From: a virus | Lineage: Duplodnaviria; Heunggongvirae; Uroviricota; Caudoviricetes | DNA: 64,000 bases | Virus record (IMG/VR): IMGVR_UViG_3300035698_029829 | Coordinates: 7,427 to 71,426 of that record | Direction: 5' to 3' (one strand) | Shown: positions 1 through 64,000 of the stretch, in pieces | Numbering within the stretch: position 1 is the first letter of the stretch | Layout of the letters: each line of letters begins with the position of its first letter | Notes under the pieces: model-generated | The model's input: only the letters and a program-made list of their open reading frames with translations | Told to the model about the DNA's origin: nothing | Database searches by the model: none | Program-made: the position numbers and the translations under genes

Positions 1-2
1 GG

Positions 3-2861
3 GTCGCAGCCGCACCGGCAGCCGGTACCATCGCGAACGTCATGCGTGCCGCCGTACTCGTCGGTACCGTAGTAATCCTGGCCACCGGCGACAGCGGAGT
101 GGGTAATCCCGACCGTTACTATGCCTCGGTCTACCACGCCTCCGGTCTTGCACCGCAAGAGGGCGACACCCTCGATAGCGCGGGTAACCTCTACATCATC
201 AACAAAAGCTTCGAGGACCGCGACCTGGCTATCTACGTCGACAATTCCGCACCCATCACGCTCGCAGGCGTTAACTGCACCGAAATCGACGACTCCTACG
301 TGGTCTTCCGGCAACCGATGGGTACCGTCTTCACAGACAGCGTCACCGCGCGCGATTTCGTCACCGGTGACATAGCCCCCTTCGGTGGAGTCACCGACCA
401 ACTCGCGGTTATCGGAGGAAACGTAACTACCACAGGAGCAACCTCAACCCTGGATGCCACCGTTCTTAACCAGTACCCCGGCGGCGGTCTAATGCTCGTC
501 TTGGCGCTGGACTTCGTTATTGCCGCTCAAACCTACACAGCCATCGCAGTGGTAGTGCCCGACGGCGAGACCTACTTCTCACAGGGTTTGTGGTGGCTGC
601 ACACGGCCGCCCCAGTCGTCAGGCCGCTGGTAGATCTCGTCACCATCTGCCCGGCCAATGGATTGACTGTTGATTTCACACAGGCTGGTTCGCGTGCCTT
701 CTTCAACACCGTAACGAATCTCATGGATGTTCACCTGATCGGTGTACAGACCAGTAGCGGTGACGCCGTAACAGCGGTGCGCTACGGTATTCTGATGGGC
801 GCACCCGAAGCTAAGTATGTGCGGTGCCCTTCCACCACTCCAGGTGCATCGGCTGGACCCAACCTCTGGAACCCGGACCCGGTCTTCAGCCCGCTAACCA
901 ACACCTTTAACGCAGGTGAGAAGGCACTCTCCCTCATCGACGACTACGGCGAAGGCTGGAATCTCCTCGGCCTATTGGTAGACGACACCTACTCCGTCGC
1001 CATCGACTTCAACAACTATTCCTTCCTCAACCGCGAAGCCGCCACAGCCTCGGAGGTGGCGAACGCCATCAACCTCCGTGCCAAGGCAGTCAACCTACTC
1101 CTGGATGGTCTCACAACGATTACCACAGGCGGCGCAGTGCAGTTGACAAGTCCTACCAAGGGCAGTTCCAGCAAACTTCAGTGCTCACTTGATAACCCGG
1201 CGCTCGATTTCAGTGCCATCACGATAGTGCCCGACGTAGGCTCCGGCTACCCCTATTTCTCTGTAAAGATTGATGGGGGCGCGCAATACGACATCGACTT
1301 CGGTGACTACGTCGGTGACCTGATCCAAAACCAATCCGCCGCGCTGGCATCGGAGGTAGCAGCTGCAATTCAACGCGCCATCGGCATCACCTCCACCCAG
1401 TGTTGGGACGGCGGCATCGGACCCACAAGTCAGGTGCACCTGACCTCGGCTATCGAAGGTTCCCAGGGTACCGTAGAGGTGGTCACTCCGAACCTTGGCC
1501 TCGCCGGAGGCTTCGGAGCCACCGGTACCACGGTCGGCACCGAGTCAACCGTCGCCCCTTGCACAGTCCTGGCGCTATCGCCTGGCACATGGGCCAACCC
1601 GCTTGAAGACAAAATCAAGCTCCGGTTCACCGATGAGGACGCGCTCTTTTACGCGCCATACTCATCCCAGGTGGACATCCTGGTCAACAACGTCATCGAA
1701 GAAACCTATCACGGCGTCGTAGCCGACCCGAACGCAGACGGCGATCCGACCTCAAACGGTACCGGCGTGTTCATTGAGAACGCGCTCGGCAACGCTTCCT
1801 CGGTAGCCAAAAAGGATAATCCCTCTGAATACATCTACACCGAATTCGACGAAGACATCACCGAAGGCGCAGGATACACCTCCGCAATCATGTTCATGGC
1901 AACGCCTACCAGCAGCGAGTACGAGCTGAGCGGCGGAGCTAACGGTATTGAAGCCTTGGATGAGTTCGACCTGATCGGCGTGGCGGATAGCTCCTACTGG
2001 GGCGGCCCAACCGGCCTCCAGGTGTGGCGCGACAAGGACAACCGATTCGTCAACCTCATGGTTACCCCTGGTGCAACGCAGTACAGCGTCATCTCTGAGA
2101 TGTTGAAAATCTGTGAGGCGCGCGGCGATGCCATGTGCATCGTTGACCCGCCATTTGGCCTCAAGCCGCCACAGGTCATCGAGTGGCACAACGGACGTGG
2201 TTTCGGTAACACGGCCGCAATCAACAGTAGCTACGGCGCGTTGTACTCCACCTGGGTTCTCTACAGCGACCCCTATAACAAGGAGAAACTGTGGCTGCCA
2301 CCGTCCTGTTTCATGCTGGCAGTTTACGCCTACAACGACAAGGTATCCGAGTCCTGGTTTGCCCCTGCGGGCCTGACGCGTGGCAAGGTGCCAGGAGCCG
2401 AACAGCTCCAGTACACACCAACCTTCGGCGAACGCGAGCTGATGTACGGTACCGGCAACTCGGTCAACCCCATCGTCGACTTCAGCCGTTACGGTATCAC
2501 CGTATGGGGTCAAAAGACGCTCCAACGAACCACTTCGGCGCTCGACCGCGTTAACGTCCGCCGGTTGCTCTTGTACCTCCGCACGATGGCCGAGCTGACT
2601 GCCCGGGTTATCGTATTCGAACCGAACGACGCCCTGAGCCGCCAGAAGCTCGTAAACATGCTCGAAGGCATTGCCAACGACGTAATGAGACGACGCGGCA
2701 TCCAGCGCGCGAAGATCGAAGACAAAACCACGAGTCGGCACATCAAGAAAAAGAGGGCGCGCATCGTGTTCTTCTTGGAGCCGACGGAGACGTTGGAAGT
2801 CATCGAAATTCCGTTCATCATTACCGGCTCCGGCGAAGCGTTCCTGGACGTGGAGGTCTAA
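3..2861 (+). CDS. Phage tail sheath protein (5' end outside window)
   Basis: C-terminal sheath motifs (WFAPAG, VWGQKTL, ALDRVNVRRL, FEPND); frame open to the window edge upstream of ATG 42. Confidence 0.9.
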   Translation, partial: VAAAPAAGTIANVMRAAVLVGTVVILATGDSGVGNPDRYYASVYHASGLAPQEGDTLDSAGNLYIINKSFEDRDLAIYVDNSAPITLAGVNCTEIDDSYVVFRQPMGTVFTDSVTARDFVTGDIAPFGGVTDQLAVIGGNVTTTGATSTLDATVLNQYPGGGLMLVLALDFVIAAQTYTAIAVVVPDGETYFSQGLWWLHTAAPVVRPLVDLVTICPANGLTVDFTQAGSRAFFNTVTNLMDVHLIGVQTSSGDAVTAVRYGILMGAPEAKYVRCPSTTPGASAGPNLWNPDPVFSPLTNTFNAGEKALSLIDDYGEGWNLLGLLVDDTYSVAIDFNNYSFLNREAATASEVANAINLRAKAVNLLLDGLTTITTGGAVQLTSPTKGSSSKLQCSLDNPALDFSAITIVPDVGSGYPYFSVKIDGGAQYDIDFGDYVGDLIQNQSAALASEVAAAIQRAIGITSTQCWDGGIGPTSQVHLTSAIEGSQGTVEVVTPNLGLAGGFGATGTTVGTESTVAPCTVLALSPGTWANPLEDKIKLRFTDEDALFYAPYSSQVDILVNNVIEETYHGVVADPNADGDPTSNGTGVFIENALGNASSVAKKDNPSEYIYTEFDEDITEGAGYTSAIMFMATPTSSEYELSGGANGIEALDEFDLIGVADSSYWGGPTGLQVWRDKDNRFVNLMVTPGATQYSVISEMLKICEARGDAMCIVDPPFGLKPPQVIEWHNGRGFGNTAAINSSYGALYSTWVLYSDPYNKEKLWLPPSCFMLAVYAYNDKVSESWFAPAGLTRGKVPGAEQLQYTPTFGERELMYGTGNSVNPIVDFSRYGITVWGQKTLQRTTSALDRVNVRRLLLYLRTMAELTARVIVFEPNDALSRQKLVNMLEGIANDVMRRRGIQRAKIEDKTTSRHIKKKRARIVFFLEPTETLEVIEIPFIITGSGEAFLDVEV

Positions 2862-2924
2862 CAAAGGGTGCGGGCGGGACCCCACCGCCCACTACATCCT
2901 ACCCCGTGCGGGAGGAGAGATTAG

Positions 2925-5900
2925 ATGACACAGGAAGACAACCGCACCGTAGACGACCTGTTGGGAACCCAGCAGGATTCGCACAGAGACGCGCTGGGCG
3001 AAGAGTGGTGGCTCGAACGACCGGCCGACGACCGGACAGTAAACGAGTTGCTGAGCGAAGATCATCTGGACGAAAAAATCTCCGACGCCAAGGTAAACAA
3101 GATACGGCGTCTCCTGGGTGTTGGCGACGGTCATACCTGGCGTCCTTTCACCTCCATCGAAGACGCTGGCAATAAAGTTCAATGGGCCTATGTTGAATTT
3201 TTTAACGGTGGTGGTCTCTGGCACGTCCTCGTCGGCAACAAATACGAGATGATGGACCCCCACGCGTTTGGGCAATTCGACGAAGCATTAAATAGCGCCA
3301 TTCAAAACCACCCAAAAGCTATGACAGATTCCGCTGGAGCTAAGAAGTTCCTTTCTTCGCTCCCATTTATCAAAAAGATAGAGGCCGCAAAGGTAAAAAA
3401 CATCTCAGAAAACCCTCAACTGCGTGAAGACCAGTCGGGGAACGAATTATTGGGCGAAAGGCGCGCCCCTCTCCCAAAATTCGAAAACTGGCTTCGCGAC
3501 TTCATCCAAGCGAGACCTCAGAGCGAGAAGGAAATCCTTTCCGCCGTCAAACGGTGGAAATTCAAAGTCACCGACAAGCAGATCAGAGACGAGCTAAAGA
3601 GCTTCGAGGAAGACAAATACATCGCCAAAAAGGGTAACAAGTGGCGCTGGATCATGGCCTTCCGCGAAGATCGTGAAGTTCAGAAGGATGTGTACGCCAT
3701 CCTGGAAGATTGGGGCGTCCCGATCAACCCGGCAACGCCACTCGTGAGTGAACACTTCGACTCCGACGAAAGTGTAGCGACGGAACTGTACGACTTCATC
3801 GCCAACGACGGCGTCCTCTACCATCGACAATTCCAATCCATCCTAAAGAACTTCGCCACCAAGCTCGGCCAGGGCAAGTACGACCACAAGCTGTCCGTTA
3901 AGCTCTGGATGTACTTGGTCGACAATGGCGCGAAGAAATACGCAGAGGACATCGGCGGCATGGGCAGCGATGAAATCAAGCGTAAAAGTTTCTCTTCGCG
4001 GGGTTGGAACGACATGTTCCCTAAGAAGGTCCGCGAGATGGTCGCCAAGATGTTCGCCCACTGGTTCAAAGAGGAATGGAACCTCGGCAACTTCGCCAAT
4101 CTCCTACCCAAGAAGTACAAAAAAAACAAGTTGCCTCAGATCACCGAAGAAATCGACCACCCTTTTGTTGACGCTGAGTACGAGTTGGACGAGGAACTTC
4201 GAGCGTCGCTCGAACTCGACGAGCAGATCGGCATCAATGAAGTAAAAATGGTCTGGTGGGATGTCATTCTTAACGGAAAAGTCACTGACGAAATCCAATA
4301 CCCAGCCGACTGCGATGCTCAGTACGTCAAGGATTCTCTCATTGGGCATGACGGTTATGACCCCAAAATTAAAGTCCAAAAATCCAAGGGTCAACGCCTG
4401 CGCGAAGACCGTCTCGACGAAAAGAAAGACCACGGATTCGCCGTGGGCGACGAGGTTGTCCTTGCAAAGGACGCACTGGCAAAGCACTCCCATAGCATCC
4501 CGGCCCACATGGGCTACACCAAGGAAGAGTTCAGTTGGCGCGGCAAACTGTCAAAACGCCAAGACAAAAAGGAGTCCGCCAAGGTTACCCGGGTCTTCCC
4601 AAGCAGCGACCACATCAACATCACCTTCTCGGACAATCAGACCTTTGGTGTACCAGCCTACATGATCGAGAAGAAACCAATCCGCGAAAGCCTCGACGAA
4701 GCGTACCGCCCGATCCATCAGATCGCCGCCGAGATCAGGAAAGATTGGAAACGCGTCAATTACGCCGCCAAACCCTATCTCGATGCGATGGATCAACTCG
4801 ACGCCATCAGTGACAAATACTATTTTGACAGCGGCGCAAGCGTCGTCGCCTACTTCCTGGCCAACGCCCGGGCGTGGAAGGGCGAAGTCGCCAAACGCAT
4901 CAAGGCCGAGCTGAACGCCATGCTCAAAGGTAAGGCACTCCGTGAAGCCGTTGAGAACGAAGTTTCCATCGGCTTCGGCATCATCACCACCAGCGAGCAC
5001 CTCCTCAAGGACAACATCCAAGAGGACGGCCACCACGACAAGCGCAAGGTAGAACCGTTCATCAAAAAGGGTTGGATCGAGTATGACGAGCCCTCTGGCG
5101 TCGCGCAAATCACCAAAAAGGGTTGGGACCTCCTCAACAAAGACTTCCCGAAGATGGAGAAAAACGTCGTAACGTGGCTCGGAAAAACCTTCAATAACGC
5201 CCGTGACGAGGGCCACAGCGACGACGCGCTGGTCGGTACAACTTGGATAAACCCGACCAACAAAAAACACCTGGCGGCTTTGGAGGGTGATTCTAACGCC
5301 AGTAGCCGCGATCTTCGTGTTTATCGACGCGGCCCAGAGCACTTCAACCACGCCGAGTACATGAAATTCTATCAAGGTCTTTCTGAGTTCGGCAAGGCGT
5401 ACCTCGACGTGGACGTGGAGTTCTTCGATCTGCCACAGGATATTTTCGACGACCTTCGCGAAGCGAAAGAGGACATAAAGCTCAGCAAGAATGCGTTGAA
5501 GGTCTTCGATGTTTTTAAGCGATTCAAGCCAACCATCGGCGATTTTGCCAACGATGCTTACCGACTCGGTTTGGATGAAAAACGCATCCTCAAGGCGCTT
5601 GATGAGCTATTTGACAAGAAACTCATCCAAGCCATCGGCTCCCTTAAAGGCCGCGCAAACGACTTCAACTCCCAACGCGACAACCAATTCGAGATCAGCA
5701 ATTTCGCCCTCACAGCGAACATACACGAAAGCAGCGGCCATGAGATGGAGGAAGAGGACTACACCCTCACCCCCTCGGGCCACTTGGGTTCCAAAATCAA
5801 CGTCAGCATCGTCGGCGGCAAACATCTCGGCGAGTACAAGAATGAGGGTCTCGCATTAAAAGCCATCCGCGACCACATGAAAAAACACAACTTTAACCCC

Positions 5901-6638
5901 ACCGTGTGGTGGATCTCCGACCATGGTAACGCCTGGCCCATCGACTCCAAAACAGGAAACGAGATCAAGGGGCGCAAGCGACTCCGCGAAAGCCGCGAAT
6001 TCAGCATCTACATGAGCGGCGTCAAGGACAAGAAAACGCTGGATCAGGTCTTGAAGGACATAGAAGCCAGCGGAGGCGACGTATCCGATTATACCCAAAA
6101 CGAAGACGATCTCACCGTCGTGGTGAACGCGGACAACGAGAAGTCCTTCATGGACCGCTTCAGTAAAACGAAGTCCCACAAGCTCCCGAACCAAGGTAGC
6201 CCGCTCCGTGAGGATGTTGAGTCCGACGACTTGCCGCCCGACATCTTCGAGGCAACCGAAGGCATCAAGCCCGGACCTGACAGACAGATCGTCAAAGTCT
6301 GGATCAAAGGCAACCACAATCCCAGCCTGGCGATCTGGTGGAAGAAGGAATTGCACGCATTGGGGTGCGGCAACAGCGACGACCGCGACCTCAGTTCCAG
6401 TGGAAACATGCTCTTCGTAGACTCGCAAAACTCACGCTTGAGCTACCGAGGAGCCGAACGACACATTCCAGGTAAAGGGAACGTCGTCAAAGGACACTTC
6501 GCAGACAACATCTCCGGACCGGAGATTAAGATGCGCGAGGCCGAAGACGAGATGTTCTTCCAGGGTGACGATTACACCGAAGAAATGGAGAAAATGAACA
6601 CCCGGAAGTTCCTCGACCACGCTAGCCAGTGGTGGTAG
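2925..6638 (+). CDS. Large modular protein, likely head-internal polyprotein
   Basis: 1237-aa ORF with SD GGAGGAG; repeated (L/I/F/M)-R-E and L-D-E linkers between small domains. Confidence 0.75.
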   Translation: MTQEDNRTVDDLLGTQQDSHRDALGEEWWLERPADDRTVNELLSEDHLDEKISDAKVNKIRRLLGVGDGHTWRPFTSIEDAGNKVQWAYVEFFNGGGLWHVLVGNKYEMMDPHAFGQFDEALNSAIQNHPKAMTDSAGAKKFLSSLPFIKKIEAAKVKNISENPQLREDQSGNELLGERRAPLPKFENWLRDFIQARPQSEKEILSAVKRWKFKVTDKQIRDELKSFEEDKYIAKKGNKWRWIMAFREDREVQKDVYAILEDWGVPINPATPLVSEHFDSDESVATELYDFIANDGVLYHRQFQSILKNFATKLGQGKYDHKLSVKLWMYLVDNGAKKYAEDIGGMGSDEIKRKSFSSRGWNDMFPKKVREMVAKMFAHWFKEEWNLGNFANLLPKKYKKNKLPQITEEIDHPFVDAEYELDEELRASLELDEQIGINEVKMVWWDVILNGKVTDEIQYPADCDAQYVKDSLIGHDGYDPKIKVQKSKGQRLREDRLDEKKDHGFAVGDEVVLAKDALAKHSHSIPAHMGYTKEEFSWRGKLSKRQDKKESAKVTRVFPSSDHINITFSDNQTFGVPAYMIEKKPIRESLDEAYRPIHQIAAEIRKDWKRVNYAAKPYLDAMDQLDAISDKYYFDSGASVVAYFLANARAWKGEVAKRIKAELNAMLKGKALREAVENEVSIGFGIITTSEHLLKDNIQEDGHHDKRKVEPFIKKGWIEYDEPSGVAQITKKGWDLLNKDFPKMEKNVVTWLGKTFNNARDEGHSDDALVGTTWINPTNKKHLAALEGDSNASSRDLRVYRRGPEHFNHAEYMKFYQGLSEFGKAYLDVDVEFFDLPQDIFDDLREAKEDIKLSKNALKVFDVFKRFKPTIGDFANDAYRLGLDEKRILKALDELFDKKLIQAIGSLKGRANDFNSQRDNQFEISNFALTANIHESSGHEMEEEDYTLTPSGHLGSKINVSIVGGKHLGEYKNEGLALKAIRDHMKKHNFNPTVWWISDHGNAWPIDSKTGNEIKGRKRLRESREFSIYMSGVKDKKTLDQVLKDIEASGGDVSDYTQNEDDLTVVVNADNEKSFMDRFSKTKSHKLPNQGSPLREDVESDDLPPDIFEATEGIKPGPDRQIVKVWIKGNHNPSLAIWWKKELHALGCGNSDDRDLSSSGNMLFVDSQNSRLSYRGAERHIPGKGNVVKGHFADNISGPEIKMREAEDEMFFQGDDYTEEMEKMNTRKFLDHASQWW

Positions 6639-6734
6639 TAACGCTGCCGCCTCTGGAAAGAAGATAAGGACACGACAAGAGCCACCGGGCGGACCTCGGA
6701 GGCACCCAACATAGGCACCCAAAGGAGGAACGAC

Positions 6735-7436
6735 ATGGGCGTTCTAGGAATTGTGGGCAGCGCGGCCCAAGGAAACGCGGCAGGGGGCCTGGGGCGCTAC
6801 GACGTAAAGCGCAAGAATAGCTGGATTCTGCACTTTTCGAACTTCGGCTCCGAGGTCTTAAAAAATTCACTAACCATCCAGCTAAACTCGGCGACACGCC
6901 CCAGCTTCAGCACCGATGCCCAAGAACTTTTCTGGTGCAACGAGAGCTGGTTCGTCGCCAGCAAGCCGAAATACGGTGAGCTAGCGGTGGAGTTCTACGA
7001 TGCTCTTCCGACACAACTGGACTATTCCTATGTCCAAGCAGGTGTCAGCTCGCCACATCCGGACGGCAACGCCAATATGATTTCGGCAGGCCAGATTCTC
7101 TACGACTGGTGGCTCGCTATCTACGACCCCAGTTCCGGACGACTTGGCCTAGCCGCTGACTACAAAGCTGACGGCTTCATCACGGTTTACAACAGCGTAG
7201 ACACACCTGTTGAACGCTGGATGTACATCGGCTGTTTCCCCACTTCCATCGACTACGGATCACTGGAATACTCGGGGGCAGGCGATCCATTAACCATCGA
7301 CACCTCTTTCAAGTACGACAAGGCGCTGCGCCTGGCGAACCCGACGAGCGAACTGGAACCCACCAGTATCGACGAACAGCGCGGCCCCGAAAGCTACTCG
7401 CCGCTTGGCTTGAACTTGGTATCCGGCGCAGCCTGA
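6735..7436 (+). CDS. Tail tube protein (gp19-like)
   Basis: SD AAGGAGG; W..IYDP..G.LG...DYK and W...GCFPTSIDYG.LEY pattern; position after sheath. Confidence 0.8.
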   Translation: MGVLGIVGSAAQGNAAGGLGRYDVKRKNSWILHFSNFGSEVLKNSLTIQLNSATRPSFSTDAQELFWCNESWFVASKPKYGELAVEFYDALPTQLDYSYVQAGVSSPHPDGNANMISAGQILYDWWLAIYDPSSGRLGLAADYKADGFITVYNSVDTPVERWMYIGCFPTSIDYGSLEYSGAGDPLTIDTSFKYDKALRLANPTSELEPTSIDEQRGPESYSPLGLNLVSGAA

Positions 7437-7465
7437 TAGCGGCCTGAGAGGTAAACGAGAGTCAT

Positions 7466-7490
7466 CCCGCCCCAGCAACGGGGCGGGGTT
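7466..7490 (+). terminator. GC-rich hairpin after tail tube gene
   Basis: CCCGCCCC-AGCAAC-GGGGCGGG then TT. Confidence 0.45.
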
Positions 7491-7559
7491 ATGAGTGAGC
7501 GTGAGGGCGCAAACGCCCCGAGCAATGGAGTCCAGAACCTCAAGAGGGAGATCACTACT

Positions 7560-8567
7560 ATGAGTGACGAAAAACGTACTTCTAATCCGCCCCCCGCCAA
7601 TGCTAACCAAAGCGGCCCCGCCGCTGAACCCCAAGCCTTCGGCGCGAAGCCCGGTCAGCCGTTGCCCCGCAAAATGCCTACTCCTCCGAAAGAAGCAGTA
7701 CCTCCAATCGAGACGGCACCAGCCCCCGAGCCCCTTATCAAGCACCCCGCCAGTAACGATCCCGTCCCAGTCGTCCAGTTTGGCACCGCCTTACCCTCAA
7801 TGACGTTCACGCTGCCGTCGATGGGTCTCCTCTATCCCAACGAGATACCCAATGGCGATGTCAAGTTGCGCGCTTTGGGACTACGGGAACAGATGATTCT
7901 CAACACCCCAGCTCTGCACGTCAAAGATGAAGCATTCCCTATGATTTTCCGCTCATGCGTAACCGGCCTGCCACAAAACATGGACGTGCTCGACCTCTTT
8001 GCAGAGGACAAAAACGCAATTTTCATCGCCCTGCGGCAGCTATCCTACGGCCAAACTTACAAGGTCACAGTCACATGTCCGCGCCGCGCTTGCAACCGGG
8101 AATACGACCACATGGTCGACCTGGAGAAGGACCTCAAGGTTACGTACCTGGAAAGGGACAACGCCCCGAAGTACCCGTTGACCATCCCAGCCGAACATCT
8201 AATGTGTAAACGCGCCGTCCGCGTCCGGCTCCAAACCTGGCGCGATGAGATCAATCTGTCGCGCGAACGTGATCGCGCCCTGGACGAGGCCAACGCTCTG
8301 ATCGACCCGACACTCAGAATCAGACTCGGTCAACAAATCGTCGACATCCAAGACGTGCCAGCGCAACACATGGCTCCCTTCCTTGAAACCCTTTCCGCAC
8401 ACGACGTGAGCATCATTGAACAGATAATCATACGGGACATTTTCGGGGTGGATACAACGATCCAACCATCCGAATGCCCGAAGTGCGGCCATAAATTCAA
8501 AGCGGTATTAACGATAAGCGAAGGCTTTTTTCGGGCCACATTACCCCAAACCGAGGCACTTCTCTGA
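7560..8567 (+). CDS. Baseplate hub/tail assembly chaperone (T4 gp26-like)
   Basis: LREQMIL, D..AIFIALRQLSYG..Y, two CxxC-like motifs, ends ..EGFF..; SD GAGGGAG before ATG 7560. Confidence 0.7.
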   Translation: MSDEKRTSNPPPANANQSGPAAEPQAFGAKPGQPLPRKMPTPPKEAVPPIETAPAPEPLIKHPASNDPVPVVQFGTALPSMTFTLPSMGLLYPNEIPNGDVKLRALGLREQMILNTPALHVKDEAFPMIFRSCVTGLPQNMDVLDLFAEDKNAIFIALRQLSYGQTYKVTVTCPRRACNREYDHMVDLEKDLKVTYLERDNAPKYPLTIPAEHLMCKRAVRVRLQTWRDEINLSRERDRALDEANALIDPTLRIRLGQQIVDIQDVPAQHMAPFLETLSAHDVSIIEQIIIRDIFGVDTTIQPSECPKCGHKFKAVLTISEGFFRATLPQTEALL

Positions 8568-8889
8568 TTACCCATCGCCTCAAGAGTACTTAAACGCCGT
8601 CGACAAGTGGATCTACGAATCGGATCGATGGCAAAAGGCTTTTCTGCGCGAAGTGTACATCCTTACCCGGCACTGCCACTTCCCGCCCGAATTCCTATGG
8701 CAGATACCGCCTTATTGGCGCAATAATCTGCTCGATCTCTGGAACGAGGAGCAAGAGGCGATCAAGAAACAAGCGGAAGATATGAAGAAGAAACAGCAAG
8801 GGCTCATCACGCCCGGCGGCCCACTCGCGCGCGGTGTCCGACCCTCGGGCATTCCAGCAGGGGGTTCTAAGAGGGGTCCTTTGGTTTAG
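8518..8889 (+). CDS. gp51-like chaperone C-terminal module, probably reached by frameshift
   Basis: +1 frame open from 8518 with no ATG before GTG 8653; EVYILTRHCHF..W..PPYWR pattern. Confidence 0.6.
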   Translation, partial: AKAFFGPHYPKPRHFSDYPSPQEYLNAVDKWIYESDRWQKAFLREVYILTRHCHFPPEFLWQIPPYWRNNLLDLWNEEQEAIKKQAEDMKKKQQGLITPGGPLARGVRPSGIPAGGSKRGPLV

Positions 8890-9157
8890 GGATTTTAAGG
8901 GATAACTCGTCAGCCACCTTCATCCCGCAGTTAAGACACGTCCAGTCACAGAACTTCCGGTCAAATAAGAAAACCTGAACCACGGGGCCGGTCATCGGTC
9001 GTACGGAGCATAGAGGCGGAGACTTCGGCTCACCCTTACCACCCAGATCAATCGGGAACCAGGGCGGTATCTTGCACCGGATTGGCATAAGGTACTTCTT
9101 AAAACACGAGTCGACGGGATTGTCCTTCTCGCCCTTATCGTTTTTGTCATCGTTCAT
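8867..9157 (-). CDS. Hypothetical Cys-containing protein
   Basis: ORF overlapping the queC-like stop by 4 nt. Confidence 0.5.
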   Translation of the reverse strand: MNDDKNDKGEKDNPVDSCFKKYLMPIRCKIPPWFPIDLGGKGEPKSPPLCSVRPMTGPVVQVFLFDRKFCDWTCLNCGMKVADELSLKIPKPKDPS

Positions 9158-9918
9158 TTTTTCCTCGTCTTTTTACGCGCCTTGAGTTCTTTCGGTGTGA
9201 GTTTCGGAGAGCCTTCAACCGGCTTCTTCTCGTGCGGCGCTCTCTTGTAGTAGAGGGTGGGGCACTCCTCCCTCATCGTCCGGCACGGCTTGCAAGAGCC
9301 GCATACCTTGCCCCTCTTCGTTGGATTCTCGCACCACGTAATCCGCACTTGGTACTCCTCGGGGAGCAACTGCACAATCTCCTCCTTCATGGTCTTACGG
9401 AAGGGGAAGACGATGCGGGGAGCGATGCCCCGCCGAAAGCTCACCAGCGCCTCGTAGGCCGCTGCGATCTCCGGTAGAAAGGAAATGGCACAATCATACA
9501 TGACGTAGCCAAAGGCCACCACGTCACAATCCTTGGCTGCCATCGCCGCTGCCGTCACCCAGATGATCGGTTGGGTGAGACGCATATCCTTGTAGCAGTT
9601 GCACACCTCGGTCTTCATCGTCTGCTCGCAGGAAAACCGTCCCGGGAAATCCCTGTCAAACAGGGCAGTTAGACGCTCGATGGCCCTCGTCTCGACCATC
9701 GACTGCTCCACATTGTTACTCAGCACAACGTGTCCGGCGCACACTTCGTAACCGTGAGTCAGCAACAAATAAACCAACGCCGTCGAATCCAGGCCGCCTG
9801 ACCAGAGCACGTAGGCGCGGCGTGAGTTGAATGTCCGATCCGGCACCCCGGCACCATCGATGAGGTTGTGATCCAGGTCCCAAGCGTGGGCCACGTGATC
9901 TCCTTCCACTTTTCTCAA
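9154..9918 (-). CDS. queC: QueC-like 7-cyano-7-deazaguanine synthase family protein
   Basis: PP-loop VLWSGGLDST; C-terminal WC...CGSCKPC zinc site. Confidence 0.75.
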   Translation of the reverse strand: MRKVEGDHVAHAWDLDHNLIDGAGVPDRTFNSRRAYVLWSGGLDSTALVYLLLTHGYEVCAGHVVLSNNVEQSMVETRAIERLTALFDRDFPGRFSCEQTMKTEVCNCYKDMRLTQPIIWVTAAAMAAKDCDVVAFGYVMYDCAISFLPEIAAAYEALVSFRRGIAPRIVFPFRKTMKEEIVQLLPEEYQVRITWCENPTKRGKVCGSCKPCRTMREECPTLYYKRAPHEKKPVEGSPKLTPKELKARKKTRKK

Positions 9919-9933
9919 CCGTATCGCTATTAA

Positions 9934-12870
9934 TTAGGCTACCTTCATCAGCCGCGTGAAGCCGGGACTCACCCGCTGCGCGATGAATCTGGAATCAAAT
10001 TCTTCGGTCAACGTCGCCTTGTGCGTAATGATGAACACCGACAGTGCCATACCCTTGAGTTGCTCGAACGCCTCTTGCTGCCCAGCGTCATCCAACCCGA
10101 AGTCTAAGACCTCATCGAAGAACGCCACGTTAGTAACGCGTCCGCGCTCCCACAACATGGTAGAAAACGTCGCCATGCAGACGGCAAAATTCACGCGCGC
10201 CCGCTGACCGGTTGAAAGCTGACGCGCCTCTACTTCCTTGCCCTCGTAAACCAAGTAATCCTGAAGAGCCTCATTGAAAGTCAGTTTGCAGGCTGGGAGC
10301 AACTCATCCAGATAGCCTTGAAGATAGGAGTTGAAGCGCGGCAGGAGCTGTCGTAGTACCGCCTGGGGTAGATCGCGGTCGAAAGCCCGCACCAAAGCGT
10401 CCAAGACGGGATGCAGATCGCGATCTTCCTTAAGACGGCCACCCACTTTCTGTACCTCAGCCTCCAACGCTTCCACACGTGTCTGAGAGCTACGGATCGA
10501 CTCGGAATAGGGGTTGATAGATTCCTCAGCCGCCTGAATAGCCGACTTCAACTGCACTTCTCGCAGAAGTTTTGCCTGCGCGTCATCCCGTAACAACACG
10601 GGCACCGGCAATGCTTTTTTCTTAATCTGTGCATCCCCGAAAGCCGCTTCCATGCCCGTCAGGGCCTCCGCCCTCTCACGAACCTGCGCTTCTACAGCAG
10701 CCCGTGCACCCGACAGCGACCGATGACGCGCCAACTCCTCGCGGGAGTGGATGGGCATCGGCAAGGCTTCTTTCTTGGTTTGCACATCGCCGAAGACCAC
10801 CTCTGCACCCGTCAGAGCCTCCACCTTTTCCCGGGCCTGCGTCTCTACGGCCGCTCGTGCACCAGACAATGACTGGTGACGCGTCAATTCCTCGCGGGAG
10901 TGGACAGGCACTGGCAGAGCCTTCTTATTTATTCGAATGATGCCGAGTGCCTCGGTTGCCTGGCGAGAGGTGTTCTTGCGTGCCTGATATTGACGCTCCA
11001 ATGCTAATCGTCCGGCGTTCAGAACACGGTGCTGCTGTAGTTCCTCACGGGAATGGGCGGGTACAGGTAGAGCATTGATCTGCTCCAACATCCCAACCAA
11101 GGGCGGCTGATCATCAGGGTTACCTGACAAAGCCGCCTGAAGATCGGCTACGCGTTGGTGTTTCTCAGCTAAGACCACCGCGCATTCTGAGCGCTCCTCT
11201 TCGTACTGCGCCGCCACGCGCGAATGGTTTTTTTCGTCTTCATGGAGTTGTGCCCGCTGTTGTATCAGGCGTTCATAGTCAGCCTTGGCCGCCTCAGCCT
11301 CCTTCAACGCTGACTCCACTTCAACTTTAGCAAAGTTAGAGCGTCGCTCAATCTCTTCTTCAGTAACCATGTGCTCGGGCAACGGCTGCCCACAAGTAGG
11401 ACACTCTGGTTTATCAGCGTCCTCCAGTTTCTTCTTCGCCGCTTCCACACCCTTGATAGCCCGCTGAAGACGCGGTACCACGATTTCTTGCTCAACACGC
11501 TGGTTCTCAACCAGGTTATCAGTCGCCATCTGCGCCGCTGCTTCAGCACTTTCCTGCTTTCCAATCACTTCTTGCACGGTGGCTTGAGCGCGCGTCACCT
11601 CCGCTTCGGCTCCGACAATCTCACGAGACGCAACATCAATCCGAGCCTGAAGACGATCTCGATGGTCGTGTTTCTCGATCTCGTTACCAATCTCCTCTTC
11701 GTTAAGCGCGGCCTGTGCTTCCTGCACCTGCATCTGCGCTTCCTCCAACTCACCTTGAAACCGCGTCACATCCTTTTGGGCATCATCGATAGCCCGTTGA
11801 GCCGCGTCGAGAGCATCGTGTTGCGCGACCTCGATATCGATCTGGCCCTGGATCAACGCAGATTGGACCTCAGCCTCTTTTTCCCGTGCCTCCGCTAGCT
11901 CGCCTTGGAGCCGCGTCACGTCCTTCTGGGCGTCATCTACGGCCCGCTGAGCCGCATCGAGGGCGTCGTGCTGCGCAACTTCGGTATCGATCTCCGCCTC
12001 GGTGAGGGCGGTCGCAACCTCGGCCTCCTTTTTCCGTGCTTCCGCCAACTCGCCTTGGAGCCGCGTCACGTCCTTCTGGGCGTCATCTACGGCCCGCTGA
12101 GCCGCATCGAGGGCGTCGTGCTGCGCCAGCGCACCCTTCGGATCAAGCGCTACGATTTGCGCCAACTCGGCTTCCAGAAGTTCCAAGTTAGAGCGACGCT
12201 CTGACTCCCATCCGGTAGCTCCATCCTGTGCCTGTACCAGGCGCTCATTCTCCGCCACCAAACGTTCCTCAGCCTTCGCCAACTCGACGGTCGCTGTGTC
12301 GATGCGACGCTTGGCATCCAGGCGCTCATCCTTAGCCAGTTTGGCGGGCTTCTGGAAACGGTCGATCCGGAAGAAAGTTGCTGCAAACTCGCGCTTCTGA
12401 TCGGGCTTCTGCTCGATGAAGGACTTGAAGTCCTCGGCCGAGAACACCAACGATCCCACCAACTCCTCATATTTCAAACCAGTAATCCGTTGAAGCTCGG
12501 CTTGTGGATTTGCCTTCACACCCGGGTCGTCCAACTCCACGCCATCGCGGAACAGCCGCAAGGCATGTTTGTGAATGGGATGATTGCGATACCGCTCAAT
12601 GTGGTACAGGCAGTCGTCGTCACCTCGGAAGTCGAGGTGCGCCTCGGTGCCTTCGCCTTTGGAGGCGTGCCAGTTAACCACCTCATCAACCTTCGCGCCG
12701 TCCTTGATCTGCTTGCCGGTGAGCACCCACAAAAACGCCTCGACGAGGTTGGTCTTGCCAACCCCGTTCGTTCCCGCGAGCTGGTGTACGCCGATGGCCC
12801 CAAGGGGTAACTCGGACCACTCCGGCCCATAGCTCTTGTAATTCTTAACTCGTAGTAACAAGCACTCCAT
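9934..12870 (-). CDS. sbcC: SbcC/Rad50 (gp46-like) ATPase
   Basis: Walker A GTNGVGKT, zinc hook CPTCG, signature LSTGQ, Walker B FFDE, H-switch IITH. Confidence 0.92.
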   Translation of the reverse strand: MECLLLRVKNYKSYGPEWSELPLGAIGVHQLAGTNGVGKTNLVEAFLWVLTGKQIKDGAKVDEVVNWHASKGEGTEAHLDFRGDDDCLYHIERYRNHPIHKHALRLFRDGVELDDPGVKANPQAELQRITGLKYEELVGSLVFSAEDFKSFIEQKPDQKREFAATFFRIDRFQKPAKLAKDERLDAKRRIDTATVELAKAEERLVAENERLVQAQDGATGWESERRSNLELLEAELAQIVALDPKGALAQHDALDAAQRAVDDAQKDVTRLQGELAEARKKEAEVATALTEAEIDTEVAQHDALDAAQRAVDDAQKDVTRLQGELAEAREKEAEVQSALIQGQIDIEVAQHDALDAAQRAIDDAQKDVTRFQGELEEAQMQVQEAQAALNEEEIGNEIEKHDHRDRLQARIDVASREIVGAEAEVTRAQATVQEVIGKQESAEAAAQMATDNLVENQRVEQEIVVPRLQRAIKGVEAAKKKLEDADKPECPTCGQPLPEHMVTEEEIERRSNFAKVEVESALKEAEAAKADYERLIQQRAQLHEDEKNHSRVAAQYEEERSECAVVLAEKHQRVADLQAALSGNPDDQPPLVGMLEQINALPVPAHSREELQQHRVLNAGRLALERQYQARKNTSRQATEALGIIRINKKALPVPVHSREELTRHQSLSGARAAVETQAREKVEALTGAEVVFGDVQTKKEALPMPIHSREELARHRSLSGARAAVEAQVRERAEALTGMEAAFGDAQIKKKALPVPVLLRDDAQAKLLREVQLKSAIQAAEESINPYSESIRSSQTRVEALEAEVQKVGGRLKEDRDLHPVLDALVRAFDRDLPQAVLRQLLPRFNSYLQGYLDELLPACKLTFNEALQDYLVYEGKEVEARQLSTGQRARVNFAVCMATFSTMLWERGRVTNVAFFDEVLDFGLDDAGQQEAFEQLKGMALSVFIITHKATLTEEFDSRFIAQRVSPGFTRLMKVA
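10590..12130 (-). repeat. Tandem repeats in SbcC coiled coil: 150-bp units (11761, 11911, 12061) and about 153-bp units (10590-11070)
   Basis: Near-identical QHDALDAAQRAVDDAQKDVTRLQGEL x3; LPVP.HSREEL-type units on the other arm. Confidence 0.9.
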
Positions 12871-13642
12871 TTTTCCCCTCCAAAACTGCGTTCACCTCGC
12901 GGACCTGATCCAATTCATAAATCATTCTCAACCCCTCCAGATGCGCATGGCAGCGCAAGGAAATCACCTCCCCGAAGTCGGGAGCGTGTTCGTAGTATTC
13001 GTCGCCAAAGAGGGTGTAGCATTCGTCAGAGCCCATAAACTGGTGCCAATCCAACCGGCTACAGGCAGCCTTTTTGGCCCAATCGGCAGCTTCCTTAAGA
13101 CGTTCGATTTCTTCATCCTTGCTCGGTTTTTCGATTGCATCCTCAACCAGCAGTTCAATCAACCGTTCGATTGCAACTTTTATTGTCGTCACACCTTTTG
13201 CTGCTATCGCTTGAATCGCCGGTTGCCGCTCGTCTTCGTCAAAAGTCTCCTCAATGCAACTCATTACCTGTTCGCGCAGGTGTTCATTAATCCGGTCGAA
13301 GCACGTTTGCTCATCCCAGTCACGGAACTCGCGGCCATCCGGAGACGCCTCGCACTTCGACTCAAAATAATCGACGTTGCATCTGGCCAGGAAAGGCAAG
13401 TGAATGCCATTCGACCACCGGTAAACGGCGCTACCGAGATCGCCGGTGACGAGCAGTGCGTTACGGTAGATGAGGTAGTCGATCCGAAAGTAGCAGGAAC
13501 CCGGTCGACCCCATACAATCAACTCTCCGGCGTTATCAGGGAGGGGCTCACGTTTGAGCACCTCATGGGGCACCGTCTTGTCGTTCTCACCTTTGAACCA
13601 CGCCCGTACGGTGCGGCGACTTTCCTCATCGTTCCTCTTCAT
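12845..13642 (-). CDS. Conserved hypothetical phage protein
   Basis: 265-aa ORF in the sbcCD operon; VTGDLGSAVY.W motif. Confidence 0.65.
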   Translation of the reverse strand: MKRNDEESRRTVRAWFKGENDKTVPHEVLKREPLPDNAGELIVWGRPGSCYFRIDYLIYRNALLVTGDLGSAVYRWSNGIHLPFLARCNVDYFESKCEASPDGREFRDWDEQTCFDRINEHLREQVMSCIEETFDEDERQPAIQAIAAKGVTTIKVAIERLIELLVEDAIEKPSKDEEIERLKEAADWAKKAACSRLDWHQFMGSDECYTLFGDEYYEHAPDFGEVISLRCHAHLEGLRMIYELDQVREVNAVLEGKNGVLVTTS

Positions 13643-13644
13643 AC

Positions 13645-14775
13645 TTACTCCTTAGCGGACGCATTCTCCCACGCTTCGCGGAGAACGCGCCGCCCATGTT
13701 CCCGCAGCACACCCTTATCAAGGGTGTCCGGCGCGGAATGTTCTACCCAAGCATCCAGCAACTCTTCATCGGACAACTGGCCCGCCGGTCGTTGAAGATT
13801 CTCATCCTCCAATTTCTCAAAGCTGTCGACGGAAAATCCCACGTCAGGCAGACACCGCACAGTCCGCGCACCCATTTCCAAGGCCAGACGACGCAACTCG
13901 CCCGGATCATCCGCCAAACCGGTATAAATGCGTACGTAGTTGTTCTTGCAACGTTCCGGCGTTACCTCGGTGGCCCGCAGTTTCAGGTGGATCGGACTGA
14001 TCCGGTTGGGAATCAACTCTGCGCGCCCGTCCTCGAAGTGAACCACGCCACGCGTGCCCTCCTCGTCGAAACGGGTGGAAATCAGACTACTGACGTACCA
14101 CACCTGCGGAGTAACTGCGCTGAAAATATGGTAGTGCCCAAGCAACGAGAGATCGAAATGACTGCCGAGAAAGGCGGGGTCAAGCCCCGACTTCGCACAC
14201 TCGTGGTTGGTCATTTGTGCGCCCACGAGATCCAGGTGACCCAAGAAAAGGCTGCTCCGCATCGAATCGTGGCGTTCATGGCCCTTCAAAGCCTGCGCGG
14301 ATGCTTCGATGACGGTCTTTGTGCGGCCGAAAGGACCAGCCCACGGAACACAGAGCACTTCCGTATCCTCGTAGAAGTACACAAAAGGCTCCCGAACAAC
14401 ATGCCCGAATTCATCCAGGTAAGGCATCGCGTCACGCGGGTCCACCTTGTAAGGGCAGTCATGGTTCCCCGGGATAAAGGTCATCCGAAAACCCATGTCA
14501 CGCCAGCGTGCGAGCACTTCGCGGGTGCGGGCGATCACCACATTGTGGGTCATAAACTTGTTGTGGCTCCAATCGCCCAGGAAGAACAGGTGGTTGCACT
14601 TTTTCTCCTGATAGATCTTTTCCACCCACCGCAGGGCCTCCACCGCGTCGTCAACGCGAGAAAAGCGCCCCCCATGGGGAAACATGTGCAAGTCGGCGAA
14701 AAAGAGAGCGTTCAAATTCTGCATTGGGTTACTCCTCCGGCGGCGCAAAATCCTTCGGACCAAACCGTCGGTCAC
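13645..14775 (-). CDS. sbcD: SbcD/Mre11 (gp47-like) nuclease
   Basis: Metallophosphoesterase motifs DLH, LGD, GNHD, GHYH; start may be ATG of MQNLN. Confidence 0.9.
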   Translation of the reverse strand: MTDGLVRRILRRRRSNPMQNLNALFFADLHMFPHGGRFSRVDDAVEALRWVEKIYQEKKCNHLFFLGDWSHNKFMTHNVVIARTREVLARWRDMGFRMTFIPGNHDCPYKVDPRDAMPYLDEFGHVVREPFVYFYEDTEVLCVPWAGPFGRTKTVIEASAQALKGHERHDSMRSSLFLGHLDLVGAQMTNHECAKSGLDPAFLGSHFDLSLLGHYHIFSAVTPQVWYVSSLISTRFDEEGTRGVVHFEDGRAELIPNRISPIHLKLRATEVTPERCKNNYVRIYTGLADDPGELRRLALEMGARTVRCLPDVGFSVDSFEKLEDENLQRPAGQLSDEELLDAWVEHSAPDTLDKGVLREHGRRVLREAWENASAKE

Positions 14776-15535
14776 GGATTAGCACTGCTTCAAACTTACC
14801 ACGCCTGAGAACAAGCTGCCGCCATTTTGCCAACGGAAGTTGATCGCGAAGAGCTTTTTTGGCCAAAGTTTTCGCTTTAGACCGTACCGCCTTATACATA
14901 CCGGGCTTGACGATTACACGATTTACTTCCAATCCCTGCACGTGCAGGTTACCAGTTACCAGGTGCACCTTGATGCCCTGACCGAAAGTCTCGTAGATGC
15001 GGACCTCATCATCACGCCGTTCAGCGCTATGAGTGTAGGCGGAGTTATTCCTCGCCCCTTTTTCCAGAGTCTTATTCATCGACCTCACCAGACCGTAGTA
15101 AGCGGCCTGAAACTGTTCCAATAAATAACGATGGAAGGCCCGCCTTTGCTCTGTATCGTTCATATCGGCAACAGGCTTATCGAGGCTCAACAGATCCTCA
15201 CATACGAGCTGTAGATCCACGCCTTTGATGGGTAAGTTGAGAGCCTTGGAGAAGACCTCCTTGGCCAGAGCCTTGAAGGATTCGGGGTTATGACTCGCCT
15301 CAGCAACGATCATCGACACGCCGTTCGCCGTTCCCATCTGAATCAAGATGGCAAGACTATCGGCGACGAGCTGCTCGTACTGAGTGTCGGTGTTCAGCAT
15401 TATATTGGCCCTCTCAGGCACAATTCGGCTGCTCGTCGACAGATAGCCCTTCACCCAAAGCGCCTGACGGGCAGCCCCGTCCCCGGTCAACTCATGCAGC
15501 ACGGTCATCGTAGCGTTTGGAACGACGTTTTTCAC
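14729..15535 (-). CDS. Hypothetical protein
   Basis: ORF with SD GGAGG directly downstream of promoter at 15580. Confidence 0.65.
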   Translation of the reverse strand: MKNVVPNATMTVLHELTGDGAARQALWVKGYLSTSSRIVPERANIMLNTDTQYEQLVADSLAILIQMGTANGVSMIVAEASHNPESFKALAKEVFSKALNLPIKGVDLQLVCEDLLSLDKPVADMNDTEQRRAFHRYLLEQFQAAYYGLVRSMNKTLEKGARNNSAYTHSAERRDDEVRIYETFGQGIKVHLVTGNLHVQGLEVNRVIVKPGMYKAVRSKAKTLAKKALRDQLPLAKWRQLVLRRGKFEAVLIRDRRFGPKDFAPPEE

Positions 15536-15752
15536 GTATTCCCTCCTCTGCTGACCACATTATCAAAACATCAAAAGTTTGTCAAGAGTATTTTTGTTCG
15601 GGCGTCGCTCGAACGCCCGACCCAAAGATACAGCTAGGGCTTCAACTCGGAGGAAACGAAAAAGATGTGCGACCTGTCGATAGGCTACGGTTTGCTGATG
15701 ACGCTAGCCGCGTGTACGCCGTTCCTACTGTTGATCGTGCTACTGGCGTTAC

Positions 15753-16268
15753 TCAGCCCACACTGGCCGATGCCACGGGCAGCTCACTGATAAGATGAGG
15801 GTCCACCGCTCGATCTACTTGAGCCGACAACTCCTCGCGATAGGCGAGCCAGTCACCATCTTCGATTAGCTGCGAATCCCGGAAACGGTCTTCGTCAGCC
15901 GCCTCGAAAACATACACGCCGGTAACCTCGTTATCGCCGTCTCCCATGAGACGCACAGTAATCTGCCGCAGCTCAAAGAGGTTTTGGGGATCATCCTTCT
16001 TCGTGTAACCGTGTGCCTGTGCCAGCTTGCGCAGAGCGGCGGGCAGGCTATCCGTGGTAAGCTGCACCAGGTCGCCGATCACGTGGGTCTGGGCCTCATC
16101 ATCGAACACAGCAGCCGGGAAACTAACAGTTCGAGCGTAAAGCCGCCCGACGGCCTCAGCCTCCTGCCTCTGAACTTCGTAGAGCTTCAGTAAGTTCTGG
16201 CTTATCAGACCACATCGTTCATTGCCGTACACAAAAATATAAACATGCTTCATTTTTTTGTGGGTCAT
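15753..16268 (-). CDS. Gamma-glutamylcyclotransferase-like protein
   Basis: IFVYGNERCG resembles the FVYGTL..G motif. Confidence 0.55.
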   Translation of the reverse strand: MTHKKMKHVYIFVYGNERCGLISQNLLKLYEVQRQEAEAVGRLYARTVSFPAAVFDDEAQTHVIGDLVQLTTDSLPAALRKLAQAHGYTKKDDPQNLFELRQITVRLMGDGDNEVTGVYVFEAADEDRFRDSQLIEDGDWLAYREELSAQVDRAVDPHLISELPVASASVG

Positions 16269-16347
16269 TCTCTAATCTCCCTTTGAATAGACCCGTCACC
16301 GCTCACGAACATAATAAAATTAGATGAGTTTGTCAAGCCTTTTTTGG

Positions 16348-16974
16348 TTAAAGAGGAACCTTCTCATCGCACAGCACGGCTCCTAAAACCACCGCCATCT
16401 GCCGCATAGAGAAGTCGTGCGACTCCGCGTCGTACCCAAGCGCAGCCTGCGTCCAAATCATCACCTGGCACTGACCCAAATGAAAACGTAATCCAGCAAC
16501 GGTGTAAAGCAAATCCACCGAGGACCACGCTCCTGCTATGTGCACATGATCGAAATCGAGAGCGTGCTCACGCAAACAAAGACCAGAGCCATGCTCCCGC
16601 GAATAGGCGGCATGATCGAAGGCCGACGCCTCGAAGATGCGGACGCGGCCTTCCTTTTCCAACGGTTTCAAAAGCGGGCGCAATTCGTCGAGGAGCCTCG
16701 GCTCGGTCGTACCCCGCAACAAGTGCGGCGTCAACGTCTGGACGATATCATCCGTAGGATCGTGCATCCGAAGCGACAACGCTACGTGCCACCCCGATCC
16801 AGTCGCCAGCTTAACGAGCCCGGCAAGACGCGGGATGTGTGGGCCACCGGCTTCAGGATCGGCGAGCGCGCCTTCCCGATAGATGCCATTCTGGGGGTTA
16901 ACCAGAATAAGCAGTTCCTTAGATTCAGCGTCAGCTGCGATCATTTCGTCCTGTTTTTCTTGAGTTCGCGCCAC
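16348..16974 (-). CDS. Isochorismatase/nicotinamidase-fold protein with degenerate active site
   Basis: LLILVNPQN, H.P..., FEASAF, HIAGAWSSVD align with fold motifs but D/K/C triad positions read N/A/D. Confidence 0.55.
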   Translation of the reverse strand: MARTQEKQDEMIAADAESKELLILVNPQNGIYREGALADPEAGGPHIPRLAGLVKLATGSGWHVALSLRMHDPTDDIVQTLTPHLLRGTTEPRLLDELRPLLKPLEKEGRVRIFEASAFDHAAYSREHGSGLCLREHALDFDHVHIAGAWSSVDLLYTVAGLRFHLGQCQVMIWTQAALGYDAESHDFSMRQMAVVLGAVLCDEKVPL

Positions 16975-17255
16975 GGAAGTTTCTTGCGACCCGGCTTCTT
17001 GTAAGCCAACTCCATCAACGCCGCCTTAAAGATGACGGATCTCGCCAGTTCGCCCCGCAACTTATGCGTCGGGGAAATTGCCTTGGGGTTTAGGTCCCGA
17101 CGCGTCAGCGCGTCGGCTTCCACCCCCGTCCACATCGCATCCCGCAGATCGGTCGCCAGTTCATCCACCGTCGCCGCCACGATCTTCTTTACGTCGGACG
17201 CCTTCATCCCGGGAAACTGTCTTCCAATCGTCTTGAAAAGTTCAGTTTTCGTCAC
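16941..17255 (-). CDS. HU/IHF-like small DNA-binding protein (N-terminal helices only)
   Basis: MTKTELFKTIG...KASDVKKIVAATVDELA resembles HU helices 1-2. Confidence 0.5.
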   Translation of the reverse strand: MTKTELFKTIGRQFPGMKASDVKKIVAATVDELATDLRDAMWTGVEADALTRRDLNPKAISPTHKLRGELARSVIFKAALMELAYKKPGRKKLPWRELKKNRTK

Positions 17256-17290
17256 GATCTTCTCCTTCCGGTTAGTACCGGTCTTATCTT

Positions 17291-17563
17291 CTAAGAAAAA
17301 CTACCAAACCCTGCAAGGTTTGTCAAGAGTTTTCTTATCTTATGTAAACGCTCCCGCTCCTCACGGCGTTCCCGGCGGTTAAGGGGCCGAGTCCACTCAC
17401 GGTTTGAGCACATCCGGCATGAGCACTTGAGGTTGAACTTCGCAAGTCTGCCAGGATGGTCAGGCCAGTCGCTCGTTTGCCAGACCTCCCTGACGATACG
17501 CATACGTTTCCGGATGAGGCGGACGCGGTGATGCCGCCTCTCAGCGCGATTATAGGTTCCCAT
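17291..17563 (-). CDS. Small basic hypothetical protein
   Basis: SD AGGAG; Arg-rich with CxCxxC. Confidence 0.55.
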   Translation of the reverse strand: MGTYNRAERRHHRVRLIRKRMRIVREVWQTSDWPDHPGRLAKFNLKCSCRMCSNREWTRPLNRRERREERERLHKIRKLLTNLAGFGSFS

Positions 17564-17574
17564 AATAGATCTCC

Positions 17575-17913
17575 TTATACGGTTAGACCATCATAAGAAC
17601 CTCCTTTTTTTCGCCATCGCCACGTGTGCTCTCGAAACCTTTTAACCGTCCTTGGAAAAGCCATCGTAGCGGTTTTTTCGGAAAGAAACTTGCAAGCGAA
17701 AATGCGAAACACCATCCCCTGCCAGCAATCCCTCATCTTTAGCGGATTGATCTTCTGGTACCACGGCACCCCGAATATGCTCGGGAATCTCGACCACCAC
17801 TCGTCGTTCACGCCGAAGCGATACGTTCCGAAGATGAAATGAATAGCCAACTTCCAGTGTTCCGCATAAAATTTAACCCTGTCCTTAAGCAACAGGCTCA
17901 CCCACGTTCGCAC
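17575..17913 (-). CDS. Hypothetical protein
   Basis: ORF in operon spacing. Confidence 0.5.
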   Translation of the reverse strand: MRTWVSLLLKDRVKFYAEHWKLAIHFIFGTYRFGVNDEWWSRFPSIFGVPWYQKINPLKMRDCWQGMVFRIFACKFLSEKTATMAFPRTVKRFREHTWRWRKKGGSYDGLTV

Positions 17914-17917
17914 ATAT

Positions 17918-18430
17918 TTAATTCGGCATCAAGCCTGGCTCAATGACGATTTCATCTTTAGCCATTGAAACTTTTAAGAAATTCCCTTCAAGTAGGACAA
18001 AATGAGCTGCAACCATGACACGCACGGTCACGCCCTCTGCAACGATGATGTGGCACATTCCGTAGCCTTCCAACTCATTTTTGTCGAACATGTGCATCAA
18101 ATTAATCCCATCGGGAATTGGATTTTCTTCAGCGGGGAATCCCCCTTTGAGCTTGACCGTCCCAATGTTTGATCGAAACTCCGTTTCCATCTGAACGCTA
18201 AGCGTACCTCCGAATAAGATACGCAAGACATCGCCGTCCTGGAAAATCGGCAACAGATTCTTAATGACAACCGGCTTCTCGTTGCCGTCTTCACTTGTTT
18301 GAGTAAATCGAGATTCCACCGGCACCAAAAGAGGCCCGTCAAACTCATGGGTCTCCTTTTGCCGCCTCATGGATCGTGGTTTCATCGCCTTCAGGTCGAA
18401 GATGGACATATCAAAAAGTGTAATTTTCAC
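17918..18430 (-). CDS. Hypothetical protein
   Basis: ORF in operon spacing. Confidence 0.55.
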   Translation of the reverse strand: MKITLFDMSIFDLKAMKPRSMRRQKETHEFDGPLLVPVESRFTQTSEDGNEKPVVIKNLLPIFQDGDVLRILFGGTLSVQMETEFRSNIGTVKLKGGFPAEENPIPDGINLMHMFDKNELEGYGMCHIIVAEGVTVRVMVAAHFVLLEGNFLKVSMAKDEIVIEPGLMPN

Positions 18431-18449
18431 CAGGCATCGCCTTCCATAT

Positions 18450-18481
18450 AAAAGGGCGAGCCCCTTTCGAGGCCCGCCCGT
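18450..18481 (-). terminator. Intrinsic terminator after HNH gene
   Basis: GGGCGGGCC-TCGAAAG-GGGCTCGCCC then TTTTAT on minus strand. Confidence 0.55.
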
Positions 18482-18484
18482 GCT

Positions 18485-19081
18485 TCATCCCTTGACCTCC
18501 AGGACAAACTGCCACTCATCGGGTACCCGCTTGATACGCGCGATCTGAAGTTCCAGATGGTTCCCCGGAGCCTTCGGCACACTGAGCAGTTTCCACCCCA
18601 TCTCCTTGAGGGTGCGACTGCCTTTCTTATTGTTGCACCTCTGGCACAGCGTCGTCACGTTAATCCATGTGTTCTTCCCACCGCGCGAAAGCGGCAGCAC
18701 ATGATCCTTGGTGAGCTTCGACAAGTCGTGCCGGTAGGACTTGCCGCACTGAGTGTTCTGACAACGGAAGCCGTCCCTCGTCATCACATTCTTTGTGGTG
18801 GGCGAGGGCGTCATACGCCGTCCGAGCCGCAAGTACGTCAACACCTGGATCACCGCCGGAGCCTTCAGCACGGCCGTAGTTTGACGCACCACGACGCCGT
18901 CTTGCACATCCTCGGGGAATACAGCCGTCAGCACGCTCAACGGACCCATCCAAATCGAACGGTCGTCAAACCACCGCACTACCCGGCCCAATCGACGGAT
19001 TAACAGGTTGATTGCTCTCTCAAGCGGGATTAGGCCAATGCCCTTTCCACTCGCATCTACCGCCATAACTTGTGTCGTCAT
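18485..19081 (-). CDS. HNH endonuclease (McrA-like)
   Basis: RDGFRCQ..CG, TKDHVLP.SRGG..TW.N....CQRCNNKKG. Confidence 0.9.
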   Translation of the reverse strand: MTTQVMAVDASGKGIGLIPLERAINLLIRRLGRVVRWFDDRSIWMGPLSVLTAVFPEDVQDGVVVRQTTAVLKAPAVIQVLTYLRLGRRMTPSPTTKNVMTRDGFRCQNTQCGKSYRHDLSKLTKDHVLPLSRGGKNTWINVTTLCQRCNNKKGSRTLKEMGWKLLSVPKAPGNHLELQIARIKRVPDEWQFVLEVKG

Positions 19082-19146
19082 TGTCTCACCATCCTTTGCA
19101 GACCTCTACTCTGGTCTGTACTTCTGCCGCTTAACTACGGCTCGTC

Positions 19147-20337
19147 TCATCCTTTCACTCCACCTTTCTTCTCGCCGCCTTTGACAACGGCGAAGGGTCG
19201 AATCACATCCTTTATCTCCACGACAACGCCTTTCTGGGCGTTGATAACGTAATCCTCGTCCTTGTAAGCACGCGGAGCCTCGTCCAGCGTATCCGCACTC
19301 ACCGGCGCGAGGATACCAGCCATATCGGCCTGGAATTCACCCAGATCCAGCGTCTTCTTGGCCTTCGAGCGTCCCATCAGACGGCCCGCGCCGTGCGACG
19401 CCGAGGACAGGTACTCCTCGTTACCGAGGCCCACCGTCACGTAGACACCCGCGCCCATGCTGATCGGGATCACCCCGAGCTGGCCCTTGTCTGCCGGAGT
19501 CGCGCCCTTACGGTGTAATACGCCGTCCGGTCGAACCACCGCGTGGTTGTGGTTCTCGTTCACCATCCCTTCAAACATCGGCCGCTGCTCCCACTTGGAG
19601 AAGCCAAGTGTAGTCAGCGCCGCAATCATCATTCGGCGACGATTCTCCAGCGCGTATTCCAGGAAGAAGTCCAAGTCCTGCATGTACGCCTGGCCCAGAT
19701 CCGAATTGAGGGCGAAGAACCGATCCTTCTTGGCAATCCGCATATACACGTCCGCCGATTTCCAGCCCGGCCCGCGCGACCCCGAATGGATCGTAACACA
19801 AACCTCGCCGGTTTGCTCGCTGACGCCCAGCTCCAGGAAGTGGTTGCCCGCGCCGAGCGTGCCAACCTGGTGCCCAAGCTTCGCGTTGATCTCCTGCTCC
19901 TTCCTTTTTACGTCCACTCGGCCCTCGGCCAGTTCCGGATCAAAGGAGAACCGGAACGACTTGTACTCCTGTCGCTGCGCGTGGTTCGAGTTTAGGCCCA
20001 CCGGAATAGTCTCGAACAACCGCTGCCACACCGGCCGCACGTTGTGTTCCCGCACATCGGCGTCATCGCGCGACCCGTGGAATAGCTGCTCGAAGGTTCG
20101 GCCCGTACGAACCAAGCACATGCCGCAACCCTGGTCGTAACCAACGTAATACGGACTCACCATGCCATCGAGCAAAGCAACCCCGCCGATGGGTAGGTCG
20201 TAGCCCTGGTGCACGTCCGGCATCACAACGAGCCGCTTCAGAAACGGCAGTTCCAGCGCCGCGTATATCTGCTGCTGTGCGCCTTGCTCGATCTCGTGCA
20301 TGGGCACCAACATCCATAATTTTTCGATCTTACTCAT
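19147..20337 (-). CDS. rtcB: RtcB RNA ligase
   Basis: MPDVH, DQGCG, GAGNHFLE, HSGSRG, NHN, HRKGAT, SHGAGR, EAP.AYK. Confidence 0.96.
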   Translation of the reverse strand: MSKIEKLWMLVPMHEIEQGAQQQIYAALELPFLKRLVVMPDVHQGYDLPIGGVALLDGMVSPYYVGYDQGCGMCLVRTGRTFEQLFHGSRDDADVREHNVRPVWQRLFETIPVGLNSNHAQRQEYKSFRFSFDPELAEGRVDVKRKEQEINAKLGHQVGTLGAGNHFLELGVSEQTGEVCVTIHSGSRGPGWKSADVYMRIAKKDRFFALNSDLGQAYMQDLDFFLEYALENRRRMMIAALTTLGFSKWEQRPMFEGMVNENHNHAVVRPDGVLHRKGATPADKGQLGVIPISMGAGVYVTVGLGNEEYLSSASHGAGRLMGRSKAKKTLDLGEFQADMAGILAPVSADTLDEAPRAYKDEDYVINAQKGVVVEIKDVIRPFAVVKGGEKKGGVKG

Positions 20338-20338
20338 T

Positions 20339-20563
20339 TTAGTTCACCTGTTTCTTCTCGATCTCGTGTTTTTCCAGGACCTTGCCGTCCTCGTCTCTTA
20401 TCTCGATAGCCGTCCCATCACTCATAATGAGATCCATGACCCCATTCCACCACTCATAAGCAGCCGCTTCGCGCTCCGTCAACGGCACGCTCCACTGACA
20501 TTTCCGTATAGCCATCGCAATCTCATCGGCGGTGTAACCCTCTTTATTTTCGGTATCCACCAC
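20339..20563 (-). CDS. Hypothetical protein
   Basis: Short ORF in operon spacing. Confidence 0.5.
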   Translation of the reverse strand: MVDTENKEGYTADEIAMAIRKCQWSVPLTEREAAAYEWWNGVMDLIMSDGTAIEIRDEDGKVLEKHEIEKKQVN

Positions 20564-20564
20564 C

Positions 20565-20909
20565 TCACCCTACTCCCGCCACCAGTTTCTGAATCAGCCA
20601 CAGTGTCACCAAATGCAGTGTGTTGTCGATGATCACCCAACTCCAAGGGAACCAAGGTGGCTTCATGAATTTCGGTCGTCCTATCATCTCCAAATACCAC
20701 TGCACAAACAGCGTTCCATCGAGCAAGTAATGGCTGACGAAAATCAACGGCCACGTCCACCACGGCCACCAAGTGCAAAGCGCCACCGCCCCTGTATAAA
20801 CCAGACAGTGGACGAAGCAGGGAAACCAGTGCTCCTTCTTGTTAGACCCCATCCAATCGTTCTGGAGGAGGTAATCCCCGATCAGATGTCCGATAAACCA
20901 GTCCATCAT
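20565..20909 (-). CDS. DUF3307-like membrane protein
   Basis: HLIGDYLLQ..W...KK, H...Y, SHY..D, DNTLH. Confidence 0.75.
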   Translation of the reverse strand: MMDWFIGHLIGDYLLQNDWMGSNKKEHWFPCFVHCLVYTGAVALCTWWPWWTWPLIFVSHYLLDGTLFVQWYLEMIGRPKFMKPPWFPWSWVIIDNTLHLVTLWLIQKLVAGVG

Positions 20910-20915
20910 TTCACC

Positions 20916-21185
20916 TCATTGCGTCAGATCGTGGTCGGCCACGATCACAAAAGACAGCGTTTGGAACAGGAGGTGCGGTACCGCATCTTCGTCGATACCA
21001 AAGTGTTTCCTCACCGCCTCCGGCTTCATCGCATTCTCCGCCCGCACTCTTAACTCGTCGCCTTCCAAATCCTCGTAGAAAATCAGCATCCCGAGATTGC
21101 TCATATCACGTCCGTCAATGATGACCACCGGCGTAATGAGCGGACTCTGACCGGTCATATCGTGTATCACAGGGTTCGACATCAC
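20916..21185 (-). CDS. Hypothetical protein
   Basis: Short ORF in operon spacing. Confidence 0.5.
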   Translation of the reverse strand: MMSNPVIHDMTGQSPLITPVVIIDGRDMSNLGMLIFYEDLEGDELRVRAENAMKPEAVRKHFGIDEDAVPHLLFQTLSFVIVADHDLTQ

Positions 21186-22171
21186 TGGGCCTTCGTAGGC
21201 TGCCTCTCCACAGTTCCAAGCACGTAACGGCCCTGGGTGTCCACTTCCCGCACACGCGCGAAGATGAACGGTCCTTTGTCAAAGTCGGCTCCTACCGCCC
21301 GCAATACATCTGCCGGGTGCAGATCCTCTACGAGACTCACATCCTCCAGCGCAGCGAGTGCAGACTGGAATTGAGCCACGGACTTCAAATCCGGTACCTC
21401 CTCTTCCGGTAATCCCTTCTTCAGCTCCTCATTAAACTGTTTTTTTAAGGACGACGACCGACTTAACAGCTCATCTTTCTTCGCGAAAGAAGGCAACTTC
21501 CAAAAAACTTCGACGTGTAGATCGGCCAACACCGCCAAATCCTGCATCCGGTCGATGTCGAGATCGATCAATCGCAGTGACCGCCCCTCGCCCACACTGC
21601 CCACACCTATCAACGCCTTCTTAAAGGGTGTGAAATCCCTTGTATCCATGTGAACCAGCGAAAGGGCGTAAACGGTCACCAACGAATTTGGCGGAAGGAG
21701 AGGGATTTGAACCCCCGACGGCTTATCACCGCTATCGGTTTTCAAGACCGAGCCCTCGTGCCTCCGGACTCCTTCCTTACCCTGCTCTATCTCGGCTTTC
21801 ACGTGTTGATCGACCAAAATGAGATGCACGCCTTCAGGGAAGCTGAAATTCATCTGCTCCCGTAAATGACTCACGTATTTTTCCAAGCGCTCGCCGGTGA
21901 AATGGCCTGCGTCAAAAGTAACGAACACCGTGTCGCCCGCCTTCAGACCAGGCATCGCCGAGATGCGCAGATTGTCCTCTACGACGAGCACTTTAACACC
22001 CGACGGAACCACCTTTTTGAATTCCTCAGCAACACGCTCTATCATCTTGACACGCACAAACGGTGGCTGACATGCCTCCTTGCACAGCGTCGCGACGATT
22101 ACGTCACCATCCTTCAGATGTGTGTCCTTGCCAAGGCTCTCCACGGCAACCTTCAAATCATCCATTCCCAT
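21182..22171 (-). CDS. Hypothetical protein whose frame reads through tRNA-Ser(UGA)
   Basis: Open frame from ATG 22171 to 21182 spanning the tRNA at 21689-21776. Confidence 0.55.
   Translation of the reverse strand: MGMDDLKVAVESLGKDTHLKDGDVIVATLCKEACQPPFVRVKMIERVAEEFKKVVPSGVKVLVVEDNLRISAMPGLKAGDTVFVTFDAGHFTGERLEKYVSHLREQMNFSFPEGVHLILVDQHVKAEIEQGKEGVRRHEGSVLKTDSGDKPSGVQIPLLPPNSLVTVYALSLVHMDTRDFTPFKKALIGVGSVGEGRSLRLIDLDIDRMQDLAVLADLHVEVFWKLPSFAKKDELLSRSSSLKKQFNEELKKGLPEEEVPDLKSVAQFQSALAALEDVSLVEDLHPADVLRAVGADFDKGPFIFARVREVDTQGRYVLGTVERQPTKAQ
21689..21776 (-). tRNA. tRNA-Ser(TGA), candidate 8/4 fold
   Basis: GGAAGGAG/CTCCTTCC, loop CT-TGA-AA, long variable arm, G73, CCA. Confidence 0.8.
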
Positions 22172-22198
22172 CGAACACCCCCTTGAACGTTTTTTCTT

Positions 22199-22287
22199 TG
22201 GCGGAGAGAGTGGGATTCGAACCCACGAAGGTTTGACCCTTACTCGATTTCCAGTCGAGCGCCATAAACCAGCTAGGCGACCTCTCC
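22199..22287 (-). tRNA. tRNA-Ser(GGA)
   Basis: Cloverleaf, loop CT-GGA-AA, CCA encoded. Confidence 0.92.
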
Positions 22288-22626
22288 ATTCTTCTTCCTC
22301 GACGGTCTTGTACACTCCCGTATATGCTCGATGAGTTCATCATCGAGCTGCTGAGTAAACGACCGACAATCCAGGCTCTTCGGTACCGGCGGCTTCGGCA
22401 ACCTTTTATCCCGACCGCTGTCGAACACCGCCTGCGTTATTTTCTGGAGGAACACGAGCCAAGAATCGGAGTACCGATGTCGAAACGTGACGCCCTTGAA
22501 CAACGGTGGCCTCATGATGACGTACTCGTGTTCATCGTCGTAACCGGTTACCGGACCTATACGACCCGCCACCAGCCTCCCGACCTTGTTGTCCGGCGTC
22601 ACCGTAATCTCGACCTTAAAAGACAA
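22273..22626 (-). CDS. Hypothetical protein
   Basis: TTG start after GAGGAGG; TAG stop inside the tRNA-Ser D arm. Confidence 0.55.
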   Translation of the reverse strand: MSFKVEITVTPDNKVGRLVAGRIGPVTGYDDEHEYVIMRPPLFKGVTFRHRYSDSWLVFLQKITQAVFDSGRDKRLPKPPVPKSLDCRSFTQQLDDELIEHIRECTRPSRKKNGEVA

Positions 22627-22647
22627 ACCGACCTCCTCGCGTCCTCG

Positions 22648-22723
22648 TGGTGGAAGCGATGGGGCTCGAACCCACAATCTCGGCGTCGCGAACGCCGCGC
22701 TCTTCCAATTGAGCTACACCCCC
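22648..22723 (-). tRNA. tRNA-Ala(CGC)
   Basis: G3-U70, loop TT-CGC-GA, CCA. Confidence 0.9.
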
Positions 22724-22727
22724 GTAC

Positions 22728-22815
22728 TGGCGGAGAGGGCGGGATTCGAACCCGCGAGGGTGTTACCCCTGCCCGCTTTCGAAACGGGTGCCCTAAACCA
22801 CTAGGCGACCCCTCC
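22728..22815 (-). tRNA. tRNA-Ser(CGA)
   Basis: Loop TT-CGA-AA, long variable arm, CCA. Confidence 0.92.
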
Positions 22816-22900
22816 GCAGACGCCAAGGAGGCGTCGATGAAAAAAATCATAGAGAGATGCCGTGCCCGAAGCTCTCGCTTCGACCCTATCTTACCACCAA

Positions 22901-22973
22901 GGCCGGGAGTGGGATTTGAACCCACGAATTTCCTGCTTACCATGCAGGTGCCTTACCACTTGGCTATCCCGGC
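22901..22973 (-). tRNA. tRNA-Thr(GGT)
   Basis: Loop AT-GGT-AA; no encoded CCA. Confidence 0.88.
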
Positions 22974-23221
22974 GCATCGCCCTCCACGTCGTCTTGGTCT
23001 TCTTTGGTTTCTGGCGGCTCCCCTATAGCGTCCAGCGCAGCTTGCTGCGCCTTCTTCTTGTAGTAATACGTCCATTTCATGATCTGCCTGAACACGGGGT
23101 TTTTAATCCCCTCGATTTGTTCTTTCGTGTACCTTAACACTCGAATCGCAAGCTCAACGAGCCCGTACACCACGAACACCAAGCAGATTAAGAAAAACGT
23201 CAGCGATAGCATGACTCGCAT
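22964..23221 (-). CDS. Small membrane protein
   Basis: N-terminal hydrophobic segment. Confidence 0.55.
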   Translation of the reverse strand: MRVMLSLTFFLICLVFVVYGLVELAIRVLRYTKEQIEGIKNPVFRQIMKWTYYYKKKAQQAALDAIGEPPETKEDQDDVEGDAPG

Positions 23222-23223
23222 TG

Positions 23224-23817
23224 TTACTTCCCTTCAGGTTTCTTAACCTTCTTCAGGACTGCTGCCTTGCTCAACTTGATCGTCGTGGACGCCTTCGCAC
23301 CTGCCTTGCGATGCCAGACCCCAAGCTCATCCTGCTCAACGCGGTATGGGAAGGTCGTGATCTTGTGCTCAGTGTAGATTGGCTCAAGCGCCCCACCTGG
23401 ACCGACGCATAAAATCCACGTCCCATCTGTGTTCTTCGAGCTGAACAGGCCATTCGGTTCGGCTTGTTCAATAGTCGTTTGAACATCTCGTCTGACTGGA
23501 TTCGTCAGTGACGTGTCAGCCGGAATGCCGTAGCCAATCGACGGACAATCAAATCTCGTTGCGCCCATGACCGATTCAATGATCGTGTGCGTGTGTCTTG
23601 CCTCGTTCGTTGCTGTATAAATCTGCTTGTAAACGTCCCTCGCTTGCGAGTAATCGAAATACGGAATCGGCTGCGCTGTCGCATAAAGCTCTTGCTGCTT
23701 ATTCACATCTCTTCGATCCCTGTCCTCCTGGTCATCGCATCCATCACTACCAATCACCAAAAAGGCAACCAGCAGAATCAGCGCCGTCAAAGTAACCTTG
23801 CTAAATTTCGATTTCAT
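23224..23817 (-). CDS. Putative lipoprotein
   Basis: Signal-like N-terminus ending GSDGC; SD AGAAGG. Confidence 0.65.
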   Translation of the reverse strand: MKSKFSKVTLTALILLVAFLVIGSDGCDDQEDRDRRDVNKQQELYATAQPIPYFDYSQARDVYKQIYTATNEARHTHTIIESVMGATRFDCPSIGYGIPADTSLTNPVRRDVQTTIEQAEPNGLFSSKNTDGTWILCVGPGGALEPIYTEHKITTFPYRVEQDELGVWHRKAGAKASTTIKLSKAAVLKKVKKPEGK

Positions 23818-23842
23818 CTTCCTTCTCCTATCCTTCATTTGG

Positions 23843-24256
23843 TTAATAGGTCCTCGAATGCGTCTCCAGGAAGCTGGCAATATGAGCCGGAATCTCCGAC
23901 TCAGGGATCAACCCCGCCTCATCGTGCATCCTGTTCAGCGTCGCAGCGTTCTGATCCATGAGTGACTGGACGAGCATTTCCTCATCCGGCATGTTCTTAA
24001 ACTGGACAATGGCGGTAACGGTCCTCATGTAATCGCCATGCAACTTGCTCAGTAAATGAGCCTTTGCTTCCGTGTACCGCTGCGTTCTCTGGGTGATCTC
24101 ACGTTTGACATCCTGAAACTCTTTCTCGACTTGCAAGAAGCCAAACTCTGCCGCGACGAAAAGCGCCACAATGGCTATGAGCGCCAGAGCAACCATGATC
24201 GCTGCCACAAACATTTTTGGATATTCCTTTCGGAATTCCGTAAACCAACCATCCAT
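23843..24256 (-). CDS. Membrane-anchored hypothetical protein
   Basis: One TM segment then helical domain. Confidence 0.6.
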   Translation of the reverse strand: MDGWFTEFRKEYPKMFVAAIMVALALIAIVALFVAAEFGFLQVEKEFQDVKREITQRTQRYTEAKAHLLSKLHGDYMRTVTAIVQFKNMPDEEMLVQSLMDQNAATLNRMHDEAGLIPESEIPAHIASFLETHSRTY

Positions 24257-24318
24257 TTTCTCTCCTCTCTGTCTCTCTGTTAAAATACCCAGCACTGAAC
24301 CTCAAAGCTCCGAACTTT

Positions 24319-24396
24319 TGGTCGGGGTGGCCGGACTCGAACCGGCGACTCCACGGCCCCCAGCCGTGTACTCTAAACCAACTGAGCTACACCCCG
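24319..24396 (-). tRNA. tRNA-Pro(GGG)
   Basis: C1-G72, loop CT-GGG-GG, CCA. Confidence 0.92.
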
Positions 24397-25275
24397 TCAC
24401 TTCGTCCTGTAGGCGTTCATCAGGAGGTGGTATTCGAGCTTTCCTTCAAGCCCCTCGAACACGCTCACCACCTCATCGCTCCAAGCGCGTGCCTCGTTGT
24501 TATAAACAAACGCCGTTCGGCGTTCAGATCCCTTGCCGTTCACAAAATTTATGCCCTTCGGCGTAATCCGATAGAGGTAGTTGTGACGTGGATGACGCTC
24601 CAACAACCCCCAATGCCGCATGTACGGCCCCCAGTCATCGCGGCGACAAAGCACCTTCTTGAGGTTCTCGTCCGTCAACTTAAGCAAAATGCTCCGCTTG
24701 ACGTGAACCCAACCATCTTCCGGTTGAAACACCTCGGTATAGCGTTTCAGGAGAATAAGGGTTGCCACGGGACCTACGTCCAAGCTGCGCGGAGCCAATG
24801 TGGCGATGCGTTCACAGCACTTACAATCCGCACGACCGCGTTCTTCCAACGTTTTATAAAAGGCGTTCCTGCCCTCCAAAATCGTGCTGTGATCATTCAC
24901 CGTCGTCACTACTTTGGGATCGCGTAGCCCCGACAAACTCGCGATCTCGTGCACGAGCGCCCACCGCCGCAGGTCGCTCTCAAACGCCCGCAGCCACGCG
25001 AGCGACGGTACGCCACCGTTAGCCGTCTCATCACGGAATTTCATCTCGTGGTGATCCATCGGCACGTAGTCAGCGCAGGTGCCGCTGTGCGTACCCCAAT
25101 CCACCAGGCATTGCTTACAGATGTCGGGGCCGTACCTGCTCCCAGCGAGCTGGCTCGCCTTCGCGCACACCGACCCATCGGGCACCTTAAACACCCAGGG
25201 TTCAGATGGGTTCGCAGCCCGTTTATCGACCAGATTCGCAAGCTGTAGAATGATCCTTTTCCGCGCGTCTTCCAC
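24397..25275 (-). CDS. Hypothetical protein
   Basis: 292-aa ORF, GTG start after GAGG. Confidence 0.6.
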   Translation of the reverse strand: MEDARKRIILQLANLVDKRAANPSEPWVFKVPDGSVCAKASQLAGSRYGPDICKQCLVDWGTHSGTCADYVPMDHHEMKFRDETANGGVPSLAWLRAFESDLRRWALVHEIASLSGLRDPKVVTTVNDHSTILEGRNAFYKTLEERGRADCKCCERIATLAPRSLDVGPVATLILLKRYTEVFQPEDGWVHVKRSILLKLTDENLKKVLCRRDDWGPYMRHWGLLERHPRHNYLYRITPKGINFVNGKGSERRTAFVYNNEARAWSDEVVSVFEGLEGKLEYHLLMNAYRTK

Positions 25276-25380
25276 GTTTACCTCGAAGTTTTGGACGGCC
25301 TCAACCTATTCACGCGGCTCTTCCTCCGCGTTGTCCATAGCCGCCCCGGCGACACCCATATTCCATTGTCGCTTCCCCGC

Positions 25381-25429
25381 TGGTCGGAGTCAGAGGAATC
25401 GAACCTCCAAGCAGCCGAACTGCACTCCG
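25381..25429 (-). ncRNA. 49-nt tRNA minihelix-like element
   Basis: CGGAGT/ACTCCG stem, GCAG-TTCGG-CTGC hairpin, T arm TTCGATT, A-CCA end. Confidence 0.55.
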
Positions 25430-25434
25430 TCATT

Positions 25435-25752
25435 TCAACGCTGGTCGCTTGCAATCCTTTCTTCCATCTTCTGATTAATGTATTCCAAACCGAGCAACCA
25501 AAGGATTACCGTCCTCAACGCCGCCATTTTCTCACCACTCGCATACCGATAGGCCAGGATCACAAGCGTACCTTCGGGCTTCGGCGAATCGAAGGAGACC
25601 CACCAATCGTTGCTCCGGCCGAGCGTGTACTGATAACCGCTGTCTTTGGCTTGATAGTCGTCTGAACCGAGGATAAGCCACCCCAGGCGCTGGAGGAGCC
25701 ATTGCTTATCCATACGGGGTTGTATCCAAAACCTGATCGCATTGCTTGCCAT
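25435..25752 (-). CDS. Hypothetical protein
   Basis: ATG 25752 with GGAGG SD downstream of promoter at 25797. Confidence 0.6.
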   Translation of the reverse strand: MASNAIRFWIQPRMDKQWLLQRLGWLILGSDDYQAKDSGYQYTLGRSNDWWVSFDSPKPEGTLVILAYRYASGEKMAALRTVILWLLGLEYINQKMEERIASDQR

Positions 25753-25810
25753 GAAAAGATACCTCCAGAACGACAAATACCAAAGAAAGAAGGGTTTGTC
25801 AAGAGTTTTG

Positions 25811-25886
25811 TGGTGGATGATGCGGGAATCGAACCCGCCACCTCCGGCTTGCAAAACCGGTGCTCTTCCAGATGAGCCAATCACCC
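25811..25886 (-). tRNA. tRNA-Ala(TGC)
   Basis: G3-U70, loop TT-TGC-AA, CCA. Confidence 0.9.
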
Positions 25887-25893
25887 ATAAAAT

Positions 25894-26030
25894 GAGGACA
25901 AACGTCAGGGCAGGATAGTTTCTGCCACAGGTTCGGTAAGTTCCATGGAGCTTACTTCTTCCCGTCCATTCTACTTGTCGCCGTTTATTAGACAGCTACA
26001 GAGGTTATTTAACACCGACGTTCGGTCCTC
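25894..26030 (-). ncRNA. Candidate structured ncRNA between two tRNA-Ala genes
   Basis: Ends pair: GAGGAC/GTCCTC and AACGTC/GACGTT; no ORF. Confidence 0.5.
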
Positions 26031-26032
26031 GT

Positions 26033-26108
26033 TGGTGGAGCCTACGGGAATCGAACCCGCCACCTCCTGCTTGCCGAGCAGGCGCTCTTCCATCTGAGCT
26101 AAGGCCCC
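26033..26108 (-). tRNA. tRNA-Ala(GGC), C33
   Basis: G3-U70, loop TC-GGC-AA, CCA. Confidence 0.9.
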
Positions 26109-26578
26109 AAAACCATCTTCTTTAGGAATTCCGGCACTGTATCGCCCTCGGCCTCCCGCACCAACCGGAACAGGGCGTCCGACGGCAACTCGTGCAGGCT
26201 CTCCCCATGTGTCCGCACCACTTCCGCTATCACTTCGTCAGTAAGCTCCAAGTACACCAGCGTCACGTCGTTCCCACCTGCGTCGATTACCTTGTCATCC
26301 AAAGCGGGCGGCACGTAGGAGTAGATACAGGCAAAGTTCTCCTCGGCGATATCGTCGTATCGTTGAATGGCGTACCGCAGTATACTGTGTACGCCGAATT
26401 TATTGGGGTTCAGGTGCCGGGCCGAAGCATGGACCGGCCTATGGAGGGCGTCTTCAAAGACAGGCGTGTACACCTGCTGCGCCAGGATAGGGATCAACCC
26501 TGGAAAGAACCAGGCCGTTGCCTGCTCTCCAACCCGGCGTGCAACAGGCGATCCTGCTTCTGGAACCTCTCTCTGCAC
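26099..26578 (-). CDS. Hypothetical protein
   Basis: 159-aa ORF; TAG stop is U8-A9-G10 of tRNA-Ala. Confidence 0.55.
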   Translation of the reverse strand: MQREVPEAGSPVARRVGEQATAWFFPGLIPILAQQVYTPVFEDALHRPVHASARHLNPNKFGVHSILRYAIQRYDDIAEENFACIYSYVPPALDDKVIDAGGNDVTLVYLELTDEVIAEVVRTHGESLHELPSDALFRLVREAEGDTVPEFLKKMVLGP

Positions 26579-26745
26579 TCCTTCAATTCCTCCTCAGTCT
26601 CAGCGCCCAACGCATCGATCACCGCTGATTCATACTCATCCTCGTTGAAATCCTCAAGCTTTGGGCGTGCCTCCTCGATTTCATCTTCATACTCAAAGAT
26701 CCCGATCAAGATCGCCTTACGCTCATCCTGACCTCGTTGCCTCAT
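26494..26745 (-). CDS. Small acidic hypothetical protein
   Basis: SD AGAGGAGG. Confidence 0.5.
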   Translation of the reverse strand: MRQRGQDERKAILIGIFEYEDEIEEARPKLEDFNEDEYESAVIDALGAETEEELKECRERFQKQDRLLHAGLESRQRPGSFQG

Positions 26746-27400
26746 ATAAATGCCTCCTCTTGATGTAGTCAGCCACCTCGGGCGTTACCAGGCCATCCAG
26801 CGGCCCTCTGGCTGCCGCACGACGGCGTACGTCGGTGGAGGATACTTCCATGTCTTCCGTCGATAAAAAGGCCAAGAGACCCTCCTCGTGCGTCCAGAGA
26901 CCCCTTCCAAAGTTGGACCAAGCCGTCGGCGCAGGAAAAACCTCGGGCGGAGGCGGAGGGTCATATCCCAGGCGCGTAAACACCACTATATCCGCCTGCC
27001 GAAGCAGATCCTGATACCAACGCCATGTTGGCAACGTCGGGTAAGTATCTGCGCCCACCAAGAGCACCGGCCGCCCGACGGCAGCCGTCAATTCCTCCAC
27101 GGTATCGACGGTGTAACTCACGGTGTCGCGCCGCAACTCCACATCGCTCGCTTCTAAGCCTTCGTACCCGGCTACAGCCAGCTTCACCATGTGAAAGCGG
27201 TGTTCGCCGGAGGCACGCGGGCCATTGGGTTTGTAAGGGCTAACGTAGGTAGGCACAAGCAACACCCGCCGCAGACCAAGTGTTTGTTGAGCATCCTCCG
27301 CTTTACGGAGATGGCCCAGATGAATCGGGTCGAAGGACCCACCAAAGAGACCGATGCGCCCACGCACGAAGCTAAGTAGCTGCGGATGTGGCTTATCCAT
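26723..27400 (-). CDS. nadD: Nicotinate-nucleotide adenylyltransferase
   Basis: LFGGSFDPIHLGHL, SPYK, VSYTVDT, GAD, VSSTDVR. Confidence 0.93.
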   Translation of the reverse strand: MDKPHPQLLSFVRGRIGLFGGSFDPIHLGHLRKAEDAQQTLGLRRVLLVPTYVSPYKPNGPRASGEHRFHMVKLAVAGYEGLEASDVELRRDTVSYTVDTVEELTAAVGRPVLLVGADTYPTLPTWRWYQDLLRQADIVVFTRLGYDPPPPPEVFPAPTAWSNFGRGLWTHEEGLLAFLSTEDMEVSSTDVRRRAAARGPLDGLVTPEVADYIKRRHLYEATRSG

Positions 27401-27458
27401 ACGAAAAAGCTACCAGTCTTCTCAGAGTTTGTCAAGAGTATTCATGGTACGAAACTGA

Positions 27459-27532
27459 TACGCGGGGCGGGACTCGAACCCGCATAAAAGCAGCTTGTAA
27501 GGCTGCCGCCTGGCCAATTAGGCGACCCGCGC
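27459..27532 (-). tRNA. tRNA-Val(TAC)
   Basis: Loop CT-TAC-AA, A73; atypical D arm. Confidence 0.82.
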
Positions 27533-27569
27533 GCATAGTAGCCCTTCCCAGGCTCGAACCGAAAATCTC

Positions 27570-28049
27570 TTAAATGATGGACAGCCCGATGCCGTCAGAA
27601 TACACGGTGATCGAATCATGGTTGCCTGAAATAATTACGTTAGGCTGCCCGTCAATAAACTCCCCACCTTCGCAAGTCAAAGTGATTGGAAAGGTCCCCG
27701 CTCCACCAGATCCGTCTTTGATTACCACCCTTCGATTGCTGGCCACGATCTGAGCGGTCATCCACCGAAGCACGCAAAACCCCATTGTTGCCCGAGTAAC
27801 ATGAAGAATTGCATCATCCGCGAGAATGTCATAATTCGCGACGTTGACGATTGTCGGGGGCTTTGCATTGATAGCCTCCCAGCAAACGCCACCGACACCG
27901 TCGGCCACGATGTGCCAGCCAGCCGTGACGCCTGTACTCAGGATGTCGATGCCTTCGGGGAAACCCAAGATCTTCCACGTTTCACCGCTGTCCTCGGTAT
28001 ACTCCCAATGACCTCCTCTGAGTCGTACATTGAACCAAGGCCCAGGCAT
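27570..28049 (-). CDS. Putative virion/fibre-associated protein
   Basis: C-terminal IKDGSG.AG..PIT.....IDG....SITVYSDG motif seen in phage fibre-type domains. Confidence 0.5.
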   Translation of the reverse strand: MPGPWFNVRLRGGHWEYTEDSGETWKILGFPEGIDILSTGVTAGWHIVADGVGGVCWEAINAKPPTIVNVANYDILADDAILHVTRATMGFCVLRWMTAQIVASNRRVVIKDGSGGAGTFPITLTCEGGEFIDGQPNVIISGNHDSITVYSDGIGLSII

Positions 28050-28169
28050 AGTGACCCTCGCTATTGTTCTCCATCTATTATCTTCGAGAGAACTGCTCGT
28101 TGGCCACTAAGATAAAGCGTCGCTCAAACTTCAAAAAAATGATACAGAGAAGGATTCGAGCCCCAAGTC

Positions 28170-29504
28170 CTAAGAGTGAATTTCCACGAATCCCGTTGTT
28201 GAGACCCGCATGTGGATTAGCCCAGTCAGATCTTCTTGGATAATAATTTTCAGTCTGTCCAAATCCTTGTGCTTCAGAATAATCGGGACCGGGAGCTTGA
28301 GGCTGACGACAAGGACGGTATTGGTGCCGTCACCATCAGCTTGGTAAGTGGTTCCAGCCCACCAAAGGAGTTCGCCTAAACTGTGGATGGTCTCTGAGGT
28401 GACACGTACACCGCCCTGCCATTGCTCGTAGCGATAGCCCTCCAGGAGTGTCTCTCCCAGGATCTTATCGTAAGCCAATGCAGGAGGCGTAGCAGCCAAA
28501 GCATCCACGAAATAATGACGAACCTCCGTGATATGCAACCAAGTACCGGCATCGGGGCTGACTTCGTACTCTACGATACCAGCGCCGCCGCCCTCATCCT
28601 CCCACTCGATCAAGTCGATGTACACCATCAAAAGCGCGTCTTTAATTTTAATCCTGACGCTTGAGACTGTCTTCCCGACCAAATCCAAATCCGTAAGAGG
28701 GACGATAAAACGCTGCCATTCATCCAACGCAGCAGTATCCAGATAGTCTTCGATGTTGACTTTGTTCCCGACGGCACCACCAGCAGCGTCCTTACCCCAG
28801 AACTCAATGTGTTTTCCGGCTTTCCAGCTTGTAATGTAGATCCACCCGGAAACCACGTCGTAAGTTGTAAGATCCAGAGGAGCGCCTGCGGTGAAGGCAG
28901 CCTCGCCGTCCCTACCGGCAGCAATAGCATCAACGGACCTGCCGGAACCAGGGCAGCTCACGACATCACTGGTGTTGCACTTGGTGATGTCATGTGACGG
29001 GTCGGCGATGATGGACACCACCGCCCCTGTCGCCGTCGCCGACACCCCTGTGATTGTATCAAGCTCGGCGGCGAGGGCCGTAGCCGTTGCATCGTTGTCC
29101 CCTCCGACGAGGTTCCAATCAACACCTTCGGTGATGGTCGTGTCCGCTCCGCCAACCCCAATAGTCTGAGTGTCATTGGCGCAGTTGTTCGCATTGGTGA
29201 TGGTGATAACTGCTTGCTTGGCGTGCGTATCATCAGCCACAAAATCCCAAGTTCCCTTAATCGCAAGAGCAGTCCAGAAATTTTGATCCCCGCCGTCGTA
29301 GATACCCAGCGGAACACCAGCGAGGCCACCAGGGATCGCCATCTCCGCCCCGTAGTCATCATTGAGAAAAAACTTGTACGCAGGGTCGAATATTTTCAAC
29401 GGACGGGTAGCAACAACGGCCGCGCGGGTTTCGTCCCCTTGGGCATTGTCAACTGCCGCTTGGAGGCCGGTTTCAGAATCGGCTATTAAGGTCCTGAGCG
29501 CCAT
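28170..29504 (-). CDS. Hypothetical protein (possibly structural)
   Basis: 444-aa Ala/Gly/Thr/Asp-rich ORF. Confidence 0.65.
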   Translation of the reverse strand: MALRTLIADSETGLQAAVDNAQGDETRAAVVATRPLKIFDPAYKFFLNDDYGAEMAIPGGLAGVPLGIYDGGDQNFWTALAIKGTWDFVADDTHAKQAVITITNANNCANDTQTIGVGGADTTITEGVDWNLVGGDNDATATALAAELDTITGVSATATGAVVSIIADPSHDITKCNTSDVVSCPGSGRSVDAIAAGRDGEAAFTAGAPLDLTTYDVVSGWIYITSWKAGKHIEFWGKDAAGGAVGNKVNIEDYLDTAALDEWQRFIVPLTDLDLVGKTVSSVRIKIKDALLMVYIDLIEWEDEGGGAGIVEYEVSPDAGTWLHITEVRHYFVDALAATPPALAYDKILGETLLEGYRYEQWQGGVRVTSETIHSLGELLWWAGTTYQADGDGTNTVLVVSLKLPVPIILKHKDLDRLKIIIQEDLTGLIHMRVSTTGFVEIHS

Positions 29505-29516
29505 TGATTACAGCCT

Positions 29517-30059
29517 TTAGTCAGTCGAGTGAAAGAAAATGGAAATTATTGCGTTGACAGTTGTGTTGGCTGAACTCCACAGCGTAAGCACGGTGTTCTT
29601 CGGGAGGATCAGATCAGACTTCCAGACGAACTTCCTTGTGCCTTCCAGGGCCAAAAAACTTATGCGGTCAACCTCATCGCCGGTGGTCAGTTGCAAATCG
29701 TCGCCCTGCTGACAAACACAATCTGCCAACCGACCGGACCCCACATTGCGATTCACCGGTACTAGGTCGGTAGGAGCGTTGGGAGTCCCAGCATTGCGAA
29801 TCTCAGTATATAACTCCGTATCGGCTAAAACGAACGCCTTGATGCTGCTGATAAATAGATCGGTGTCGGACTCGTTCTTAATGAAAAGAAGGCACTTGTT
29901 CACGCCTCCGGCAGCCTGGTCCAACACGACCGAGTAGGCGTCCCCGTGCTCATGGTTTACATGATGCTGTAGTTCGACGGCAATGGCATTCGTCAACAGC
30001 ATATTCTCATTGGTCACTTTTGCACCGTGACCACCACCAGACGCGTCTTTAATAATCAT
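29517..30059 (-). CDS. Hypothetical protein (possibly structural)
   Basis: 180-aa ORF in operon. Confidence 0.6.
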   Translation of the reverse strand: MIIKDASGGGHGAKVTNENMLLTNAIAVELQHHVNHEHGDAYSVVLDQAAGGVNKCLLFIKNESDTDLFISSIKAFVLADTELYTEIRNAGTPNAPTDLVPVNRNVGSGRLADCVCQQGDDLQLTTGDEVDRISFLALEGTRKFVWKSDLILPKNTVLTLWSSANTTVNAIISIFFHSTD

Positions 30060-30262
30060 CCTGGTTCTCCTTCTGTGTCTTCCTCGCCCAGTTTCTCTCC
30101 GGCAAACTCAGCAAGATAAAGGTTGGTTTTAACCGCCTCAATCAAGATCAATTCCAAAAGCTCCCTGGTGTCCAGATTCTTCAGGTCGGCAAGGGTAAGT
30201 AATGTCCCGTCTGTCGCCTGGATTTTGGTAGACTTAAAATGACTCACTAGACAATCCACCAT
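30056..30262 (-). CDS. Hypothetical protein
   Basis: Overlaps next gene by 4 nt. Confidence 0.5.
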   Translation of the reverse strand: MVDCLVSHFKSTKIQATDGTLLTLADLKNLDTRELLELILIEAVKTNLYLAEFAGEKLGEEDTEGEPG

Positions 30263-30344
30263 TCAGTTTTCCACTTGTTATCTTCTTCGGGAAGGCTGTT
30301 CGTCTGCCACTGAATAGAGCGTCGCTCAAACTTCAAGAAAATGA

Positions 30345-30426
30345 TGCCCAGAGGGGGATTCGAACCCCCACGCCCGAAGGCCCTGGCGTTTGAAACCAGG
30401 TCGTCTGCCAATTCCGTCATCTGGGC
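30345..30426 (-). tRNA. tRNA-Leu(CAA)
   Basis: Loop TT-CAA-AC, variable arm. Confidence 0.9.
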
Positions 30427-30501
30427 TTAGGTTTGTTGATAGTGAAACGGGAAATATGAGACACAAAAGGATTTGTTGCTAGTGGACGAGACACAAACTG
30501 A

Positions 30502-30574
30502 AGCGGGCAATGGGACTCGAACCCACGACCTTCTGCATGGCAAGCAGATGCTCTACCAACTGAGCTATACCCGC
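30502..30574 (-). tRNA. tRNA-Gly(GCC)
   Basis: Loop TT-GCC-AT, U73. Confidence 0.92.
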
Positions 30575-30768
30575 ATATCGTAAAACTCCACCACGCACGG
30601 CACCAGGTCTCCGGCGTCCGGCAACGACGGCCTAAAGCCGTCCTCACGCGCCTTAAACCCATCGAAAACGGCTTGTACGGCCCGCGCCTCGGCGTCCTCG
30701 CAGCTCTCGGCATCGAGGATAAGCCCCAGTTCATAGCCGTACCCTCGCCGCTTGTTCAAAAGCAGCAC
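30565..30768 (-). CDS. Hypothetical protein
   Basis: TAG stop is U8-A9-G10 of tRNA-Gly. Confidence 0.45.
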   Translation of the reverse strand: MLLLNKRRGYGYELGLILDAESCEDAEARAVQAVFDGFKAREDGFRPSLPDAGDLVPCVVEFYDMRV

Positions 30769-30832
30769 GTGGTACGCCCTGGTGGTCTTCTTCTTCGTCA
30801 GACTACCCTTTGTCTTCGAAAAATACCAAAAA

Positions 30833-31258
30833 TCAGTCCTTCTTTAGCAGATCGTACCCGTAATACCAAGCCCTTTCAGCCTCACGGTAATCACGCAGCC
30901 AACGGTTGTTGCGCTCCCGCAAATAGCTCTCGGTCGGCGAAAGGGGGTACCGGCACTCCCTGCCTTCCTTAGCAGCCCGGTAACCCGCCTTAATGGCGCG
31001 TTCGAGATCTCGATAAGCCCACTCGGTCAGCAGGTGTTCAAAGGGAATGAATCCCCGTCCTCGGTAAAGTTCGCGGCGCTCTTCCTTGCAGCGCTTCGCC
31101 GCCGCGCGCAAGCGCCGGACCTCGATATGGATGATTTCGGGGTAGCGGCCACGCCAACGCGCACGTCGGGTGCTCTTGTGGTGGTAATTCTCTTCGGATT
31201 GGAGGTTCCGGCGCACCGGAACGGGCGGAATGCCGTCACGCTTCTCGTACTTACCCAT
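30833..31258 (-). CDS. Arg-rich hypothetical protein
   Basis: SD AAGGA; downstream of promoter at 31374. Confidence 0.55.
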   Translation of the reverse strand: MGKYEKRDGIPPVPVRRNLQSEENYHHKSTRRARWRGRYPEIIHIEVRRLRAAAKRCKEERRELYRGRGFIPFEHLLTEWAYRDLERAIKAGYRAAKEGRECRYPLSPTESYLRERNNRWLRDYREAERAWYYGYDLLKKD

Positions 31259-31390
31259 GTTGGTTTCCTTTCGGTTATGCTAAACCTAAAAACCGCATGG
31301 GTTCCTCCTTTCAGTTGTGTGAACGCACAAAGCGCGATCTTGCAGACAGCATCATCGCAGAGCACACAAGGTTTGTCAAGAACTTTTTGA

Positions 31391-31462
31391 AGCGGACGAC
31401 GGGAATCGAACCCGCAATAAGCAGCTTGGAAGGCTGCCGCCGTACCATTTGGCTACGTCCGC
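31391..31462 (-). tRNA. tRNA-Gly(TCC)
   Basis: Loop CT-TCC-AA, U73. Confidence 0.92.
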
Positions 31463-31722
31463 GCACACACTTCGGCTTTGTACCGCTCATACTCGCTTCG
31501 AAGCCAATTTTGGATGTTCTCCATGTCTTCGTCATCCATCAAACCATCGTGAATGCAGGCAACAAGGGCTTTGACGAGGACACCATCTCTGATCTTTGGA
31601 TCAAATGTCTCCACCAAAGTAATTACCTTGCCGGTCGCCTCGCTAATGTCAGCCACTTTATCGCAGAGATCATCAAATTTTTCAGATTCGAGTCTCTTTT
31701 GAAGGTCGATAAGATTGTCCAT
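31453..31722 (-). CDS. Hypothetical protein
   Basis: SD GGGAGG; TAG stop is U8-A9-G10 of tRNA-Gly. Confidence 0.6.
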   Translation of the reverse strand: MDNLIDLQKRLESEKFDDLCDKVADISEATGKVITLVETFDPKIRDGVLVKALVACIHDGLMDDEDMENIQNWLRSEYERYKAEVCART

Positions 31723-31743
31723 AGCACCTCCCAACACTACTGA

Positions 31744-31827
31744 TGCGAACGGGGGGAATCGAACCCCCACAACCGTAAGGTCACAGGCATCTCGGGCCTG
31801 CGTGTCTACCAGTTCCACCACGTTCGC
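31744..31827 (-). tRNA. tRNA-Leu(GAG), C33 copy
   Basis: Loop CC-GAG-AT, variable arm. Confidence 0.85.
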
Positions 31828-31831
31828 AAAC

Positions 31832-31914
31832 TGGAGCCGGGCATCCGGAGTTGAACCGGAAAGCAGCAAACTCGTCTCTCCAACCCTGGAGATCACCCAG
31901 GTGGACTACCCGAC
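31832..31914 (-). ncRNA. tRNA-like RNA with 8/5 fold and no 7-nt anticodon loop
   Basis: GTCGGGTA/TGCCCGGC, T arm TCCGG-TTCAACT-CCGGA, U73-CCA; TCTCCA-GGGT-TGGAGA in place of anticodon arm. Confidence 0.6.
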
Positions 31915-31925
31915 ACGAAAGGTGA

Positions 31926-32009
31926 TGTGGTCGGGGGGAGTCGAACCCCCACCCCCTCGCGGGGACCAGGTTCTGAACCTGGCGTGGCTGCCAGTTACAC
32001 CACGACCAC
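31926..32009 (-). tRNA. tRNA-Leu(CAG)
   Basis: Loop TT-CAG-AA. Confidence 0.9.
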
Positions 32010-32018
32010 AGAAGACAA

Positions 32019-32102
32019 TGCGACCGAGAGGATTCGAACCTCCACCCCGTTGCCAGGACCAGCCCCTCAAGCTGGCGTGTCTACCAGTTTCACCACGGTC
32101 GC
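32019..32102 (-). tRNA. tRNA-Leu(GAG), second copy
   Basis: Loop TT-GAG-GG. Confidence 0.9.
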
Positions 32103-32110
32103 ATAAAATA

Positions 32111-32190
32111 GGCAGAGGGTATCGCGAGGATATGTGCGCTGCGCCTCCGGTTTCACTTGGCCTTCGCTACTTTCCGGGACCCTTTCTGCC
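32111..32190 (-). ncRNA. Small RNA carrying a capped GCGCAGCGCA...CCTCGC module
   Basis: Closing stem GGCAGA-AGGGT/ACCCT-CTGCC; 21-nt block identical to 51310-51330. Confidence 0.6.
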
Positions 32191-32193
32191 ACT

Positions 32194-32277
32194 TGCTCAC
32201 GAGAGGACTCGAACCTCCACGGGGTTACCCCCATACGGGCCTAAGCCGTATGTGTCTACCAGTTCCACCACGCGAGC
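32194..32277 (-). tRNA. tRNA-Leu(TAG)
   Basis: Loop CT-TAG-GC. Confidence 0.9.
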
Positions 32278-32287
32278 ATAAAATCGG

Positions 32288-32497
32288 TCAATCTGGTCGT
32301 ATCCAATCAGAAGCCTTCCGCTGATGTTTGTAATCCTGCGACCGCTCTAAAACCTTCTTCTCCTCCAACTTCGTGCCACAGCTCATCACAATCCAGCCAT
32401 CCACGCCCTTGATCTTCAAAGCCTTCCCCTTCTTTGCGAAGCGTTGGGGAAGCCAAGCGGTTTTACGCGCCGAGCCTCGGGAAAGATTGCACTGCAC
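32288..32497 (-). CDS. Small hypothetical protein
   Basis: Short ORF. Confidence 0.45.
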   Translation of the reverse strand: MQCNLSRGSARKTAWLPQRFAKKGKALKIKGVDGWIVMSCGTKLEEKKVLERSQDYKHQRKASDWIRPD

Positions 32498-32505
32498 GTA
32501 CAGAA

Positions 32506-32748
32506 TTAGACCGGCCTCCTAATTTCTAACTGGTTCGCTTTCACCATCAAATCACCACCCGGGTTCAGCACCACTTCGAGTTCCTTTGGGAAGTGTATCT
32601 TTAGCGCCCCTTCATACTTAAAAATCCTGATTTCCCCATCCAAGCCATCCTCGGGGATGATGGGGATGTCGACCTCGAAAACCTCCGCTTCCTCGCGCAA
32701 CTCGGGTTTTCGCGCCTGCTCCTCGTCTCGAATCAAAATTACGCGCAT
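32506..32748 (-). CDS. Small hypothetical protein
   Basis: SD GAGGAGG. Confidence 0.55.
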   Translation of the reverse strand: MRVILIRDEEQARKPELREEAEVFEVDIPIIPEDGLDGEIRIFKYEGALKIHFPKELEVVLNPGGDLMVKANQLEIRRPV

Positions 32749-32790
32749 GACAAGTCCTCCTCAATACCTATCTTACCACGCGCGAGCTAA

Positions 32791-32872
32791 TGCGAGGCAG
32801 GGGATTCGAACCCCTACGCCCGAAGGCCCTCGGGTTTAGGCCGAGGTCGTCTGCCAATTCCGTCAGCCTCGC
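32791..32872 (-). tRNA. tRNA-Leu(TAA), C33
   Basis: Loop CC-TAA-AC. Confidence 0.88.
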
Positions 32873-32890
32873 ATAGATAATAAAAATAGG

Positions 32891-32991
32891 AGGGACTGGC
32901 CCCAGTCGCCTTGGCCATCAACGAACGGGGAAAACAGGCCGACGCCGCTCACACGCCCTTAAAGCGTGCGCTTCCGCCGGTGCCGCAGTCC
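32891..32991 (-). ncRNA. Candidate structured ncRNA
   Basis: GGACTG/CAGTCC closure, CACGC/GCGTG hairpin, pyrimidine-rich loop closed by GGCC/GGCC. Confidence 0.4.
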
Positions 32992-33002
32992 ACATTGAAA
33001 GT

Positions 33003-33080
33003 TGGTCGGGGTGGCCGGACTCGAACCGGCGGCTCCACGGTCCCGAACCGTGTACTCTAAACCAACTGAGCTACACCCCG
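33003..33080 (-). tRNA. tRNA-Pro(CGG)
   Basis: Loop TT-CGG-GA, CCA; near-identical to tRNA-Pro(GGG) at 24319. Confidence 0.92.
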
Positions 33081-33083
33081 AAA

Positions 33084-33160
33084 TGGTCGGAGCACGGGGA
33101 TTCGAACCCCGGACCCTCGGCTCCCAAAGCCGATGCGCTACCAGACTGCGCTATGCTCCG
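33084..33160 (-). tRNA. tRNA-Pro(TGG)
   Basis: Loop TT-TGG-GA, CCA. Confidence 0.92.
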
Positions 33161-33172
33161 ATAATATCCCGG

Positions 33173-33284
33173 CCCCCGCCCATTGGGAAATCAGGACTCG
33201 AACCTGAGCGACCGGGGGTGACCTGCTCTACCAGTTGAGCTACCAAGGCAAGCCTTGGACGGGGCTTGAACCCGCGTCTTGGTC
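33173..33284 (-). ncRNA. Circularly permuted tRNA-elbow RNA with a second T-arm module
   Basis: GACC, T arm, CCAAGG-CTTG-CCTTGG closed acceptor, D arm, GGTC; then CCCCCG/CGGGGG enclosing another T arm. Confidence 0.7.
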
Positions 33285-33285
33285 T

Positions 33286-33361
33286 TGGTGGACAGAACCG
33301 GGATCGAACCGGCGACATTCGCCTTGCAAGGGCGACGCTCTTCCAACTGAGCTACCTGCCC
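33286..33361 (-). tRNA. tRNA-Ala(TGC), second copy
   Basis: G3-U70, loop CT-TGC-AA, CCA. Confidence 0.9.
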
Positions 33362-33419
33362 ATACAATAATAGAAGTCCAACGGGGACTCGAACCTCAGA
33401 CCTAATCCATTCATCAAAT

Positions 33420-33522
33420 TGGCCCGCCTGTCAGGGATTGAACCTGATTGCCAATCAAAGCGTCATCGTAAGCTACTCAAGTCTGCTTTGATCGTTCACA
33501 GCAACCAAATGCTGTCAGGCAG
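33420..33522 (-). ncRNA. tRNA-like RNA with greatly enlarged anticodon arm
   Basis: CTGCCTG/CAGGCGG, G73-CCA, ACAGC/GCTGT D arm, 9-bp stem around a 23-nt loop, T arm. Confidence 0.6.
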
Positions 33523-33527
33523 TTAAG

Positions 33528-33602
33528 TTACCAGGGAAGGAATCGAACCTCCAGTCTTCGAGCTTTTAACGACTCGACGCGCTACCACTGCACCACCCGG
33601 TA
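33528..33602 (-). tRNA. tRNA with expanded (8-10 nt) anticodon loop, identity unclear
   Basis: TACCGGG/CCTGGTA, normal D and T arms, TCGAG-TCGTTAAAAG-CTCGA. Confidence 0.65.
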
Positions 33603-33606
33603 TTAG

Positions 33607-33681
33607 TGGTGCGCCAGGTAGGAATTGAACCCACGTGGGCGGAGTTAGAACCCGCTGCCTAAACCATTCGGCCACTGGCGC
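33607..33681 (-). tRNA. Amber suppressor tRNA (CTA)
   Basis: GCGGG-TT-CTA-AC-TCCGC anticodon arm, intact cloverleaf, A73-CCA. Confidence 0.8.
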
Positions 33682-33685
33682 ACAC

Positions 33686-33711
33686 GTCGGGGGGTCACCC
33701 CCCCGACAAAC
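33686..33711 (-). terminator. GC-rich hairpin between PTH-like gene and suppressor tRNA
   Basis: GTCGGGGGG/CCCCCCGAC inverted repeat; no U-tract on minus strand. Confidence 0.35.
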
Positions 33712-33717
33712 TAGTTG

Positions 33718-34017
33718 TCAAAGAAGCCTGAGCCGATCCAGGTCGGTCTCCAGGCCAGGGGGCGTTCCGACGAACGCCAACGAGGTTGTTTGATCATCAA
33801 AGTAGGGCTCGCAGAAGGTAGCAAAGCTATGCTTCGCATCGCCGAGACTGACCTCCCACTTACGCAGGTGCGCCTCGTCCTTCACGCCGAGCGCCACGAT
33901 GGTGTCATTCCAGCCAACGGGGTTACCGCCCTTGAGCAGCTCTGCCACTGCGTGACAGGACTGAACGAGTCGCTGGGACGCGGTCAAATCACGCCTGGTG
34001 AGTATGAAGAGTTTCAT
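33718..34017 (-). CDS. Peptidyl-tRNA hydrolase type 2-like protein
   Basis: KLFIL.RRDL....VQSCHA, IVAL.V.DE, F.EP......TSLA; SD AAGGAGG. Confidence 0.65.
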   Translation of the reverse strand: MKLFILTRRDLTASQRLVQSCHAVAELLKGGNPVGWNDTIVALGVKDEAHLRKWEVSLGDAKHSFATFCEPYFDDQTTSLAFVGTPPGLETDLDRLRLL

Positions 34018-34426
34018 TGGTCTCCTCCTTCTCAACAGGCCACGGAATACGGAAGTCATCCGCCTCACTGAGCACGAAAGGTGCGCAATAATCGCGAACC
34101 ATCTCACCGAAGAGCCGTTCGATGCGCCGGAGAATCTCCTCGCGACGGGGTTCATTCCCTTGCCGGTTCGTCTGTTCGATCTGCCGGAGGGAGCGCCCGC
34201 GCACAAGACAGTACGCCAGGTGGTTATACCGGAAGTCCTGGCTGTCATACTCTGCACGTTTGCCCTCACGCCGTTGCGCTTTGATGGATTCCGCGAGTTT
34301 TTTCTGGGATGCCTTAACCGCTGCGATCTTCGTTTTGAGATCGGCTACTGTCTCCTCCGTAAAGGGTGAGGTGAAACGGGTTGTTTCGCTCGGAGAAGGT
34401 TCGAGTTGCTTGGCTACCTACGTCAT
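33989..34426 (-). CDS. Hypothetical phage protein with in-frame TAG at codon 3
   Basis: GGAGG-ATG-ACG-TAG then 71 open codons to GTG 34204; RYNHLAYCLVRGRS..QIE motif starts upstream of that GTG. Confidence 0.5.
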
Positions 34427-34514
34427 GATCTTTTCCTCCAGTCAGTTGGTTGTTTGCGCCGGTCAAGTCCGGCCGTTTATTACGAAGCCAATGTAAGGCT
34501 TCTTGTGGAGTTTG

Positions 34515-35075
34515 TCAAGAGTTTACCTCTATTTTTTTCGTGTAAGTGAGCTTGCGGGTTTCAGAATCCACATCCATCGTCCCGTATTCTACGAGATCTC
34601 GGTTGCCCACCATGCGCTCCGCGATCTCCCTCCAGGTCAACCCAAACGCCCGATACTCGTTAGAGCCGGTACCCATATACCCCCACGAACCACTACTGAA
34701 TGGACGAAAGATGCAGGTAATGTGAGCCTTGATGCCCTGGGCGCTCAATTTATCCCACTCGGCGCGGAACAGATGCGCCTCAAAACCCAGCTTCCGAAGG
34801 CGATCCCGACAAAACCAGGCCATGTCCTCGCAATCGCCGCCCCCGTGCAACCAGGTCTCCTCGGGCGAGGCAGCATGGTCCACCTCGTCGAAGATGTACC
34901 GCATCCGCAGGAGCCAGAAGGTCCACGTGCGCCATGGCGTTGTTGCGTACCTCTCGAAGTCCTGGTACATCTGGATATTCCGGTAGCACCAACCCACGAG
35001 GACATCGCGGACGGTGTAAAGCCTGTCAAGCCATTTCTGGGATGCCTGCTTATTCATCGTGCGCCTCCAAAGCAA
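34515..35075 (-). CDS. Transglutaminase-like cysteine protease-fold protein
   Basis: SPEET...GGGDCED, downstream His (AHIT). Confidence 0.65.
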   Translation of the reverse strand: MLWRRTMNKQASQKWLDRLYTVRDVLVGWCYRNIQMYQDFERYATTPWRTWTFWLLRMRYIFDEVDHAASPEETWLHGGGDCEDMAWFCRDRLRKLGFEAHLFRAEWDKLSAQGIKAHITCIFRPFSSGSWGYMGTGSNEYRAFGLTWREIAERMVGNRDLVEYGTMDVDSETRKLTYTKKIEVNS

Positions 35076-35078
35076 ATT

Positions 35079-35154
35079 TGGTAACCGGAGTGAGACTCGA
35101 ACTCACGACCCCCGCCTTATCAGGACGATGCTCTACCAACTGAGCTACCCGGCT
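35079..35154 (-). tRNA. tRNA-Ile(GAT)
   Basis: Loop CT-GAT-AA, CCA. Confidence 0.88.
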
Positions 35155-35161
35155 TTAATAT

Positions 35162-35575
35162 TCAGTATTTACCACTATATACCTTGAAATGTCGAGCCGG
35201 AAGCGGCCTCGTTACCACCAAAAAAGCAGGAAGACCTAGTTCCTTGGTCTGATCAAGCTCGTCTTGCACATTTTTGCCTATTCCGTCTTCAGGATCAACG
35301 GCTAGAACAGAAACAGGCACTTTCTTCAATAAAAGCACAGTGTCACACCCACGTTCATTAGCAAACCACTCAGCATTTTCAGAAAAAGTAGTGACATAAA
35401 GGTAGCGCGGTTGCCCTTGGTTGCCCCCTGGCAACACCTGGTTGGGTCGCCAGCCGTTCTTCACCATCAATTTGGCACTATCCATACAGGTGCCGTGATA
35501 GAGGTCGATAGTTTGCGCACCCTCATCAAGAGCCCACTCTGCTAAAATCTCGTCTACGCTGCGTTCGTCTTTCAT
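35162..35575 (-). CDS. ADP-ribosyltransferase-like small protein
   Basis: LYHGT...G....YLYVT....A..FA pattern; N-terminal RSVDEIL..W.LDE leader. Confidence 0.5.
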   Translation of the reverse strand: MKDERSVDEILAEWALDEGAQTIDLYHGTCMDSAKLMVKNGWRPNQVLPGGNQGQPRYLYVTTFSENAEWFANERGCDTVLLLKKVPVSVLAVDPEDGIGKNVQDELDQTKELGLPAFLVVTRPLPARHFKVYSGKY

Positions 35576-35579
35576 GCCT

Positions 35580-35876
35580 CTATCTTTGCTTCAACACCTG
35601 GTACACGTGCCACAGTGCACCGTCGTAGTCGAATCGCTCCCCGCACCACGGCGTAGTGCTCTCCGGCTGATTCCACGGCCTGTTGATGCACACCGGATAG
35701 CCACCAAGGCGCTCTATCTCCGCGAGATTCCCCGTGAAATCGTCGACGCCCACATCGCCGGGCGCGAAGATCGGGAACTTCTCCGGGCCGACGCATAACT
35801 TGTTCGCCAAGTCCTCACCCAACTCTCGCGCCACCAAGCACCGCTTCGCCACATAATCCTCGGGGTCGTAGACCAT
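35580..35876 (-). CDS. 5'(3')-deoxyribonucleotidase-like C-terminal fragment
   Basis: K....GDVGVDD...N, PWNQ; N-terminal DxDG motif not seen. Confidence 0.45.
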   Translation of the reverse strand: MVYDPEDYVAKRCLVARELGEDLANKLCVGPEKFPIFAPGDVGVDDFTGNLAEIERLGGYPVCINRPWNQPESTTPWCGERFDYDGALWHVYQVLKQR

Positions 35877-35979
35877 TGAGAAGAACAGAAAGAGGACGCT
35901 GTGCTGCTTCGCGAGTTCAAGCGTCGCTCGAACAAACTCCCGCGCGTCAGGGTAAAAGGGTGACCGCCACCACAGATGA

Positions 35980-36052
35980 TGGGCCTGACTGGACTCGAAC
36001 CAGCGGCCATCCGGTTATGAGCCGGGGGCTCTACCAACTGAGCTACAGGCCC
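35980..36052 (-). tRNA. tRNA-Ile2/Met(CAT)
   Basis: Loop CT-CAT-AA; GGGCCTG acceptor is Ile-like. Confidence 0.85.
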
Positions 36053-36056
36053 GCAC

Positions 36057-36407
36057 TTAGCCCTTGGCGAACGTCAACATCTCATCGACGAATCGTCCGT
36101 AGTAAAGGTCGTTGATCCATACGTAGTCCCAGTCGGGCTCAAAAGCATCGTCTTCCAGATCTTCGCCCGCTATGATCCTCTCCTCGATGAGGTGCATCCA
36201 ATCGTAGAGATAAATCACAAACGTACCATCCGACAGCTTTACCGACGCAAAGCGGGCAAATTTGCCTGGGTTCTCCGGCGTGCCGTCGCCCCCGAAGAAT
36301 TTCGCTATAACGCCGACGGACTTCTCCTTGTCGCCGTCCGCATAAGTGAAGACAGGTGCAAAGACGAACCCCAGCTTGACTTCGGGTCTATCCTTTACGT
36401 GAATCAT
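36057..36407 (-). CDS. Hypothetical protein
   Basis: SD GGAGG. Confidence 0.6.
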   Translation of the reverse strand: MIHVKDRPEVKLGFVFAPVFTYADGDKEKSVGVIAKFFGGDGTPENPGKFARFASVKLSDGTFVIYLYDWMHLIEERIIAGEDLEDDAFEPDWDYVWINDLYYGRFVDEMLTFAKG

Positions 36408-36461
36408 GAGACGCCTCCAATGCGTTTACCGCATGACTACATCTTACCAGGTCAAATGTTC

Positions 36462-36593
36462 TGACCGCGAGAGTTGGCGGTAACGGTGATTACTACGGGG
36501 ATCGAACCCGCATGACCCTTTCGGGTCGTCAGTTTTGTGGACTGATGCCTAAACCAATTCGGCGAAGTAACCGGTACCTGTGCTGCGCGGCCA
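36462..36593 (-). ncRNA. Y RNA-like module carrying a complete class II tRNA (anticodon ACA)
   Basis: TGGCCGCG/CGCGGTCA, CAGCACAG/CGCCAACTCT loop, N8 stem continuous with acceptor GGTTACT/AGTAATC. Confidence 0.72.
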
Positions 36594-36612
36594 AGACAAG
36601 ACGAGATGCTGA

Positions 36613-36688
36613 CGGGGCCAGTGGGATTCGAACCCACGATTTCTTACGTGACAGGCAAGCGGGAACGACCAGACTTCCCTATGACCCC
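36613..36688 (-). tRNA. tRNA-Asp(GTC)
   Basis: Loop CT-GTC-AC, G73. Confidence 0.88.
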
Positions 36689-36693
36689 ATAAA

Positions 36694-36783
36694 GACCCAT
36701 GCTCCTCCACCACCCGGGCGCACCCCGTGGGGCCGGGTAGACGCTTCAAGCAGGAAGAGGAGCTTCCCCACGCCGCTGGGTCA
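36694..36783 (-). ncRNA. Rod-like hairpin RNA between two tRNA-Asp genes
   Basis: Nested GACCCA/TGGGTC, GCTCCTC/GAGGAGC, CTACCCGG/CCGGGTGG. Confidence 0.5.
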
Positions 36784-36797
36784 GACGGCCTTTTATC

Positions 36798-36876
36798 TGG
36801 CGGAGCTGATGGGATTTGAACCCACGATCTCCGGATCGACAATCCGGCGAGGAAAGCCTGACTCCTCTACAGCTCC
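36798..36876 (-). tRNA. tRNA-Asp(GTC), second copy
   Basis: Loop TT-GTC-GA, CCA. Confidence 0.9.
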
Positions 36877-36884
36877 ATAAACTC

Positions 36885-37607
36885 TTAAACGTCCAACGGA
36901 ACGTGATCGCACGTCGACTCGGCGCGCTTGGTGACGACGCAGGCAACGAGGTAGCAGGCCCCGTCAAGACCGCCCACCGCCTTCGCACGCTGTGCATCAG
37001 GATCGTACTCCTCGATCTCCCACTCGCCGAGGAGCTTGCGCTCATCGGCGCACCGGCACAACGCCAGGCGCGTCAGCTCGTACTTGTTGCCGAGGTAGTA
37101 GCGAGCCAGCAATTTGGGTGAGAACGACCAGAACCCGTGGTCAACGAAGTTCGAGGCGGGCAGCATGTGCACCACCTTGCCGCCGACCTTGAGCATCCGA
37201 TGGATGTTGGCCAACGCCTGCAGTACGTTGAAGACGTGCTCCAGGGTGCCTCCATCCACGACGAGGTCGAACGGCGGAACTTGTATCGGCACGGAGGTCC
37301 AGGGCACGTTTAGATCGGCCTTGATCTCCGGTGAACCCTCATCGACCACATCTACAGCCACGACTTCGTCGTAACCGAGCAACTTGAAGAAATCCACATC
37401 AGAAATGTGACCATCCTGATTCTTCAAGATGGGCCTTCCGAGCAACGAGAGAAGGTGACCGTGACACGCAGCCAAAGCGATAAACTCGTTGTAGGTGAGG
37501 TGCACCTCCTGGCGACCCAACGTAAGTACGCGGCCGGAGGGTGTCCCCTCGTACAGCGTCTCATGGAAGAACAATTCCGCCGCGCCTTTGCTGATGCCCA
37601 TATCCAC
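36885..37607 (-). CDS. Class I SAM-dependent methyltransferase
   Basis: DLN, FDLVVDGGTLEHVFN, LKVGG. Confidence 0.75.
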   Translation of the reverse strand: MDMGISKGAAELFFHETLYEGTPSGRVLTLGRQEVHLTYNEFIALAACHGHLLSLLGRPILKNQDGHISDVDFFKLLGYDEVVAVDVVDEGSPEIKADLNVPWTSVPIQVPPFDLVVDGGTLEHVFNVLQALANIHRMLKVGGKVVHMLPASNFVDHGFWSFSPKLLARYYLGNKYELTRLALCRCADERKLLGEWEIEEYDPDAQRAKAVGGLDGACYLVACVVTKRAESTCDHVPLDV

Positions 37608-37614
37608 TCCTTGA

Positions 37615-37687
37615 GGCCGACGACAGGAATCGAACCTGCAACATCCGCATTACAGGTGCGGTGCTCTACCAATTGAGCTACGTCGGC
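37615..37687 (-). tRNA. tRNA-Thr(TGT), C33
   Basis: Loop CC-TGT-AA. Confidence 0.88.
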
Positions 37688-37693
37688 AAATTT

Positions 37694-38038
37694 TGGACGT
37701 GCGGGGAATTGAACCCCGGTCCTGAATGGTCCAGATTGAGCTACTACGTGCGTAGTCCGCGATTTAATGTCGCCGGTCGCGCTCCCACGGACGGGATCAC
37801 TATGGCCTTTTCCGCCTTTATCTCGGTTAATCACCGACGGAGTCAATCAACCCAGCCACCTGTTTGTGACGCCTCTTCCACTCCCGTTGGCCCGGAACAG
37901 AGAAACGGGTCGCTTAATTAAGCGGCCAGGAGTTCAATGTCGGCATCTGAACTTTGGTCAGTTTTTTACGAGGCCAACTGACCAACCTCGGCACGCAACT
38001 TTCACCTTCACACATCCAGTCGAATCCGATTCACGCCC
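37694..38038 (-). ncRNA. ssrA: tmRNA
   Basis: 5' GGGCGTG..GGATTCGAC, 3' T arm and CACGTCC-A with G3-U70; tag (A)DQSSDADIELLAA* after AAAAAACT. Confidence 0.92.
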
Positions 38039-38062
38039 ATATTTCAAAAAGCCGCAATAGCC

Positions 38063-38197
38063 TTTACGGCGGAGCCCCGACATTTTTCATCCGGGTGGCA
38101 GGCAAGGATGTTCTTCTGTGGTCAAAGAGGGGTGCACGACCCTCTACACGGAGTCCCTACACGCTGCAAATGGCTTTAGCCACTCTCCCGTAAAAGC
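38063..38197 (-). ncRNA. Candidate structured ncRNA (array unit A)
   Basis: Closing stem GCTTTTACGG/CCGTAAAGGC, preceded by boxA-like site. Confidence 0.5.
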
Positions 38198-38224
38198 TAT
38201 TTTTCAAAGATCAAAAGAAAGGCC

Positions 38225-38335
38225 CGGGAATGTGGCCCTCACCAACCTTTCCAGCCTTTCCTATTCTTCGAGAGGTCTCTTACTCTCGGACGGTTATTAC
38301 TACTGTTCCAGTATCAGAGTGACCGGCCACATTCC
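38225..38335 (-). ncRNA. Candidate structured ncRNA (array unit B)
   Basis: 12-bp closing stem GGGAATGTGGCC/GGCCACATTCCC. Confidence 0.55.
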
Positions 38336-38355
38336 CTATTTCAAAGATCGAAATT

Positions 38356-38505
38356 AGCATCGTTCAGATGACCACTGCGGGGTTATTGCTGAGGTTTCCC
38401 TCGACTTTATGGCGGCCTCTGCCCGACTCCTGATCCAGCGTCCCAGATTCCCCGAATTCCCGCGTCACGGGTTGTGAGGAGCCGTGATCACCTGAACGAT
38501 ACCAA
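38356..38505 (-). ncRNA. Candidate structured ncRNA (array unit C)
   Basis: About 18-bp closing stem ATCGTTCAGGTGATCAC/GTGGTCATCTGAACGAT. Confidence 0.55.
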
Positions 38506-38536
38506 CCCTGAAATTTCAAAGAGCGAAGAGCGAAAC

Positions 38537-38719
38537 TTTAGCTGGTGTGCTACTACGCCAAAAGGGGGTTCCACCTTACCGTCTCCGGGGTGCTTCACCA
38601 CTTCCCCATTTACCCGCTGGCAGAACCTTTCTTGCTTTTACCACAAGGGGCTTATTACCGACGGTGGTTCGCCCTACTCTTTAGAGGGTGGCTGCCTCTA
38701 AGCCAACCTTCCAGCTAAA
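38537..38719 (-). ncRNA. Stand-alone mimic of the 23S rRNA L11-binding domain (H42-H44) with large insertion
   Basis: GCTGGAAGGTTGGCTTAGAGGCAGCCACCCTCTAAAGAGT...GCGTAGTAGCACACCAGC matches E. coli 23S 1051-1108 with compensatory pairs. Confidence 0.8.
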
Positions 38720-38889
38720 ATATTAAAGAACGAAGTCATAGGGCTCCGCGTGCCGGTTGACCCAACCGTAAGCGAGCACGTCGTCGCAGCCTCGCTATTC
38801 CGCGACGAACGAAGAACCCTTGAGGCGCATCCTACCAAACCTCGTGAGGTTTGTCAAGAGTTCTTATTACGTTTTTTGAAATTTTGTAA

Positions 38890-38963
38890 GGCCAGCGACA
38901 GGAGTTGAACCTGCGACATCTCGCATACGAAACGAGCGCTCTACCAATCTGAGCTACGCTGGC
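38890..38963 (-). tRNA. tRNA-Thr(CGT)
   Basis: Loop TT-CGT-AT. Confidence 0.9.
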
Positions 38964-39058
38964 GCAATCTTCCGCGTTTCCAATGGTATCCGCCAATCTC
39001 CGGCATCCCGCCGTTTTCAACAAATATGCGCTCGATCTTTATGTCCCTTATCTTCTGA

Positions 39059-39145
39059 CGGAGAGGACAGGATTTGAACCTGCGTAGGTGTTACCCTATC
39101 TGGTTTAGCAAACCAGTGCCATCAACCTGACTCGGCCACCTCTCC
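39059..39145 (-). tRNA. tRNA-Ser(GCT)
   Basis: Loop TT-GCT-AA, variable arm, G73. Confidence 0.92.
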
Positions 39146-39259
39146 ATACGAGCCAACAGGTCTGTCGAGGACGAGCCTGTTGGAAAAACCGGGGAGGAGG
39201 ACGGCCCCCTCCCCGGGGTATTTCAATTTTACGCGGCATCTCTCTATTTAATTGTCAAA

Positions 39260-39637
39260 GATCGCCTTGCGCTGCGTTGCGCTGCGCGCCGCACAATTAC
39301 CAGGTCCTAAAACGTCAAAAGCCTCCCAAGTTCCCTTGAGAGGCTTCCGACTGTTGGTGACGAGGTCTGGTTTAGTCGGAAGCCCCCCGTATAGGCACGA
39401 TACCGAGCAGGCTATCAGCGGTGGACGGCAATGCCGTCACGGCCGCCGAACGCACTCCTGCTGGGCACGACGCGGTTAGCGTCGCAGCTAAGCGAGCTGT
39501 CTGTATGTGCGTGTTACGGTTCATTTCCAACCACTCCATGCGCCTTTTGGCACTAAATTTTGTTCGCGAGATAAGCGCGCCAGGCGGCCTGTGCATCTCG
39601 AAAGAAACGAAGTAGCCCAGCACTGTGCTGCGCGAAC
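39260..39637 (-). ncRNA. Large structured RNA beginning with the Y RNA-like module
   Basis: Starts at promoter 39667; GCGCAGCACAG-TGCTGGGC-TACTTCG, partner GCCCAGCA at 39459-39466, several hairpins, tandem CGCAGCGCAA near 3' end. Confidence 0.65.
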
Positions 39638-39834
39638 ACGACCAACCTAACAGAGGGCGCAAGGTTTGTCAAGAACTTTTTTTCGCTGATCGAATTTTTT
39701 TCAGTGGTAAGATAAAAGAGCTGAGAGAAAAGGGGCACTGAGATATGCGAGAGCGCCCGGAACGATTGGGATCTTGAGCGGAGGATCGGGCGCGTCATGG
39801 CTCGTTATGAACCGAAAAGGCAGGAGGTGAAGGG

Positions 39835-40266
39835 ATGAATTCGTTCAAAGATGTCATTTTTTTCATTCTTGGAATTATAGGGGTTATCTCCATTTGGGTG
39901 GGCCTTTTGATGCTCCGGAGGGATATTCGGGCCGTTTTAACGAGGAAACCGCCCCTCCGGAAAATCCCCAGCCCCAGTAACCCGACCCTGCCGCATGAAA
40001 TCGCGGAAGCCCTGAAAAACTGGGATAAAAAGCCCCAAGAAAAGGGCTTTCAGCAAGGACTCGCAGGGGATAAGGAACACACCCTGATCTGGTGGACAGA
40101 GGATGAAACATGGCGTTCAACGAGCTTCCGCCTTGCAGAAGCGAAAGCAGAAAACGATCTACCGAAATTCGAGCGGATCATAGCCAGAGCTGGCGCGACC
40201 GCTGTGGCCTATTTCCGAGCCAAGCGTGCAAAAGAAATGGATGAAGAGAAAAAAGAAGGAAAATAA
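39835..40266 (+). CDS. Membrane-anchored hypothetical protein
   Basis: SD AGGAGG; N-terminal TM helix. Confidence 0.65.
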   Translation: MNSFKDVIFFILGIIGVISIWVGLLMLRRDIRAVLTRKPPLRKIPSPSNPTLPHEIAEALKNWDKKPQEKGFQQGLAGDKEHTLIWWTEDETWRSTSFRLAEAKAENDLPKFERIIARAGATAVAYFRAKRAKEMDEEKKEGK

Positions 40267-40267
40267 T

Positions 40268-41158
40268 TTGTTAAAACAATCCCACAACGTAATCCACGGG
40301 GACGCCCTCAGCACCCTACAACTCCTGCCATCCGGCTCGATTCACTGTGCGATCACCTCGCCGCCCTACTACGGCTTACGCAACTACGGTGTTGCTGGAC
40401 AGATCGGCGCAGAACCAACGCCTCAAGAATACGTCGCTCGATTGACTGAAATTTTCCGCGAACTACGCCGTGTGTTGCGCGACGACGGCACCTTCTGGCT
40501 TAACCTCGGCGATAGCTACACGAGTGGCAATCGAACACGGCGCGCACCTGATAAGAAAAATCCAATAAGAGCGATGTCCTACCGAGCACCAACCCCAAGC
40601 GGGTTGAAAGAAAAAGACCTCATCGGCATCCCCTGGCACGTCGCCTTCGCGCTCCAAGAAGACGGGTGGTACCTCCGCTCCGACATAATCTGGCACAAGC
40701 CAAACGCCATGCCTGAGAGCATCAAAGACCGCCCAACAAAGGCACACGAGTATGTATTTCTATTAACCAAAAGCCCTCGCTACTTTTACAACGCGGATGC
40801 CGTAAAAGAACCCGAAGTCTGCGGACGTAAGAGGGGTCCCGCGCTCCATCCTTGCAAAGATACGAACGGAAATTCGGGTTTATCACGGAGAGAATCGACC
40901 GGTTTTCGCAATCGACGCACTGTCTGGACAATAAACACTAGACCCTTTAAGGGCGCACACTTCGCGGTGTTTCCCGAAGATTTAGTCGAACCTTGTCTTC
41001 TTGCCGGTTACCCAGTTGACGGCATCGTGCTCGACCCACTTTGCAGCTCTGGAACAGTCGGCGTCGTCGCCAAGAAACACGACAGATCATTCATTGGAGT
41101 CGACCTTAACGCCGATTATTGCCAAATGGCTAAACAACGGATTGAAAAAAAATTATGA
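40268..41158 (+). CDS. N4-C/N6-A DNA methyltransferase (beta class)
   Basis: TSPPYY, W.K.N..PES, HFA.FP; SAM motif reads DPLCSSGT (degenerate). Confidence 0.85.
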   Translation: MLKQSHNVIHGDALSTLQLLPSGSIHCAITSPPYYGLRNYGVAGQIGAEPTPQEYVARLTEIFRELRRVLRDDGTFWLNLGDSYTSGNRTRRAPDKKNPIRAMSYRAPTPSGLKEKDLIGIPWHVAFALQEDGWYLRSDIIWHKPNAMPESIKDRPTKAHEYVFLLTKSPRYFYNADAVKEPEVCGRKRGPALHPCKDTNGNSGLSRRESTGFRNRRTVWTINTRPFKGAHFAVFPEDLVEPCLLAGYPVDGIVLDPLCSSGTVGVVAKKHDRSFIGVDLNADYCQMAKQRIEKKL

Positions 41159-41727
41159 ACGAGCCAAAGGAATCCTTGGAAGATATTCGCCGCAAGCTGG
41201 GCGATTGCCAGCGCTGTGAACTCGCGACGACGCGCCGCAACCTGATCTTCGGCTCCGGCGACCCCGCCGCGTGCCTGATGATCGTCGGTGAAGCCCCTGG
41301 CGAGGCCGAGGATGTAATCGGTGAGCCATTCGTAGGACGCGCAGGGCAGGAACTAATGAAATGGCTGGCCGCCATGTCGCTCAGCCGCAACCAGGTCTAC
41401 ATCACTAACTGCATCAAGTGCCGTCCGCCGAATAACCGAACGCCCTACGACCAAGAGCGCCACACTTGCCTCCCCTTCCTGCGCCGCCAGGTGGCAGCTG
41501 TCGCCCCGCGCGTGATCCTGGCACTGGGTACCCCGGCAATCCAGAGCCTGCTGCCCGGGATGGGCACCATCACCCACCTGCGCGGTCAGCAGTTAGAATA
41601 CGAAGGCGTCCCCCTCATCGGCACTTATCACCCTTCGGCCGTCCTCCGTGATCGCCCTAAACTGGCGAACGTGGTTGCCGATCTCGGAGTGCTCGTCAAA
41701 ATCCTGTACGGAAAAAAGGAGAATTAA
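41155..41727 (+). CDS. Uracil-DNA glycosylase family 4
   Basis: C..C, GEAPG..ED..GEPFVGRAG, TNCIKCRPP.NR.P, YHPS. Confidence 0.92.
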   Translation: MNEPKESLEDIRRKLGDCQRCELATTRRNLIFGSGDPAACLMIVGEAPGEAEDVIGEPFVGRAGQELMKWLAAMSLSRNQVYITNCIKCRPPNNRTPYDQERHTCLPFLRRQVAAVAPRVILALGTPAIQSLLPGMGTITHLRGQQLEYEGVPLIGTYHPSAVLRDRPKLANVVADLGVLVKILYGKKEN

Positions 41728-41729
41728 AC

Positions 41730-42182
41730 ATGGACAAGAAGCTGATCTCAGTCACTGCCGACGATGTGATCCGCGTCCTCAAAGAGGCGTTCGATCTCGA
41801 CCCCACCGCCATCCAAATACTAATCGACCACCGTGTACCCTGCAACGAGGCGCTCGCCGACCATCCCACCATCCAAGTAGGAACCGCCGAGAATTGGCGC
41901 AAGTACCGACCTAAATCCCATAACCTCCCCAAAAACGCTGTCCACACAATCGGGCTACTCGGCCTGCTTAACGGCGTCTTCGGCAAGCCTGATGGTGGCC
42001 CTATCGCAGGCGCGTACGACTTCATCTGCGACTTCTGTGGAGCCACAAACGTTCCCGAATTGGACGGCAAGCGGTCGGGCGATGACTGCCCGCTCTGCGT
42101 CAACGGCACTATTCGTCTCGGTCCGATTTTCGACTTCAAAAACCTGTGGGCTCCGGAGAAGCCGAAAGAAGATAAGGAGTAG
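41730..42182 (+). CDS. Hypothetical protein with C-terminal zinc ribbon
   Basis: CDFC...CPLC. Confidence 0.6.
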   Translation: MDKKLISVTADDVIRVLKEAFDLDPTAIQILIDHRVPCNEALADHPTIQVGTAENWRKYRPKSHNLPKNAVHTIGLLGLLNGVFGKPDGGPIAGAYDFICDFCGATNVPELDGKRSGDDCPLCVNGTIRLGPIFDFKNLWAPEKPKEDKE

Positions 42183-42205
42183 GGATTAAAAAATAGAGGT
42201 AAAGA

Positions 42206-42742
42206 ATGAGCCACACCAAGCGCGGCGGCGTAATCTGGCTAACGGGACTCAGCGGCTCCGGCAAAACTACGCTCGCCGTGGCCCTGCGCGAGGCGCTCTT
42301 GACCCATTTCGGCATTTATGCCGTCGCCCTTGACGGCGATGAGGTGCGCCAAGCCCTGGGAACCTCCGGTTTTACACGCGCCAACCGAGACGCCCACATC
42401 ACACGCATGGGAAGATTAGCCTCGTTATTGGAGAAGCAAAATCACTACGTTATCTGCTCCTTCGTCAGCCCTTACGCCGAAACGCGCCAGGAAGTAAGAA
42501 CGACGTGTTCTCGCTTCCTGGAGGTCTTCATGGACTGCCCGCTGGAGGTCTGTGAAGAACGAGACCCGAAGGGCCTCTACGCCCGCGCGCGGAGAGGAGA
42601 GTTAAAGGGATTCACAGGGATCGACGATCCCTATGAGAAGCCGCATCTACCCGACGTTCACATTCATTCCCATACCATGACGATAGAGCACGAGGTCGAC
42701 CTCGTACTCCAAAAGATGATCGCGCGTTGGGTTACCGACTGA
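42206..42742 (+). CDS. cysC: Adenylyl-sulfate kinase
   Basis: TGLSGSGKTT, LDGD.VR, SFVSPY, RDPKGLY, FTGIDDPYE.P. Confidence 0.93.
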   Translation: MSHTKRGGVIWLTGLSGSGKTTLAVALREALLTHFGIYAVALDGDEVRQALGTSGFTRANRDAHITRMGRLASLLEKQNHYVICSFVSPYAETRQEVRTTCSRFLEVFMDCPLEVCEERDPKGLYARARRGELKGFTGIDDPYEKPHLPDVHIHSHTMTIEHEVDLVLQKMIARWVTD

Positions 42743-42780
42743 CTCAATATCAGTTTCATAAGCCTGTGGATAAAGAAAAT

Positions 42781-43887
42781 CTAAACCCCAAGACATTTGG
42801 TTTCAAGATATTCGATCTGAAGACGCAATTCACGTACATAAGCTACGTTTTTTTCAATTCTTAACTTTTTACCAGATACTTTCTTAACGAGACCACCGAC
42901 AACCCATTTATCAAGTTCATTGGCAATCTGGTCGTGAAGAAAACCGATCTCACTATTAAGATCATTAACCTCTTTATCAAGCTCATCGGCCCTCTGACGC
43001 AACCTTTCGGATAAACCGCGCATCTCCTCTGCGATATAATCTGAAGCCAAATGATGATATTTTCTCGACTTCTCAATCCCCAAATAATTTCGACCCAGTT
43101 TCAAAGCTTCGATGGCGGTCGTTCCCGAACCCATAAATGGGTCCAATACAAGATCGCCAGGCTTTGAAAGGAGTTTGATGAACCAAGCGAACACCTTCCC
43201 GCAGGCCATAGCACTGTGATTTTTGTACGTTCTTCCGGTCGGGAAGCACAGAACGTTGGTCGGATAAGCAAATTCACGACCAAGCCAGTTTTCTTCCTTC
43301 CTCGCGCAGCCACTCCCATTCTTAGACCGAGTATGTTTATTGTCGTTTGCTTTCTGACGGTTGAGGCGCGTCTTGGCCCATTCACCCGTCGGCACCATCA
43401 CCGCCTCTTGATCCATATAAAAATGCTTCTGCTTCGTAAAGTGCAAACCCCATTCCCAAGCATTGCGAAACCTGTTCGGCCACTTCCCAGGAAAAGGGTT
43501 GGGCTTGGTCAAGGCGTAATAATCGGTATTGATCCAGCCCTGCTGTTTAGTCATGGCGATAATGAGTTCTAAAACATACAGGTGCCGCCCCCCGTTCGCC
43601 GTCGTTCCCTCCTTGATGTTCAAGAAGAAAGAGCCAGTCGGTTTTAAGATTCTGAAAAGTTCTCTGGAGATAGGTAGGAACCACTCGACGTAACGATCCG
43701 GATCAACACCGCCGTAAGAAGCCTTCCTTTTATTACCATACGGCGGCGAGGTGGCGATTAGATCAACTGATTCTGAAGGGATGTCGCACAACAGTTTGGA
43801 GCAGTCTCCCAAAAGCACCCGATTTACGAACTCGCTCATGACCGTATCCTCCAAAGAAAGGATACACTTCCTTGGAAGGTTTGTCAA
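42781..43887 (-). CDS. N4-C/N6-A DNA methyltransferase with C-terminal coiled tail
   Basis: TSPPY, VLDPFMGSGTT; likely start at MSEF. Confidence 0.88.
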   Translation of the reverse strand: MTNLPRKCILSLEDTVMSEFVNRVLLGDCSKLLCDIPSESVDLIATSPPYGNKRKASYGGVDPDRYVEWFLPISRELFRILKPTGSFFLNIKEGTTANGGRHLYVLELIIAMTKQQGWINTDYYALTKPNPFPGKWPNRFRNAWEWGLHFTKQKHFYMDQEAVMVPTGEWAKTRLNRQKANDNKHTRSKNGSGCARKEENWLGREFAYPTNVLCFPTGRTYKNHSAMACGKVFAWFIKLLSKPGDLVLDPFMGSGTTAIEALKLGRNYLGIEKSRKYHHLASDYIAEEMRGLSERLRQRADELDKEVNDLNSEIGFLHDQIANELDKWVVGGLVKKVSGKKLRIEKNVAYVRELRLQIEYLETKCLGV

Positions 43888-43910
43888 GAGTTTTTATGTT
43901 CATATTCAAT

Positions 43911-44663
43911 TTAGAACACTCTTTCAATCCAATTTTTCTTGAACCGAACTAGATTTAAGATGTGACGGCGTTCAATTATTCCAGGACGGCGGATAATGCG
44001 GAATTTATAAGCCGATCCGGGTACGATCTCGATTACTGTAAATTGGGAGCCATGAGGCTGCCAAGTGAAACGATGCTTATTCGTCCCTTTATCAAAGCCC
44101 TCGAAATTACCCCTTCGATTGATTTCCCACTTATAGTTGGATGGAGGATAGCGGACCGCCTCAAACTCAAACAAGACGAATTCCAGCGTACTCATGTTCC
44201 GTACCAGTACCACAATCCGCAAATCGTCATGATTATTGAACGACTGATTGACGCGCTCATTCCAAATATTCAGAACGGCGACCCCCGTTTCCTCCACGTT
44301 CGCCTTCGGATCGCTGATGCCATAGGAAAACGCAGGAGAATTACGACCAGTGATGAGCCTCACGCTAGGTTGTTTGAACGGCTTTTTTGCCTGCACCGTT
44401 TTCACGGACCAAGAACAGCTATTCCATATTACATCCGTAACGCCCAGTGGCTTGTTAAAATGCGTGCCGCTGATGGAATCCGCGAACATCTCCGCGAAGT
44501 CATCACCGGAGATATTGTAGCCAACGGCCAACCGATGCACAATTTGACCGCCTATCCCGATAACCACATCATCGGGAAATTCCCCAAGCGGATAAAGGCT
44601 GTGACGTGCTTTGTCATGCCCGCGCAATTTGGGTGGTTTGGATGACACGTAAAACTCCTTCAA
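43911..44663 (-). CDS. Putative type II restriction endonuclease
   Basis: Adjacent to C5 methyltransferase; D...SWSVKT could be a PD-(D/E)xK variant; AT-richer than flanks. Confidence 0.45.
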   Translation of the reverse strand: MKEFYVSSKPPKLRGHDKARHSLYPLGEFPDDVVIGIGGQIVHRLAVGYNISGDDFAEMFADSISGTHFNKPLGVTDVIWNSCSWSVKTVQAKKPFKQPSVRLITGRNSPAFSYGISDPKANVEETGVAVLNIWNERVNQSFNNHDDLRIVVLVRNMSTLEFVLFEFEAVRYPPSNYKWEINRRGNFEGFDKGTNKHRFTWQPHGSQFTVIEIVPGSAYKFRIIRRPGIIERRHILNLVRFKKNWIERVF

Positions 44664-44777
44664 TTCCAGCTATCGCTAACGGCACGGGAACGGCATTTCC
44701 CATTTGCTAAAGCAGCATCTCGTTTGGAATCTCACCCACCGGATGCGGATCATTACGCAAAGATTTATCTCTTGTTT

Positions 44778-45674
44778 TTACCCATCCAACATTTTCTCAA
44801 TGATGGCCGCAACCACAGGAACGGCAACGGCGTTCCCCGCCTGTTTTCGCACCTGACCATAGCTACAAATGATCTCAAACGAATCAGGAAATCCCTGAAG
44901 CCGAAGCATCTCTCGCGAAGTCAACCGTCGTTTACCGTCAACGAGCAGATAATTATACGAAGCACTGGCCCGCAACGCGCAAGCATAAGGATGACTCGAC
45001 ACTTTCTTTGACTTATTCTCGTGCCAGATCGCCGGTTTTACCTTGGTGGAGTGCCTGGCACGCCGCGCATCCCGGATGTGTTTGCTGGCATTATAACGGG
45101 TATCCGGTTTCTTCTCCAAAACTTCCGAAAGTGGAAGCATCACCCGTTCTTCTTCGGGCCAACAAAACTTTTTACCCCTTTTCCCCCGCAAAGCTACGAT
45201 GAAAACACGTTCTCTCCGTTGCGGAAGTCCAAAGTTAATTGCATTGAGAATCCGATGATCTGTTCGATAGCCAAGATCATTTAAGGTACCAAGAATCTTC
45301 TTCAGCGCGCGCCCTTTGTTGTGTGTAGCCAGCTGCTTCACGTTTTCAAGGACAACCGCCTGTGGACGCTTTCTTTTGATAATTTTAACGAGTTCAAAAA
45401 AGAGCAGCCCCTTGGGATCAGAAAATCCCTTACGGCTGCCGATGATGGAGAAAGGCTGACAGGGAAATCCCGCCAACAGAAGATCGTAGTCGGGAAGGTC
45501 TCTAATTTTAACCTGCGCAATATCGCCGACGGGGCAAAACCCGAAGTTGTGTTCATACACGCGACGACAAGGCTCGTCGGTGTCACAGGCAAAAACACAC
45601 CGGAGGCCAAGAGAAGACGCAGCGACGTGAAAACCACCAATGCCACAGAACATATCAGCGAACGTCTCTATCAA
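44778..45674 (-). CDS. C5-cytosine DNA methyltransferase
   Basis: FCGIGG, GFPCQPFS, ENV, QRRERVF, GNAV. Confidence 0.95.
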   Translation of the reverse strand: MIETFADMFCGIGGFHVAASSLGLRCVFACDTDEPCRRVYEHNFGFCPVGDIAQVKIRDLPDYDLLLAGFPCQPFSIIGSRKGFSDPKGLLFFELVKIIKRKRPQAVVLENVKQLATHNKGRALKKILGTLNDLGYRTDHRILNAINFGLPQRRERVFIVALRGKRGKKFCWPEEERVMLPLSEVLEKKPDTRYNASKHIRDARRARHSTKVKPAIWHENKSKKVSSHPYACALRASASYNYLLVDGKRRLTSREMLRLQGFPDSFEIICSYGQVRKQAGNAVAVPVVAAIIEKMLDG

Positions 45675-45775
45675 ACCAAATCACCCTCCTAAAACACCCC
45701 CCTGCTTAACAGTTTTCAGGGCTATTTGTCAAGAGTTTTATTGTTGCATTGAAAAATATCGAAAGCAAACACCAA

Positions 45776-47110
45776 TCACTCGCTCTGCCGAGGATCGCCC
45801 ACCGGCACGTCCTTGAGAAAGCCCTCGCCGCCCGCTGTTAAATCGACGTGCGGGCTGCCGAGAATCGCCTGGACCGTCGCCTCATCGGCGTAATTCAGGT
45901 AGATGACTGCCTCGGGCTCGTCCCGCCAGAAATCAAGCGCTTCGGGATCAGGGTAAACCTGCTGGTCAATCCGTGCTCCCGCTCCCACCTCCAGTTTCTT
46001 GGCTTGCCGCATACGCTTGAGTTGACCGGCGTCCATTTTGAGCTGAACTGAACCGGCACTCCGAAGAACACCGTCGGGCATGGCCCCCTCGATTGCCTCC
46101 AACGCCTCGCCCCCCGTTTCATCTGTCGCATTCACGAGAAAAGTAGATACTGGAGTTTCCTCGGTGAAATGTGTTGCCTGAATTCCATCATTCAGACACT
46201 GTCGCTGCCATGCGACGTACTCTGGATAGGGCATGTCATCATCTAGCACCAAGTTGGGGGGAGTGGATTGAACGGTAACCCACGTGGCCTGCGGCTTCTG
46301 CGTCGACTCAGCCGACTTCTGCCCACCACCACTTCCTAAGAGCTGCTTGTTGTAATGGAAGTTTATACCGCCAAAATCCATCACCGGCGATCCGCCATCA
46401 AAATCCATCACCGACGACGGCGCGCCGCGCAGGATACTTCGTTGTACCGGCTCCGGTCTGGGTTTTTTGGACAGGAAAAAAGCGATGCCGACGGCAAACA
46501 CGCGGTCCTTGCCGATCAAATTCTGCGCCACGCCGCGCTGCATTTCCTCCGGCGTAAAGATGAATTGCCGTACCTGGCCATCCTGGTTACGAAAACCGTC
46601 GAGCCAGAAAAAGCCCTCCGGTGTACCGGTGTCAGCTAGGTAGTTCTGCGCGGGCCACTTGTGGCCACACTTCGCACAGTAACGGTCGTGCCCAAACTCC
46701 ACATCGTGTACAGGGCACCGGCTGTCGTACCGTTCCAAGCGCGGCTCGAAACCAACTACCTTCTGGCCGGTCAGTGCGTTCACGCCTTGGATGGAAACGA
46801 CCACAGCGACGTGATACTTGTGCGATCTATTCATGTTGAAGTCGAGCCAAAAACCGCGCCCCTCGGCAGTCGGAAAGAAGAAGCTCCCCGCCTTGGCTGA
46901 CCCGCGCATCCAGTGCTCCGGCGCACCCTCGTATTCGTCGACGACGCCCAACTCGACCGGACAGAAAGGCGGCAATCCCTGTACGTGTTCCTCGCCATCC
47001 TTCTTGAAGCGCTGCTTGAGCACTGGGGGCAGGTTAACGCCAAGCGAAAGCCCACGCGCCGTCACCAGCTGGCAACCGTCATATCCGCTAAATGCTATAT
47101 TGGAGATCAT
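45776..47110 (-). CDS. Conserved uncharacterised protein
   Basis: LPP...V.EY...P..W, WLDG....G.VRQF, GAG.RI.Q.VY.DP....W motifs of a widespread unannotated family. Confidence 0.7.
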   Translation of the reverse strand: MISNIAFSGYDGCQLVTARGLSLGVNLPPVLKQRFKKDGEEHVQGLPPFCPVELGVVDEYEGAPEHWMRGSAKAGSFFFPTAEGRGFWLDFNMNRSHKYHVAVVVSIQGVNALTGQKVVGFEPRLERYDSRCPVHDVEFGHDRYCAKCGHKWPAQNYLADTGTPEGFFWLDGFRNQDGQVRQFIFTPEEMQRGVAQNLIGKDRVFAVGIAFFLSKKPRPEPVQRSILRGAPSSVMDFDGGSPVMDFGGINFHYNKQLLGSGGGQKSAESTQKPQATWVTVQSTPPNLVLDDDMPYPEYVAWQRQCLNDGIQATHFTEETPVSTFLVNATDETGGEALEAIEGAMPDGVLRSAGSVQLKMDAGQLKRMRQAKKLEVGAGARIDQQVYPDPEALDFWRDEPEAVIYLNYADEATVQAILGSPHVDLTAGGEGFLKDVPVGDPRQSE

Positions 47111-47163
47111 GGTTTCCCCTTAAGCGGTGTGGGGACCAGAGTCCCCGCACCGCGTCTCGTCCG

Positions 47164-48066
47164 TTAGAATTGGCGGTTTTTGCCAAACGGATCGTTTTTC
47201 TTCGCGCTGCCGTTGACGCCAAGATCCAACGTCAATGGAACCACCGTACCGCGTGCCTTGGCATCGTGGTACGCCCGCTTCGCCTCGGGGTAGATCACCC
47301 CGATGTAAGCAATCCGTTCGATGCTGGTCTGCACCGCATTGAGTTTGGCAAACAACTCATGCACCTGGGCACGATTGTTCGCGTCAATGAAGCCGCCGAG
47401 TTGTACGTAGTGCACTGCCTGGCGAACCTCCTTGGAGAGGCCGCCCCACTCGACCTGGCACTTGTAGCACCGGCCATCGATGAGGGGAGTATCGGGGTGG
47501 AGAGGGCAGGCGTCCTTGAGGCGGAACGGGCCGAACCCAACCGCATATACCGTGACGACGATACCGCCAGGGTACGAAAACACATCGGTTTCCGGCTCGT
47601 CCTTCTCGGCGCGCTCGATCATCGTGCGTGAGGCCGCCAGATCGAAGACGCCTTGGGCATCGAAAACGAGGAACGGGCGCAAGCCGAACCGGCGCGCTAA
47701 CTCCTGGGCCTCCGGCGACTTCGGCCTCGTCGGATCGAGATCCGCGAGAACCAACTCGACGGGCCAATCGGTCATCCGTTTATGATGCTTGATCTTCCGG
47801 GTCTCTTCTTCGCTCCGGCCACTGTCATCCTGCGTGCGGAAAACCTTGGCGAGTGCCTTAGCAATCAAACGCGGGATACTCAGACCATCCTCGAAGTCCT
47901 CCCAGGTTGCCTCGGCAAGTAGCTCAACCGAGATACCACCCATCTTCTCGACGGCCTCGGTGAATTCCTCGACGGTCGACCACCTTTCAACGCCCGACTG
48001 GCGCAGGGACTCATAAGCTTGGTTGATCTTCTGGGTGAGGGACGCTGGTGTGGTAGTGCGTGACAT
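47164..48066 (-). CDS. Hypothetical protein
   Basis: SD AAGGAG before ATG 48066; promoter at 48153. Confidence 0.7.
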   Translation of the reverse strand: MSRTTTPASLTQKINQAYESLRQSGVERWSTVEEFTEAVEKMGGISVELLAEATWEDFEDGLSIPRLIAKALAKVFRTQDDSGRSEEETRKIKHHKRMTDWPVELVLADLDPTRPKSPEAQELARRFGLRPFLVFDAQGVFDLAASRTMIERAEKDEPETDVFSYPGGIVVTVYAVGFGPFRLKDACPLHPDTPLIDGRCYKCQVEWGGLSKEVRQAVHYVQLGGFIDANNRAQVHELFAKLNAVQTSIERIAYIGVIYPEAKRAYHDAKARGTVVPLTLDLGVNGSAKKNDPFGKNRQF

Positions 48067-48223
48067 AATTCTTCTCCTTCTACTTCTGCGACTACTACTA
48101 CTCTGCCGCACAATGCGGACAGCGTGAATAGAATAGCCGCATCGCAAGGGGTTGTCAATAAAAAAAGCACGCCCCTCCAAAAAAAGAGGAGCGCGCTTTC
48201 CACCAAGAAACTTTGGAACTTTT

Positions 48224-48299
48224 CACCCCCGGCAGGATTCGAACCTGCAACCCTCGGATTAGAAGTCCGACGCTCTAATTCCAATTGAGCTACGGGGGT
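48224..48299 (-). tRNA. tRNA-Arg(TCT)
   Basis: Loop CT-TCT-AA. Confidence 0.92.
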
Positions 48300-48307
48300 A
48301 TACGTAG

Positions 48308-48383
48308 TGGCCCCGGCGGGACTCGAACCCGCGACCTACCGCTTAGGAGGCGGTCGCTCTGATTCCAACTGAGCTACGGAGCC
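48308..48383 (-). tRNA. tRNA-Arg(CCT)
   Basis: Loop CT-CCT-AA. Confidence 0.92.
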
Positions 48384-48388
48384 GTAAC

Positions 48389-48466
48389 TGGAGCCCCTGG
48401 CCGGATTTGAACCGGCGACTTCCTCCTTCGGAGGGAGGCGCTCTAATTCCACTGAGCTACAGAGGC
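48389..48466 (-). tRNA. tRNA-Arg(CCG)
   Basis: Loop CT-CCG-AA, CCA. Confidence 0.92.
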
Positions 48467-48469
48467 ATG

Positions 48470-48542
48470 GGTGAACGACGGGAGTCGAACCCGCTAAAAC
48501 CTGGGTCACAGCCAGGTGCCTCACCGTTTGGCTTCGATCACC
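48470..48542 (-). tRNA. tRNA-His(GTG)
   Basis: G-1:C73, loop CT-GTG-AC. Confidence 0.88.
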
Positions 48543-48549
48543 GTATAAT

Positions 48550-48693
48550 GAGTCCGGCGGCGAGAGTGAGCGGCGTGGGGGTATTGGCTCACTTGGTGGG
48601 AGTTGAACCCACGTCCTTCAGATTAATAGTCTGCTGCTCTACCATCAGAGCTTCAGGTGAAGTACCCCACGCCTGTGCTGCGCCGCCAGGCTC
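48550..48693 (-). ncRNA. Y RNA-like module carrying a complete tRNA-Asn-like body (anticodon ATT)
   Basis: Begins about 14 nt after the Ro60 stop; GGCGGCG/CGCCGCC, CAGCACAG/CGCTCACTCT, N8 stem; tRNA at 48585-48660 with U1-A72, G73, CCA. Confidence 0.78.
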
Positions 48694-48706
48694 AGATTGT
48701 CAAAGA

Positions 48707-50866
48707 TCAATATGTTGCCCGAATCTCTTCGAGCGTCATCCGCTTCCGCCCGCTCTCGCTGACGGTCGCCTCAATCACCGTTTCATCGACCTCCAGATCG
48801 GCGCTCGACACCTCTGCTTTGCGCCCCACCTCAGCGGACACCATCATGTCGAAGATGTACTCGCTGAAGCCCGACAGCAGGTTTACGTTCGTGTGCCGGT
48901 CGAGCGGCGTCACCGCCATGTGGTTGTGGTCGAGGTTGACACAGTGCAACCAAGTATCCGGCTGCATCCGCTTGAACTTCTCCCACTCCCCAGCGAAGGA
49001 TAGCAACGCCCGACCATCGTTCCCCGCGAAACTGTCGGTGTAGATATTCTGGTCGTTCCAGAACTGCTGATCCGAGAACACGATCACCCGCTTGAACTTA
49101 CGACCCGTCTGAAGCAGCAACGACGGCACCAAGTGAACGTTCGTGCTGTGCCCAACGTACAAGTCGGAGTACAGTTCGTTGCGAGCGATTCGTTCCATGC
49201 TGGATACGACCGAATCGCGCTTCAGCACCTGACGGATCTGTGCGCTCTCACCGAAAGCGACAACCAGTGTGCGCGGGTTACGCTTGGCCGCGATGGCTCC
49301 GAAGAGAGCAGCCACCTCACGACAGCTGATCTCAGAACCCTGGCCCCTGGCGTCCTTCTTCTCGTCGCCACTTGACACCCGGTTATCCATCGATCCGGAC
49401 AGGTCGACCAAAATCGCGGTGTACTCGTCGGCCGCATCAGCTTCGCTCAAATTTGGTACGCTCTCGGCCTGAAGCTCCATCGCCTCGATAACCGCCTCAT
49501 GGACCTCATCGAGTTGCGGGTGCTTCTCCCAACCGGTCTTATCGCTCTTCCCAAAGGTATTCCCGCTCCATAGCTTCGCATGGATCGAACCCTTGGTGTA
49601 CAGGCCCTCAGTACCCAGCGCCCGCAGTGCCGACCAGTAACGGTACGGGAACTGCCGCGCCTTCGCGATGGCTTGCCGGTTCGTCAGCTTCGAAATCACG
49701 AGTCGCACCGTCTCGGCGTTACGCTCATCCACGAGTTTCAAGCCCTCGGCCTTCTTGACCTTCGCCCGGGCCTCGGCCCCGGCGGTCAAGATGTTCCGGA
49801 CGTTCCGCAAGAGATTCATGTACGACGTGTTCCGAGCAACCCACGCCCAAGTGCGAGCATCGGAGCCCCATTGCGACGTAACGTTCTCCTGCGTCAAACG
49901 GGCAACCTTGACGAGCCGCTCCGTCTCCGCGTCGAACTCCATCCGCTTGAATGCCTTGACGCGAGCCACGATCAGCGGCATCTCACGCTCGGCATCGAAC
50001 GGTACGATCTGCCCGCCGCAGTAGGTCTTGCCGTTGTCGGTTGATCGCTCGCAGATACCGTAATTATCAGCGAACAGCGTTCCACATTTCTCACAGACGC
50101 CGGTTGGCAGCCTGCGTTTGAGCAGGTAAAACCACTTCGCCGAGGACCACCGCTTGCGCCGACCTTTCTTACGGAAATCGACGAGATGCAGCAAATCCGT
50201 AAACGTCGGGTGCTGCTCAGTATCGTATTTCAGGAGCAATCCGGCGTCGAACCTGGTCAGCGCGTCCATAAGCCCGCGCAGAAAGGCGTTCGGGTGCTTC
50301 TTGGCACGCACGTAACCCTTGTTCACATCCAAATCACCGAAGAGTGCTTCGTAGGCGGCCAGCGCCACACGCGGCTCGTCGGCTCGCAGGCAAATCTTCG
50401 GAGCGTACAACCGCACCAGTGACTGCTGGTCAAGCTTCGTCCCTGCGAGTGGTGCCTGGAGTACCCGCGTACCGTCTTCGTGGGCGGCCACAGCCAGGAG
50501 TACCTGAGCTGCCGTCCGGATGTTAAGTTTGTCGCGCGCGAACGCGGCGATCTTAAACAAGTCGCTGGCGTACCCATCCGTGCGAGCCGCAACCTCTTGA
50601 GCCGTCTGAATCAGGACATTGTCGCCCTCAGTCAACCCCAACTCATCACGCCCCTTGTCGTAGAAACTGGTCTCCTTGAAGAAGCCCGCTGCTACCAAGT
50701 TGAGCAAGCGTTCCGACGGGTCCTTGATGTTGAATGCCAACGCACCCTCCGCGTTCTCGCCCACCTCGTCCAATTCGCGCAGGTCGACCTCAGTCTTCAC
50801 CTCGACGGCGCGAGCGCGATCCTTCAGAGTTTTCTGCGTGTTCTTCTGCATTCCGATCTTAGCCAT
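48707..50866 (-). CDS. rsr: Ro60/TROVE-domain RNA-binding protein with C-terminal vWA domain
   Basis: ERL.......E.SFY, FARDKLNIRT, RADE, KY, LLRNVRNIL, RQFPYRY.SA, VDLSGSM, FSD.Q. Confidence 0.88.
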   Translation of the reverse strand: MAKIGMQKNTQKTLKDRARAVEVKTEVDLRELDEVGENAEGALAFNIKDPSERLLNLVAAGFFKETSFYDKGRDELGLTEGDNVLIQTAQEVAARTDGYASDLFKIAAFARDKLNIRTAAQVLLAVAAHEDGTRVLQAPLAGTKLDQQSLVRLYAPKICLRADEPRVALAAYEALFGDLDVNKGYVRAKKHPNAFLRGLMDALTRFDAGLLLKYDTEQHPTFTDLLHLVDFRKKGRRKRWSSAKWFYLLKRRLPTGVCEKCGTLFADNYGICERSTDNGKTYCGGQIVPFDAEREMPLIVARVKAFKRMEFDAETERLVKVARLTQENVTSQWGSDARTWAWVARNTSYMNLLRNVRNILTAGAEARAKVKKAEGLKLVDERNAETVRLVISKLTNRQAIAKARQFPYRYWSALRALGTEGLYTKGSIHAKLWSGNTFGKSDKTGWEKHPQLDEVHEAVIEAMELQAESVPNLSEADAADEYTAILVDLSGSMDNRVSSGDEKKDARGQGSEISCREVAALFGAIAAKRNPRTLVVAFGESAQIRQVLKRDSVVSSMERIARNELYSDLYVGHSTNVHLVPSLLLQTGRKFKRVIVFSDQQFWNDQNIYTDSFAGNDGRALLSFAGEWEKFKRMQPDTWLHCVNLDHNHMAVTPLDRHTNVNLLSGFSEYIFDMMVSAEVGRKAEVSSADLEVDETVIEATVSESGRKRMTLEEIRATY

Positions 50867-50940
50867 GACACTTTCCTCCTCCGGCGAGAAATTGGTGTTG
50901 CGCCGGATTTTACGACCAGCCACCATGACCAGCCGTCACC

Positions 50941-51264
50941 TTAACTAAATATGCCCTTTCGCCACTTTCTAAATCTTTCCCCAAAGGACGACCTGTTGAT
51001 TGGTTGGGGCCGCGCAGCAGCCCGTACCCGCAGCTGTTCGTCGGTCGGCATCATCACCTGAGCACGGCGTCCCATCGCAAGTTGCACAATAAATTCGTGC
51101 CACTCGGGTGCTACGCCCGTCAAGTCGAAGGTGGCGGGTACACGTGCAACCACCTGACCACCTTGCACCAAATCAATGTTGTCGAGAATGGTGAACTTCG
51201 CGTCCTGCACGACGATCACCCCCTTCCCATCATTGACCAATATGTTGCCGTCGTTCATGGGCAT
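50941..51264 (-). CDS. Hypothetical protein
   Basis: SD AAGGAG; directly upstream of Ro60. Confidence 0.6.
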   Translation of the reverse strand: MPMNDGNILVNDGKGVIVVQDAKFTILDNIDLVQGGQVVARVPATFDLTGVAPEWHEFIVQLAMGRRAQVMMPTDEQLRVRAAARPQPINRSSFGERFRKWRKGIFS

Positions 51265-51277
51265 CTCCTTAAATTAA

Positions 51278-51390
51278 TCCGGCGTCTTGCCACTCGACTA
51301 CCTGGAAGAGCGAGGATATGTGCGCTGCGCTCTCTCGTGGTCGATGCCACGAGCAAACCAAACCACGGAATCGAACCGTGGGCCTCCGGA
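51278..51390 (-). ncRNA. Permuted tRNA-elbow RNA with capped Y-module hairpin inserted in the acceptor
   Basis: TCCGG/CCGGA formed by the two ends, T arm CCACGG-TTCGATT-CCGTGG, GAGCG-CAGCGCACATATCCT-CGCTC, D arm GTC-GAGTGGCAA-GAC. Confidence 0.68.
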
Positions 51391-51393
51391 TTT

Positions 51394-51472
51394 TGGTACC
51401 CCCGACAGGATTCGAACCTGCGACCTCAGCGTTCGTAGCGCTGCGCTCTAATTCCAACTGAGCTACGGGGGC
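51394..51472 (-). tRNA. tRNA-Arg(ACG)
   Basis: Loop CT-ACG-AA, CCA. Confidence 0.92.
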
Positions 51473-51475
51473 GCA

Positions 51476-51552
51476 TGGTAGATGCGGGGGGGAGTCGAAC
51501 CCCCAACGTCTTGATTAAGAGTCAAGTGCTCTGCCAATTGAGCTACACATCC
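51476..51552 (-). tRNA. tRNA-Lys(CTT)
   Basis: Loop CT-CTT-AA, CCA. Confidence 0.92.
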
Positions 51553-51559
51553 ACAGTAG

Positions 51560-51632
51560 TAGGCGCGAAGGGACTTGAACCCTCAACGTCCGGATTAAAA
51601 GTCCGGTGCTCTACCAGTTGAGCTACGCGCCC
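51560..51632 (-). tRNA. tRNA-Lys(TTT)
   Basis: Loop CT-TTT-AA. Confidence 0.92.
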
Positions 51633-51726
51633 TTAAAAATTTCGAAAAAACAAATACAAAGCCGCCAGAAAAATTGCCGCTGGGAGTAACACGTCTACGA
51701 AAAAGTCATACGATTTCATTGTCTGC

Positions 51727-51939
51727 TCAGCATTCCTCAACTCGGACTACTCGATATCCGTGCTTTTCCCACTCTCCAATCTCCCACTTGGTCAACTCAA
51801 TTACGAATTTTCCCTTAAACAAATGAATCGTCCCATCGGAATTATACACACTGACTACCTCCATCTCCATCTCAGACGGATCAACCTCCTGGATTTCCCA
51901 TCCCCTCTCGCCACTCATCTTCTTCCCCTGACCGCCCAT
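51727..51939 (-). CDS. Small acidic hypothetical protein
   Basis: Short ORF. Confidence 0.5.
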   Translation of the reverse strand: MGGQGKKMSGERGWEIQEVDPSEMEMEVVSVYNSDGTIHLFKGKFVIELTKWEIGEWEKHGYRVVRVEEC

Positions 51940-52273
51940 AAGGCTTAATGCTTCTTACGCTCGATCTCGTTCAATTCAGCCCGCAGTTTTTGTTCACGCT
52001 TACGCTCGGCGATCTCCCGATGACGCTTCTCGCATTCTGCGCACACGTTGTCGCCCAACAACCCGAAACCAGGGTCGGGCATATCTTTGCCGCACTCAGG
52101 GCATTTAGTCATAGCCACCTCCCACTAAATTATTTTACCTTGGAGTTCCATCCCCCCTCCAAATTTTAAGCCCCCTGTGAGGCCCCGGCTTCACCAGACG
52201 CGAACGCCCCCGGGTCCGTAATGGGTTAAAGAACATTTACGACGACCGTTTTCACCATCATCATTCCAGTCGG

Positions 52274-52351
52274 TGGTAGCGGCACCCGGACTCGAACCGG
52301 GAACCTCTCGCGTATGAGACGAGCGCTCTAAGCCAGTTGAGCTATGCCGCC
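52274..52351 (-). tRNA. tRNA-Met(CAT), elongator type
   Basis: Loop CT-CAT-AC, CCA. Confidence 0.88.
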
Positions 52352-52357
52352 TCAACC

Positions 52358-53051
52358 TCACGATCTCCCTTTTCTATCAAAAAAACGATCCAATTCACTT
52401 CGCACCAGCTCCCACACCTCATCGGGGGTACCGCTGGCGTCGATCCGCACGATGCGCCCCTGTTCCTCGGTGTACCGACGGCCGTAACCATTACGCACCC
52501 GACGGTGAAAGTCGAGAGCCTTCTGCTCGAAGCGATCCTCACGCTGATCCTCGGGCAACTGCTCTGCCCTCTTATAGGCACGAGCCAACCCCGCCTCGAC
52601 CGGCACGTCAAACCAAAGTGTCAGGTCGGGGATGAGCCCCGGCCGTACAGCTTCGTCGATCACCTGAAAATTACGAACCGTTGGAAAACCGGGCACTGAC
52701 CCCGCGTATTCTCCCAACCGAGAATAAACCTGGTAAACCCACGTCGAGTCTTGGTAGCGGTCGCAAAGCACCCAGATGCCCTTGGCTAACGTTGGTACGA
52801 TAACCTCTTGCGTCAGTTGCCGCCGAGCAGCCAAGTAGAGCAGTAGCTCCACCATCGGGTCCATCGCTTTATTTCGTGCATCGAGGAGGACAGTACGAAT
52901 GCCGTCGCAGATCGGCGTGCCGCCGGGATCGGCCCAGTCCAACAACGGAGATGTTGTGCCTCTCCGCCAAGTATAAAGCCGCCCTGGTACTCTGAGTGGT
53001 CTTACCACTACCCTCCCCGCCCTCGAAAGTGATAAACGGTGCAGGCATCAA
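52358..53051 (-). pseudogene. tmk: Thymidylate kinase split by a +1 frameshift near 52940
   Basis: FITFEGGEGSGKTTQ in ORF 52869-53051; DPGGTP, ELLLYLAAR.Q, CDRY..ST..YQ, PDLT in ORF 52358-53008. Confidence 0.85.
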
Positions 53052-53710
53052 TTTTGATCCTTGTCGTCCGGCTTTTTGTTGACATCAAACTGACCCAAGT
53101 CCTGTGCAGACGCGCCAAGACGGAAGCTCTTCACACGTCTGGAGGAACCGAGCATCGCGGAACGAAAACCGTGGCTATGGGTCGCGAAGTTGGAGGCGTT
53201 GACCGTATCGATTCCCAGACCACCCGCCATGCCGAAGGCGTCGATATTCGCACCCAGGAAAATGAACTCCCACCGGCGAGATGCCTGGCGCTCCTCGATC
53301 ATTTTCTTGATCTGATCCAGCTTGTACTCCCGACTGGAATTCTCCTCACCGTCGGTCATGATGACCGCGATGATCTTGTCAGGCTGCTGGTCCTTCGGAT
53401 TTGTCGCAATCTCATCTTCGATCAGACGAATCGTCGAGCCGACCGCGTCGATCAACGCCGTCCCGCCACCCGTTCTGTAGGTGCTTTCGTCCAGCGTTGG
53501 TACATCCTTGATCGGTACACTGATATGCACCCGTTTCACCTCTGTATCGAAGAGGACCATGCTTAAGCGCGCATCACCAGGCTCCTTCTGCTGTTCGGTT
53601 AGAAAGGCGTTGAAGCCCCCGATCACATCGTTTTCTTTGCCGCACATCGATCCGCTCGTGTCGATGACGACGGCGATCTCCACCTTTAGCTCTCTCGGTT
53701 TCGTATCCAT
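53048..53710 (-). CDS. von Willebrand factor A domain protein
   Basis: VIDTSGSM, T.L.DA.G, MTDG.ENSS.EY, FIFLGAN. Confidence 0.88.
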   Translation of the reverse strand: MDTKPRELKVEIAVVIDTSGSMCGKENDVIGGFNAFLTEQQKEPGDARLSMVLFDTEVKRVHISVPIKDVPTLDESTYRTGGGTALIDAVGSTIRLIEDEIATNPKDQQPDKIIAVIMTDGEENSSREYKLDQIKKMIEERQASRRWEFIFLGANIDAFGMAGGLGIDTVNASNFATHSHGFRSAMLGSSRRVKSFRLGASAQDLGQFDVNKKPDDKDQN

Positions 53711-53715
53711 CTGCC

Positions 53716-53931
53716 TCAGCCTCCCTTCTCAGGATGTAACACCGCCCAGAGCTTCTTGCTCAGTTCGGCAGTAACCCGATTCCGATTCATGTAATCGTTC
53801 ACGTCCACTACAGACCCCTGCACGTCAATAACGCCCTTCAGCTGTTTGATGACCGCTACAGTCGCCTTCGCGTCATCCTTGCGGATATCGTGGTCGAAAG
53901 TCACAGTTACGCCCTTCCACCTGTCAGTCAT
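53716..53931 (-). CDS. Small hypothetical phage protein
   Basis: SD GAGGAGG. Confidence 0.6.
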   Translation of the reverse strand: MTDRWKGVTVTFDHDIRKDDAKATVAVIKQLKGVIDVQGSVVDVNDYMNRNRVTAELSKKLWAVLHPEKGG

Positions 53932-53977
53932 AGTGCCTCCTCGTCGTCTCTTCCTATTCTTATCTTACCACCTAAAA

Positions 53978-54049
53978 TAGCGGGTGAAGGAATCGAACCT
54001 TCGTAGCAGAGGTTATGAGCCTCCGGAGCGACCACTGCTCGAACCCGCG
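53978..54049 (-). tRNA. Initiator-type tRNA-fMet(CAT)
   Basis: Mismatched C1:U72, loop CT-CAT-AA; only two of the three G-C anticodon-stem pairs. Confidence 0.82.
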
Positions 54050-54093
54050 TCATTTTATAGCAAGAGTGGGACTCGAAAATAGAAGATACGATC

Positions 54094-54774
54094 ATGAAGC
54101 CCCAATTTTCTCCAGCTGAGTTCGCCAGCGCAAAAGGTTTTGCAAAACTACCTCTGATGTGCTGCCAATGTGGCAGCATCTTTTTCACGTCAAGAGTTTC
54201 AATCCAACAACAAATCAGCCATCCAGAGCGGAACCGCCTAAAATTTTGCGGTCGAAAATGCCTTAGCGAAGCACAAAATAAGACCAGAACCCTTACGTGC
54301 ACAAATTGCAAAGTTCCCATCAAACGAAAATTCAGCCAATTCAAGAAATCCAAAAACCATTTTTGTTCTCGCTCGTGCGCGGCCAGTTGGAACAATCTCC
54401 ACAAACAAAAAGGAACTCGCGTTTCCAAGCTAGAAATCTTCCTGCAAAAAGAGCTTTCCGTAGCCTATCCAGAAAGAAAGTTCCTCTTCAACGACAAAAC
54501 AGCCATAGATTCAGAGCTGGACATTTACATTCCAGACATTGCTCTTGCCTTTGAACTAAACGGTCCCACTCATTATAAACCTCTCTTCGGATTACGAAAA
54601 TTCGCCTCCATCCAACAGGGCGATGCCAAGAAAGTGCACGCTTGCAGGAACTACGGCATCGCGCTGTACACCCTGAACGTCAGTGGAATGAATAAATTTT
54701 CAAAGAGCCAAGCGATTCCATTCCTAAAAAAGATTCAAAAAATTATTGACTCGAACTCTGAACTCGTTCAATAA
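54094..54774 (+). CDS. Zn-finger plus PD-(D/E)xK/Vsr-like putative homing endonuclease
   Basis: Repeated CxxC..FC motifs, ELDIYIP...LAFELNG..HY; AT-rich, opposite strand to neighbours. Confidence 0.7.
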   Translation: MKPQFSPAEFASAKGFAKLPLMCCQCGSIFFTSRVSIQQQISHPERNRLKFCGRKCLSEAQNKTRTLTCTNCKVPIKRKFSQFKKSKNHFCSRSCAASWNNLHKQKGTRVSKLEIFLQKELSVAYPERKFLFNDKTAIDSELDIYIPDIALAFELNGPTHYKPLFGLRKFASIQQGDAKKVHACRNYGIALYTLNVSGMNKFSKSQAIPFLKKIQKIIDSNSELVQ

Positions 54775-55255
54775 TCTCCGTTGTGGAGGTGAGGACCTCC
54801 AGATCCGGCACAATCACCAGCCTCGCACCATTCTCCAGGCCCACAATCTTCTCAGAAGTCTCGGTTCCCTCGAACGCCTGGTTCTTAAAAAGGGACACTT
54901 CAGCCCGGCGAAACAGGTAGCCCGCCAGCGCGAGATCGCTCAGGTCATTCAAAATGAAGGTGAAGTCCACCGGCTTGAGGGAATCCACGCCAAGCGAACG
55001 GAGCTGTTCATTCATGATCGGTCGATCTAACCCCTTCTCCACACGCACCACGTGATCCGCGTCCACACCAACAACCAACAAATCGCACAGCCCCCGACAC
55101 CGCTTCAAATACAGGATGTGGTAAGCGTGGATCATGTCAAAGACCCCAGTGGTGATGCCGACCCGCATCAACCTCTTCGAAAGCCGCTGATTTAGGTATG
55201 CTTCAACTACGTCGGTCTCCGGACCACTACGGATATCGAAAATCATCGTCCTCAC
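54743..55255 (-). CDS. Cytidylyltransferase-family (RfaE/TagD-like) protein
   Basis: TGVFDMIHAYH, LVVGVD.D, K...RPI, STT.II. Confidence 0.8.
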   Translation of the reverse strand: MRTMIFDIRSGPETDVVEAYLNQRLSKRLMRVGITTGVFDMIHAYHILYLKRCRGLCDLLVVGVDADHVVRVEKGLDRPIMNEQLRSLGVDSLKPVDFTFILNDLSDLALAGYLFRRAEVSLFKNQAFEGTETSEKIVGLENGARLVIVPDLEVLTSTTEIIERVQSSSQ

Positions 55256-56184
55256 TCTCTCACTTTAACCCAGGATGGCCGTCCCGGCAGATCACGCACG
55301 TTCAAGATGGGCGGGCACTGCTTAGCCTTCCACGCACCACGGTTCGTCAGACGCACGATCTCCCCATAAGCCTCGGACGCCTTCAAGGAAGGCCATCCAC
55401 ACTGGTTAACGAGATAATCCATAAGCTCGGTCTGATCCAGACAGCCTTGAAAGTAGAAAAAGTACAGAGCCTGATCCAGCTGTTCGTAGGGCATCAACTC
55501 GTCTTCATCCAACTGTCCTTCGCTCAACTCCGCCGTGGGCTTGCGCGTAAAGACTTTCTCGGGAATCATCTGCTGCGGGTACGCCTCGTTGTAGGCACGA
55601 CCCACCTCGTAGGCTTCCGTCTTGAACAAACATCCGATCACCTCGACGGCCCCCACGGTATCGCCGTAGAGCGTGCAGTAGCCCGTCAGCGTCTCCGAGA
55701 GATTGCTGGTGGCCAGCACGAGCCGATCCAACTTATTGGCCAAGGTCATCAGTATGGTTCCACGCACACGGGCTTGGAGATTCTCTCGTGCCACGCCCTC
55801 TACGCGGAACGAGCCCGTGGGCACATCATTCATCAGCATGGCGTTCATTTCGACCAGCGCCGCAATGGGAACCGTATCAAACTGGCACCCCAACGACACC
55901 GCCACCTGATCGGCGAGCTGCTTCGACTCATCCGAGGTCACGGCCGACGGCATGAATACCGCCAGCACGTTCTGAGGTCCGAGGGTTTTACACGCAACGG
56001 CTGCTACGAGCGCAGAATCAAAGCCACCCGACAGACCAACGATGGCCTGCGTGTAGCCCGCTTCGCGAAAGAACTGGTGCAACAGAGCCACCAGATCATC
56101 GAAAATCCTGAGCCATACGGTAGTCACGGGAACCTCCCAGTTGAGTCTGGTACCAAGTCTACCAAATCGACCAGGGTTTGTCAA
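55252..56184 (-). CDS. nadE: NAD+ synthetase (no glutaminase domain)
   Basis: GLSGGFDSA, ENLQARVR, TSN.SE...GY.TLYGD, FKTE, PTAEL..GQ.DE. Confidence 0.93.
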   Translation of the reverse strand: MTNPGRFGRLGTRLNWEVPVTTVWLRIFDDLVALLHQFFREAGYTQAIVGLSGGFDSALVAAVACKTLGPQNVLAVFMPSAVTSDESKQLADQVAVSLGCQFDTVPIAALVEMNAMLMNDVPTGSFRVEGVARENLQARVRGTILMTLANKLDRLVLATSNLSETLTGYCTLYGDTVGAVEVIGCLFKTEAYEVGRAYNEAYPQQMIPEKVFTRKPTAELSEGQLDEDELMPYEQLDQALYFFYFQGCLDQTELMDYLVNQCGWPSLKASEAYGEIVRLTNRGAWKAKQCPPILNVRDLPGRPSWVKVRE

Positions 56185-56192
56185 GAGTTTTG

Positions 56193-56269
56193 TGGTGGGC
56201 CGGGACGGGATTGAACCGCCGACGCCTGCGGCTTCAACGCAGCGCTCTACCGAACTGAGCTACCGACCC
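56193..56269 (-). tRNA. tRNA-Phe(GAA)
   Basis: Loop TT-GAA-GC, CCA. Confidence 0.9.
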
Positions 56270-56277
56270 ATGATAAG

Positions 56278-56348
56278 CACCGGTGACAGGATTCGAACCT
56301 GCATCGCGTCTTTTGGAGAGACGTTGCCTAACCATTGGCGACACCGGC
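56278..56348 (-). tRNA. tRNA-Trp(CCA)
   Basis: Loop CT-CCA-AA, G73. Confidence 0.88.
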
Positions 56349-56353
56349 AAAAG

Positions 56354-56491
56354 TTGTGGCGAGAGTGAGCGAAGAGGGAACGTAAAAGTGCTCTACCAAC
56401 TGAGCTACGGGACCCGAAGGCCCCGACGGGACTTGAACCCGCGACCACTCGATTTGGAATCGAAGTAGCCCTCTCCTGTGCTGCGCCACAA
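56354..56491 (-). ncRNA. YrlA-type Y RNA (permuted tRNA domain, acceptor closed by UUCG)
   Basis: TTGTGGCG/CGCCACAA, module motif, TTCGA-TTCCAAA-TCGAG, T arm, CGGGGCC-TTCG-GGTCCCG, D arm. Confidence 0.82.
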
Positions 56492-56501
56492 TTTCTAAAA
56501 T

Positions 56502-56576
56502 TGGAGACGACGGTCGGAGTCGAACCGACCTATAAGGTTTTGCAGACCTTCGCCTAAACCGCTCGGCCACGTCGTC
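56502..56576 (-). tRNA. tRNA-Cys(GCA)
   Basis: Loop CT-GCA-AA, U73, CCA. Confidence 0.9.
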
Positions 56577-56725
56577 AAAAGTAACGACAACTCGGACAGG
56601 CATCACACCTGCCATCTCCTCCGGCTGAGGGCGCATACTTGAAAGCACCAACCAAGCGCAATCTTTCCACTCCCCATCCCCTTGTGGGCTCTATACTTGA
56701 GCTACGAGTCACCGGGTTTAACTGT

Positions 56726-58117
56726 TTACTGAGAAGCCAGAAATTCCCGAAGAAACATCCGGCCACCTTCCTCATCCTCAAACTTCCCGTCAAGCTGCGC
56801 TTCGAAACAGGCATCCAGCACAGGACGAAAGTGCTTGCCTGGGTTCCAACCCAGATCCATCAGGTGCCGACCCATCACAATGGGTTTCGGGGCCTGATCT
56901 CGCACGCCGAGTTCTTCGATGCGTTCCAAGAGCCACGTTGCAAACCGGTTATCAGGCTTCAAAGGAGGCCGACCGGCCTGATCGCACGCGGCTACCCGCA
57001 ACAACCGATCTACGCGCTTAACGCGACGAGCGAGCCGCCGGATCGCCGAACTAGAGGCTTTTACCTCGAAAAGTTCAAGGGGCTTCAGGTGTTCCACAAC
57101 CAAGTCGCAAACCTCGGTGTCGAGGCCGTGTTCGTTGGTCAAGCGTGCCAGGAAGCTCCGCGTCGGTGCGGCCCCCGCCGCTTCGTGTCCCTTCGACTTC
57201 CAGCGTCCATCTAAGAACGCGGTCGTCTCAGGCTTACCAAAGTCATGACAGAGTACCGCCAACCCGACCACCAGGTCTTCGCGAGAATCGCCGGTGCGTG
57301 TATGCGCGAAGGCATCCAGACAGTGCTTGGTGTGTTCAAACACATCCCCCTCGGGATGCCACGCTGGATTTTGCGGGCAATCCACGAGAGCCTCGACCTC
57401 CGGAAAGAACCGAAGCCACCCTACCTCGCGCAGGAAGTCGAGTCCAAGCGACGGTCGAACTCCCCGCAGGAGTAACTTCTGCCACTCATCGAACAGGCGT
57501 TCCTTCGGCAGATCCTCGATGTCGCCGCGCCGACAAACCTCAACGAGATCGTCGGACGGCTCAAAGTCGAACCGTGCCAGGAACTGCGCCGCTCGTAAGA
57601 CCCTCAATGGGTCCTCCAAAAAAGCGTCGGGGTTGGGGTGACCGGGCATCCGAGAAACCGGATGTAACAGGCGTGCCCGCAGATGCGTCTGACCGTCAAA
57701 CGGATCAAACAGATCATCGGTTAACGGGTCCCAGGATAAAGAGTTGATGGTGAAATCTCGACGTGCCGCCGCTTCAGCGACGGTCATGGTTGGATCGGAG
57801 TTGATCTCGAAACCTCGGTGTCCGAGACCTCGCTTGCTCTCGCGGCGAGGGATGGACACGTCGACGGGGAAATCCTTCAGTTTGAGTACACCGAAATCTT
57901 TACCAACCAGGTCAAGTGCGAAACCATGCGACAGCGTGTCGACCAATCTGTCGGGGCTAAGGCCGAAAACCTCTACGTCGAGATCATTCGGCTCATTCTC
58001 CAATAGAAGATCGCGCACACAACCGCCAACGAGTAGCGCGCGTCCACGCGCCCTCTCTACGCTCCGGCAAAGGGAAAGCAGCGCTTCCCGCGCCGGAAGC
58101 CGATGAAGTGCTTCCAT
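56726..58117 (-). CDS. cca: CCA-adding enzyme/tRNA nucleotidyltransferase with HD domain
   Basis: VGGCVRD, DLDVE, RRDFTIN, EDPLRVLR, ERL..EW.K, H.EGDV..H, LCHDFGK. Confidence 0.9.
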   Translation of the reverse strand: MEALHRLPAREALLSLCRSVERARGRALLVGGCVRDLLLENEPNDLDVEVFGLSPDRLVDTLSHGFALDLVGKDFGVLKLKDFPVDVSIPRRESKRGLGHRGFEINSDPTMTVAEAAARRDFTINSLSWDPLTDDLFDPFDGQTHLRARLLHPVSRMPGHPNPDAFLEDPLRVLRAAQFLARFDFEPSDDLVEVCRRGDIEDLPKERLFDEWQKLLLRGVRPSLGLDFLREVGWLRFFPEVEALVDCPQNPAWHPEGDVFEHTKHCLDAFAHTRTGDSREDLVVGLAVLCHDFGKPETTAFLDGRWKSKGHEAAGAAPTRSFLARLTNEHGLDTEVCDLVVEHLKPLELFEVKASSSAIRRLARRVKRVDRLLRVAACDQAGRPPLKPDNRFATWLLERIEELGVRDQAPKPIVMGRHLMDLGWNPGKHFRPVLDACFEAQLDGKFEDEEGGRMFLREFLASQ

Positions 58118-58147
58118 GATGTTCTCCCTTCGCGTTAATGTTGATAA

Positions 58148-58221
58148 CTCCTGGAGAGGGAATCGAACCCCCGACATCTCGGTTAACGGCCGAGCGCTCT
58201 GGCCTGCTGAGCTATCCAGGA
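58148..58221 (-). tRNA. tRNA-Asn(GTT), C33
   Basis: U1-A72, G73, loop CC-GTT-AA. Confidence 0.9.
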
Positions 58222-58898
58222 ATAATTCCGTACCTTTTAGCCCACTTCCGAACCGCATTGTCGGTCACTCCATACCGTTTGCCGATCTGCGTGAATGGGA
58301 TCTTCTCGTCAATCAGATTCATGAGTTCGTCTTTCGAGGGCCACTCGACTTTTCTGCGCGCCAACTGAAAGCACTTCTGTGAACAGAACTTCTGCCTTAT
58401 TTTCTTAGGAGCCCCACAGATAGGACAGGGATCAACAGGGGCCTCGCGCTTCGGAAAGGCTCTCGACTCATCGCGAAGGCTAGAAATACGCACGCGATAA
58501 TCCTCGGCCCAGAGCGGCTCTCGCCCGTTGCTCCCTTTTAACGGGGCAACCCTCAGCGAGCACCAGCTAGTACCAACAGCCTCTACCGGAACCAAATAAA
58601 CCTCATCCAGTTCAGGACAAAACACCCCAAAAAACTCACACTGGCCTCGGTAATTTCTTGTACCTCGCCCTCGGTGAGCATAGCTACTACACAAATTGAA
58701 CCCTATCGCACCGTTCTTCAAGCGACCCGTCTTAACCTGAATCCGCACAAAAACGCCGTCGCGATCAAGCACCAGGTCGTAGCGTTGATTATCGCCGAAA
58801 GGAAACAAGACAACCTCAGCCGCCTTCAACAAAGAAGCCATCACAGCCGCTTCTGACCGTTCGCCTATCGCCTTCGAGTTCATCTGCACCTCCAACAA
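58212..58898 (-). CDS. PD-(D/E)xK endonuclease of the group I intron-associated type
   Basis: G..SE, RYDLVLD..G..VRIQVKTG; CPIC and C-terminal HTH; TAG stop is U8-A9-G10 of tRNA-Asn. Confidence 0.78.
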   Translation of the reverse strand: MLEVQMNSKAIGERSEAAVMASLLKAAEVVLFPFGDNQRYDLVLDRDGVFVRIQVKTGRLKNGAIGFNLCSSYAHRGRGTRNYRGQCEFFGVFCPELDEVYLVPVEAVGTSWCSLRVAPLKGSNGREPLWAEDYRVRISSLRDESRAFPKREAPVDPCPICGAPKKIRQKFCSQKCFQLARRKVEWPSKDELMNLIDEKIPFTQIGKRYGVTDNAVRKWAKRYGIIPG

Positions 58899-58949
58899 AG
58901 TTCTACGTTATCTTCATTGGAGGTGCAGGTTCGATGTTCAATAAATAGG

Positions 58950-59077
58950 AGCGGCGAGAGTAGGTGATAAGGGGTTTTCTTACCCCGCATTGTGCGGGGT
59001 CTTGGAGTCGAACCAAGTTGCTCTAGCTTTGGAAGCTATTGCTTAACCGAAGTATCCCTGATCTGTGCTGCGCCGCT
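58950..59077 (-). ncRNA. Y RNA-like gene with a differently permuted tRNA-Trp mimic
   Basis: AGCGGCG/CGCCGCT, module motif, CTT-CGGTT-AAG, TAGC-TTCCAAA-GCTA, T arm, ACCCCGCA-CAA-TGCGGGGT. Confidence 0.75.
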
Positions 59078-59097
59078 TTTTCGTATTCATGGAACAG

Positions 59098-59172
59098 TTC
59101 GGGAGGCAGGACTCGAACCTGCACATTCCAGCTTCAAAGGCTGGCGACCTTGCCAAATTAGTCCACTCCCGA
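59098..59172 (-). tRNA. tRNA-Gln(TTG)
   Basis: U1-A72, loop CT-TTG-AA. Confidence 0.88.
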
Positions 59173-59184
59173 TCAAAATCGTAT

Positions 59185-59259
59185 TGGTGCTCCCGAGGAG
59201 AATTGAACTCCTCCCTCCGGGTTGAAGGCCCGGTATCCTAACCGATAGACGACGGGAGC
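59185..59259 (-). tRNA. tRNA-Glu(TTC), C33
   Basis: Loop CC-TTC-AA, CCA. Confidence 0.88.
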
Positions 59260-59264
59260 ATAGT

Positions 59265-59339
59265 TGGCTTGGGGCCGAGGAATCGAACCTCGATTGACGA
59301 AGTCAGGGTCCGCCGTCCTGCCGGTTAGACGAGCCCCAA
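59265..59339 (-). tRNA. tRNA-Gln(CTG), C33
   Basis: U1-A72, G73, loop CC-CTG-AC, CCA. Confidence 0.85.
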
Positions 59340-59462
59340 ACAAAAAACGAGGGGGAAGGGGTTCGCCCTCCCCCCTCGGTGGTTTTCATGGCGACGAATG
59401 AACATATTTAATTGTCAAAGAACGAACTTTCTTTGCACTCCGACGAGAGCGCAGCATCGTGA

Positions 59463-59548
59463 TGGGAGAGGAGGGAGTTGAACCCCCGAAGCTCTCAACG
59501 AGCGCCGAATTTACAGTCCGGGTACACTAACCGACAGTGCTCTCTCCC
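59463..59548 (-). tRNA. tRNA-Tyr(GTA)
   Basis: Loop CT-GTA-AA, variable arm. Confidence 0.9.
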
Positions 59549-59555
59549 ATAAAAC

Positions 59556-59624
59556 GGGCAGTGCCTTACCACTAAGACGATGATCGTAGAACAACCAGCG
59601 AGATTCGAACCCGCGTTTCTGCCC
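59556..59624 (-). ncRNA. Minimal permuted tRNA-elbow RNA
   Basis: GGGCAG/CTGCCC from the two ends, T arm, TGGTTG-TTCTA-CGATCA closed acceptor, D arm GTCT-TAGTGGTA-AGGC. Confidence 0.72.
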
Positions 59625-59627
59625 TTG

Positions 59628-59703
59628 TGGTGTTCCCGGCGGGAGTCGAACCCGCGTTTCCGGATCGAGAATCCGGCTGCCTGGGCCACTAGCAGACGGG
59701 AAC
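59628..59703 (-). tRNA. tRNA-Glu(CTC)
   Basis: Loop TT-CTC-GA, CCA. Confidence 0.9.
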
Positions 59704-59708
59704 ATAAA

Positions 59709-59826
59709 AAGGGTAGCGAGGCGAGGTTGATGCGCTGCGCCTCATCTCCAGCGAGGTTGTTTTGCGCTGCGCCGGAGAACGCTTTCCCCATCTAACCGAT
59801 TCGCTCGAATGACCTGGGCCACCCTT
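59709..59826 (-). ncRNA. RNA with two tandem capped Y-module hairpins
   Basis: AAGGGTGGC/GCTACCCTT closure; TCTCCGGCG-CAGCGCAAAACAACCT-CGCTGGAGA and GAGGCG-CAGCGCATCAACCT-CGCCTC. Confidence 0.68.
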
Positions 59827-59855
59827 CTCGGCGTAGGTACTCGCGGCACCTCTTC

Positions 59856-59931
59856 TGGTGGGCGGAACAGGGCTCGAACCTGCGACCCTCGGCACGTCAT
59901 ACCGACGCTCTTCCAGCTGAGCTATCCGCCC
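59856..59931 (-). tRNA. tRNA-Val(GAC)
   Basis: Loop AT-GAC-GT, CCA. Confidence 0.88.
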
Positions 59932-59965
59932 ATAGTTCGTTCGATTGTCAAAGAGCAAAAATCAA

Positions 59966-59998
59966 AAAAGCCCGACTCCTTTTCGGGGCCGGGCTTTG
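59966..59998 (-). terminator. Intrinsic terminator-like hairpin
   Basis: AAAGCCCGGCCCCG-AAAA-GGAGTCGGGCTTTTTT. Confidence 0.55.
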
Positions 59999-60227
59999 AA
60001 CGCTTTGTTTGGTCGATGTGCGTTACATAGCCCCGCCCCCGCACTCATGCTGGAAATTGACGCAATAAAAGCGTCGCCTTCCGCACCACATGCGTTGTTC
60101 GGGTTTTCTGACTGCGTGCCGTAACATCTTTCAATCCTTTTCGTGCGGTGATTTTACGGATCACCATCGTTATAAACCTAAGTCTACCGGCTCTTGCGAG
60201 GTTTGTCAAGAACTTTTTTGGGAATTT

Positions 60228-60998
60228 TCATTTTTCTTCTTCGGCGTCCTCTCCCTTAACAGTCCCGGACTCACTTTGAGAAAGAGACAACGCCGGTTCT
60301 ATCGCCTCGTCCATCATCGTTTCCCACTTCTTAAAATCTTCCAGAAGACGAGAGATAAGCGCCCTCAGATCCGCGCTCGGACCGTCGGTCTTGTGCCAGA
60401 AGCGAAGCCGGTCGGTGTTCATCCGATCCCTGATGAGGCCGCGCCCCGTCTGGTACGCCCAAAACCGCCATAGCATGACCGATTGAATCAAATACCAGGG
60501 GTACCTGCGGTTGAAGTAATTCATCTCCTCATTGAAAGAGCAATCCGATAACAGGAAAAACGCCACATCAACGTGCGTCTCGACAGTCTTCATGCAATAT
60601 CCTCGGGCCATCGTATCGAAACTACGTCGAACATGGCTCTCCGACAAAGCGCGTTCAACGTTACGCTCGATCTCGCGCCTGTAGTCGGACCGGACAGCAA
60701 AAAACATCCCATCAAGGAAGTCACGCCAGTAAGGCGTCACGCTCGGCACGAATTTGGCCTCCCCATCCTTCGCGTACCGTGCAGCCCAGCGATCAAAATC
60801 CTTCTGTTTCAACGACTCACACCACGTCCAGTCGAGACGATATAAGGAGATCTCGGATTCTTCGTTGCCTTCACATCTGCCAGGCGTAACGCGCTTCACA
60901 AAGACGAGTTTGGGAAAATAGAAACGTAGGTTGGGTATCATAGTGAAACCTCCTTCACCGAACCGAAACGTTAAATTACGACCGCACCCTGCGGTCAA
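60228..60998 (-). CDS. Hypothetical protein
   Basis: Likely start MIPNL after GGAGG; promoter at 61035. Confidence 0.6.
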   Translation of the reverse strand: MTAGCGRNLTFRFGEGGFTMIPNLRFYFPKLVFVKRVTPGRCEGNEESEISLYRLDWTWCESLKQKDFDRWAARYAKDGEAKFVPSVTPYWRDFLDGMFFAVRSDYRREIERNVERALSESHVRRSFDTMARGYCMKTVETHVDVAFFLLSDCSFNEEMNYFNRRYPWYLIQSVMLWRFWAYQTGRGLIRDRMNTDRLRFWHKTDGPSADLRALISRLLEDFKKWETMMDEAIEPALSLSQSESGTVKGEDAEEEK

Positions 60999-61036
60999 AC
61001 CCTACGAATTTATCCTACTAAAAGAGAAACGCTTTA

Positions 61037-61447
61037 TCAAGAACTTTTTGGAGGCTCTCGCTTTTTTTCTTCGTCCTCGAAGAATACCTGGCCGCCCTCA
61101 ATTTTGAAGCCCAGGCTAATGAATTCAACGGGGGTAGCGACGTTGAAAACGATGATCTTCTCCTCGGGTTGCTCATCAGGTGGAACATCCCAACCACCCT
61201 CGCGATACGCCTGCGCCGCCACCTCCTCGAACTCACGTTCCAGCACGCTGGTGAACAGCTTCGTCACGTGTTCGAGGCGATCAACGCGTGCCTGAAGCTC
61301 GGCCGACGGCCGCCACCCCTTACCGTAAATCCCCTCATCGATCTCAACCTGAGCGTGTATGAAGACCCCTCTAACACAAGCCAAATCACTGGCTTTAATC
61401 TTAAAGGCTGCCGCCCAACGGCGACAAGCGGATCGTGCATCTCCCAT
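61037..61447 (-). CDS. Hypothetical protein
   Basis: SD GGAG. Confidence 0.55.
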   Translation of the reverse strand: MGDARSACRRWAAAFKIKASDLACVRGVFIHAQVEIDEGIYGKGWRPSAELQARVDRLEHVTKLFTSVLEREFEEVAAQAYREGGWDVPPDEQPEEKIIVFNVATPVEFISLGFKIEGGQVFFEDEEKKREPPKSS

Positions 61448-61460
61448 GATTCAATCTCCC

Positions 61461-61679
61461 TTAATCCCACTCTCCCTCGGCTTTAATGCCACCTGTAAGA
61501 ACGAGGAAAATTGGCACGAACACCAACAGAAATCCAACAGCCGCCAACCCACCTCCAATCCACCGAGCACCCAAGCTCTCAATGAATCCAAAATAGCCGT
61601 CGCCGACCAGATAGATCAGCGCACCCGCGCACATCATGAAAGTCGCTAACAAGACTAGTCTCGTTATGAAGTGCATCAT
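61461..61679 (-). CDS. Small two-TM membrane protein
   Basis: Two hydrophobic segments. Confidence 0.6.
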   Translation of the reverse strand: MMHFITRLVLLATFMMCAGALIYLVGDGYFGFIESLGARWIGGGLAAVGFLLVFVPIFLVLTGGIKAEGEWD

Positions 61680-62092
61680 CAGTAGCGCTCCGCTTGATAG
61701 TCATTCAGAATCGTCGTGTGGTCGAAACATATTTCGCCCATAGAATTTTCGATCCTCTCGCGGTTAAACAAGCCGATTGCCTCAGCGTCGCTTGCCGCCT
61801 TCATCTCGCCACCCACAGCATCGCAGATGAAGACCACCGAAACCACGTGTTTCCTGGGGTCCCGCTTCGGGTCCGAGTAGACGTGGAATTGCCGGACGAT
61901 CTTTACATCGAGGCTGGTCTCCTCCTTGGCCTCCCGCACGACGGCGTGCTCGCAGCTCTCACCCTCGTCCACGATACCACCGGGAATCGCCCATCCATGA
62001 GGTTCGTACTTTCGCCAGATGAGCACGATCTTATCTTTTACCCGAATGATCGCATCCACTGCCAAGATCGGATTTCCGTTACTATCCATCAC
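61679..62092 (-). CDS. NUDIX hydrolase
   Basis: PGGIVDEGESCEHAVVREAKEETS Nudix box; YSDP.RDPR. Confidence 0.93.
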   Translation of the reverse strand: MMDSNGNPILAVDAIIRVKDKIVLIWRKYEPHGWAIPGGIVDEGESCEHAVVREAKEETSLDVKIVRQFHVYSDPKRDPRKHVVSVVFICDAVGGEMKAASDAEAIGLFNRERIENSMGEICFDHTTILNDYQAERY

Positions 62093-62098
62093 TCCTCC

Positions 62099-62392
62099 TC
62101 AACCGCAGCCTTTGCTGCACAACCACAAAATCATATCATGCGCGCGTTTCCCGCCGCTCTCCTCATCTTGAAGATGACCGACGCCCTCACCGGCAATCCA
62201 CCGTTCTAGGATGGCCAGGGCCTTCTCATTGCCCTCCTCGCGCAAAACGCGCCTCGCCTCCTCGCAGTGTTGTTCTATGTAAAGCGCGCAGTCCTTTTTG
62301 AACCGCTTAAAGACATCGGTCTGCACAAGTTCCTCCGCCGCCATCGGCCCTTCCACGATCTCCATCTTGAACCTCAAATTATCCTTTCTCAT
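62099..62392 (-). CDS. Hypothetical protein
   Basis: ORF in operon spacing. Confidence 0.5.
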   Translation of the reverse strand: MRKDNLRFKMEIVEGPMAAEELVQTDVFKRFKKDCALYIEQHCEEARRVLREEGNEKALAILERWIAGEGVGHLQDEESGGKRAHDMILWLCSKGCG

Positions 62393-63294
62393 ATAGCAAT
62401 TCCCTTCGTCTTATAAAAATCCGCCGTAATCTCACAGCACAACTCATTCAAAGCGCAGAGGTCGGGCTTCTCGGGCAACGGCGACCGGCCCTGCTCGACG
62501 AACTCGTCCATCTTTCGCATCATCTCATCGGCATAGCCTTCCAGATCCTCAAAAGACCACGCCCCCTCGAACCGCAGTTTCCGCAATTCCTCAGCGTCGG
62601 CACGCCGCACATTCACGCTACCCTCGGTCACGATCTCCCATCCCATCCGCAGCAACCGCACCAGGTGAGCGGCGTGTTTGGTATCATAGCCAAAGCGCTC
62701 CTCTAGCTCCTGCCGAGTCGAGCTACGTCCGTCACGCCAAGCCACGAAGGAACGCCACTTATCGGCAGCCTGTTTATAGCTCTTGCTGTTCGGAAAGTCC
62801 TCGCGTACCGGCCGCTCCTCGGGCGGATTTTTCATGTAATCGCGCTTCAACCGCAACTTGTGGAGTTGCTGAGAGGCGTACCCGATGAACCGGCTCTTCG
62901 CCGCTATACTGAGGAAGTCCCGCCGCCGTTGCATGAGCATGTCGCTCCAATGCGTCGTCACACGCAAACAATCCTTCGGTATCCACAGTAGCTCAATGAT
63001 CGAGGGGTTAGAAACCGCCGCGAGCTTCATGAATTTCCGCAACTCATAAAGGACGAGGTCCCGTTCGTCGCTATGTTCGTCGTGCCCGCTGAACGACCAG
63101 AAAGGGCTGTAGAGCAATTCCTGCGGCGCAATCACGATCCCACGCAAGTCCTCGTCGCTGTCCGGGCCACTCGTTCCGAAAGCACGACTTCCCGCCACGC
63201 ATTGGAAGATCGTGTACCGATCCAGATCAAACGCCTGGGGAAATCCTTTTTGCTCCTCGCCATTCATAATTGTCTTCCGCTCGCTCCTCAACAT
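62389..63294 (-). CDS. DNA polymerase beta-superfamily nucleotidyltransferase (RlaP/YcgL-like)
   Basis: GSRAFG....DSDED.RG, YELRKF, NPSIIELL, GYD.KHAAHL.RLL..G. Confidence 0.85.
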   Translation of the reverse strand: MLRSERKTIMNGEEQKGFPQAFDLDRYTIFQCVAGSRAFGTSGPDSDEDLRGIVIAPQELLYSPFWSFSGHDEHSDERDLVLYELRKFMKLAAVSNPSIIELLWIPKDCLRVTTHWSDMLMQRRRDFLSIAAKSRFIGYASQQLHKLRLKRDYMKNPPEERPVREDFPNSKSYKQAADKWRSFVAWRDGRSSTRQELEERFGYDTKHAAHLVRLLRMGWEIVTEGSVNVRRADAEELRKLRFEGAWSFEDLEGYADEMMRKMDEFVEQGRSPLPEKPDLCALNELCCEITADFYKTKGIAI

Positions 63295-63584
63295 GTCGAC
63301 TTCTTCGTCTTCTTTCTCTTTTGCCTTTCGACCTCACGAAAATAAGCAATCGAAATCGCCCCGTACTCTGCCATTACACGTTCAAATGTCTCTTTATCGT
63401 AAACGGAAGCAGCCTGACGCAACTTCGATAGCCTTTCCCATTCCGGTTGTTCATAGAACACCCCGGCAATCGCCCGATACCAACGATTGAAATCCTCAGT
63501 AATGTCATGCTTTTCGTCACGTTCAAGAAAACCCTTTTGTCGCTCCAACACTCCTTTGATTTTCTTCGGAATCCCAGGCATCAT
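63288..63584 (-). CDS. Hypothetical protein
   Basis: ORF in operon spacing. Confidence 0.55.
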   Translation of the reverse strand: MMPGIPKKIKGVLERQKGFLERDEKHDITEDFNRWYRAIAGVFYEQPEWERLSKLRQAASVYDKETFERVMAEYGAISIAYFREVERQKRKKTKKSTC

Positions 63585-63616
63585 CTCCCCTTACTCTGAT
63601 GATTCAAAGTTTGACA

Positions 63617-64000
63617 TCACTCCCAACGCCATTCCTCCAGCCCTTTCAGCTGCTGATTGGCAAGCCACTCACGCCCCGCCTTCACACGGTGCACAAGTTT
63701 CTCATTCTCGCCGAAAGCCACCGCTACGATGTCAGAAGTCACACCAAGGAACTCTACGAAAGAGCCGCTGCCCACGGCGTCAAAGGGCGCGCCCTGCGCG
63801 TCGAAGAAGAAAGTCTTCATGGGATTGAAACCAGAGCTAACCATGATCTTAGCCAACTTGCTCATGCTCTCCTCATCCATCACCCGGCGGACGTTTTTTA
63901 CCTGTTCCACGGTCACGCCCCGACCGCTCTCCCATCTCTGCTCGCCGGTCAAGGACTGTTCCCACTCGAAGATGTCCTGCTCGTCCAGCTGCGCCCACTC
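63617..64000 (-). CDS. Hypothetical protein (5' end outside window)
   Basis: Frame open to the window edge. Confidence 0.55.
   Translation of the reverse strand, partial: EWAQLDEQDIFEWEQSLTGEQRWESGRGVTVEQVKNVRRVMDEESMSKLAKIMVSSGFNPMKTFFFDAQGAPFDAVGSGSFVEFLGVTSDIVAVAFGENEKLVHRVKAGREWLANQQLKGLEEWRWE

Follow-up and report, generated by a model that had tools for sequence, protein, structure and literature searches.

A putative phage non-coding RNA that imitates the GTPase-associated centre of 23S rRNA and carries an inserted domain in helix 44

Among the translation components already described from phages are tRNAs, tmRNA and a few ribosomal proteins; published accounts of ribosomal RNA fragments in a phage genome were sought, and none was found. 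One of the closest described counterparts of the element analyzed here is the GTPase-associated centre (GAC) of bacterial 23S rRNA, which in E. coli spans positions 1051-1108 (58 nt) and which, as an isolated 58-mer, binds uL11. The phage element has the same helices, the same non-canonical R1056/A1103, U1060/Y1078 and G1093/A1098 and the same tertiary contact positions; with the sampled Bacillota-type rRNAs, the copy in the window (the whole stretch of 64,000 nucleotides that was analyzed) also shares GAGU at 1087-1090. Unlike the rRNA domain, the element is free-standing and accompanied by no other rRNA sequence, as are 114 of the 116 matches to the 5' pattern described below. Its helix 44 (H44) is opened into a three-way junction that holds an insert and then a UUUR linker, its position 1101 is A, giving a U1090-A1101 pair, and helix 42 (H42) proper is replaced by a generic stem. 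Moreover, the stems and the 1082-1086 pair of the phage RNAs covary freely, and A1067 and G1068 vary.

The L10_leader (rplJ, RF00557) is likewise an off-ribosome RNA that imitates an r-protein site of the 23S stalk base, with a proposed competition for the protein. However, such leaders regulate cellular r-protein operons in cis from the 5' UTR and resemble the rRNA site only in part, whereas the phage element appears as an independent RNA gene in a tRNA array and is a near-exact copy of the uL11 site, not of the uL10 site. Neither an Rfam leader match (E<=10) nor a downstream r-protein gene was found at the element, whose neighbors are RNA genes. Phage tRNAs, tmRNA and the Ro60-bound Y RNAs with tRNA-like modules (YrlA) share with it the principle of imitating a translation component; the element lies in the same arrays and on the same strand as the tRNAs and tmRNA of the phage, which also encodes a TROVE/Ro60-like protein and RtcB. 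In contrast to these RNAs, the element imitates an rRNA domain and not a tRNA, and its closing stem covaries freely and has no conserved Ro-binding sequence; none of the Rfam Y RNA, tRNA and tmRNA models matches it. GOLLD and ROOL are comparable as structured RNAs of phages and prophages that have no assigned function and cluster with tRNA genes, but they have no sequence or model similarity to the element (Rfam, E<=10), which is much smaller and has an rRNA domain as its core.

Resemblance of the element to the ribosomal domain

The source phage record was obtained from IMG/VR, measures 156,689 bp and is estimated to be 62% complete; the DNA runs containing the window are salt-lake metagenomes. 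A tail sheath, a baseplate hub and an SbcC-like nuclease are encoded in the record, which is therefore that of a large tailed phage. The GAC copy was located on the minus strand, at window positions 38715-38541. This strand, which is fixed by the G-U pairs in the helices, was absent from an earlier, sequence-only reading of the locus.

As that reading had proposed, the two ends of the element correspond to E. coli 23S 1051-1090 (38715-38676, 30 of 40 positions identical) and 1091-1108 (38558-38541, 13 of 18), which amounts to 43/58 identities over the whole core, and the 1067 and 1095 loops are both kept, including A1067 itself. The four compensatory pairs that it had named are also real: relative to E. 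coli, C-G is replaced by U-A at 1053-1106, A-U by G-C at 1054-1105, U-A by G-C at 1058-1080 and A-U by U-A at 1090-1101. Additionally, an E. coli G-U pair is found as G1051-C1108 in the window copy. All of the GAC helix pairs form, both in the closing stem (1051-1055/1104-1108) and in H43 (1057-1059/1079-1081 and 1062-1064/1074-1076) and H44 (1087-1102, 1090-1101 and 1091-1092/1099-1100). The sole departure from GAC pairing is C1082/A1086 instead of U-A; it had already been noticed, and it proved to be common to 15 of the 122 listed family members, among which U-A was counted in 72, C-G in 29 and A-U in 4.

The tertiary contacts of the GAC, reportedly seen in the structures of Conn 1999 and Wimberly 1999, are those of U1060, G1071, C1072, A1085, A1088 and the U1082-A1086 pair, G1071 and C1072 making theirs with the 1091-1100 and 1092-1099 pairs. 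All of these residues are present in the window copy, except that 1082/1086 is C/A. The deviations G1070, C1078, C1082/A1086 and G1096 of this copy each recur in the phage family or in genuine rRNA. With the family covariance model (R1), in whose training set the element was included, a score of 95.4 bits (E ~1e-26) was obtained over the full length of the model for the segment 38541-38715(-), which is the single match in the phage genome, so that one copy is present. The window copy matches the family consensus at all of the motif positions, namely the insertion at 1090/1091, the basal helix, the UUUR linker and A1101. The minimum free energy fold of the single sequence had a z-score of -1.16, and the structure predicted in this way misses the GAC fold. 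The parts of the RNA and its neighbors are collected in Table 1.

Table 1. Coordinates of the parts of the GAC-mimic RNA and of neighboring features in the window (numbers such as 1051 are E. coli 23S positions).
Feature	Window position	Strand	Evidence or remark
Whole inferred RNA, 187 nt (GAC-mimic core and insert)	38535..38721	-	R1 hit 38541-38715 plus helix extension of 6 bp beyond 1051/1108
Closing helix, 5' strand (counterpart of the top of H42, 1051-1055, plus 6 pairs)	38711..38721	-	Pairs with 38535-38545
H43 mimic (1057-1081)	38685..38709	-	E. coli alignment, LSU model hit, covariation at 1057-1081, 1058-1080 and 1064-1074
1067 'thiostrepton' loop, UUAGAGGCA	38693-38701	-	Within the H43 mimic
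Junction 1082-1090, CUAAAGAGU	38676..38684	-	C1082/A1086; A1088, U1090 final bases before the insert
Inserted domain, 117 nt, at a three-way junction in H44	38559..38675	-	Between U1090 and G1091
Basal 4-bp helix of the insert	38672-38675 with 38563-38566	-	All pair types covary
Insert 'module B'	38567-38603	-	Hairpin CCG-GAGA-CGG at 38579-38588
UUUG linker	38559-38562	-	UUUG in 102 and UUUA in 20 of 122 listed members
H44 mimic (1091-1102), 1095 loop GUAGUA	38547..38558	-	E. coli alignment
A1103 and closing helix, 3' strand (1104-1108 plus 6 pairs)	38535..38546	-	Pair counts, alignment
tmRNA	37694-38038	-	Rfam 162.6 bits; short predicted tag peptide ADIELLAA
RtcB RNA ligase	19147-20337	-	Pfam E=1.4e-70; accompanies the RNA island
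TROVE/Ro60-like protein, 739 aa	48707-50926	-	E=9e-8; in or beside the RNA island
CCA-adding or poly(A)-polymerase-type nucleotidyltransferase with HD domain	56726-58258	-	In or beside the RNA island
Candidate structured RNA, ORF-free	~38725-38885	-	Flanks the GAC mimic
Candidate structured RNA, ORF-free	~38350-38512	-	Flanks the GAC mimic
Candidate structured RNA, ORF-free	~38212-38338	-	Flanks the GAC mimic
Candidate structured RNA, ORF-free	~38045-38200	-	Flanks the GAC mimic

No matching family for the element was found in Rfam 15, and a full-text literature search found no published description of a phage GAC-mimic RNA family. For these two reasons, the GAC-mimic RNA appears to be a kind of phage gene so far undescribed, for which we infer a function below. 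At E<=10, the region 38030-38900 gave only DUF805b (E=0.39, 14.6 bits), ctRNA_p42d and RNase_MRP on the wrong strand; all of them are far below their gathering scores and were rejected as chance matches.

Members of the family and support for the common fold

A scan of IMG/VR with a pattern of the H43 half (the 5' module) gave 116 contigs. When these were compared with E. coli 23S by BLAST, two were genuine rRNA (L093, with 2,352 nt aligned, and L034, where the match lies at the contig end), and the remaining 114 had 30-43 nt in common with 23S and no more. In all of these 114, UAAAGAG(U/C) is followed by unrelated sequence and not by a continuation of rRNA, and most of them have the conserved YUUURGCGUANNAGCACA 85-400 nt downstream, after which come five bases complementary to the five ahead of H43. 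A scan with the 3' module gave at least 120 contigs, and both scans combined yielded at least 122 unique elements of 85-427 nt on IMG/VR phage contigs. The homologue search in phage metagenomes that the sequence-only reading had suggested has, in this way, produced well over 100 carrier contigs.

Complete but unannotated copies, with R1 scores of 75-98 bits, were also detected in cultured phages: Pseudomonas phages Milchi and pf16, Xanthomonas phage XacN1, Aeromonas phage 4_4572 and Erwinia phage Kaldavass. Compact forms were found on six MAG contigs by a pattern scan of genome contigs that was restricted to inserts of 20-50 nt, and these six matches thus understate any presence in cellular genomes. 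The host range of the family extends from Pseudomonas to Clostridia-like MAG contigs. In Milchi (L214:2163-2478), a weak second R1 match (16.1 bits, E=0.0036) lies directly upstream of the full copy and may be a degenerate duplicate or noise; a second, weaker R1 match (29.6 bits) was also seen at locus L151.

tRNA or tmRNA genes lie no more than 1.5 kb from the element at 74 of 94 loci, all of them on its strand. At about one fifth of the loci no tRNA lies within this distance, and in XacN1 and Kaldavass the element stands among protein genes. A conserved protein neighbor was not found, the commonest neighboring family being present at 7 of the 121 listed loci; the top neighbor clusters are calcineurin-like phosphoesterase, PTH2, AAA ATPase and DUF7788/DUF2828. 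In the XacN1 locus (L223:830-1726), a gene with the annotation 2'-5' RNA ligase (ORF260) ends 19 nt before the start of the mimic (L223:1499-1726), which is a single case.

The fold was examined by motif-anchored pair counts, which need no structure-guided alignment. All four Watson-Crick types occur at 1058-1080, compensatory changes were observed at 1057-1081 and 1064-1074, and the four bases just behind U1090 form a helix, through all pair types, with the four bases preceding the invariant UUUR linker. The closing pairs 1051-1055/1104-1108 also show all four Watson-Crick types, and G1091-C1100 and C1092-G1099 are invariant in the family at positions that the search patterns partly fixed. 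Beyond 1051/1108 the closing helix is extended, with free covariation, by a median of about 4 bp in the family and by 6 bp in the window, and this covarying closing helix of its own marks the element as a self-contained unit.

Additionally, RNAalifold was run on a MAFFT alignment of 41 members and recovered the GAC helices and the basal helix of the insert, with double changes at 14 of the 18 pairs. With R1, 79 matches were obtained, among the matches listed, on 95 loci gathered by the 3' module alone. In the R1 alignment of 75 distinct sequences, pairing was seen in 93.7% of the cells (69.7% in shuffles), and covariation scored 0.585, compared with 0.150 in shuffles (reached by 0 of 500) and at most 0.146 in slid-partner controls; this alignment is fitted to the model and leans towards its structure, and it agrees with the independent motif-anchored counts. 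The earlier view of the locus as a stand-alone, selected GAC fold with a domain in H44 is borne out by this strong covariation and by the compensatory changes. Judged by its sequence and by those of its homologues, the element is a genuine selected phage gene for a non-coding RNA and one member of a large family found in the tRNA arrays of big tailed phages.

Conservation was compared between 57 listed phage members, gathered without an H43 constraint, and 14 distinct genuine 23S sequences from a set made up of E. coli, 15 genomes of one phylum and one rRNA-bearing contig. At least 95% conservation was observed in the phage RNAs for U1060, G1063, G1071, C1072, C1075, A1077, A1085 and A1088. 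By contrast, the A at 1067 is kept in 39 of the 57 phage members and the G at 1068 in 35, both being found in 14/14 of the sampled rRNAs. Positions 1096/1097 of the H44 loop vary across the family; G1093, U1094, A1095 and A1098 are kept, the H44 positions having been fixed by the search patterns. Ribosomal A1067 makes a stacking contact with the tRNA elbow and governs sensitivity to thiostrepton (PMC5829649). The conserved fold positions, together with the drift of A1067 and G1068, indicate that selection on the family has favored the fold over the factor-facing apex, and the variability of A1067 argues against the view that the selected feature is a faithful factor-docking or thiostrepton site. 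Such a pattern would fit selection for the fold and for uL11-CTD binding, not for factor contact.

The element could also be read as a pseudogene, an rRNA fragment that was captured and is now decaying, or as an assembly chimera of phage and bacterial rRNA, a reading to which we give next to no probability. Its 5' half is highly identical to genuine 23S, and many contigs of the same metagenomes match 38676-38712 only and then continue into unlike sequence. However, two different salt-lake studies each provide a contig that covers the element together with its flanks and has zero differences (X1, covering 38072-39085 and possibly from the source sample itself, and X2, covering 38227-38739), which excludes a chimera, one of the refutations that the sequence-only reading had named. 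Moreover, the 3' half follows after 117 nt in the correct order and register, and more than 100 divergent homologues hold the fold through compensatory change. The Rfam model LSU_rRNA_bacteria gave one match (38663-38712(-), model positions 1095-1146, E=1.5e-5, 20.9 bits, below the gathering score) and no other LSU match in the whole 156,689-bp record. With this one short match and nothing else in the record, the element is no part of an rRNA gene, in agreement with the former observation that no other 23S sequence flanks it. The rRNA-fragment and chimera readings are excluded. As for the contigs that match 38676-38712 only, they do so at about 90% identity and are either genuine 23S rRNAs or GAC mimics of other phages of the same habitat.

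The surrounding RNA genes and the inserted domain

In the window, the region of approximately 21.7-59.9 kb contains 50 tRNA genes as well as a single tmRNA gene, every one of them on the minus strand. The GAC mimic sits between the tmRNA and a tRNA-Thr gene (38890-38963) on the same strand, and no ORF of at least 60 aa was found on the RNA strand at 38040-38830 or in the 850-bp tmRNA-tRNA-Thr gap. For the four flanking RNA units of Table 1, no Rfam match and no significant similarity to E. coli 16S or 23S was found, and the unit at 39150-39640 likewise had no significant similarity to either rRNA. A known RNA-repair module consists of Ro60, Y RNA and RtcB, so that some of the unassigned RNAs of this island could be Y-RNA-like.

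The motif UCUUUGAAA follows three consecutive RNA units (38522-38514, 38347-38339 and 38210-38202) and has 4 matches in the window, where 0.78 are expected. A block of five RNAs is flanked by a sigma-70-like promoter (38857-38829) on one side and by a terminator-like hairpin (38070-38051) on the other; the count of promoter-like matches is no higher than chance. A uL11 homologue (PF00298) was sought in the 62%-complete phage record and not found, and any protein partner must therefore be host-derived. Among the tRNA calls made by ARAGORN, 33527-33681(-) holds two neighbors, one with a CUA (amber-reading) anticodon and the other with a four-base anticodon call, 'ttaa'; a further tRNA of 88 nt at 36485-36572(-) has the anticodon ACA and is labelled Cys. 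A 137-aa ORF at 35162-35575(-) gave no Pfam match at E<=0.1 and no PHROG match at E<=0.01.

The insertion point between 1090 and 1091 is the same in every family member. The inserts measure between about 27 nt and about 370 nt, with 371 and 421 nt given for loci L023 and L204, and in the shortest members (85-87 nt) the insert consists of a plain hairpin only. No insert motif common to the whole family was found beyond the basal helix and the linker. Module B (ACC-CCR-N4-YGG-UAAGG, ending 10-12 nt before the linker) is present in 22 of the 122 listed members, including that of the window; RNAalifold places in it a small hairpin within two short helices, and the closing R-Y pair of this hairpin covaries (G-U in 14, G-C in 5 and A-U in 3).

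The self-pairing insert of about 115 nt in the sequence-only reading is found to measure 117 nt, and its AGGG/CCCT pairing is the covarying basal helix. The second pairing claimed there, ACCGTC/GACGGT, did not stand: its 5' partner occurs in the window alone (1 of the 22 module-B members) and it clashes with the conserved CCR-N4-YGG hairpin, so this pairing is probably coincidental.

The insert of the window can be aligned to E. coli 23S 1280-1366 (score 51, z=4.6 and 4.4 in two tests), a match that lies within chance because about 120 inserts were tested. A second rRNA copy in the insert was rejected, as no other tested insert, including those of close module-B relatives, maps to this region, and the rRNA helices of the region are not reproduced. 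A sarcin-ricin loop was also considered and discarded, since the motif (AGUA-N-GNRA-N-GA) is absent from the window insert. A sarcin-ricin-loop-like motif, AGUACGGGAGGA, was observed within the long inserts of the IMG/VR loci L023 and L204 (2 of the 122 listed members).

Proposed function, alternatives and significance

The reading that we prefer, to which we give an even chance of being correct, is that the RNA acts as an off-ribosome mimic that binds host uL11. The ends of the element would fold into the compact GAC tertiary structure (top of H42, H43 and H44), with the lineage-specific domain projecting at the three-way junction between U1090 and G1091. The phage RNA would then bind, off the ribosome, host uL11, the protein that recognizes the GAC fold, and this binding would compete with the host ribosome stalk base or divert components from it; uL11-poor ribosomes and a blunted uL11-dependent stringent response are possible outcomes. 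A uL11-binding mimic is the simplest mechanism, since a faithful GAC fold is the only feature of all members and the isolated fold binds uL11. In the ribosomal domain, uL11 and thiostrepton bind helix 43, and uL10 requires helix 42 almost completely, the minimal fragment of full affinity being 95 nt (PMC1635324). Because the mimic is without H42, the assembly of a full stalk (uL10-bL12) on it is unlikely; the uL10 site assumed in the sequence-only reading is at best partly present, since the RNA has a generic stem in place of H42, which covaries and is about 11 bp long. Two further points count against the preferred reading, namely the C/A combination at 1082/1086 of the window copy, where a Watson-Crick pair would be expected, and the lack of a recurrent protein gene beside the element. 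A bolder version of this proposal, which we regard as unlikely, is a free-standing 'stalk-base' particle of the RNA and host uL11, maybe circularized by RtcB, that would strip or withhold uL11 and silence the RelA-dependent stringent response, or would soak up GAC-directed toxins, defence enzymes or ribosome-docking GTPases. If this were true, it would be the first virus encoding a functional piece of rRNA as a weapon.

A decoy for a GAC ligand other than uL11, such as a toxin or defence enzyme of the host or a competitor that attacks this rRNA site, a translational GTPase, a ribosome-docking GTPase-nuclease or the A-site tRNA elbow, is a doubtful alternative. A role against RNA-targeting defences has been ascribed to phage tRNA arrays, and Munishkin and Wool (1997) reportedly describe the binding of EF-G to oligoribonucleotide mimics of the thiostrepton domain, both of which would agree with a decoy. 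So would the ADP-ribosylation of H44 (nt 1095-1098) of the GAC by Tre23, which blocks the EF-G GTPase (PMC8661411), the stacking of the tRNA elbow on A1067 (PMC5829649) and the presence of RtcB, the TROVE/Ro60-like protein and the CCA-adding-type enzyme in or beside the same RNA island. However, a faithful bait would be expected to keep A1067 and G1068 of the H43 loop and 1096/1097 of the H44 loop, and the variation at these four positions weakens the decoy reading. The wide host span of the family also favors a universal partner such as uL11. To our knowledge, moreover, no anti-phage defence system is directed at the GAC.

The same drift of the functional apex A1067, beside the conservation of positions of the tertiary fold, would suit a GAC fold that serves as a stable, nuclease-resistant cassette without ribosomal partners and displays the insert, in which the function would then lie. 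This is quite unlikely in our estimate, even though the insert always exits the same junction via a conserved 4-bp helix and the UUUR linker and there are sub-families with insert modules of their own (module B in 22/122 and the sarcin-ricin-loop-like motif in 2/122 listed members). Against it, the inserts vary widely in length, are plain hairpins in the shortest members and have no family-wide motif, which leaves the GAC itself as the only common element; that G1093, U1094, A1095, A1098 and mostly A1067 are kept beyond the needs of the fold is a weak further point, as H44 was fixed by the search patterns. The embedding in co-oriented RNA gene arrays, the recurrence of UCUUUGAAA after three consecutive units and the one sigma-70-like promoter and one terminator-like hairpin around the five-RNA block could also point to a cis-acting element of an RNA operon, an r-protein-binding or processing module involved in maturation, stability or antitermination of the tRNA/ncRNA transcript, with no trans-acting RNA. 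This is very unlikely, however, given the loci without a nearby tRNA, the copies among protein genes in two cultured phages, the self-contained unit marked by the closing helix and a number of promoter-like matches that does not exceed chance.

The preferred reading of a uL11-binding mimic can be tested directly, since cultured carriers exist (pf16, Milchi, XacN1, 4_4572 and Kaldavass). Many large phages, across hosts and habitats, maintain a selected, near-exact and stand-alone copy of a highly conserved functional centre of the ribosome. The family is also a natural experiment on the GAC fold, in which a three-way junction in H44 and variation of A1067 are tolerated. If the RNA binds uL11 or other GAC ligands, it would represent a new route by which phages seize translation or evade stress or defence responses.

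What the first reader, a model, noticed from the sequence alone, without database searches (positions are those of the whole stretch)
48550..48693. The RNA directly behind Ro60 cages a full tRNA-Asn with anticodon ATT
Seen: a boxA-like site overlaps the Ro60 stop, then a 13-bp outer stem, the module, and a tRNA with U1-A72, G73, encoded CCA, A8 instead of U8 and loop CT-ATT-AA. A normal tRNA-Asn(GTT) exists separately at 58148. Both whole-tRNA cargos in the family have A34. Inference: occupies the usual Y RNA position but presents a complete anticodon arm, as bait or a releasable tRNA.
Basis: partly seen in the sequence, partly recalled or inferred. Interest (0 to 1): 0.75.

Follow-up and report, generated by a model that had tools for sequence, protein, structure and literature searches.

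The report
Phage Y RNA carrying whole tRNA
Right behind the Ro60 gene of an uncultured salt-lake phage lies a conserved small RNA in which a complete, normally ordered tRNA, with anticodon arm and CCA, is clamped between the two strands of the handle that this phage's four other Y-like RNAs share; it is a new layout of the known tRNA-mimicking Y RNAs, not a dedicated tRNA-Asn.

Summary
On the minus strand at 48693-48550, 13 nt after the stop of a 739-aa Ro60 homolog (Pfam TROVE; the model matches only Ro60 structures), a 76-nt cloverleaf sits inside a long leader/trailer helix. ARAGORN and Rfam call it a tRNA (55.9 bits). The leader/trailer duplex is -45.6 kcal/mol against a median of -17.4 for the phage's 50 tRNAs.

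The helix carries a handle found at five loci, here GCG-CAGCACAG-N8-UACUUC ... CUCACUCU-CGC. One of these loci (56487-56358) matches Rfam YrlA over its full length at 46.4 bits, below the gathering score. So this is most likely a Y RNA paralogue.

Two orthologs behind related Ro60 genes keep the architecture. RNAalifold finds 12 pairs with double changes; 9 of my 37 hand-drawn pairs show them, against 0 of 500 shuffles.

The "tRNA-Asn/A34" reading is not conserved. The orthologs have CUU and an 8-nt loop around CUU. U1 and C2 belong to the family motif UACUUC.

Best reading (about 0.55): a Ro60-bound Y RNA that displays an unpermuted tRNA, with elbow and anticodon arm exposed and acceptor end locked. 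Bait and releasable-tRNA readings remain open and untested.

It is a new variant of a known kind. This scan had already noted the five-RNA family in this genome, and unchecked notes describe Ro60-like partner RNAs with tRNA bodies in other phages.

The parts
48707..50926 (-). Ro60 (TROVE + vWA) homolog, 739 aa from the first ATG (a 719-aa form is in the protein database as P0001)
   Evidence: Pfam PF05731 at 32.1 bits; PHROG 850 at E 5e-26; the model matches Ro60 structures 9nep, 2i91, 1yvp, 2nvo, 9kop and 9l5y
48697..48708 (-). boxA-like GATCTTTGACAA overlapping the TGA stop (48709-48707)
   Evidence: 2 mismatches to GCTCTTTAACAA; 13 such sites in the window against 3.8 expected; 5 exact TCTTTGACAA on the minus strand before tRNA or ncRNA genes. 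Function not tested
48681..48694 (-). 5' strand of the basal (outer) stem, UGAG-C-CUGGCGGCG
   Evidence: MFE fold; RNAalifold pairs; 7 invariant G-C pairs plus covarying outer pairs
48673..48680 (-). 5' half of the handle loop, CAGCACAG, with the preceding GCG invariant in all five paralogs
   Evidence: CAGCCCAG in ortholog L028
48663..48672 (-). 5' strand of the upper stem (N8 plus UA)
   Evidence: 4 of 9 pairs show double changes among the orthologs
48659..48664 (-). Family motif UACUUC, covering tRNA positions -4 to +2. In the paralog at 56487-56358 it aligns to the GNCGAA box of Rfam YrlA
48585..48660 (-). Complete tRNA-like cloverleaf in normal order: acceptor stem, D arm with A8/U14 and G18G19, anticodon arm (anticodon AUU at 48627-48625), 5-nt variable loop, T arm with UUCAACU, G73 (48588) and CCA (48587-48585)
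   Evidence: ARAGORN; Rfam RF00005 at 55.9 bits; covariation in the acceptor and T stems
48572..48583 (-). 3' strand of the upper stem, UACCCCCACGCC, with one bulged C
48563..48571 (-). 3' half of the handle loop, GCUCACUCU
   Evidence: its CU pairs with AG of the 5' half
48549..48562 (-). 3' strand of the basal stem, CGCCGCCGG-A-CUCA. tRNA-His with an encoded G-1 follows at 48542/48541

Best explanation
It is a Y RNA, a partner RNA of the phage's own Ro60. Its protein-binding handle is formed by its 5' and 3' ends, and its effector module is a complete, unpermuted tRNA. SHOWN: the RNA folds into a basal stem, a conserved internal loop, an upper stem and a cloverleaf. The architecture is kept with compensatory changes in three phage lineages, always directly behind Ro60. 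The handle recurs on four other RNAs of the phage with different cargo, one of which is a YrlA-type permuted tRNA mimic. INFERRED: Ro60 binds the handle, that is the CAGCACAG / CUCACUCU loop and the UACUUC box. That box sits where YrlA has its GNCGAA box and spans the acceptor end from -4 to +2. The acceptor end with G73-CCA-A is thereby held as an internal loop next to the protein, while the tRNA elbow and the anticodon arm point away. The RNA then acts as a stable tRNA look-alike that tethers Ro60 to a factor recognising the elbow or anticodon side of tRNA. This mirrors YrlA, which displays the acceptor and elbow side. The phage also encodes about 49 other tRNAs, a tmRNA, RtcB and a CCA-adding enzyme, so the likely setting is tRNA surveillance or repair during infection. 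RNase P may nick the RNA at U-1/U1, as happens to M. smegmatis YrlA, without freeing the tRNA. The anticodon is not used to decode a fixed codon.
For: Position and strand relative to Ro60 come, and Ro60 identity by fold. The fold has z -4.3. The leader/trailer duplex is 4.6 sd beyond the phage's other tRNAs. The handle is shared by five loci with exactly 8 nt between CAG and UACUUC. The paralog at 56487-56358 matches Rfam YrlA over its full length at 46.4 bits, E 9e-10. Orthologs lie directly behind Ro60 genes of 77% and 57% identity. In my hand-drawn structure 95.5% of cells pair and 9 pairs show double changes, against 0 of 500 shuffles; RNAalifold independently finds 45 pairs, 12 of them compensatory. 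The anticodon loop differs in each lineage (AUU, CUU, 8-nt loop) while the rest of the arm is invariant. The Levitt pair 15-48 is not kept in the orthologs and the acceptor stem has one mismatch in each (read). The cargo is not a recent copy of any phage tRNA, with at most 70% identity. Published precedent: phage Ro60 binds phage-encoded Y-like RNAs and host PNPase (PMC12135203), and Y RNAs are modular tRNA mimics (PMC4201824, 10.1101/312249).
Against: There is no binding, transcript or processing data of any kind. The handle lacks the published GNCGAAN0-1G box, and this RNA does not hit Rfam YrlA or Y_RNA. G73-CCA-A is invariant and unpaired in all three lineages, and U-1 precedes the acceptor stem; both are what a processed, functional tRNA would need. 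The tRNA scores as well as many of the phage's real tRNAs (55.9 bits, within their range of 30-73). The ortholog with a clean CUU anticodon (L027) comes from a contig that shows no free-standing tRNA-Lys(CUU) at the place where this phage has one, which hints at possible decoding use. Only three lineages are available, and two of them are about 92% identical.
Confidence: 0.55

Rival explanations
1. Bait or decoy: still a Ro60-bound Y RNA, but the working surface is the Lys/Asn-type anticodon loop (C/A-U-N-U-U-A-A). It soaks up or reports a host anticodon nuclease or another tRNA-targeting defence, perhaps handing cut ends to the phage RtcB.
For: A complete anticodon arm is displayed away from the handle. 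U33, U35, U36, A37, A38 and four stem pairs are invariant in three lineages while position 34 varies. The phage carries RtcB and a CCA-adding enzyme. From my own knowledge, tRNA-Lys is a known target of PrrC and of PARIS AriB, and phages are reported to carry tRNAs that evade such nucleases.
Against: No nuclease, host or cleavage data exist. The 8-nt loop in L028 and the change at position 34 alter the site that PrrC-type enzymes cut. Conservation across three sequences is weak evidence.
Confidence: 0.17
2. Releasable or caged tRNA: the RNA is a precursor of a working tRNA, ancestrally Lys(CUU)-like. Its leader and trailer pair and bind Ro60. RNase P and a 3' trimming activity, possibly Ro60 with PNPase, free a 76-nt tRNA when needed.
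For: It has an encoded G73-CCA held unpaired, U at -1 and a 7-bp acceptor stem. The elbow is canonical (G18G19, UUCAANU), and the loop has 7 nt with U33 here and in L027. It scores 55.9-57.2 bits as tRNA. L027 shows no separate tRNA-Lys(CUU) in its short contig. M. smegmatis YrlA is cut by RNase P and receives CCA (PMC4201824).
Against: The anticodon changes between close relatives, and one has an 8-nt loop. The RNA has A8/U14, an acceptor-stem mismatch, G27.A43 and a non-canonical 15-48 pair in the orthologs. G73 differs from the A73 of the phage's real tRNA-Lys genes. About 20 bp of leader/trailer helix begin 2 nt from the cleavage site, and a conserved U-1.G73 wobble is predicted; from my own knowledge both are expected to hinder RNase P and exonucleolytic trimming. 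The phage already has free Asn(GUU), Lys(CUU) and Lys(UUU) tRNAs.
Confidence: 0.17
3. A cis element of the Ro60 transcript rather than a trans-acting RNA: a tRNA-like 3' end or processing signal, or an autoregulatory Ro60 binding site, that sets the 3' end or stability of the Ro60 mRNA.
For: It begins 13 nt after the stop codon with no promoter-like or terminator-like site between. This position is kept in both orthologs.
Against: The same handle occurs at four loci that are not behind Ro60. A full cloverleaf with an anticodon arm is more than a processing signal needs.
Confidence: 0.07
4. A decaying pseudo-tRNA whose flanks pair by chance.
For: It has A8, stem mismatches and an unusual anticodon.
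Against: RNA identity to L027 is about 92%, read by eye, while the adjacent Ro60 proteins are only 77% identical. Changes in three helices are compensatory. The duplex energy is an outlier. The handle is shared by five loci.
Confidence: 0.02

Closest known systems
YrlA Y RNAs (Rfam RF02553; S. Typhimurium, M. smegmatis, mycobacteriophages; Chen et al. 2014 PMC4201824; Wang et al. 2018 doi 10.1101/312249)
   Same: Encoded next to Ro60 on the same strand. Modular, with the 5' and 3' ends forming a long stem and the other end being a tRNA mimic with D and T arms. A paralog with the same handle in this phage matches the YrlA model over its full length.
   Different: YrlA is circularly permuted (T arm, closed acceptor hairpin, D arm). 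It joins the Ro60 stem through the anticodon stem, and by the published description it lacks an anticodon loop and a CCA end. Here the order is normal, the Ro60 stem continues from the acceptor end, and a full anticodon arm and G73-CCA are present. The GNCGAA box is replaced by UACUUC plus the CAGCACAG loop. This RNA has no RF02553 hit.
D. radiodurans Yrn1 (Chen et al. 2014, PMC4201824)
   Same: Per the paper, the stem-loop between the D-like and T arms takes the place of the anticodon arm, so the tRNA-like part is in normal order on top of the Ro60 stem.
   Different: By the paper's description Yrn1 has only partial D-loop features, a 6-nt 'anticodon' loop, no variable region and no CCA, and tRNA finders do not recognise it. 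Here ARAGORN and Rfam call a tRNA. Homology to Yrn1 was not tested, because no Yrn1 sequence was at hand.
Thermus phage phiLo Ro60 with Yrl1/Yrl2 (NAR 2025, PMC12135203)
   Same: A phage-encoded Ro60 with several phage-encoded Y-like RNAs beside the gene. The phage Ro60 fold matches this protein's model (9kop and 9l5y).
   Different: The phiLo Yrls were picked by a CGAA motif and lie upstream of the gene. No whole-tRNA cargo is described.
Ordinary tRNA genes (Rfam RF00005), in particular tRNA-Asn and tRNA-Lys
   Same: A 76-nt cloverleaf scoring 55.9 bits, with U33, G18G19, T-loop, G53-C61, G73 and CCA. The nearest annotated phage tRNAs are Asn and Lys.
   Different: Leader and trailer form a helix of about 20 bp with a conserved loop. 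It has A8/U14. The anticodon is not conserved among orthologs. The acceptor end looks Asn-like (U1-A72, G73) while the ancestral anticodon is CUU, which is Lys.
Handle-bearing partner RNAs of Ro60-like (DUF2828) proteins noted by this scan in other phages (unchecked AI notes e1-5385145, e1-5326859)
   Same: Several small RNAs per phage share one handle and carry tRNA pieces or whole tRNA bodies beside a Ro60-shaped protein.
   Different: The protein family and handle differ: a clamp helix followed by ACAGCAA there, against TROVE and the CAGCACAG / CUCACUCU internal loop here. I did not test whether the two handles are related.

Membership tests
Y RNA (general definition) | Encoded near Ro60 on the same strand | tested here: met
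   It starts 13 nt after the Ro60 stop on the minus strand, and the same holds in L027 and L028
Y RNA (general definition) | The 5' and 3' ends pair into a long stem that carries the Ro60 site | tested here: met
   The stem forms and covaries. That it carries the Ro60 site is inferred only
Y RNA (general definition) | Bound and stabilised by Ro60 | not testable with these tools
   No RNA-protein predictor was available and no RNA runs are listed
YrlA (RF02553) | Score at or above the Rfam gathering score (69 bits) | tested here: not met
   This RNA has no hit. Paralog m56 reaches 46.4 bits over the full length
YrlA (RF02553) | GNCGAAN0-1G box near the 5' end | tested here: not met
   GGGUACUUC occupies the place of the box
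YrlA (RF02553) | Permuted order: T arm, closed acceptor hairpin, D arm, with no anticodon loop | tested here: not met
   The order is normal and a 7-nt anticodon loop is present
YrlA (RF02553) | tRNA-like D and T arms with elbow nucleotides | tested here: met
   G18G19 and UUCAANU are invariant in three lineages
tRNA (RF00005) | Covariance-model score above gathering and detection by a tRNA finder | tested here: met
   55.9 bits against 29; ARAGORN
tRNA (RF00005) | Anticodon and 7-nt loop conserved among orthologs, as expected for a decoder | tested here: not met
   AUU, CUU and an 8-nt loop
tRNA (RF00005) | Canonical tertiary positions U8-A14 and R15-Y48 | tested here: not met
   A8/U14 in all three. 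Pair 15-48 is G-C here, U/U in L027 and C/U in L028 (read)
tRNA-Asn | G34-U35-U36 anticodon plus G73 (E. coli AsnRS identity set, own knowledge) | tested here: not met
   G73 is present, but position 34 is A here and C in the orthologs
Ro60 / TROVE protein (the neighbour) | TROVE HEAT-repeat ring plus vWA domain | tested here: met
   Pfam TROVE is above its cut-off. The model aligns over 640-670 columns to Ro60 structures, TM by target about 0.6. phmmer against PDB sequences found nothing, so the protein is divergent

The most novel reading that the evidence does not exclude
A Ro60-gated tRNA. Ro60 clamps the leader/trailer handle and the UACUUC box across the RNase P site, holding a complete Lys/Asn-type tRNA in reserve. 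The tRNA is either freed on demand by RNase P plus Ro60-assisted 3' trimming, or offered as a sacrificial anticodon arm to a host tRNA nuclease. Either way it would be the first Y RNA whose cargo is a usable tRNA, and a living intermediate between tRNA genes and Y RNAs.
Probability: 0.2. Interest if true: 0.85.

Novelty: new variant of a known kind. Interest (0 to 1): 0.6.

Why it matters
Y RNAs are known to imitate parts of tRNA, and Chen et al. proposed that they arose from tRNAs. The published types, however, are permuted or incomplete and lack an anticodon loop and CCA. Here one phage carries the same handle, presumed to bind Ro60, on a permuted YrlA-type mimic, on two normal-order tRNA bodies and on minimal hairpins. 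This shows that handle and cargo are exchangeable modules. It also shows a form that is one step away from an ordinary tRNA gene with paired flanks. The two layouts would hold Ro60 at opposite ends of the tRNA shape, which gives a direct way to ask which face of the tRNA mimic matters for Y RNA function. In a phage with about 50 tRNAs, a tmRNA, RtcB and a CCA-adding enzyme, it also bears on how phages guard or repair their translation apparatus against tRNA-targeting host defences.

Tried and rejected
1. Pattern scans for the handle. GCGCAGCACAG-N5-14-TACTTC in IMG/VR gave 26 hits, none with the 3' module, so all are chance. The stricter handle-plus-D-arm pattern in JGI metagenomes and IMG/VR gave only copies of the two orthologs already found (L037 = L028, L038 = L027) plus chance hits in coding DNA.
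2. The search for related loci with the Ro60 protein in IMG/VR found no relatives.
3. The search for shorter Ro60 fragments gave one distant fragment and no further ortholog. The contig of P0004 ends inside the gene.
4. Expression: no RNA holder is listed among the sequencing runs. Laying contigs of four other salt-lake DNA runs gave only unrelated tRNA fragments and one identical contig, so there is no population variation data.
5. Origin of the cargo: it is not a recent duplicate of any of the phage's tRNAs, with at most 68-70% identity spread over many isoacceptors. BLAST against annotated phage tRNAs gives a mixture of Asn and Lys, with a few Met and Thr, so the isotype cannot be assigned.
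6. Other Ro60-encoding phages (HGTV-1, Streptomyces LuckySocke, Myxococcus Mx1) showed no caged tRNA, only a weak YrlA hit upstream of the LuckySocke gene.
7. A phage-encoded partner: no RNase PH/PNPase-type or class IIb aaRS domain is found in the 156.7-kb record, which is only about 62% complete.
8. phmmer of the Ro60 against PDB sequences found nothing. Fold comparison was needed to place the protein.
9. TTGACA inside the boxA-like site as a -35 element: rejected, because no -10 follows and the relatives read TTGATA and TTTATA.
10. A relation of this handle to the 'clamp helix + ACAGCAA' handle of earlier scan notes was considered. It was not tested, and the layouts differ.

Full report
**Setting.** The window lies in a 156,689-bp virus record, G000:C1:7427-71426, that CheckV estimates to be about 62% complete. 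DNA runs that hold the stretch are salt-lake metagenomes. The genes are those of a large tailed phage: tail sheath, SbcCD, RtcB ligase at 19147-20337(-) and a CCA-adding enzyme at 56726-58258(-). ARAGORN finds 50 tRNA-like genes and a tmRNA, all on the minus strand, and Rfam confirms them. The tmRNA and the encoded G-1 of tRNA-His point to a bacterial host (own knowledge).

**The neighbouring protein.** The ORF at 48707-50926(-) has 739 aa.
- It has a Pfam TROVE hit above the curated cut-off and matches PHROG 850, 'RNA-binding protein'.
- By tblastn it finds 'Ro-like RNA binding proteins' of Streptomyces, Arthrobacter, Mycobacterium and Myxococcus phages and of halovirus HGTV-1, at 23-28% identity.
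- phmmer against PDB sequences found nothing.
- An AlphaFold model built on 17 homologs (pLDDT 70.9) has Ro60 structures as its 13 best PDB matches, aligned over 640-670 columns. They are from Xenopus, human, D. radiodurans Rsr and Thermus phage phiLo.

It is therefore a divergent, somewhat enlarged Ro60.

**The observation.** Read on the minus strand, the elements follow in this order:
- the stop TGA at 48709-48707, inside GATCTTTGACAA
- a basal stem, UGAG-C-CUGGCGGCG, paired with CGCCGCCGG-A-CUCA
- an internal loop, CAGCACAG opposite GCUCACUCU
- an upper stem, GCGUGGGGUA paired with UACCCCCACGC, with one bulged C
- a junction with CU on the 5' side and GCCAA on the 3' side
- a 76-nt cloverleaf at 48660-48585

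The cloverleaf has U1-A72, a C5.A68 mismatch, A8 with U14 (a swap of the usual U8-A14) and G18G19. Its anticodon stem has four pairs plus G27.A43, and the loop reads C-U-A-U-U-A-A. A 5-nt variable loop, a T arm with UUCAACU, G73 and CCA complete it.

ARAGORN calls it tRNA-Asn(att), and Rfam tRNA gives 55.9 bits, inside the 30-73 range of the phage's other tRNAs. RNAfold gives the whole architecture at -64 kcal/mol, z -4.3.

As a control I computed the best duplex between the 40 nt upstream and the 40 nt downstream of every tRNA in the window. This one reaches -45.6 kcal/mol. The next best is -27.3, the median is -17.4 and the sd is 6.1.

**A family with one handle.** Searching the genome for the two halves of the loop found five minus-strand loci. 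All follow one scheme: [variable stem] GCG CAGCACAG N8 UACUUC ... cargo ... N3(A/U)(A/C)(C/U)UCU CGC [variable stem]. The N8 block is different in each and, in the five sequences I paired by hand or by RNAalifold (m48, m39, m36 and the two orthologs), pairs with a 3' partner.

| Locus | Cargo |
|---|---|
| 59076-58951 | T arm plus a hairpin |
| 56487-56358 | T arm, closed acceptor-like hairpin, D arm |
| 48693-48550 | complete tRNA in normal order (this finding) |
| about 39640-39555 | one small hairpin (82 nt in all) |
| 36593-about 36470 | second normal-order tRNA body with a long variable arm (ARAGORN 'Cys(aca)', loop CCACAAA without U33) |

The 56487-56358 RNA matches Rfam YrlA from position 1 to 114 at 46.4 bits, E 9e-10. 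That is below the gathering score of 69 but is by far the best YrlA match in the genome. In that alignment the phage's GGCUACUUC lies on YrlA's GGCGAAUGC, the GNCGAAN0-1G box that Chen et al. link to Ro60 binding (PMC4201824). The handle is thus the one thing shared by RNAs with unrelated cargo, one of them is a recognisable Y RNA, and the phage encodes Ro60. That is the basis for calling the present RNA a Y RNA paralogue. Binding itself is inferred.

**Orthologs.** The protein database holds three close relatives of this Ro60, at 77, 57 and 55% identity. Two of their contigs reach past the gene.
- In L027 (77%) and in L028, which equals L029 and L037 (57%), the same RNA follows the stop codon.
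- Alignment A1 shows 86% mean column identity. All changes in stems are compensatory or wobble.
- With the structure drawn by hand, 95.5% of cells pair and 9 of 37 pairs show double changes: upper stem 4, acceptor 2, T stem 3. No shuffle out of 500 reaches this, and slid controls pair at about 40%.
- RNAalifold, run without my structure, returns the same architecture with 45 pairs, 12 of them compensatory. It adds A-U and G-C pairs inside the handle loop and a conserved U-1.G73 wobble.
- Invariant in all three are GCG-CAGC, CAGG, A8, U14, the D stem, G18G19, four anticodon-stem pairs, U33, U35, U36, A37, A38, G53-C61, UUCAA, U1-A72, C2-G71, G73-CCA-A and ACUCUCGCCGCC.

**What is not conserved.**
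- The anticodon loop reads CUAUUAA here, CUCUUAA in L027 (ARAGORN: Lys, ctt) and AUCUUAAA in L028, an 8-nt loop.
- L027 is the sister lineage and L028 the outgroup, and both have C at 34. A34 is therefore most simply a change in this phage's lineage, and the ancestral triplet was CUU.
- The 15-48 pair is G-C here but U/U and C/U in the relatives.
- Each lineage has one acceptor-stem mismatch.
- U1 and C2 are the last two letters of UACUUC, which all five family members carry. U1-A72 therefore reflects the handle, not Asn identity.
- G73 does match the phage's tRNA-Asn and differs from the A73 of its two tRNA-Lys genes. The body thus mixes an Asn-like acceptor end with a Lys-like ancestral anticodon.
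- It is not a recent copy of any tRNA of the phage, with at most 70% identity. The nearest annotated phage tRNAs are a mixture of Asn and Lys.

From my own knowledge, AsnRS needs G34 and bacterial TadA reads U33-A34-C35-G36. Neither Asn charging nor inosine formation is therefore expected.

**How it most likely works.**
- Shown: the fold, its conservation, the shared handle and the position behind Ro60.
- Inferred, transcription: the RNA is read through from Ro60, since no promoter-like or terminator-like site lies between. The nearest terminator-like hairpin, at 48189-48172, follows the three tRNA-Arg genes. The promoter and terminator scans are at chance level.
- Inferred, the boxA-like element: the word TCTTTGACAA recurs exactly five times on the minus strand in front of tRNA or ncRNA genes. 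It may serve antitermination of this long non-coding operon.
- Inferred, the 3' end: RNase P processing of tRNA-His would set it a few nucleotides past the basal stem.
- Inferred, binding: Ro60 binds the handle. If UACUUC is part of the site, as its alignment to the YrlA box suggests, the protein sits on the acceptor end, across the RNase P site (U-1/U1) and next to the unpaired GCCAA.
- Inferred, geometry: the tRNA elbow and anticodon arm then point away from Ro60. In YrlA the Ro60 stem continues from the anticodon stem, and the acceptor hairpin and elbow are displayed (10.1101/312249). This phage therefore has both presentations on one handle.

I take the RNA to be a tether that brings Ro60 to a factor recognising the elbow or anticodon side of tRNA. 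The setting is tRNA surveillance or repair, together with RtcB and the CCA-adding enzyme. Host PNPase is the precedent partner (PMC12135203). I give this reading 0.55.

**Rivals.**
- A bait for tRNA-cutting defences (0.17) is a special case of the main reading. It fits the invariant UUAA half of the loop but has no direct support.
- A releasable tRNA (0.17) fits the invariant unpaired G73-CCA, U-1, the 7-bp acceptor stem and the clean CUU loop of L027. That short contig shows tRNA-Lys(UUU) and Arg(ACG) but no free Lys(CUU) where this phage has one. Against it stand the drifting anticodon, the 8-nt loop, A8/U14, the mismatches, and a helix of about 20 bp that starts 2 nt from the cleavage site.
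- A purely cis role for the Ro60 mRNA (0.07) does not explain the four other loci.
- Decay (0.02) is contradicted by the covariation.

**Comparison with the literature.** Chen et al. 2014 found YrlA RNAs beside Ro60 in 254 bacteria and 22 phages. They describe them as permuted mimics of the D, T and acceptor arms. They describe D. radiodurans Yrn1 as having a normal-order layout with a 5-bp 'anticodon' stem, a 6-nt loop and no variable region. [quoted passage not shown] Wang et al. state that YrlA lacks an anticodon loop and a free CCA end. The phiLo study shows a phage Ro60 binding two phage Y-like RNAs and host PNPase. My full-text searches returned no paper whose title or abstract describes a Y RNA containing a complete tRNA with anticodon loop, variable loop, discriminator and CCA. 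The library misses most subscription journals, and two reviews could not be opened. The RNA fails the defining tests for YrlA (score, box, permutation). It meets the general Y RNA criteria that can be tested by sequence. I file it as a new variant of a known kind.

**Relation to earlier notes of this scan** (unchecked AI notes).
- The five-RNA family (e1-5441195) and the two permuted members (e1-5441201) were already noted in this genome. I re-derived the family and the YrlA match myself.
- In other phages the scan has repeatedly noted handle-bearing RNAs beside Ro60-like DUF2828 genes, some carrying whole tRNA bodies (e1-5385145, e1-5326859).
- Modular tRNA cargo on Ro60-type handles may therefore be common in phages. 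The handle and the protein family here are different, and I did not test a link.

**Limits.** Only three lineages are known, two of them close. There are no transcript, binding or processing data. The host is unknown, and the virus record is incomplete.

Noticed in passing
window 59954, 59421, 48706, 39261, 33724 (minus strand, first base of the motif): Exact TCTTTGACAA, resembling the rrn boxA core GCTCTTTAACAA, occurs five times on the minus strand in front of tRNA or ncRNA genes. The copies at 59421 and 39261 share the longer TCTTTGACAATTAAATA. Boxes with up to 2 mismatches number 13 in the window against 3.8 expected. They may be antitermination sites of the long tRNA operons.
   Followed up: partly
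window 50941-51264 (-); L027:1394-1711; L028:423-737: A small ORF of 104-107 aa with no Pfam family sits directly upstream of Ro60 in all three phage lineages, so it is a candidate partner of the Ro60 particle.
   Followed up: no
window 39640-39555 (-): The fifth family member is a minimal Y-like RNA of about 82 nt. It has the full handle (basal stem GUUCGCG/CGCGAAC, loop CAGCACAG / CGCUUAUCU, 8-bp upper stem with three G.U pairs) but only a small hairpin as cargo.
   Followed up: partly
window 48469-48542 (-): The tRNA-His next to the caged tRNA also has A8 instead of U8, here with A14, and an encoded G-1. These two neighbours are the only tRNA-like genes of the 50 whose ninth-base prefix reads GAA at positions 7-9.
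   Followed up: no
L027:214-1259 compared with window 51394-51632: In the relative whose caged tRNA reads CUU, the upstream cluster has tRNA-Lys(UUU) and Arg(ACG) but no free tRNA-Lys(CUU). This phage and L028, which do have a free Lys(CUU), carry an altered loop in the caged copy (AUU, or 8 nt). With three short contigs this is only a hint that the caged copy may once have decoded.
   Followed up: partly
window 33527-33681 (-): Adjacent odd tRNAs: one with anticodon CUA (amber-reading; ARAGORN labels it Pyl) and one with an 8-nt loop (UUAA).
   Followed up: no
window 33218-33283 (-) (G000:C1:40644-40709): The second-best partial match to the YrlA model in the genome, 36.6 bits over model positions 23-88.
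   Followed up: no
L042:4386-4618 (Streptomyces phage LuckySocke): A manA RNA match (47.8 bits, below the gathering score of 55.2) lies between the two tRNA-Lys genes just downstream of that phage's Ro-like gene. A weak YrlA match (33.8 bits) lies upstream at 1855-1969.
   Followed up: no

What the first reader, a model, noticed from the sequence alone, without database searches (positions are those of the whole stretch)
56354..59077. Two Y RNAs mimic tRNA-Trp using different circular permutation points
Seen: 56354-56491 runs anticodon arm (TT-CCA-AA), T arm, UUCG-closed acceptor, D arm, so the break is between D and anticodon arms. 58950-59077 runs D-like arm, anticodon arm (TT-CCA-AA), T arm, CAA-closed acceptor, so the break is at about position 8. 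Both keep a Trp anticodon loop yet cannot be charged; the real tRNA-Trp lies 5 nt from the first. Inference: independent solutions to presenting a Trp anticodon and elbow on Ro60, implying selection by a tRNA-Trp-recognising factor.
Basis: partly seen in the sequence, partly recalled or inferred. Interest (0 to 1): 0.76.

Follow-up and report, generated by a model that had tools for sequence, protein, structure and literature searches.

The report
Phage Y RNAs built from permuted tRNAs
Two small RNA genes in an uncultured salt-lake phage are Y RNAs (partners of the Ro60 protein) whose working end is a rearranged tRNA; both show a tryptophan-type anticodon loop, but that triplet differs in every relative, so specific copying of tRNA-Trp is not supported.

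Summary
The sequence features are real. RNA1 (56354-56491, minus strand) is a YrlA-type Y RNA. Its cargo is a complete circularly permuted tRNA; re-joined in silico it gives a 72-nt cloverleaf that ARAGORN calls tRNA-Trp(CCA). RNA2 (58950-59077) shares the constant module. It keeps the hairpin, T arm and loop-closed acceptor but has no D arm, only a conserved GGNUAA strand 5' of the hairpin. Both hairpin loops read UUCCAAA.

Twenty RNA1-type homologues from phages, proviruses and bacteria support every helix by covariation. The hairpin is usually anticodon-loop-like: 7 nt, with U at position 2. Its triplet varies (GUU commonest, then GUA, UUU, CAU and others), and CCA occurs only in this window. 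The RNA2 orthologue has CGUAAA. RNA1's body is closest to the phage's tRNA-Arg(CCU), not its tRNA-Trp.

The hairpin was already drawn as a "V stem-loop" of YrlA by Chen et al. 2014. What is new is its anticodon-arm character with a variable triplet, and RNA2's architecture without a D arm. Function is inferred only: a tRNA mimic on phage Ro60 that tethers or titrates a tRNA-binding factor. This scan had already noted the five-member family in this same window.

The parts
56354..56491 (-). RNA1: YrlA-type Y RNA carrying a complete circularly permuted tRNA
   Evidence: Rfam YrlA 46.4 bits, E 1.8e-8, below the gathering score of 69. Own model R1 scores 160.6 bits. Covariation. The re-joined sequence is a 72-nt cloverleaf.
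56476..56486 (-). RNA1 5' constant block GCGCAGCACAG (probable Ro60-binding side); the 3' counterpart CACUCUCG lies at 56360-56367
   Evidence: Identical block in five paralogues of the window. GGCGCAG is one mismatch from the GNCGAAN0-1G motif of Chen et al. 2014. Binding was not tested.
56448..56464 (-). RNA1 anticodon-arm-like hairpin UUCGA-UUCCAAA-UCGAG (loop at 56453-56459)
   Evidence: This helix is 96.8% paired with 3 pairs changed on both sides in 20 homologues. The loop is 7 nt in 18/20 and has U at position 2 in 17/20.
56426..56442 (-). RNA1 T arm (loop UUCAAGU), preceded by the class-I-type variable loop UGGUC at 56443-56447
56408..56425 (-). RNA1 7-bp acceptor stem closed by UUCG
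   Evidence: Six of its 7 pairs change on both sides among homologues.
56390..56405 (-). RNA1 D arm GCUC-AGUUGGUA-GAGC
58950..59077 (-). RNA2: Y RNA paralogue with hairpin, T arm and closed acceptor but no D arm
   Evidence: Shared constant blocks. Fold z-score -5.4. R1 scores 31.6 bits. Syntenic orthologue at L089:1732-1865.
59023..59039 (-). RNA2 anticodon-arm-like hairpin with loop UUCCAAA (59028-59034)
   Evidence: The orthologue has AAUAGU-CGUAAA-ACUAUU: the closing pair changes C-G to U-A and the loop lacks CCA.
59043..59048 (-). RNA2 GGUUAA strand, a possible D-loop substitute
   Evidence: GGAUAA in L089. UGGUUAA and UGGUAUA sit before the T arm in the two-arm RNAs of L197 and L196. The role is inferred.
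59001..59017 (-). RNA2 T arm CUUGG-UUCGACU-CCAAG
   Evidence: Identical in the L089 orthologue.
58982..59000 (-). RNA2 8-bp acceptor-like stem closed by CAA
   Evidence: Three compensatory changes against L089 (CUCGCCA-AUUA-UGGCGAG), read.
56277..56348 (-). Genuine phage tRNA-Trp(CCA), 5 nt downstream of RNA1
   Evidence: The same adjacency is found in L089 and L179.
48707..50926 (-). TROVE/Ro60-like gene (739 aa as listed), presumed protein partner
   Evidence: Pfam TROVE E 9e-8. tblastn matches phage 'Ro-like RNA binding protein' genes. A relative, P0124, also carries vWA_Ro60.
56726..58117 (-). CCA-adding enzyme gene lying between RNA1 and RNA2
   Evidence: PolyA_pol head, RNA-binding and HD domains. 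About 55-69% identical to annotated CCA-adding enzymes.
48556..48687 (-). Paralogue Y-a (un-permuted tRNA-like cargo), directly 3' of the TROVE gene
36463..36592 (-). Paralogue Y-b (un-permuted tRNA-like cargo with a long variable arm)
39562..39637 (-). Paralogue Y-c (76 nt, no tRNA-like cargo)
   Evidence: Orthologue at L040.

Best explanation
RNA1 and RNA2 are two of at least five paralogous Y RNAs of a large, uncultured salt-lake phage. All five share one stem-and-loop module that presumably binds the phage's own Ro60 (TROVE) protein.

RNA1 is a YrlA-type Y RNA of the kind found in actinobacteria. Its cargo is a whole tRNA in circularly permuted order: hairpin, 5-nt variable loop, T arm, loop-closed 7-bp acceptor, D arm. 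The Y stem enters at the junction of tRNA positions 26 and 27. RNA2 is a reduced relative that keeps the hairpin, T arm and closed acceptor. In place of a D arm it has a conserved GG-containing strand 5' of the hairpin.

The hairpin is the anticodon arm of the ancestral tRNA. Earlier work drew it as a 'V stem-loop'. It keeps anticodon-loop architecture, but its triplet changes freely between homologues. CCA is a peculiarity of this phage, not a conserved Trp signal.

Inferred mechanism, not shown: the tRNA-shaped end is recognised by a tRNA-binding factor, such as a processing, modification or repair enzyme, or a host tRNA nuclease. The RNA either tethers that factor to Ro60 or titrates it, within a tRNA and RNA-repair gene island.
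For: Identity:
- Five loci share GCGCAGCACAG...GGNUACUUC...(A)CUCUCGC and a closing stem. A reversed-sequence control gave 0 hits.
- A TROVE gene lies on the same strand, and a TROVE gene is present in 5 of 5 other viral records that hold RNA1-type RNAs.
- Rfam YrlA matches RNA1 with E 1.8e-8.

Structure:
- With 3 orthologues, 98.3% of cells pair and 10 pairs change on both sides.
- With 20 homologues, 95.6% pair and 28 pairs change on both sides; 0/500 shuffles reach this, and slid controls pair at 37-49%.
- Re-joined RNA1 is a textbook 72-nt cloverleaf, 60/72 identical to the phage's tRNA-Arg(CCU).
- It keeps U8, A14, G15, G18, G19, G46, C48 and U54-U55-C56 (read from the sequence).

Hairpin as anticodon arm:
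- It has a 5-bp stem. The loop is 7 nt in 18/20 homologues, with U at position 2 in 17/20, and it is followed by UGGUC in 16/20.
- Model R1 also matches junctions of adjacent tRNAs (model positions 28-102). This fits the dimeric pre-tRNA origin proposed in bioRxiv 10.1101/312249.

The triplet varies:
- Triplets seen are CCA (window only), GUU x7, GUA x2, UUU x2, CAU, CUG, UUC, CGG, AGG, GCA and UGU.

Context:
- RtcB, RlaP, a CCA-adding enzyme, 51 tRNA genes and a tmRNA lie in the window.
Against: - No binding or expression data exist.
- Both RNAs fall below Rfam's curated YrlA threshold: 46.4 against 69 bits for RNA1, and no match for RNA2.
- RNA1 and RNA2 lie 5.4 and 8 kb from the TROVE gene rather than beside it.
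- The alignments used for covariation were fitted to my own model, which favours its structure.
- RNA2 rests on a single orthologue.
- The identical 7-nt loop on two unrelated stems in one genome is not explained by free drift. No other genome with two RNA1-type paralogues shows the same triplet twice.
- Topologically the hairpin could equally be the variable arm of a class II-like tRNA, with the Y stem acting as the anticodon stem. That is how Chen et al. 2014 drew it.
Confidence: 0.75

Rival explanations
1. Both RNAs are selected to present a tRNA-Trp anticodon loop and elbow on Ro60 to a tRNA-Trp-specific factor such as TrpRS, a Trp-specific anticodon nuclease or a T-box.
For: The same 7-nt loop, UUCCAAA, sits on two hairpins with unrelated stems. 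The family keeps anticodon-loop architecture. RNA1 lies next to tRNA-Trp in three phages. No other genome with two paralogues repeats a triplet, so chance identity is unlikely. My rough estimate is 1/64 to 1/1000 per pair, before allowing for multiple comparisons.
Against: CCA occurs in none of the 19 other RNA1-type homologues, nor in the RNA2 orthologue. The nearest orthologues carry GUA and GUU-type loops, and two of them are 6 nt long. RNA1's body is closest to tRNA-Arg(CCU), whose loop CUCCUAA is two changes away, and not to tRNA-Trp. There is no discriminator base and no free 3' end.
Confidence: 0.12
2. The hairpin is a structural relic of the ancestral tRNA, or simply a variable arm. 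Only its stem matters, its loop drifts neutrally, and the identical loops are coincidence.
For: The loop triplet differs in almost every homologue. Some loops are 6 or 8 nt, and L197 has a 5-nt loop. Chen et al. 2014 call this element a 'less-conserved' stem-loop. A 2026 preprint reports greater variation in the anticodon-arm-equivalent region of other tRNA mimics.
Against: Loop length is 7 nt in 18/20 and U at position 2 is kept in 17/20. The last two positions read AA in 12 of the 18 seven-nt loops, counted from the same table. By my estimate, drift from base composition would give this whole pattern in about 2% of loops. GUU recurs in distant lineages: Streptomyces, a Mycobacterium MAG and jumbo phages.
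Confidence: 0.25
3. RNA1 is a permuted pre-tRNA, or a two-piece tRNA. RNase P opens the UUCG-closed 7-bp acceptor and the phage CCA-adding enzyme adds CCA. The result is a nicked tRNA-Trp-like molecule that could be charged while still attached to the Y stem, or could be released after ligation by RtcB.
For: M. smegmatis YrlA has the same architecture and a 7-bp acceptor, and it is cut by RNase P and gains CCA in vivo (PMC4201824). RNA1's acceptor is also 7 bp. A CCA-adding enzyme gene lies between RNA1 and RNA2, and RtcB is in the window. Re-joined RNA1 is a perfect cloverleaf. Permuted tRNA genes are processed to working tRNAs in some algae (cited in 10.1101/312249).
Against: The phage already encodes a tRNA-Trp 5 nt away. 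The L089 orthologue has a 6-nt loop that could not decode. No bulge-helix-bulge splice motif was seen, though it was not searched for formally. RNA2 has no D arm, and its acceptor is 8 bp.
Confidence: 0.1

Closest known systems
YrlA Y RNAs (Rfam RF02553; S. Typhimurium, M. smegmatis; Chen et al. 2014 PMC4201824; Wang et al. 2018 bioRxiv 10.1101/312249)
   Same: The 5' and 3' ends pair into a stem that holds the Ro60 site. The cargo is T arm, loop-closed acceptor and D arm in that order, described as a circularly permuted tRNA. Many members have a stem-loop upstream of the T arm. The M. smegmatis probe sequence implies CCA-CUUCUAA-UGG followed by AAUGGUC, which is the RNA1 layout. The acceptor is 7 bp, as in M. 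smegmatis.
   Different: RNA1 scores below Rfam's gathering score. The published drawings treat the upstream hairpin as a variable arm and state that YrlA lacks an anticodon loop. Here the hairpin has anticodon-arm dimensions and is followed by a class-I variable loop. The genes are phage-encoded, sit inside a tRNA array, and belong to a set of five paralogues.
YrlB, and the two-arm Y RNAs that carry only a T arm
   Same: RNA2, like M. smegmatis YrlB, keeps a T arm but is not a full tRNA mimic. Related two-arm forms, with T arm plus closed acceptor, occur in L196, L197 and L188.
   Different: RNA2 keeps an anticodon-arm-like hairpin and a closed 8-bp acceptor.
D. radiodurans Yrn1
   Same: Chen et al. 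modelled it with a different orientation of the T and D elements relative to the RNA ends, and with a possible 'anticodon arm' of 5 bp and a 6-nt loop. So Y RNAs with different permutation points already have a precedent.
   Different: Yrn1 lacks a clear D arm and variable region, and no dihydrouridine was detected in it. There is no sequence similarity to RNA2 beyond the T arm.
Circularly permuted tRNA genes (Cyanidioschyzon merolae and others; Soma et al. 2007, as cited in 10.1101/312249)
   Same: [quoted passage not shown] Re-joining gives a normal cloverleaf.
   Different: Those genes are processed into working tRNAs by a splicing endonuclease at a bulge-helix-bulge motif. Here the joining stem is a conserved Ro-type module shared with RNAs that are not permuted.
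Thermus phage phiLo Ro60 with Yrl1 and Yrl2 (NAR 2025, PMC12135203)
   Same: A phage-encoded Ro60 with more than one phage-encoded Y RNA. That work proposes hijacking of a host enzyme (PNPase).
   Different: Per that paper's text, its Yrls were identified by a CGAA motif and secondary-structure prediction. No tRNA-like cargo is mentioned in the passages I read.

Membership tests
YrlA-type Y RNA | Encoded with a Ro60/TROVE gene | tested here: met
   A TROVE ORF lies at 48707-50926 on the same strand. RNA1 and RNA2 are 5.4 and 8 kb away, and paralogue Y-a is adjacent to it. TROVE is found in 5/5 other viral records with RNA1-type RNAs, against 2/14 control genomes.
YrlA-type Y RNA | 5' and 3' ends pair into a stem that carries a conserved Ro60-binding motif (GNCGAAN0-1G on the 5' strand) | tested here: inconclusive
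   The outer stem covaries, with 8 of 10 pairs changed on both sides. The 5' block GGCGCAG is one mismatch from the published motif. The Rfam alignment placed its Ro stem on a different helix.
YrlA-type Y RNA | tRNA-like cargo in the order T arm, loop-closed acceptor, D arm, with the nucleotides for tRNA tertiary contacts | tested here: met
   Met for RNA1. RNA2 meets only the T arm and closed acceptor; its D arm is absent.
YrlA-type Y RNA | Reaches Rfam's gathering score (69 bits) | tested here: not met
   RNA1 scores 46.4 bits and RNA2 has no match. The homologues L182, L180, L179 and L197 score 38-45 bits.
YrlA-type Y RNA | Bound by Ro60 in vivo | not testable with these tools
   Needs immunoprecipitation or a gel-shift assay.
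tRNA-Trp mimic | CCA triplet in the hairpin loop conserved in homologues | tested here: not met
   CCA occurs in 0 of the 19 other RNA1-type homologues. It is also absent from the L026 RNA, L196:4057-4198, L180:6983-7119 and the partial relative seen. The RNA2 orthologue has CGUAAA.
tRNA-Trp mimic | Body resembles tRNA-Trp | tested here: not met
   Re-joined RNA1 is 49/72 identical to the phage tRNA-Trp, against 60/72 for tRNA-Arg(CCU). The host's tRNA-Trp is unknown.
tRNA-Trp mimic | Discriminator base and free CCA end for TrpRS | tested here: not met
   The acceptor is closed by UUCG (RNA1) or CAA (RNA2). Opening by RNase P is possible by analogy with M. smegmatis but was not tested.
Functional circularly permuted tRNA gene | Processing motif at the joined ends, and a decoding-competent 7-nt anticodon loop kept in orthologues | tested here: inconclusive
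   The loop is 7 nt in most homologues but 6 nt in the syntenic L089 orthologue. The joining stem is the shared Y module. No formal search for a splice motif was made.

The most novel reading that the evidence does not exclude
The hairpin upstream of the T arm in YrlA-type Y RNAs is a true anticodon arm whose triplet is re-set between lineages and paralogues. These Ro60 RNPs would then display a chosen anticodon to an anticodon-reading factor, such as a host anticodon nuclease, a synthetase or a modification enzyme, acting as decoy, sensor or tether. In this phage, two paralogues were independently re-set to CCA. [quoted passage not shown]
Probability: 0.2. Interest if true: 0.85.

Novelty: new variant of a known kind. 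Interest (0 to 1): 0.5.

Why it matters
The partner of the tRNA-like end of YrlA RNAs is still unknown, and published work points to the elbow. This family shows that many YrlA-type RNAs, in phages and in actinobacteria, also keep an arm with anticodon-loop architecture whose triplet varies. That gives a testable handle: swap the triplet and look for a change in bound proteins or in phage success. It also shows that the current Rfam threshold misses these RNAs. Finally, one phage can hold complete, D-arm-less and un-permuted tRNA cargos on a single Ro module. For the specific claim of tRNA-Trp mimicry, the result is mostly negative.

Tried and rejected
- A strict motif scan of IMG/VR gave 17 loci, of which only L015/L026 was real.
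- The metagenome motif scan gave 55 loci, of which only L040 and L080 were real. Both are orthologues of other paralogues, not of RNA1 or RNA2.
- A single-protein TROVE scan of viral contigs found no relative.
- Eighty viral loci around CCA-adding enzyme genes held no family member, either by descriptor or by model R1.
- L178, a relative by its NadE gene, has no RNA between tRNA-Cys and tRNA-Trp. L177 and L092 are too short to reach the RNA positions.
- A 22-mer from a diverged relative seen in the laid contigs was not found in IMG/VR.
- A PDB sequence search with the TROVE protein gave no match.
- Sequencing runs: no RNA holder was listed, so nothing can be said about expression. The laid contigs showed the same phage without differences over RNA1 and RNA2 in four other salt-lake runs. 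They gave only a partial view of one diverged relative.
- MAFFT misaligned the L026 RNA and the RNA2 hairpin. Those alignments were not used for counting.
- The Rfam alternative, in which GAGU pairs with ACUU after the D arm to make a YrlA-style anticodon stem, was rejected. L089 supports only 2 of 4 such pairs, whereas the local hairpin is kept everywhere.
- A sixth motif match at 35881-35907 lies inside an ORF and lacks the 3' block.
- Complementarity of UUCCAAA to the tRNA-Pro(UGG) loop was considered. I dismissed it as a generic property of complementary anticodon loops.
Full report
**Setting.** The window is part of a 156.7-kb IMG/VR virus record that CheckV rates 62% complete. Other notes of this scan describe it as an uncultured salt-lake phage, and the sequencing runs that hold it are labelled salt lake metagenome. 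It carries 51 ARAGORN tRNA calls (two of them inside Y RNA paralogues) and a tmRNA gene, all on the minus strand. Protein genes on the same strand include a TROVE/Ro60-like ORF at 48707-50926, a CCA-adding enzyme at 56726-58117, RtcB, RlaP, a NUDIX protein, NAD synthase and several DNA methylases.

**The observation.**
- RNA1 (56491 to 56354) has an 8-bp outer stem, the block GCGCAGCACAG and a second stem. Then come the hairpin UUCGA-UUCCAAA-UCGAG, the five nucleotides UGGUC, a T arm with loop UUCAAGU, and a 7-bp stem closed by UUCG. UA follows, then a canonical D arm (GCUC-AGUUGGUA-GAGC), an unpaired stretch, and the returning strands.
- RNA2 (59077 to 58950) has the same outer blocks, a hairpin with the same loop UUCCAAA on an unrelated stem, a T arm, and an 8-bp stem closed by CAA.
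- tRNA-Trp(CCA) starts 5 nt after RNA1.
- Both RNAs fold far better than shuffled controls, with z-scores of -4.5 and -5.4.
- Rfam's YrlA model matches RNA1 at 46.4 bits (E 1.8e-8), below its gathering score of 69. It does not match RNA2.

**A family, not a pair.** The 5' block occurs at five places in the window, and nowhere else in the phage record in that form. A descriptor made of the 5' block, UACUUC, the 3' UCUCG and a closing stem found these five and no hit in reversed controls.
- The other three members are Y-a (48556-48687, directly behind the TROVE gene), Y-b (36463-36592) and Y-c (39562-39637).
- Y-a and Y-b hold un-permuted tRNA-like cargos. Y-c is only 76 nt long.
I had found it independently beforehand.

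**Relatives.** Close relatives are rare.
- The CCA-adding enzyme led to a syntenic 11-kb contig, L089 (69% identical enzyme). It holds orthologues of both RNAs.
- NAD synthase led to L179, which has an RNA1 orthologue between tRNA-His and tRNA-Trp.
- Pattern scans for the variable loop plus T arm, followed by a covariance model built from the three orthologues, found RNA1-type RNAs in further IMG/VR phages and proviruses.
- They also found RNA1-type RNAs in bacterial genomes: Streptomyces, Actinomadura, Nonomuraea, Actinoplanes, Microbispora, a Mycobacterium MAG, Deinococcus xinjiangensis and a Hoeflea MAG.
- All five other viral records that carry such RNAs encode a TROVE protein.
- All RNA1-type RNAs tested stay below Rfam's YrlA threshold, at 38-46 bits.

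**Structure of RNA1.**
- With three orthologues, 98.3% of cells pair and 10 pairs change on both sides.
- With 20 sequences (19 distinct), 95.6% pair and 28 of 39 pairs change on both sides. No shuffle of 500 reaches this, and slid controls pair at 37-49%.
- Every helix is supported, including the hairpin (96.8% paired, three pairs changed on both sides).
- These larger alignments were fitted to my own model, which leans towards its structure.
- Cutting RNA1 at the Y stem and re-joining it in tRNA order gives a 72-nt cloverleaf. It has a 7-bp acceptor, a 4-bp D stem, a 5-bp anticodon stem, a 7-nt loop, a 5-nt variable loop and a 5-bp T stem. ARAGORN calls it tRNA-Trp(CCA).
- The nucleotides that make tRNA tertiary contacts are all present: U8, A14, G15, G18, G19, G46, C48 and U54-U55-C56.

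**Anticodon arm or variable arm?** Chen et al. [quoted passage not shown] They drew it as the variable arm, with the Y stem as the anticodon stem. Wang et al. 2018 state that YrlA lacks the anticodon loop. Topologically the two drawings are the same. Four points favour the anticodon-arm reading here.
- The hairpin has a 5-bp stem and a 7-nt loop in 18 of 20 homologues, with U at loop position 2 in 17 of 20.
- It is followed by UGGUC, a class-I variable loop, in 16 of 20.
- Eight unpaired nucleotides, rather than one, separate the D stem from the Y stem in RNA1.
- Re-joined RNA1 aligns over its whole length with the phage's tRNA-Arg(CCU) at 60 of 72 positions, hairpin on anticodon arm.

Model R1 also matches junctions of adjacent tRNA genes. 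This fits the published idea that YrlA arose from a dimeric pre-tRNA. The probe sequences in the 2014 paper imply that the M. smegmatis YrlA, which was studied experimentally, has the same layout: CCA-CUUCUAA-UGG, then AAUGGUC. RNA1 is thus a phage member of a known class, and the hairpin itself is not new.

**RNA2.** Only one orthologue was found (L089:1732-1865).
- The hairpin is kept with a compensatory change at its closing pair.
- The T arm is identical.
- The acceptor-like stem has three compensatory changes.
- Nothing like a D arm follows the acceptor. Where RNA1 has UA, the D arm and a linker, RNA2 has UA followed by AGAAAA.
It falls to 2 bp in L089. ARAGORN accepts a re-joined RNA2 in only 3 of 12 join choices.
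- What is conserved is a GG-containing strand, GGUUAA or GGAUAA. Similar strands, UGGUUAA and UGGUAUA, precede the T arm in two-arm Y RNAs of other phages. This strand could supply the G18-G19 partners of the T loop.
- The order of elements therefore does correspond to a different permutation point, near position 8. The simplest history, however, is loss of the D arm from an RNA1-type ancestor rather than an independent invention.
- Different orientations among Y RNAs also have a precedent in Yrn1.

**The Trp claim.** They are not.

RNA1-type loops in alignment A8:

| Loop | Occurrences | Where |
|---|---|---|
| UUCCAAA | 1 | window only |
| CUGUUAA | 4 | L182, L215, L292, L206 |
| UGGUUAA | 1 | L180 |
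| CUGUUGA | 1 | L259 |
| AGUUAA | 1 | L089 |
| CUGUAAA | 1 | L179 |
| CUGUAAC | 1 | L234 |
| CUUUUAA | 1 | L263 |
| CUUUUCA | 1 | L234 (second copy) |
| CUCAUAA | 1 | L269 |
| CUCUGAA | 1 | L240 |
| CUUUCAA | 1 | L181 |
| CUGCAAA | 1 | L196 |
| CUUGUAA | 1 | L218 |
| UUCGGGA | 1 | L272 |
| UUAGGGA | 1 | L209 |
| ambiguous 8-nt loop | 1 | L181 (second copy) |

Outside that alignment:
- L196:4057-4198 has CUGUUAA, and L180:6983-7119 most likely has CUCGCAA.
- The L026 RNA has CUAGAAA.
- A diverged relative seen only as a loose contig end probably has AUGUUAA.
- The RNA2 orthologue has CGUAAA.
- In paralogue Y-a the 'anticodon' also differs between close relatives: AUU here, CUU in L173 and L080, and an 8-nt loop in L174.

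RNA1's body is 83% identical to the phage tRNA-Arg(CCU), whose loop CUCCUAA is two changes from UUCCAAA. It is 68% identical to the phage tRNA-Trp. The adjacency to tRNA-Trp is conserved in L089 and L179, whose loops are not CCA. That adjacency therefore reflects gene order, not function.

**What remains odd.** Two hairpins with unrelated stems carry the same seven loop letters in one genome. In the five other genomes where two such paralogues can be compared (L089, L180, L181, L196, L234), the triplets differ. Conversion of exactly seven nucleotides without flanking homology seems unlikely. Either chance or a shared constraint in this phage is at work, and with one genome I cannot tell which. 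The family-wide retention of anticodon-loop architecture with a changing triplet, GUU being commonest, is compatible with two readings. It could be a tRNA relic under weak constraint, or a displayed element re-set between lineages.

**Mechanism.**
- Shown here: RNA structure, family membership, co-occurrence with Ro60, and variability of the triplet.
- Established for relatives: YrlA RNAs bind Ro60, fold like tRNA and are modified by tRNA enzymes. M. smegmatis YrlA is cut by RNase P and extended with CCA (PMC4201824; 10.1101/312249). A phage Ro60 with its Y RNAs assembles with host PNPase (PMC12135203).
- Inferred: in this phage the tRNA-shaped ends recruit or titrate tRNA-binding factors on a Ro60 platform. 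This would act within an island devoted to tRNA supply and RNA repair.
- The statement that these RNAs cannot be charged should be softened for RNA1. It has the 7-bp acceptor that made the mycobacterial RNA an RNase P substrate, and a CCA-adding enzyme gene lies between RNA1 and RNA2.

**Verdict.** Y RNA identity and differing element order are supported. Trp-specific selection is not supported. RNA1 is a new, phage-borne member of the YrlA class. RNA2's form without a D arm, and the anticodon-arm character of the 'V stem-loop', are modest new variants.

Noticed in passing
window 56156-56190 (-); also L089 about 5130-5160, L177 about 128-150, L178 about 1760-1780, L179 about 400-420: A promoter-like box, AAAACTCTTGACAAA, sits just upstream of the NAD synthase gene and is conserved in four related phage contigs. 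It is probably a phage promoter consensus.
   Followed up: partly
window 58212-58898 (-): An ORF with PD-(D/E)XK endonuclease and HTH domains lies between RNA2 and tRNA-Asn. It is absent at that position in the syntenic relative L089, which suggests a mobile, homing-endonuclease-like insertion.
   Followed up: no
window 48585-48660 (-); L173:4069-4144; L174:2965-3040: The tRNA-like cargo of paralogue Y-a changes its 'anticodon' between close relatives: AUU in the window, CUU in L173 and L080, and an 8-nt loop with CUUA in L174.
   Followed up: partly
window 48272-48354, 51518-51612, 33224-33298 (-): The RNA1 covariance model also matches junctions between adjacent tRNA genes (model positions 28-102) and the free-standing T-acceptor-D modules noted by another finding. 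This fits an origin of the cargo from tRNA dimers.
   Followed up: partly
L180:7047-7190 (-): Two tandem RNA1-type Y RNAs produce an above-threshold Rfam tRNA match (38.3 bits) that spans both. It uses the acceptor 5' strand and D arm of one and the hairpin, T arm and acceptor 3' strand of the next.
   Followed up: no
L196:2538-2628; L197 around 7296-7315 (-); L188 around 108-127 (-): These are smaller Y RNA-like genes with the local constant module (GCCGA...GGUUAUC), a GG-containing linker, a T arm and a UUCG- or GCAA-closed acceptor. They have no hairpin and no D arm, so they form a two-arm class.
   Followed up: no
window 48707-50926 (-): The TROVE ORF is listed as 739 aa (the database copy is 719 aa), against 521-576 aa for the TROVE frames of the other phages. 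Pfam matches only residues 345-437. Only three relatives exist in a 5.8-billion-protein collection (77%, 57% and 55% identity).
   Followed up: partly
window 56726-58117 (-): The phage CCA-adding enzyme is 55-60% identical to many cellular enzymes, one of them labelled Thermoanaerobaculia. This suggests recent capture from a host lineage.
   Followed up: no
window 56200-59200: Contigs with no differences from the window over RNA1 and RNA2 occur in four further salt-lake sequencing runs from different studies. The phage therefore recurs across samples.
   Followed up: partly
window 59348-59378 (-): A strong terminator-like hairpin (13 bp, then a T run) sits just upstream of tRNA-Gln(CUG). It probably marks the start of the transcription unit that contains RNA2.
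   Followed up: no
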